64,000 bases of DNA, from positions 6,510,001 through 6,574,000 of the forward strand of contig NW_026889761.1 of NCBI RefSeq assembly GCF_033153115.1, given 5' to 3'. Each line of letters begins with the position of its first letter. Positions within the stretch are counted from its first letter, which is position 1. The position numbers were made by a program, and so were the translations under genes. Source of the DNA: Saccostrea echinata. Lineage: Eukaryota. This document shows, piece by piece, positions 1-64,000 of the stretch. The notes below the pieces were generated by a model. The model did not search any database. It saw only the letters and a program-made list of their open reading frames with translations, and had not been told where the DNA came from.

Positions 1-12836: not shown

Positions 12837-15100
12837 TGGAAATTGATGTACTTCGTTTACTGTGTGATCACTGATCAGACATTAGAAAATCACGTATACT
12901 TGTAAAGGTTTATTTACAGAAGAAAGAAAAAAAACGCACTTCATCCAATGTTTAAAGTATTTGTTTTCTACAGATATATTCTTATATATTGAATAAGGAT
13001 TACTTTAATGATAAATATTTGATTTAGCAATAATAAAGCTTATTCAAAATTTTACAAATATACTAGTATACGGCATATTTTTTGAGTATCCTTTCGATTT
13101 TCACATTCTCAGCATGAAAATTAAAAATTATGAAGAGTCTGGGAGTTTCAATGATTTTTACATTTTTAGTGTTCTCCAGTTTTCTATTTTTTCATGTTTT
13201 GTAAAAGTGACAAATTCCAAATGAAATGGATGTTCAAGAATAAAAGTATTTGATTTTTTTCGGTTATACTCTTGAGAATATTCCCCTCAAACCTGCCCGC
13301 TTGATAAGTACATGTAAGTATAAAGTCTTAGAATGTTCGATGTGACACACAGACACATTTCCCTAGTTCTGATCAGCAGTTACACGTACGGTAGGTATTT
13401 ACGCATTTTGCGTTGTATTATACAAATTAGTGTCTATTATTCTCGCAATACACAATTAAAACAACATACTCCAGAATTCTATATTCAGATACCAAACATA
13501 CGACTCTTGTGACAATAAAATGTTAAATTCCTAAAAGCTACGATTATGCGATTGTTAAAATATTGTTATTGCAGCATCGATTCCCAGGAATTTGTTTTCG
13601 TTGATATCTAGTATTTTATTCTGGTAGATACAGGAAACTCCAAGCCCGATAAAAGGTAATTACCAAAAACGTTGGTGTGATAATACCCTTAAAATGATGG
13701 TTTCATGTCTACTTAATCCCTCTAAAACATTTCATAAACAACAGAATTCAGAAGGTTGGAAAAAATTAAGGATTGAATAAAATCGATACGGAATATATAA
13801 TCTTATTCCCAAGTCAATTGAATAATGCATAAAGAATTTATTCCACGGTAAGTAATATGTATTGTATAACAGCTAATTTATTTGAAATAGTTTCATAGTT
13901 CAATACACCAAGGTACAGAAAAACTAACGGCTAATAATATAAATCATCAATGACATGGAGACGTCCGAATTATGTCGAGAACGCACCAGATGTGTCATAA
14001 AACACAAAACTTTCAGCAATATCACATTTCTTCTATAAAAGATATCAATCAATAAAGAGATAATGCTACTCACCATTTTTCTCAAGGCTTTTTAGAAGAA
14101 TTCCCTCTAAGAACGTCGCTTGATGAGTGTTAGATTTGGCTGAGGACTTCCATTCTTTAGCGAGGCTGTCTTCGTTCATGTAGAATTTAAATCTTGCCTG
14201 GACATTGTAGTGTGGCAGGCTGGACATTATGCCATTTTACTACCTCCAAAAATCCCGTCAAGGAATGAATCCTTGATACCGAAAAATAATCGAACACCCA
14301 CAAACTGAGTTGTTTAAAGCATCGAAAAATTGCTTCGAATCAAATCATATCAAGCGATGATTGATTTATTTACAAATATTGGTTTGCAAAATGTTTCAAT
14401 ATCCCAAGTATTTCCCCTTTGGCGACAAAAGTCCTCCTCCCCGAGTGAGTTGTCAAATCGTTCCTCGACCTTGTCACTCAGCCTTGTGTATGATTACACA
14501 GTTACATTATGTTTCATTAATGTAAACGTCCGAACTTGTGGGATCTAGATGATTTAAACTCATATTTTCACAGGATATAGATTTTCCTTATATCCGCTGC
14601 CTCCCCGTTATCGAAATGTCGCATCACACGGACAAGGAGTATTAGATCTATAGTGGCATCACTCCGAAATCTCATACATCTTACACCGTATTACCAGATG
14701 CCTCGTTCACTTCGTCAGTACTTGTTCCTGGGAGTAAATATTGTTGCTCAACTCGCCAAAATCTCACAATTAGGTCTTTACTACTTCATAAATCACTAGC
14801 ACATGTGCTGGGTGTCAGCGATACTGGTGCTGCTGGTATCTATTGTACATCAAGCAATTATTTTATCTAGAAGTGAGGGACAATTTTCCCTACATATACT
14901 TAACAATATTTCTGTTTGTACAATATACACACGGCACTTCAGACAACAGTGCAAACGAAGTCGCTGACGCAATGGTTTCAGTCTGCAGGGAGTTTGAAGA
15001 GGGCTTTGGTGACAGACCGGGATTGTCTTGCAGAAAAGGTGACAGTGCATCAAGCGATGGAATACTTTTTTTTACGATAATTCTGACATTTGGATAGGGA
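9070..15100 (-). pseudogene. Scattered decayed coding-like exons, probably part of the same DUF7153-like locus
   Basis: Exon-like segments: ~14230-14074 (MSSLPHYNVQARFKFY...EGILLKSLEKN, ending at donor G|GTGAGT); ~11800-11330 (open-looking frame with several stops); 9146-9070 (AMVYNLTPSEEDTRPSRNRKRRPN*). Multiple stops and frameshifts; the model is not resolved. Confidence 0.3.
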
Positions 15101-15499
15101 AGACATTATCTTCTTGAGAGCTTGAGATCGATTTAATGGTGTATCTAACAGCCTGGTGCCAAAAAATAGCTGACATTGATAACCGTGTCTTTACATCAAA
15201 CCAACGAGGAATATCCTATTTTCAACCAGAAAATGCCGTATATAACGAGAATACTGCATTTTGTACATTTCTCAGAAACTCTAATTATATAGATAGTGCC
15301 TTGTTATGTAGGATTTATTATATATTATGCGATTTGAGTGATTTAAATCTGCATATAAGATCTACAGTGTTTTGTAATTGTAATAATTTGATAAAATTGT
15401 TCCATGGAAAAATCTCACAATTACTGGGTTTGGATGCAACAGTAGAATATGTCACTTATTTATATTAATGCCCACCAAGGAAGCAATCTATTTGGTCTA

Positions 15500-16165
15500 T
15501 ACCCTTATGTCTGTTTGTCTGTCTATCTGTTAATGGTACATCGCTACACAAAAAGTCTGTATGGATTTAAATGTAACATTGTCTCACATGTTTTTTGTAT
15601 ATAGTGGACTCAAGATATTAAAGTCACCTGAACACTCAGGTGACCCCTTCATAAATTATGAAATCAAAAGCCCCCCTGGGTCAAGGGTTCTGGGGTTATA
15701 TATAGGACGGGGCTCTATTTATCATATAGTGAAAATACATTAAATCTTTGAAAATCTTCTCTGTTCGTTGTGATGAGATGCCTCTTCCAAAATTGTGAAA
15801 TTCATGGTCCCAGCGGTTATAGAGTTAGGACACGGGGCTCTATTGATCATATACTAGTAGTGAAAATGCATAATTCTTTGAAAATCTCTTCTCTCCCCCT
15901 GCATATTTATCACACAAACTAAGTGCATAGATATGATGAGCAAGCGTGTCTCTTTCAATATTGTGACATTCCATAGCTGGAGTTAGTGTGGGGCTCTATT
16001 GATCATTTAGAGAAGACGCATTAATTCTTCTTTGCACATAAGTATAAAGCAAATAAAAATGTAATTAGTAATTAGTACATAGATATGATGAGGTGCCTCC
16101 TCCAAAATTGTGAAAATTCGTGGCCCCTGGGTCAGGAGTTCTGGAGTTTGGGTGGTGCTCTATTA
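15500..16165 (+). mobile_element. Degenerate HINE-like element with internal tandem repeats
   Basis: tctg microsatellite at ~15510, followed by 3-4 diverged units containing gggctctattgatcat, ccaaaattgtgaa and tttgaaaatct. Confidence 0.5.
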
Positions 16166-17182
16166 TGATCGTTTATGTTGTTTTTTTACTTTCTTAAAGA
16201 GAAATTATTCCCCTTTTCGTATTCAAGAAATGATATGATATGGTAATTAATTACTGTAAATAATGTAACTGATAGGTAAATTGAAAAAAAAAGAACTTTT
16301 AATGTATAATATCGATTTTCTGAATTGTAAATAGTAAATACATTGGAATCAAAGCTTTAGAAACTTCTTATTTTACTTCCTTGCTCCAAAATCTTTTCAG
16401 GTCACTCAGCCCGAAGAGATACAAAAAGTACTTTCAAATTCATATTTTTTAATTTGTCAGGTAACGTTAGACTTGTAAATAATATATGAATAAAATGAAA
16501 CAAATTACCTTACATTAAATATCATTTTAAGACCAATTAAGAGAGACAAATTGTAAGCTGAAACAAAAACTCAAATTTTCATAAATATAAGATGTACAAC
16601 AGAACAATTTTATTTAAAGTCGGATTTTCAAACAAATAACATAAGTTCTGTAGAGCTTTTGACCGACATGAAGGGCACATCTGTATACCCCCGGCCTTTA
16701 CCATGTTCCTTTAGTCTGGCTTTCCTGTCACTCTTGAAGATAAGGGGAACTAGGACGGTCTGTAACCACCCCCCCCCCTTTATAAGAATGGACTTTTGCT
16801 TTAAATTTAGTATGGAATTTTCAATCTTAGGTTGGTTGGTCCCCCAATTTTTGTTGCGGTATACTTGAACTTTACGTTATACTTGGCTGAAAATGAAATC
16901 CTTAGTTCCCACGATACCCATAGGCTTTAATAGTTTGGACAATTTCAGTTTAGGTTTTGTTTTGTTTGTTTATTTTTTATTATTACATGTATATGTATTA
17001 TTATTTTTTTTTATGCCTGACCCCCCCCCCCCTTCCTTTGATTTTAATGATTTATTGATTTATTCATTTATTTATTTTGAGATATGTTTAAATCTTTCCC
17101 TTTCGAGGTCCTCCATGGTTTGTTCTCTTATTAGAGTTATCTCCCGTGTGCCGTTTGCTATCAGCGATTTACTGCACGACGT

Positions 17183-20100
17183 ATGATGGACAAGTTAGAC
17201 GTTCAGGAGAACGTCCATGCATCGCTTACCCCCATCGTCACTGACGCCGTGTTGGTCCGCGGAGATTACACGTATTATCACTACGGTTGTGACGGCGTAG
17301 ATGACAGGGTTAGTAATTTATAAAACTGTGCCGATTTTCCCGTATTGTCCCAAGTCGGAGAGGTTCACTACAGGTAAAATTTCATGATAAATATTGCTTG
17401 TACTTGTTAATAATTTCCTCATAGTGAACTGACTGACAAGCATCTTAACAGTGCAGTTAATGTTAAAAGTAATATAATATGTCTCAATAATGAATATTAA
17501 AATAAAATTAAATGTATCCTTATTAATTTTCAACTCACATGCATGGATAATGCACGTACATTATACATGTTCAGTTTGTCGAGAGTATTAAAAAAATAGA
17601 TCAGTAGGAATTGTACAAATTTTAAATTTAGGCAATTCCAAGTTTTTTCTCTGTTTAGCGTCCACCCATCTTTCAAAAACATACCTACCTATTCTCAAAA
17701 AAACACACAAGCCAAAAAATAAAAACAAAGACTTTAAAAGTCAAACAAATTACATTGTCAAAGGATACAATTTCATTAAGATTTTTTTCTTATAGAAAGA
17801 TTTATTCTTTTGCAAAAATAAGGTATAAATTGCTTAAAATATATTGATACGACATATTGTAGACAGATATGTAGAAAAATTGACAGAATTCAAGATTTCG
17901 ACCAGAATAATCAATTTCAGGACTCCTGATTTTGTTTTTTTGTTTTTTTGATATGGGGTGTCAAAAACCAAGGCGCACGCGGACGCTACACATATTAAAA
18001 ACTTGGAATGGCCATCAGTACATCCAAATGCACATTTATTTACACCATTCTTGGTCGTAAGAATTTAAAAGGGTGGGAGGGAGGCGTGCCTCCTCCCAAT
18101 GCTGATGTATAGTATATACTATAGAAAACGTAGCCACTTTATGCTTTTTTCCCCTCAATAATAAGGTGTGATGAGGTTTTTATCTTGAAGTCTTTTTTTT
18201 CACCTTGGTATGATATTCTTTTCACGATGAAGTCTCAGTTTTGATGTCTTTGTATAATTTCTACATGATTTTTAAACACGCAGCAGATTTGGAATTTTAT
18301 TTTTGTGTATTTCTGAAATTCTATAACAGATTATTTATTTTTCTCTAGGGATGGGGTTGTGGGTATCGCACACTTCAGACAATGTGTTCCTGGATTAAAA
18401 AGCAGAGAGGAGAGAGCATGCGTGAAGTTCCATCACTAAGGCAAATTCAAGATGCATTGGTTGCTATGGACGACAAGCCAGAATCATTTGCTGGTTCCAA
18501 AAACTGGATTGGAAGCTTTGAAATATGTATTTGCATTGATTATTTTTATGAGGTAAACTATATTTTTTTTTTATTACACGAGAACTAAAGAATCAAAATG
18601 AGCTTTCTGATCAAAGTTTGTCGTCTCTTATTGGTTGACTTTTTTGGGCTCCTTCCGAAGAACCATGGGCGATACCACAAGAGAGAGAGAGTTCAAGTTT
18701 ATTCAAGGACAGACCACGAGTAGTAGAATTCGATATATGGTAAAAATGGAAGAGTCACGTAAAAACTACTTTTTTCAGAAAAGACAAAACCTTAATTGAA
18801 GAAATCTTCCTATACTGTGATGATTAAAATTTTTAGTCCCCTACCGGTGAAACCGGAGGGGACGATAGGTTTCCTCTGAGTCTGTCCGTCCGTCTGTCTG
18901 TCTAGCTGTTCCCCTGTCTGTCTGTCAGTCTGTCCCACTTGGTTTTCCGCACTTTTCTTCTAAATGCTTGCAGATATTGAGCTGATTTTTATTATATGAG
19001 TGTATCTTGATGAGTTACAGATCAAGTTTGCATTTCGTTCCGCTTCATTGATTTCTGACGGAATTACGACCTTTTCAATTTTTGCAGGGTTTTCCGCATT
19101 TTTTTTTTCTAAACGCTTGCAGATATTGAGCTGATTTTTGGTATGTGACTTAACCTTGATGAGTTATAGATTAAGCATGCATTTCGTTCCGCTTCATTGA
19201 TTTCTGACGGAATTATAGCATTTTCAATTTTTAACGGGAACCAGATTACACCTGCCGGTAGGAGACTAGTATTGCTAATGCAATACTCTCAGAATGCTTG
19301 TTTATCTTGGTTCCCAGGGCTAGGGTGCATATTGGGCCGTGTCACAAAGGGATACCTAAGTTTTACACCTGAATAAACAGGGAAAAAGTCTCTAAAGTTT
19401 ATTATCCTCTCACTAGGATAAATGACTTTTATTCAGTTACTAAATTGTCGTGTTAAATTTTGCCCCGCAAGATATGTTGAAATTCTTTGCATTTTAAATA
19501 TACACTATATTTCTTTTGTAAAATCAATAGCATTAAAGAGAATTTTATATGAGTGATTAGACTGCTGATAAACCTCACGTCATCAAGACAAGAAGTCTCT
19601 CTCCTATTTATAACTTGTCTCCTGTTCATCTGCATTTTAAACGTATATAATGATAAAAAGAACGCTAGTTTCTCCATGTGATCATAATAATATACATAGT
19701 ACATTTAACCATATTCAAAAATTTTATTTTAAGGTTCCGTGTAGGTTAATTCACGTAACCTCTGGAGAAAAACTTATGGAATATCTACCAGATCTTCAGA
19801 AGCACTTCCAGGAGATGGGCTCTGTTATCATGATGGGTAAAGTTTTCACTCTTTATCAGTTACTTAAGGTTAAGCTTGAGGTTCATTAACCCTCTGATAA
19901 GGGAGATAATTCTTACTGTGATAAAATGACTATTATTTTTTTTGTAAATTGTCAAGTCCAAAGCTCATTTCTGTCAAATCTCGCTCAATGAGATATGCTG
20001 TAATTGTATTCATTTTAAAGTTTTAATTATTTTTCTTTTGAAAAATCATTAAAATTAAAGCAAAATTTTATATGAGTGAACAGAGGGAGGTTGCACCTTA

Positions 20101-20717
20101 AATTGGACCCTTTTTTACCAAAGGGAATTTGCACAAAAAAATATTTGTGAAATGAATTCCAAATAAATAAATAGAGAAATGCATCATTATACTGATAACT
20201 CTGGCCCTTTGTTATACACGTTATACAGTATATTGTTTTACAGGTGGGGATACGGACAATGCTTCCAAAGGAATAGTAGGAGTCTCCATGGAAAAGAAAT
20301 CCCTGCTTGTTATAGTTAGTATCTCGGTAATCTGTAAGATTAATTATTGTCTTAATCAAAATGATTAAAGACAGGTTTGTATTTTTATCAAGTTTTAGTT
20401 AATATTAAAATAAATACATTCAACAAAAATCAAATTGAAATCATGATTCAAAAATAATTCACCAAATCTGCACAAAACTTTATGAAACCTTTGATTTATA
20501 TGTAATTGATATTTATAATATTGTATATTTAACTGTTTACTCATTGAGGGATATATTCAGTAACTGTTTGGTCTTTTTATAGGATCCTCATTTCTACGGG
20601 AGTTTTACGTCTGTAACAGAACTCTATGACAAAGACATGGTGTCATGGCGGCCATTAGACTCATTTCTTCACCACTCCTTTTATAACTTTTGTTTACCTC
20701 AGCTTAAAGCAAAATAA
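17183..20717 (+). CDS. UFSP1: UFM1-specific peptidase 1 (peptidase C78), 212 aa, 5 exons
   Basis: Exons 17183-17308, 18349-18552, 19734-19836, 20244-20314, 20583-20717, all GT-AG and in frame. Motifs [22 protein letters not shown] (catalytic Cys), WIGSFE, MMGGDTD, DPH box and FYNFCLPQ. The lack of a long N-terminal domain indicates UFSP1 rather than UFSP2. Confidence 0.95.
18831..19302 (+). mobile_element. HINE-type element in UFSP1 intron 2
   Basis: 5' tagtcccctaccggtgaaaccggaggggac hairpin, (GTCT)n, two ~130-bp internal repeats, and 3' ccggtaggagacta plus gtattgctaatgcaatac stem-loop. Confidence 0.75.
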
Positions 20718-20847
20718 TATCTTATTGTATTTATTGTCTCAATTTTCTCAAATTGAAGAAGAACTAGGAATTTATAGGAAGATGAAAACGGAAAGCAATA
20801 TGTTTTGATGGAGGAGTCAACGGCATATTGTTCGAATGGAGGCTTTG

Positions 20848-23707
20848 TTAACACCCATAAACTTCAACACGAAGACCTGGTTTTCCGCCGTTATGCCACG
20901 TGAGAGGAACAAACCGGATGAACCTCGCACTGATTCTGCGCGGAAGGTAGTGCTTGATTACGGTGTCATAAGTACTGCTCCCAAAGAATTCCTAAAAAAA
21001 AAATACACGTCCTATTTTATAATGAGACTTCTACACATAAATTTCTATACTAGTATATCTATAATTTACTATATATTCAATTTCACTAAATAATTTTTAA
21101 CACTAGTGAAAATTGAAAAAGGACCAAATATCATCATATTTTTTAAGATTGTTTTGAAACAAGGACTTCAATAACATAATATATGATGTATTAGACTAAA
21201 GCTGTTTGAACTTTCTTTAAATGAAAGTTTTTACCTTTTGAGACCCATTACTCCCGATGACGTCATGAAAGTTGTTTCCGTCTGTGCTATACTGGAGTTT
21301 GTAGGACAGAGTGTAGTAGGTTGAGGAGCGATACCCTTGTGTTGCTACGGAGTAGACAGCACGAACTTGTCCCAGGTCAACCTAATCATACAAAGAGTTT
21401 ACGGGGCTTTGTGAATGATTGCAGCTGTGAAATAATTGAATGAAATAGTTTTAATTTGATCCTACCGACTACTAGATACAGCGTCTCAGACTACAGAACA
21501 CTGACAGTTATAATCGTGCCATTCACATATGTGAAATTACATTCTTACGGGTATATAAAACTTATAGAAAAGTTATACAGGCTGAACAGTTTTATTTAAA
21601 GTTGATGTGCAACACTGGTGCCCCCGTATCAAAGCTCACGACCAACATTAAATTTTTCCAAAAGTAGATCAAACTCCAAGGTTATTGTTATGATGTCAAA
21701 ATGAAATATGAAAGCACAAGCATCAACCGTTCAAAGTTATGGTCAAAGTTAAAGTTTTTGCGGACAATCTGACGGATCAAAAACTACATTTTATATGCCG
21801 CTGAATCTCCGATTACGTGGGCATAAGAAATTTTATTTTGCTATTCAGTATATATATAATTTATATATCATCATGATCATTATGAACCTGTAGCCATGAG
21901 TTGGATGTCTCTCCGATCCATCCGTCTCTACTGTGAAGTCGACCATTAGAGGCGAAGTGGTTGGAGAATGTGTAGTGCGCTGACATTTGGGCGTCAGGGA
22001 TTGTCTTTTTGGAATAGTCTACACCAAAGGCATTTGTATCACAGCCTAAGCAAACAATTTAATTAATCATGCATACTTGTAATTGCTTTGTGGTACCTGT
22101 ATCCAATTCACTTTGTTTAAATAATTTTCTTTTTTACATACGTAGTTCACAGCGTTGGCCTCCATAATCTTCTGAGCATGCGCACATGTAATTTCCAAAG
22201 TCATCTGAGCATGTGCCACCATTTTGACATGGATTGCTGCTGCACTGATCTTTCTCTGCAAAATATATTTGTACCTGTTTTGGTGATTCTTTTATTTAAG
22301 GTTAATAAGTAGATTACTTTTTTTAAATAAATATCTTTAAAAAAGTCAAAAACTAAACCTCTGATATCGATAGAGAATGTTCCGTCCGCGTATTTTCCAT
22401 GGCGATCAGTGGCACGAATTCCGAATGTGTATGACGCATCTATATCCGGTGCTGTGCCACTGATGACACCTGTGCTAGAATTCAAAGATGTTCCGGGTGG
22501 AAGATGACCGGAAATGACTTTATATTGTATGTTACCACCATCTGGATCCTATAATGATGAATTCCGATTTAAGAGAAACCAGTGTCTGATCTTTTTTTCT
22601 GAACATAGGGTCTATATCTACATTGTATATCCGACTCTGAGTGATTAAAACTAAACATTACTGAGGTATATGAAGCCCCCATGTTTACTGTCGAAACAAT
22701 TCATCAATGAATTATCGGAGGAAAAAATTTGACCAAAGAGACAAAATAATACTTATCAAACCAAATGAATATATGGTAAAATATTCCTTTTTTATAATTT
22801 ATTTTGTACTTCTTAATTTTTTTAATTAAGTTTTACAAGTTCTGAAATGCTTTATTAGTTACCACAGCCTCCACCGACACGGCTATTTTTGTCCCGGAAG
22901 TAAACGCTCCCAGTGACCCATGGACCGATTGTTTCGTCCATATCGGGGGAAGACTTTTAACTTTCTGAAAATATTTTACAATTTTTTATCAGGAAAAGGC
23001 CCAAGATGTATGAAAAATAAACTATTTTTTTTACAGTAAAAAGTTTGTTTCGAAAAGTATTTATAGCCATATGCATTAAATACTATCCTATAAGAGGAAA
23101 TAATGAATTATATACAGTATACATTAACGTACCTCGATAAATTTTCTGAGATCTGTCCCACCAATGATCACGGTTCCTCCAGACCCTGGTTTTAAAATAA
23201 CATTACCACCCACTCCAGCCTGTCGATAAAAGTAAATTGAAAAAATACAACTTGGGGAATTATTGATTCTAAATTCCTGCACGACCACTACTAACCTCAA
23301 AAGTTAGATCTCCGCCGGGCTCTGCTGACACATTAACGTTAGGATAGTCAATCTGGAAGAAGCTGAAAATGCCACATAACCGATGGAATTTTTGCAAATG
23401 AAAGAAATAGCAAATGATTTGTTTTTCTAGTCATGAAAATGTTAAAAAAAAAAATAAGAATCGGTAATAAGCTTAAAACAAAGAACAAGAAAACAACAAT
23501 GACAACAGCGAGGGACAAAAATAAACTAAAATACCTTCTACCATATTAAACATCTGAGTTGCCCGACAACAATTAACAAAATTTAAAAAGAAAAAAAAAA
23601 CTTTCAAAGCAGCTATTTCTAAATTTATATGTATATATATGTTATGTTTACCTTCCATGAGCGATCCCAGGAAGAATAACTATTAAGAATATAAAATAAT
23701 GCATCAT
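20848..23707 (-). CDS. Cluster gene A (subtype alpha): secreted cubilin-NTD-like / He_PIG Ig / EGF / F5/8C protein, 354 aa
   Basis: Exons 23707-23652, 23362-23296, 23219-23133, 22964-22863, 22548-22359, 22255-22142, 22045-21888, 21381-21235, 20991-20848, all GT-AG and open. SP MMHYFIFLIVILPGIAHG; DPDGG..SGHLPPGTSLNSSTGVISG..YTFGIRATD; CSSNPCQNGGTC; IPDAQMSA..WLQVDLG..ATQG..YSTDG..ARFIRFVP..LRVEVYGC. Confidence 0.92.
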
Positions 23708-23943
23708 AACTTTAGCTATCGATGTAGTGAGTTGATTAAAATGGGAAACACGTTAGAAAACTACTTCCTTGGCAATAGTCAAATCCCTATATTTACAAAA
23801 TAATTAATCATTCTATTTATTTTATTAATTACCTTAACGATATCCCTTTAACCCCAATGTCTTTGTTTCTAGAAACCTAAAATTTTACCCCACGCCTTTA
23901 TTTCTTTTGCATGACCTTGAGAGAATCTTGTACTTTCAAGGTT
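23708..23943. promoter_or_regulatory. Putative bidirectional promoter of genes A/B
   Basis: Only 236 bp separate the divergent start codons; function inferred from geometry. Confidence 0.6.
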
Positions 23944-26745
23944 ATGAAAATGGCTTCTAGACTCGTTCCTGTTGTACTTTTCATAAGTAGAATTTTCTGT
24001 GACGATGGGTTTGTAAATTTCTTATATATGTTACAAAATTTTCAGATAAGACAAACCCTTAATGCAATATCTTTGATTACAAATTTAAAATAATATTCTA
24101 TTTTCTGCAGTGTATTGGACATAGAATATCCAAGTCTCTCTATTCATGCACCTGCCGATGGAGACATTATTTTACAGGTAAGATGTGACCCCAAAAAAAA
24201 ACTGTTTTCTTTAGCTCAGAAAAAAATAACTTCTCAATATATATATCTTTAAATTAAGCACAGTTTTAAACGGTTGAATAACAGTGTAGGTATGGTATTA
24301 ACATTTATGGAGACTGATGAAACGTTCTCTCTTTTTAAAAAGTGTTCTCTCCTCTAACTCACCGTTGAAGACACTTTTTGGTTAAACTTAAAGTTTGAAT
24401 TCTACAGGAAATTGTTTTATTTAATCAAAAAAGAAAGGGCAATTGATTGTATTATTAATGAAAAACACGACATCGAAGCAATTCTGTCATTGTCTTTATA
24501 GTTATACAGTTGTTAAGTGAATAGAAGAATGTCATTAATAAAAAGAGAAATACCCCAAAAGAGTATAATTATTTTCTTTGTATTTTCATTTCTGCAGTCT
24601 GGTTACGACCTTAAAGATGTATACATCAAACCAGGCCCAAGGGGATCCGTAATATTTGAAAACCAAGACATTTTGAAAATCATAGAGGTATCACTGATCC
24701 AGCCTGTTAAATATATTGGTATCCTAAATAGTTTATTAAATCAGGTAGATGAATAGTGTATATATTTATTTACATCTTGTTACAAAGGTAGCAAAAAGCT
24801 TGCCTCCAGTTTGGTCAAAGCATGCGCACATGGGTTTCTTTGGAACATTTACTGGTGAGCAAAGAATAAACATCAAACTAGATGCCAAAGTAAGTCTTCT
24901 GTAAATTCCAGGCTATAATTAATTTCATTTCATACTTCATTAATTTTTCCTTTAATGAATAAATATATATTCAAACTCGCAAAGTATCGATTGAGACAAT
25001 TGTTATACTTCTAATTTCTTAAATAGGACCCCGAAGGTACAAATCTCCATTTCATGATAGTATCTGGTGACCTACCGGAAGGAGTTAGCCTAAACAACGT
25101 TACGGGTCACATAGAAGGAGTAATTCCGGATGTGGAAGAAATTTTCAAATTTGCAGTTCGTGCTGTTGATGAACATGGGAAATATGCTGACGCAATCTTT
25201 AAAATGGAAACTGTTGGTATAGTTTTTTATCATCTATAAAAATAACGATGAACGATTTATTTCATAGATGACACGTAATTTAATTCTTTCCCACAAAAAA
25301 ATATTATTTTAGTGAAGGACCATTGTCAAACAAATCCCTGCTTGCATGGCGGATCATGTACAGACACTAAAGGTTGGTTCAACTGTACATGTAAAAGTGG
25401 ATATGGAGGTCCCAGATGTGAGTTCTGTAAGTAAATGTTGTATATAAAACCTTGTTTTACAATCAGTTCTCTTCCTATAACCTGTAGAAATTCCATAACA
25501 TGACAACTTTTTCAATGACTTGAGTGTATTTTTACAACCTGCATACATACATACGACACAATGTGTATAAAAGGAGGCCATACGAAACTTTTTTTTTTTA
25601 AATATACTTTGCATATATTACAAATAAATCACATTATCAATATGTTTTTTTTTTCTTTTTTTTTTTACATTTCAGTTCTATAATTTCTTTACAGCTTGTG
25701 CCTCTCAAGCCTTGGGTGTAAGTGACAGAAACAAGGTACCAGATGCTCAGATGTCCGGATACCTTACCTACAGCTCTTACTTGGAATCGAATGGACGATA
25801 TCACGCTTCTGGGTATGGATGGGTGGGATCAAACAGCAACTCGTGGTTACAGGTGGATCTAGGTAATCACACATTCATGAGGTGTATATCCGAGTGCAGA
25901 AATAGTAAACAATCATCGGAGACACTAAGGCAATACATCCTTTTGTCAAAAATTATATCAATTCTGTACCATTTCTCTAATATATATTATGCATGAAGTT
26001 AGGAAATAACCATACTTGATAAAACATCCAAAAAAAAAAAAAAAATCCAAGTATTCTGAAACAAGTTTACTAGATAATCCGCCTTTTAATGATTAGTTCT
26101 GTACAAAACACAATTGCTGCCTCCTCCGTTTCCCCGGACAACTACGTGTAACATGTTATGAACTGAACTAAATAAAACGTTATTTGAATGATCGGGAAAA
26201 AATACCCAGCCTATTTTTTTTTTAATCTAAGACACGCTAGTCAGTTAATATGAACATAATACATAATATATAAATATAAACTGGGTATTGAGTATCGTAA
26301 TTAATTTCGAAAGGTAACCTGACTAAAGTGTATGCAGTAAGGAATCAGGGCTACAGTTCCACGTACTACAGCCGTGGGTACACTCTCTCTGTCAGCACAG
26401 ACGGCACTTCATTCCTATCCGTAAACAACACTAATGGAGGAATACATGTAAGCAGTACTATATCTTATTATGCAGAACTTAGCTATTTGTTCCTAGCTAC
26501 ATGTAGTAACTGAAACTATTAAAAAATCGCGACTATCTAGTATTACTGGCAATTGTATGAGGTGTTTATAATCACTCTGAATATCATCTACTGTTGTTTT
26601 CTTTCAGACGTTTTATGCCTCCACAGGAACTTACCAGTACTCACTTCCGGTTCCTATAGATGCGCGATTTGTTCGATTTCATCCAACTTCATATCACAAT
26701 AAACCACAACTAAAAGTAGAACTGTATGGATGTCATTATCAGTGA
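23944..26745 (+). CDS. Cluster gene B (subtype beta): same architecture, 355 aa
   Basis: Exons 23944-24008, 24111-24177, 24598-24687, 24788-24889, 25027-25216, 25313-25426, 25695-25862, 26314-26447, 26608-26745. Motifs [71 protein letters not shown]. Confidence 0.92.
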
Positions 26746-39783: not shown

Positions 39784-41012
39784 TCAATAAAAGACAATCA
39801 AAAAAATTGTTTCGTTAATGAAATGGACATTGATTTCCTCACTTTCATACACTGAGTACTTGTTTCTATGGTAGTTGTATTCACTACAAAATTAAGATTT
39901 TTTTCAATGTTTTTTTTAATATGACAATTAATTGTCATTTACAAATGTCAATTAAAAAAAATTAAAAATTTTATAGAAAGTTGTCAGTCTTTTCTGTCTA
40001 TCTGTCAAAAATTTCGGACCCTTTATTGGAATGGATTCCAACTGTTGTTATGCTTTTGACCATGATCTACATATATAACTAACGCATGGTCATACATCTT
40101 AAGTTGACGGTCATGAGGGCAATGGGATTTTGGCATCAATATACATTTTTTAAAGTCTCCAACTTTTTAACCTTTGATTTCTACGATACATACAAAAAAA
40201 ATCTCAATAACTCCGATTTCCCATGGAGAATAAAAAATGCAAAAAGCATGGAAGGTTTTTTGAGACAATAAACGATAATTGAAAAAAAAATACACAAATA
40301 TAACCAAACAAATATCAACAAATACAAAAATATCATACTCTCCTCTATGATTATTAAGTTTTTGAAAAACCATTTGTGCCATCTTCGAACCATTAATATA
40401 AGATTAAATACCGGTACAAGATAATTGTAAAACAAACATAAAGCCCGTTCTTGTTTAATTTAGTAGATGCTTTTGTTAATTTGTTTCAGTCTTTATTATA
40501 ATCACGTTCCAAAGAAATGTTGAATGTTGGAATAAGATGTTACATACACTTTTACCTCAATGTCTTGGAAGATTGATATAGGAAAAAAAAACAACAACCT
40601 TAAAGGGGTCGAATTTAGATTATTCCGAAATAAATAAACAAACAAACGATTTTCGTTTTCTTAAGAGCACTTGTTTTTGTCTGGTGAGAAAGAATTCAAA
40701 TCAGGCTTTCAATCTGCAACTTATTGTCGTCTAAGAATTTTATATGAAAATGCGCATGACATAATTTTTATTACGACCACAATCGTACTTGTTGAGTTGG
40801 CGTTGTCCTCTGTTTTGTTTACCGATACAATTAGCACTCATTTATTCTGGGCAGATCTGAGTTCTTGTAAATCTTTGTTGAATTTATTTTGAAACTATAA
40901 TATTAATAGCGTATAGGTTAATGGATACATAAATTGGTTGCTTTGGGAAAAAGGCATGAAGAACAAATGAGGATATTACGTGATTCAAAGATGGCGGAAT
41001 TCAAAATTCAAT

Positions 41013-44000
41013 ATGGTGCGTGACTGGGTTTTAAGTTTATTTTTCCTTTGGAATATTTTCATCCACCATCAAGCGACCGCACAAAATCACGAACAGTAAG
41101 TATTTTTTATGTAATATGTAATAATACAGAGAACGCAATACTTCTCAGTAATATACCTATCAAATAATATTAATTTTACAGTGCATAATTTATAACTTTA
41201 TATTGTAAACATTAAACCCTATCAAAGTCTGGTGTCATTACAGATAAGTATAACAATTAAAACTGTGTTTTGCCTTAAATTCCTTAAAATTTGTTATATC
41301 AAAATATACTGTAATATAGGCCCTATAAATAGGATATACCTGTATGTCATATACCTGCTGTATAAACCCGTATACGTAAATATTTTAAATCTGTCATTTA
41401 ATCAAATTTGAATCAGCTTCCAATAGATAATTCCAATCTCTATCGAGTTTATTTTCAAAATGGTATAACTGTGAAACCAGAGTAGTTCCGCAATTCGTTT
41501 TTTTTTTTTTTTTTTTTTTTTTTTATCAGCATGTACATTATTAATGACCGAGTTTTATTTAAGAGTTTTGCAGATTCACTTTCCGAGTGTTACGATCGCA
41601 GCCCAGAAGAATGGTTACCTATCGGCATCTGTAAGTCAAGTTTAGACTTCTCATTTAAAAGTTAATTAAAATATCGATTTTCCGGAAGCATAAAACATTT
41701 ACTTTATGTAAATTTTAATTTCTGATAATAAAACAGAGCATGGCGTACGTTTTATTTAGACAGAAGATGGCGGAAACATTCATATTAACTCCGGAGGAAA
41801 CACAACTGGTGTTTATTTTGAAAATGTGAACTTGTTCAGAATTATCCAAGTAAGAGCTAAAACATCCCATGGATGAACTTCTTTACATATAATTAAGGAT
41901 GAAGAATACTAAGCCATCTTACTCTACATCTGAAATTAACAGAATGTAATATTAAGTTATACAGACTAAATAATCTGTCTTTTTGCTATGAGACAGTATA
42001 CATATGTATATATAGTTTTATGGAAAATTTCAGCATCATGTTTATTTTTCACTCATCAATATTTCTGCTTTAAGTATCATTATACCAATATTCCTTAATG
42101 TATATCACAATTGCACCTGTCTGTCTTAATCAAGATTGCCTTGAGTCTTCCTCCTGTGTGGATAAACCATACGGACATTGGATACTCTGGAAGATTTGAG
42201 GGCGGAAAACATTTTGAAATTCCCTTAAAATTAATGGTAAGTCCCAACTTCTTTAAAGACTCTTAAAGTATCCTCCTCACTGAAAACTTGCCTTACCTTA
42301 TTTAACGTTTCTGTCAAAATAATTTATTCATATTTTTTCCTACGTCACATAATATATTTCACAGGTACCTCCACAACTTTTTTTTAATGGCAGGCATATC
42401 AGTGTGACTGTCAAAGATCTGGTGTTCTATAATAGTTTTTTTCCCCCTAATCTCTTCTGCTGTGTATTTTTTGCTTTCCGTCGTTTACTTTTCCATTTTC
42501 AATGTTATTATAATATTTTTGTATTCCTCCTTAAAAAATAAAATAAATCAATAGAATAAATATATAGCTCAGTCGCCTTGGCTTCGTACTTATAAAAGAT
42601 AACAAAGAACCATAAAATACTTTTTACAGGTACCTGGATCCGGAAATCTGACTTTTGAAATTGTTGCTGGATCACTTCCACCTGGAGTGTTCCTTGATTC
42701 AGGAAACCGCCGGGTATCCGGTATTGTACCAGATCACGATGCTGAGTACACCTTCACTGTAAGAGCTAAAACCGAATATGGAAAGTTTGCAGATGCCATT
42801 TTCCGATTTGATTCCTACGGTAAACGCCTGGAGATCTATAAATCGTTATAAATTGATACTTGTTTTTGAAGCATACAACTGGTGATACTCTTACAGAATA
42901 TTCTGATGGATAATTTTTCTGTTTTAGAATCGGACCAATGTCAAGAAGACCCATGTCACAATAATGGTTTCTGTAACGATACACGTGAAGGCATAGGCTA
43001 CACGTGCATATGTAATGGGCAATATGGAGGACTTCAATGTGATACAGGTTATAATGTACTCTCTCAAACCATTGTTAATATACACATGTATCAAAGTCAA
43101 CAATAATGATCAACAAGAGGTTTATAGCCTACATCAAATTTTGAGCAAAGACTTACACGAGTTTATACTAACTTTTCAAATATCCCACCATTGTTTTGAA
43201 CTGAATCATGATATATGCTTAGCTTATGTTAATATGTTTTACGGTATGACCATTGTGGCGAGCGCAGTTGTACCATCAAAAACCTACATAATTATGTATA
43301 CATGTACACAGCTTACACTTGCAACGTTGATGGATCCGCCTCTTCAAACTTCAAGAGACACAGTCTAGACTGTGACGTCACATGAAGTCGGAATTTACGG
43401 AGACAGCCGAACGTCTGGTTGAACGAGACTAGAGGGTCTTGTGCAATCATAAATAAAATACGTTGTAGAGTAGATGCAATTATTTTTTTGTTTCTTTTAA
43501 GCTCTCTGCAAAGAAATAAAAATAAACGTATCTCTTGGTAAGGAACAATTATCCTTGGTCTTTTGTATGTTTTGTAATAATTTCGCATGGAACCCTGGTA
43601 GCGAAGGAATTCTGGGAATGTTGCACCAGAAAATTTGCTTGACGTGTGTACAGATTTCGTTCCGAATTTCCTCTGTTCTTACACGTTAGTCTATTGAGCT
43701 CGCTGCGCTCACTATGGATATGAAGAGTCCATAATGATAATATAATTCTGGTAATTTATCCTAGATTGTAGATTAAACAGTCTAGAAATTAGAAACATAA
43801 ATGTAATACCGGATGCTCAGCTATCAGCATACTTATCACGAAATCAGTCAATGGCTACGGAGGCAAGATTTGATAACGAGGCTTCATCCGGGTGGTGTGG
43901 AGAAAACGCAAACTCTTGGATACAAGTAGATTTGGGTAGGTCATTGACTTTAAAAGGCTTTGTTGACAAAATAAATCCATGATTACATGATGATGTTATA

Positions 44001-44718
44001 AAAATAGTTTTGAAACATGTATTATATACTATACTCATTACAGGTGATAAGGGGAGAATATTTGCTGTGACCACTAAGTCTGGGGACAGTAACCGATTGC
44101 TGCAATCTTTCACTCTGTCTTGTAGTACCGATGGTACCAGATTCTCAGACATTCTGGATACTAACAATACAATAGCTTACGTAGGTTGTTATACAAAATA
44201 ATTTTTTTGGAAAGTGGCGCATGACAACCAGATACTTACTAGTTAGATGTATGTATCCTTCTAACGAAAAGCAAACGAATTTAAACTTCAGCTCGCTGTT
44301 GGCAAACAGATCTTGCTGAGAGGTTATTTTTTTGCAAGGTCAATGTCACATGGTGATGAATTCAAAAGTATGTCGCACGTTGTGTCGGATGTACAATGTA
44401 GGTTGTATTGAAAAACATTCATTGAAATATTCTGCAGTCCAAAATATGACAGTGTTTCACATTTTTTTTTTAGAATGTTTCAAAATATTAGGTCAATGTC
44501 TCACTATTAAGATCCGATTAACACGGCAAAGGGTAAAGGTGGAAAAGAGAAAACAAAAGTAAAATTGATTCTTTTTACTTCAGGAATTTTCCAGTGGTAT
44601 TGGGGCATTAACGCAGCCCCTTCCTGACCCGGCCACGTGTCGGTTTGTGAGACTTCATCCCAAGTCCTACAAAGGTCATCCGTGTCTGATGTTTGAACTT
44701 CATGGTTGTGTTCCTTAA
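41013..44718 (+). CDS. Cluster gene E (beta-type intron pattern, divergent orphan): same architecture, 364 aa
   Basis: Exons 41013-41095, 41564-41630, 41760-41849, 42135-42236, 42630-42819, 42928-43047, 43765-43935, 44044-44180, 44584-44718. Motifs SLPPVW, AGSLPPGVFLD..YTFTVRA, CQEDPCHNNGFC, IPDAQLSA..WIQVDLG..CRFVRLHP..CLMFELHGC. AATAAA at ~44767. Confidence 0.9.
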
Positions 44719-45825
44719 AGTAAACTAGTAATCTGCACGTGACTCATTCTTTAAAATAATTTAACGAATAAATCTTTTAAAACATTACATTGTATATTGT
44801 TTATTCTTCCTTCTGAATCAATGCGTTAAAACGATTGTCTGTTGGCAACCTTTCACTAATAAATGCGTAAATCCGACTTCTCTCTTGTCCTCATACGATT
44901 GCATGCAAGCATTGTTCTCTTCTTTTGATGAATATACATACCTTTTACATTTATCAATCTTTTAAGTCTAAAATTTTTTTCATCGAAATACTTTTGCTGA
45001 ATACTGTTTAATTTTACACAGGACTTGAAAGGACAATATTGTAACTGGGGTATTGAGAGCCCCCTCCCGTTTTTGAAAATAGTTTTTCGCTGTAGTTTTA
45101 AAATAAAAATTTTCAACATTCATTTAAAGGCTGCTTGCCCCCTGAACCATTTCTTGGTGCAGTAAGTCGAACTATTGTAAATCAATTCTAGCTCTGGAAA
45201 AAATAATAAACGAAAAGAAAAAAGATTGTAACATCTCCCCCCCCCCCCCCCCCCAAGAAATATGATTTCGAGTTTGGGCAGTTAAGGTATTTCTTAATTC
45301 ATATTTTTTTTCCTTGTCAAAATTTTTAGAACCTCTACCCTCTCCACTTTTTGAAAAACGTTGCCACTATGGGCCTTTTTCACTCTTTTAAAGATTGATA
45401 GACATTTTTAAATAAAAAGCTACGTTTAAAAGTAGGCTATGTGTAATTTAAGAAAAATAATTTTGTGGCCTTCCTTCAGATTTCTATTTTTTTCTATCCC
45501 AGTAGCGTTACATGTTCGTACAATGATTTAGCGCTATAACTTGAAACTTGGGAATCGAAGGGTTTGATGCAGTAGTGGCTCATTTTTGCCTTGGTATCCC
45601 CAGTTTCTCGATGGCCAAGTCGTTTAGGAGGATAGGATTAAGGAAAATCTTTGGAAAGCCATGGAAGAAGTAAGTTAGCACTTTAATTAAAACTTCTTGG
45701 CTGCTGTGAAATAAAGACAAAAGGAACGCTAGGGTTTTAGCTACCTTCTGGTAAAATTACAAATACATGTATGTAGTGTAGTTTTTAAGAATTGCTTAGT
45801 TACTTAATACGACGACTTTATTTAA

Positions 45826-46894
45826 AGCGACAGTACGGCTGCAAAATGTGTGCTTTTTCATTCAAATTTACCCAATATATCATTAAGAAATAAGGAATAA
45901 AGTTGATGTAAGCAGTTTGAGAAACAGAAATATTCTCTCCTCATACAAAATAAACGTAATTAGAATCTGCCGGAAAATCAAGGGTCGTACGAACTGGAGC
46001 AATCTTAGATCTGTTTAATTATTTGTACCACGTGAATTCTAAAACGGCACGTGCCTACAGTGTAGAGTTTACAATGTATAATGAATATGAGGTAAAAACA
46101 ATTTTCAAACGCAAACTATCATAACTTTCTAATAAAATAATCTAAAATGATAATCGTAAAGATTTTAGTCTGCTTTCAGACGAATTTAACAGAATTAAAA
46201 GTACAAATGTTGACGTTTTGTGTATTGGGGTCTGAGAAAGGAAGAAACCACCAAATTATACGTTATCGCGGCAAATGTCAAACAAAATATTTTTCTGCAC
46301 AGTTAAAAAAAATTAGCATTTCAAATGGCAACAATGATTATAAGTCAAAGGCGTATTTTTATGTAGAGTTTACACTAATTTTTTTTCTTTGAAAACTAAT
46401 TTTTTTTCGTTTGAAAACGATGGAAAAATGAGAAATAACAAGTACCCACAAACCTGTCGAGTTGAACCTTCGCGAGCCCTGCGTGAGTGTCGCCGAGTTC
46501 CCGTTCCTTCCTTATCCAACGATCATATTAATCCCCAAACTAAATTTTATTCAGGAAAGTTGCTTTTTAAGCTCTATTTTCAGTTTCTTTTTCTTTTTGG
46601 TCGACTTTGTCAATGTAGCAGGCCAACCGGGCTTCCCTCTCTTACCATGCTGTTTTGTTTATAAAAAATACGCATGCGTGCATAGCATGGAATGTGGAAC
46701 CCCGAACACGTTGCGATGTATATATTTATGTCCCATAAATAACTATTAATTTTAATGAAATAATCAAAATTATTTAATTGTGAAAGTTGTAATTTTCTGA
46801 AAGTTTATACATTTATGAGTAGTAAAAAAATTCCAAATCTTGTCGGAAAATTTTATCAAGTCAGTTTTTTGGTGAGATGTGCCGTACTGTCACT
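45826..46894. mobile_element. Putative non-autonomous TIR element (Kolobok-like MITE)
   Basis: ttaa+agcgacagtacggc on the left and gccgtactgtcact on the right (14-bp TIR, 1 mismatch). The right-hand TTAA is not intact. Confidence 0.5.
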
Positions 46895-47379
46895 TTTCAC
46901 TTTTGAAACTAAATGAAGCAATTTTTTATTCAGGTTTAAAAATAGCTGAGGAAAAAAGTTACACTCCACTTTTTATTCCGTGACATTACGGAAACCAAAG
47001 AGATGACATTTCAGGCTTTCGGGAAAGCAAAACTTGTAATTATTACGTTTTTTCTTTACAAGCGACATTTTTCTGATTAAAAGAAAATAAATCCTGCAAC
47101 GCCCGAGAGTTATCATTCTTCACTACTGCATTATTTAAATGACAACACATGGGACCGCATTCATTCAGTTGTATTAATTTTATAACCGTATTATCCTCTT
47201 TTCAGTGCATTACATTTTCCAGTTTGAACAGATTTTATGCTTCTTTTTAAAAATCTTCAGTATTTTATTTTATTTTTCAAATATAATTTTTATTTAGCAT
47301 CAAATTTTAAAACAAATAATCAGTAAACATAATCATATTACCAATTATATAATTGTTTTCATATTAACTTCCTTTATTG

Positions 47380-48598
47380 TTAATAGTTTTTATGAGATTT
47401 GTCTTTCTCTGAAGAGCTAAGCTTGGTAGCGAGAGCAATTTCATGTAGAAGAGAACCCAACCCATAACCCAGCACAGAGGCCGACTTCATGTTATAAGCC
47501 TTAAATGACGGATGGATAGACACCACGATTGGTCGCCCTTTCAATCCTGCAATGGTGGATTTCTTAGACTTGGTGTGTACATAACGCCATTTCTTATGCG
47601 AAGGAAGGAATGTGGACTCAGGAGGCAACCTTCTTGCATACTTTTTCCAGTAGGATTTTACCCTTCTTTTTGGTGGATATCTTGCCTTGAATTTTCGTTT
47701 TTTATCTATTGGAAAACCGTGCAGCATCCATCTGTATCCCGACCTTGTTCCCAGGTCATAATGGTGTTTTCTTGGTTGATAACGATGTCTTTTATTTTTA
47801 TCTTGGTATTTACGATGGAACTTTTTTGGAACTACTTTTTTCAACGGATACTTTCGTCTGTGAAAGTAATCTTTACCTTCCGGTTTTCTTCTTTTTGGAT
47901 AAGATTTCCATGTTCCGGGTTGAATGTTGTTATCATTGTCGTCAGATTTCAGCGATTTTACAGACTTGAAGGATTTGAAATGTCTCAACTTCTTTCTACC
48001 TGAATGAAGTTTTCGGCCATAGTGAGAAACTCGGACCGATCGGTAGCGCATTTTTGTAGCATCACTAATGATCACTAAAAATACATTGAAGAATATATTT
48101 AAAACGTAAATATACCGTAACCTCAGAAGCAATACTTCTGTATTTGTGAACTTTGGACTTCGTTTTTTTTTAAACGAAAAAGATCCTTTTCATGCCCAAA
48201 GAATCTGGGGGAATAAGACGAGCCATGTGCCCATGCCCATTTTTCGGCTATGCAAGAACATTTATTGGAAAAAATCTCTCAATTGTTCGAATTTACTTAA
48301 GCATTTTAATGTTTGCAGTAGTTCTCAAAATGATATTTATATTCTAAACAAGCTAAACAGTTTACTTTCATTTACTGTCACAAGTGTCTAACATGGGTAG
48401 GGACTTCTATTAATTAATCTGCATATTGAGTGTTAACACTTATTGTGGAGATATCATAAAAATGTTAACATTGTATATAATGATAGTGGTGATCTAGAAG
48501 CGCTTGTAGTAAAAATAAATAAAAATGGGAATGAAAGTATTCAAATATCGATTCTAATTTTTATCCGGCATTCTAAATAATTTACTGTAAATGAGTTC

Positions 48599-48688
<90 letters not shown>

Positions 48689-49438
48689 TTTATTTCCAGT
48701 GAAAAATATGTTATTCCTATAGACATTTTTTATAAAGTAAAAAAAAAAAAATTAACCCCCTCCCCAAAAAATAAAAAATAAAAAAATCATGACTCGAACA
48801 CTTTCCTCAATAAACGTCCCTTTAAAGAGCTCCTCGCTAACCACTATACCACGGAGTCACACATACATGTACATACCCATTTAAATAGCATACAGTTCTC
48901 TATATTTAGCAAGCGTATTTGGACTTAGAATTTTTTAAGACCACGGTGAAAATTTAAGTAAGTTAACTTAATTTTTTATGTAGAGTAGGTCTTCGTACCA
49001 AATTTTTGCAAGTGTAAAAAGCAACATCTTTCCATTGCCTTTCATTAATCGTTCTCAAAAAAATGGTACGATGACCCACTCTATTTAAAAAATGTAGTTA
49101 TATCATCCAATTTATGTCATTTTTTGTGAAAATTGAGCGTGATGCCATTTTTTTGTGTTAATCAGAATCAATTTCGCTGTTACAGTATTCAGGTTTTGTC
49201 AAATTTGTATCCAAATGGTAATAAGCATTACACTAATTCAACAAAAAGTGAATTTTTTTAAAAATGAATTTATTGATTTTTTATCGATCGTTATGTAGGC
49301 ATATGGCTCGGCTTATCCCCCCAGTTTCTTTAAAATAATCAAAAAATATATAATTATAAGAGACTAGGAGTCTTAGAGATATAAACAAATACCTGCTAAA
49401 CTCAGGAGTAGAAATATTCCAAGGATATACTTGGGCAT
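47380..49438 (-). CDS. Secreted Lys/Arg/Tyr/His-rich basic protein, 246 aa, 2 coding exons
   Basis: Exon 49438-49393 (MPKYILGIFLLLSLA, phase-1 donor) splices to 48074-47380 (VIISDATKMRYRS...HKNY*), giving a clean signal peptide. The mature chain has no Cys. Confidence 0.85.
48604..48685. repeat. (TA)n microsatellite, ~40 units
   Basis: Directly visible in the intron of the basic-protein gene. Confidence 0.98.
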
Positions 49439-50277
49439 TTCTACTGGCTTTTTCGAGCACCTGCTCAGCCCAACTATGGACCTTATGTAGCACAACTATG
49501 TACGGTCTATACGAAAGTGGCTAGTACACTTGTCATATCTATAGGATTACGCACCAGATGCCCTTTATTTAAGATGTAGAAAACTTCCCTTTTCGTGTTA
49601 AACCATTTTTCTACATCGTTAATTTGGTTCAATCATTCATCAATTAGTGTTAATAAAATAAAACCCGTTATGTTTACCTCATATATACCTTTATATAAAC
49701 GTGTAAAGGAGTTATCTCAACGGGAATTGTGTAATATGTGTCTTATTCTAGCAAATCCTAACCCGCTGTAGTTTGTAACTACAAAATGTACCTCTCTCTA
49801 TATATCTTTTTTTTTTCATCATGAATAACTTTTGCAAAGTGAAACGGAAAAAAAATTATAACAGAATGTAGTTTTTGTTTTTAGTAAACATGTTGAGATT
49901 GATTAAAATATATCTTCGTTTCATGGTAATTGTCTTCATTTTAAAACATTTGAAAAGTAATTTTGTAGAACTACCCACCTACAGGTACCTGTACAGTTTA
50001 GGTGGACCACCAGAAAACAACAGATCCGTCCTTTGAAATTAAATTGAACAAAAGAGTTTGCAATGTTGGGGAGTTAAGTCTCGGAAGCAAAAAGCTGCCA
50101 TCTTAGAATGTTAACCATATGTTTCTAACATCTTCTATTACTATCTCTACAGCAAAACTTTTAATCGTTTTACTGAACCTGATATATTTGGCCTGTTTAT
50201 AATGCCTGAAAGATGCCGAAGAGTTGTTGATCATGCTTTGCAACTATAACAAAAGACTATAAAGAGGATGCTTTGTT

Positions 50278-63703: not shown

Positions 63704-64000
63704 GTAAGTACTAAAAAAACAAACTCGATCCTTCAGTCCTTATATTTTAAAAGCTGATTACAATAACAGATAAATATATTAATAAAGTTTGAAATGTAGT
63801 ACTTAAGGACAGAGAAAGAAGAAAAAAAAAACAACAATTGCAAAGGTTTTTGGTTAAAGTGCTAATTAACATCCTAGCCTTGAGTTGAGTACTTGTATCG
63901 GAAATCAACAGATTCTTGATCGGCATGTGCTGGAGAATGCGTAACTTAAAGTAAATTCTAATGTAAAATATTTTAACTCTGACCACCCGTAAAGTTCTTC

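Follow-up and report, generated by a model that had tools for sequence, protein, structure and literature searches.

Five neighbouring genes of Saccostrea echinata, A to E, which encode secreted lectin-like proteins, lie at 22863-42236 of the window (the whole stretch of 64,000 nt that was analysed), and each carries an N-terminal module encoded by its exons 2 and 3. A sequence-only reading of this DNA had likened the module to the N-terminal beta-helix of cubilin, the vitamin-B12 receptor whose membrane anchor is amnionless, and had proposed that the proteins trimerise through it and might be tethered to cells by amnionless as 'mini-cubilins'. The locus raises the question of what this module is, and how far its likeness to cubilin extends to ancestry, to oligomeric state and to membrane anchoring.

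Gene structure and conservation of the module

The module exons are located directly 3' of the signal-peptide exon in all five genes. Both are bordered by an AG acceptor and a GT donor in every gene, and the exon 2/exon 3 junction is in phase 0 throughout (Table 1). Genes A and B are arranged head-to-head, as are C and D. All of the peptides that the sequence-only reading had quoted from these exons were found in the sequence. When compared with a 56-position family profile, the ten module exons scored 13.6-45.8 bits, each aligning to the half expected for it, and a search of the whole 923-Mb genome with the exon-3 profile detected five copies, exclusively those of genes A to E. These scores, together with the five sole genome copies, indicate that the module is not due to chance. 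A search for exon 1 of gene A did not find it.

Table 1. Positions in the window of the exons of genes A to E that encode the module and its neighbouring segments
Gene	Exon	Content	Position	Strand	Evidence
A	2	module first half (FFQIDYPNVNVSAEPGGDLTFE)	23296..23362	-	AG/GT borders; 36.1 bits, profile positions 2-23
A	3	module second half and helix start	23133..23219	-	AG/GT borders; 43.1 bits, profile positions 24-52
B	1	signal peptide	23944..24008	+	sequence read: ATG, hydrophobic stretch, GT donor
B	2	module first half	24111..24177	+	AG/GT borders; 21.6 bits
B	3	module second half	24598..24687	+	AG/GT borders; 31.6 bits
B	4	end of short helix (VAKS), then LPPVW, the start of He_PIG	24788..24889	+	
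C	1	signal peptide, P0041 residues 1-21	36050..36112	-	exact map of P0041 onto the window
C	2	mature N-terminus (SFF..), module first half, P0041 residues 22-44	35891..35959	-	AG/GT borders, P0041 map, family profile
C	3	module second half and helix, P0041 residues 45-74	35631..35720	-	AG/GT borders, P0041 map, family profile
C	4-9	He_PIG, EGF, F5/8 type C (discoidin)	33624..35539	-	Pfam, P0041 map
D	2	module first half	about 36647-36713 (start approximate)	+	18.5 bits
D	3	module second half	36812..36904	+	AG/GT borders; 37.8 bits
E	2	module first half, most divergent copy	41574..41630	+	AG/GT borders; 17.2 bits
E	3	module second half	41760..41849	+	AG/GT borders; 13.6 bits

The product of gene C is identical to the S. 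echinata RefSeq protein P0041, which maps onto nine exons with all residues matching except for one split codon and so confirms the exon join for this gene. Gene C alone was analysed as a whole protein, via P0041; for genes A, B, D and E, individual exons served as queries. The joined module was also present on intron-free, transcript-sized contigs of related species, such as that encoding P0043 (353 aa, 1237-nt contig). The domain order of A to E is signal peptide, module, He_PIG, one EGF and one F5/8 type C (discoidin) domain. Exon 2 begins at Ser22 of P0041, placing the module directly after the signal-peptide exon, and in orthologues the SFF is preceded by small residues. A helix at about residues 69-77 of P0041 is followed by the LPPVW of He_PIG, with no long coiled coil toward the EGF domain. 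A long coiled coil is likewise absent between the module and He_PIG in gene B, where the exon after exon 4 matches He_PIG (Pfam).

The search for relatives yielded approximately 30, from bivalves and a single chiton. Conservation of the module within the family (49% mean pairwise identity) was similar to that of the other domains, and a set of invariant or almost invariant Gly, Pro and hydrophobic positions repeats strictly every 10-11 residues. All members have a hydrophobic residue at positions 31 and 33. The extreme N-terminus is conserved, and the family has a conserved SFF.I.YP hairpin of its own. Pfam searches with the exon-3 peptides gave no match to the module, and neither did a search of PHROGs with P0041.

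Similarity to the cubilin N-terminal exon

The oyster's own cubilin gene was located at G000:C14:14401532-14459002(-). Its N-terminal exon (L012:3874-4002, minus strand) is followed on that strand by exons for coiled coil, EGF and CUB, and it matched human cubilin (6gje_B, PDB 6GJE) at E 0.0024; exon 1 of the oyster gene was searched for and not found. The human cubilin sequence quoted in the sequence-only reading agreed with 6gje_B wherever it could be checked. In a targeted test, for which scaling to the whole genome would give a borderline E of ~0.4-1, the module profile matched the oyster cubilin exon at 19-21 bits (P ~1e-8), the best of 1374 reading-frame pieces (runner-up 10 bits), and none of 5000 shuffles reached its score. 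Profile comparison of the module with this exon by hhalign gave probabilities of 77-91% (76.8% with E 2e-5; 91.2% for a module-only profile, with a score of 31.2, where 300 column shuffles peaked at 16.9). Conversely, the cubilin exon matched at least 14 family proteins, each time at the module. The alignment covers ~35 columns with 28-29% identity, and the first 15 positions of the module profile do not align to cubilin.

With profiles of exon 3 alone (A1 and A4 alignments), PDB searches at E<=10 yielded neither human cubilin nor any other credible match. Fragments of the cubilin N-terminus were also sought, but all that emerged were near-identical sequences from oyster, from which no deep cubilin profile could be built, and the link between module and cubilin depends on oyster cubilin alone. 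The proposed likeness to the cubilin beta-helix was upheld in the targeted test, through an oyster exon tied to 6GJE, and is borderline at the scale of the genome.

The module shares several features with the corresponding part of cubilin (human residues 36-135; PDB 6GJE). Both are located at the mature N-terminus of a secreted animal protein, have short strands and Gly turns in the same register, and are followed downstream by EGF domains. Cubilin forms an intertwined three-chain beta-helix with a trimer-forming helix, and the oyster module is modelled likewise. However, the helix has ~12 residues in the module whereas the coiled coil of cubilin has ~55 or more, and oyster cubilin has several coiled-coil exons. 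The cubilin module is contained on one exon while that of the family is split by an intron, and the PRM.T strand with which cubilin docks to amnionless contrasts with a longer SFF.I.YP.V.V.AE hairpin in the module. Downstream, the oyster proteins have He_PIG, one EGF and a discoidin domain, compared to 8 EGF and 27 CUB domains in cubilin. The term 'mini-cubilin' overstates the likeness, as the oyster proteins have neither CUB domains nor a long coiled coil, and the absence of a CUB domain from all five genes is also incompatible with their being CUBN orthologues. Shared ancestry of the module and the cubilin module is nevertheless the most likely origin of the similarity.

Similarity to phage tail-fibre repeats

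In a search of 1.84 billion proteins, the exon-3 profile found phage-fibre proteins at E 3e-5 to 9e-4. Two tail-fibre proteins, P0020 and P0028, assigned to phages from PHROG and Pfam matches only, contain the module motif in 5-6 tandem copies with a period of ~37 residues. The motif common to these phrog_15769-type repeats and the oyster module is G-[DN]-[IV]-x-L-x-P-x-G-x-G-x-V-x-I-x-x-D. PDB searches with P0020 and P0028 found no solved relative. In phage fibres the 5-6 tandem units are accompanied by a C-terminal chaperone or receptor-binding part (a Peptidase_S74 chaperone in P0020). In the oyster proteins, by contrast, one unit is joined to animal extracellular domains and S74 is lacking; with no PHROG match to P0041, these proteins were not classed as phage tail-fibre repeat proteins.

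Predicted trimer and proposed function

Residues 22-80 of P0041 were modelled as a homotrimer using ESMFold2, with no alignment; the ipSAE was 0.84 versus 0.22 for the best of three controls, although this score may reflect memory of 6GJE or of phage fibres. Three runs agreed in at least 98% of contacts, with a partner pLDDT of 87. In the best contacts, residue i in one copy is matched to i-10 or i-11 in its neighbour, which is the register of an intertwined triple beta-helix. The residues encoded by gene C exon 3 fall within the modelled interface, and the SFF.I.YP hairpin is in inter-chain contact at residues 23, 26 and 28. In a calibration made with two copies and mostly microbial proteins, 21 of 30 proteins with structures solved as pairs of one chain attained the score mark, as against none of 23 solved as single chains; among eukaryotic proteins with no older solved relative, only one of seven passed. 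In the AF2 monomer model, the pLDDT of the module was 33-56 versus 85-97 in the other domains. An ESM Atlas search with residues 22-80 gave low-score leads alone (0.76-0.81: T4 tail fibre, bactofilin and PelX_Ig), which were not used as evidence. As a prediction, the intertwined register and the margin over the controls support the earlier proposal that the proteins trimerise through the module. Since the module resembles the three-chain beta-helix of cubilin, the five proteins probably form locked trimers.

The explanation that we favour, and hold to be reasonably probable, is that exons 2-3 encode a cubilin-type intertwined triple beta-helix that locks He_PIG-EGF-discoidin arms into a secreted trimer. 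The ~55 residues from these exons would start at the mature N-terminus or a few residues from it, and each chain would contribute four short strands ~10-11 residues apart, with Gly-rich turns, and then the ~12-residue helix. Three chains would intertwine into a triple beta-helix with the fold of the cubilin N-terminus, closed by a short three-helix bundle. Three He_PIG-EGF-discoidin arms would be held together in this way and secreted, perhaps including mixed trimers of paralogues, and the discoidin heads could bind a sugar or lipid ligand with three-fold avidity, in keeping with a role in recognition or adhesion. The SFF.I.YP hairpin of the family, or another partner, may cap the helix at its open N-terminal end. 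A module related to that of cubilin ahead of lectin-type domains in a conserved mollusc family would reveal a reusable animal trimerisation device. At ~55 residues, it would also offer a small, tractable system for the folding of interlocked helices and the capping of an open end.

Alternative explanations

The same fold might instead have arisen separately, through recruitment of a trimeriser from a fibre-type repeat or through convergence, which is conceivable because any three-chain beta-helix requires the same succession of strand, Gly turn and strand. At 16-19 versus 21 bits, single phage repeats and P0016, an unrelated protein, come close to cubilin, and the cubilin exon itself also matches the phage repeats; the difference in introns, the dissimilar flanks (no long coiled coil and another N-terminal strand) and the failure to reach human cubilin directly point in the same direction. 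However, cubilin gives the best single stretch, which is also the longest (35 columns), and both modules occupy the mature N-terminus of secreted animal proteins, where a trimer-forming helix comes next and EGF domains lie further on. Moreover, the PDB contains many beta-helices and the motif matches none of them, so it is not a generic beta-helix signature. A separate origin is considered unlikely on balance. We regard as quite improbable a module that does not oligomerise at all, being a flexible or monomeric beta-hairpin linker or pro-region for which the trimer model is an artefact. The low confidence of the module in the monomer model would fit this, as would the tendency of complex predictors to place repeated beta-strands side by side and a calibration that is thin for three copies and for eukaryotic proteins. 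Against it, the module is conserved like the folded domains in bivalves and the chiton, with strictly spaced Gly, Pro and hydrophobic positions; the trimer exceeded its controls in three concordant runs; and the module is similar to cubilin and phage-fibre segments that trimerise.

Under a further alternative, which corresponds to the original mini-cubilin proposal, the trimeric beta-helix docks end-to-end, by its open N-terminal face, on beta-helix 1 of oyster amnionless, making the five proteins interchangeable membrane-anchored endocytic receptor heads. The resemblance of the module to the cubilin helix is consistent with this, and the oyster has its single amnionless gene (G000:C9:18759501-18761826). 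In 6GJE, main-chain hydrogen bonds and a hydrophobic centre make up most of the cubilin-amnionless interface, and side chains contribute few contacts (Larsen et al. 2018, PMC6283879), so the sequence requirements for docking may be loose. The invariably hydrophobic positions 31 and 33 and the conserved extreme N-terminus would also fit a docking surface, the latter equally a capping one. However, the PRM.T docking strand, in which Met44 is the hydrophobic centre facing amnionless, is kept from oyster to human cubilin and has no counterpart in the family, and cubilin does not align with profile positions 1-15. The SFF.I.YP hairpin, in inter-chain contact in the model, could cap the helix itself, and the architecture resembles that of soluble lectins. 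With no long coiled coil and no PRM.T in the module, the balance is mildly against amnionless tethering, which looks less likely and which we consider improbable. It is similarly doubtful that the N-terminal module of cubilin represents a portable, exon-bounded trimerisation and docking domain, with mollusc amnionless anchoring trimeric discoidin-lectin heads besides cubilin. If this were true, amnionless would be a general adaptor for endocytic or recognition receptors in molluscs, and its clients beyond cubilin would become directly testable.

Annotation of the family

RefSeq labels these genes as EDIL3/lactadherin, with P0041 under the name EDIL3. Lactadherin (MFGE8) and EDIL3 are secreted proteins, as are those of the oyster, and they too contain both EGF and F5/8 type C discoidin domains. 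However, in the vertebrate proteins there are 2-3 EGF domains, one of which carries RGD, and a pair of discoidin domains, while He_PIG and an N-terminal beta-helix module are both lacking. The number and types of domains in the oyster proteins (one EGF, one F5/8C and one He_PIG) do not fit this label, which was rejected; recognition of the mollusc family would correct the 'lactadherin/EDIL3' names on these genes. An RGD occurs in one of 32 family members.

Exon structure and arrangement of the five genes

The window corresponds to G000:C12:6510001-6574000 in the Saccostrea echinata genome (G000), and the positions of the five neighbouring paralogues, genes A to E, are listed in the table. Each gene consists, in order, of an exon for the signal peptide, two short exons for the N-terminal module, two for a He_PIG domain, one for a single EGF domain and three for an F5/8 type C discoidin domain, with domain calls backed by Pfam. 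The RefSeq protein P0041, which is identical to gene C and labelled EDIL3, mapped to the window as nine exons with all residues matched except for one split codon; its signal peptide was exactly exon 1 and residues 22–74 were exons 2–3. Genes A, B, D and E were searched as single exons, unjoined. The module peptides were read in the window for all five genes, AG and GT borders were present at 10 of 10 module exons and the exon 2/exon 3 junction was in phase 0. This confirms the location of the module on exons 2–3 of every gene, as proposed in the sequence-only reading.

Positions of genes A to E (counted within the window) and of oyster cubilin exons (in the oyster genome)
Feature	Position	Strand	Remark
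Gene A	~23650 to 20851	-	
Gene B	23944 to 26733	+	
Gene C	36112 to 33624	-	
Gene D	~36400 to 39765	+	
Gene E	~41500 to 44709	+	
Cubilin CUB exons	G000:C14:14401532-14445042	-	dense run
Cubilin N-terminal exon	L012:3874-4002	-	43 codons, begins PRMMTMNGHLIF..; further upstream of the EGF and coiled-coil exons

Genes A/B and C/D form head-to-head pairs with short common upstream regions (window 23362-24111 and 36112-36650). The gene cluster appears to be old because C-like and D-like genes also adjoin in other bivalves, with adjacent LOC numbers in Ylistrum and shared contigs in Pecten, Mizuhopecten, Ruditapes and Mya. Tandem repeats of ~162 bp with near-identical open frames (MCSKVSEFSFSPWGSNGG..) lie between genes B and C (window 32049-32839, minus strand).

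Similarity of the module to the cubilin N-terminus

There was no Pfam match for the module itself, and a PDB search with profiles of exon 3 only gave no cubilin match at E≤10; the oyster's own cubilin was therefore sought. Upstream of a dense run of CUB exons, on the same strand, were EGF exons and several coiled-coil exons. The 43-codon exon beyond these was assigned to the cubilin N-terminus because it matched chain B ('Cubilin') of 6GJE, a PDB structure with the human cubilin N-terminus and amnionless, at E 0.0024. Alignment to this chain also confirmed the human cubilin sequence given in the earlier reading. The coiled-coil region of oyster cubilin extends over at least four exons (L011 6772-9274, minus strand, in G000:C14) and is apparently longer than the ~55 residues of the human protein.

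A module-only profile (56 positions, columns 22–78 of the family alignment A3, 31 sequences) was searched against 30 kb from the cubilin 5′ end, translated in six frames. The N-terminal exon was the top of 1374 pieces with 19.3 bits and a conditional E of 3e-8 (runner-up 10 bits), in a test aimed at one candidate; an equal score at genome scale would correspond to E ~0.4–1. Scored alone, the exon gave 20.9 bits, and 0 of 5000 shuffles of it reached 19.3 bits (maximum 11.3; reversed sequence 2.2). The hhalign probability was 76.8 % (E 2e-5) for A3 against the exon and 91.2 % (score 31.2, compared with a maximum of 16.9 over 300 column shuffles) for the module-only profile against seven cubilin fragments, all cubilin sequences in the comparison being from oysters. 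In the reverse search the exon matched 14 or more family proteins, each time within the module. The proposed likeness to cubilin is thus supported computationally through the oyster exon, while the direct match of exon-3-only profiles to cubilin in the PDB did not materialize.

Predicted trimer and proposed docking on amnionless

When three copies of P0041 residues 22–80 were co-folded, the homotrimer had an ipSAE of 0.84 (highest of three controls, 0.22), with at least 98 % of contacts agreeing across three runs and a partner pLDDT of 87. The mark for such scores was calibrated with two copies, not three. Among proteins whose solved structures are one-chain pairs, 21 of 30 passed it, compared with 0 of 23 with single-chain structures; of the eukaryotic proteins without an older solved relative, only one of seven did so. 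Given the two-copy calibration and the few eukaryotic proteins that passed, the homotrimer result may stem from the predictor having memorised 6GJE or phage fibres, and would then indicate likeness rather than proof. In the lowest-error contacts, a residue lay opposite the one 10 or 11 positions earlier in the adjacent copy (63/53, 62/52, 53/42 and 52/41), a predicted register that is that of an intertwined triple beta-helix, and further inter-chain contacts at residues 69–79 resembled a short three-helix bundle. In 6GJE an intertwined helix of three turns, with an additional N-terminal hairpin on each cubilin chain, precedes a coiled coil (PMC6283879). An AF2 monomer model from A3 had pLDDT values of 33–56 over the module versus 85–97 in the remaining domains, which fits a segment that folds solely as an oligomer. 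Trimerization through the module, also anticipated from the sequence, therefore draws computational support from the homotrimer model.

The family differs from cubilin in several respects. Its helix after the strands is only ~12 residues long and leads straight into the He_PIG domain, whereas cubilin has a long coiled coil of its own, encoded over several exons in the oyster. Cubilin lacks the intron that splits the module and is unalignable with the first 15 module positions, the family having its own conserved SFF.I.YP.V.V.AE segment. These differences include the strand relevant to a further suggestion, that the proteins dock on amnionless as mini-cubilins. The oyster genome contains one amnionless locus. 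The amnionless interface strand in 6GJE comprises residues 42–49, with Met44 central (PMC6283879), and both human and oyster cubilin read PRM.T there, but this strand has no counterpart in the mollusc family. Docking would be possible in that the 6GJE interface depends mainly on main-chain bonds (PMC6283879); however, it is somewhat disfavoured and considered improbable, because the family lacks the docking motif and has an N-terminal hairpin of its own that could cap the helix.

Distribution and conservation of the family

A profile built from the exon-3 peptides of genes A to E (A1) matched only their five loci in the 923-Mb genome, and 28 proteins at E≤1e-3 among 1.84 billion protein representatives. 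The latter comprised exon-sized fragments, four full-length mollusc proteins (Mactra, Mya, Solemya and the chiton Liolophura) and proteins with several motif copies. Searching with a profile of full-length members gave ~30 proteins from 14 bivalve genera, identical in architecture throughout and variously named lactadherin-like, EDIL3, MFGE8 or uncharacterised. No paper on this mollusc family, or on any cubilin-type module outside cubilin, was found in the literature.

Mean pairwise identity in A3 was 49 % for the module versus 45–53 % for the remaining domains, which puts its conservation on a par with that of the folded domains. Invariant or near-invariant module residues were P29, G39, G46, P56, G60, V62 and D68, followed by the similarly conserved P80-P81-x-W83 of the He_PIG domain, and SFF.[IV].YP was the mature N-terminus in most members. 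At least one N-x-S/T sequon was present within the module in 32 of 32 members and Cys in 0 of 32, a pattern suggesting that the helix surface is probably glycosylated, without disulphide bonds to hold the helix.

In P0056 (Crassostrea virginica LOC111102480, 495 aa), an N-terminal part with a precomputed Pfam match to PF07910 is fused to a gene-B-like protein that begins at exon 3, without exon 2; this is probably a chimeric annotation. A weak exon-3-profile match (E 2.9) at locus L006 (G000:C30:11700219-11703284) lay within an uninterrupted 1164-aa open frame.

Phage fibres and other architectures

In the 2018 paper on 6GJE, only a resemblance in structure to the spikes of phages and of type VI secretion was noted (PMC6283879). 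Two phage tail-fibre-like proteins were returned by the searches: P0020, with a Peptidase_S74 domain at residues 326–376 and matches to tail-fibre PHROGs, and P0028, which matches phrog_15769 over five stretches. Both contain 5–6 tandem copies of the motif G-[DN]-[IV]-x-L-x-P-x-G-x-G-x-V-x-I-x-x-D, and the cubilin exon also matches these repeats; the remark that similar turns occur in phage fibre proteins therefore holds.

P0016, a secreted metagenomic protein of 188 aa, has two module copies (16 and 19 bits), a coiled coil after them and then a tail rich in Cys, and the module is therefore present in yet another architecture. In P0021 (Cyanophora paradoxa, 2294 aa), eleven weak matches to the middle of the module recur at regular intervals of approximately 190 residues.
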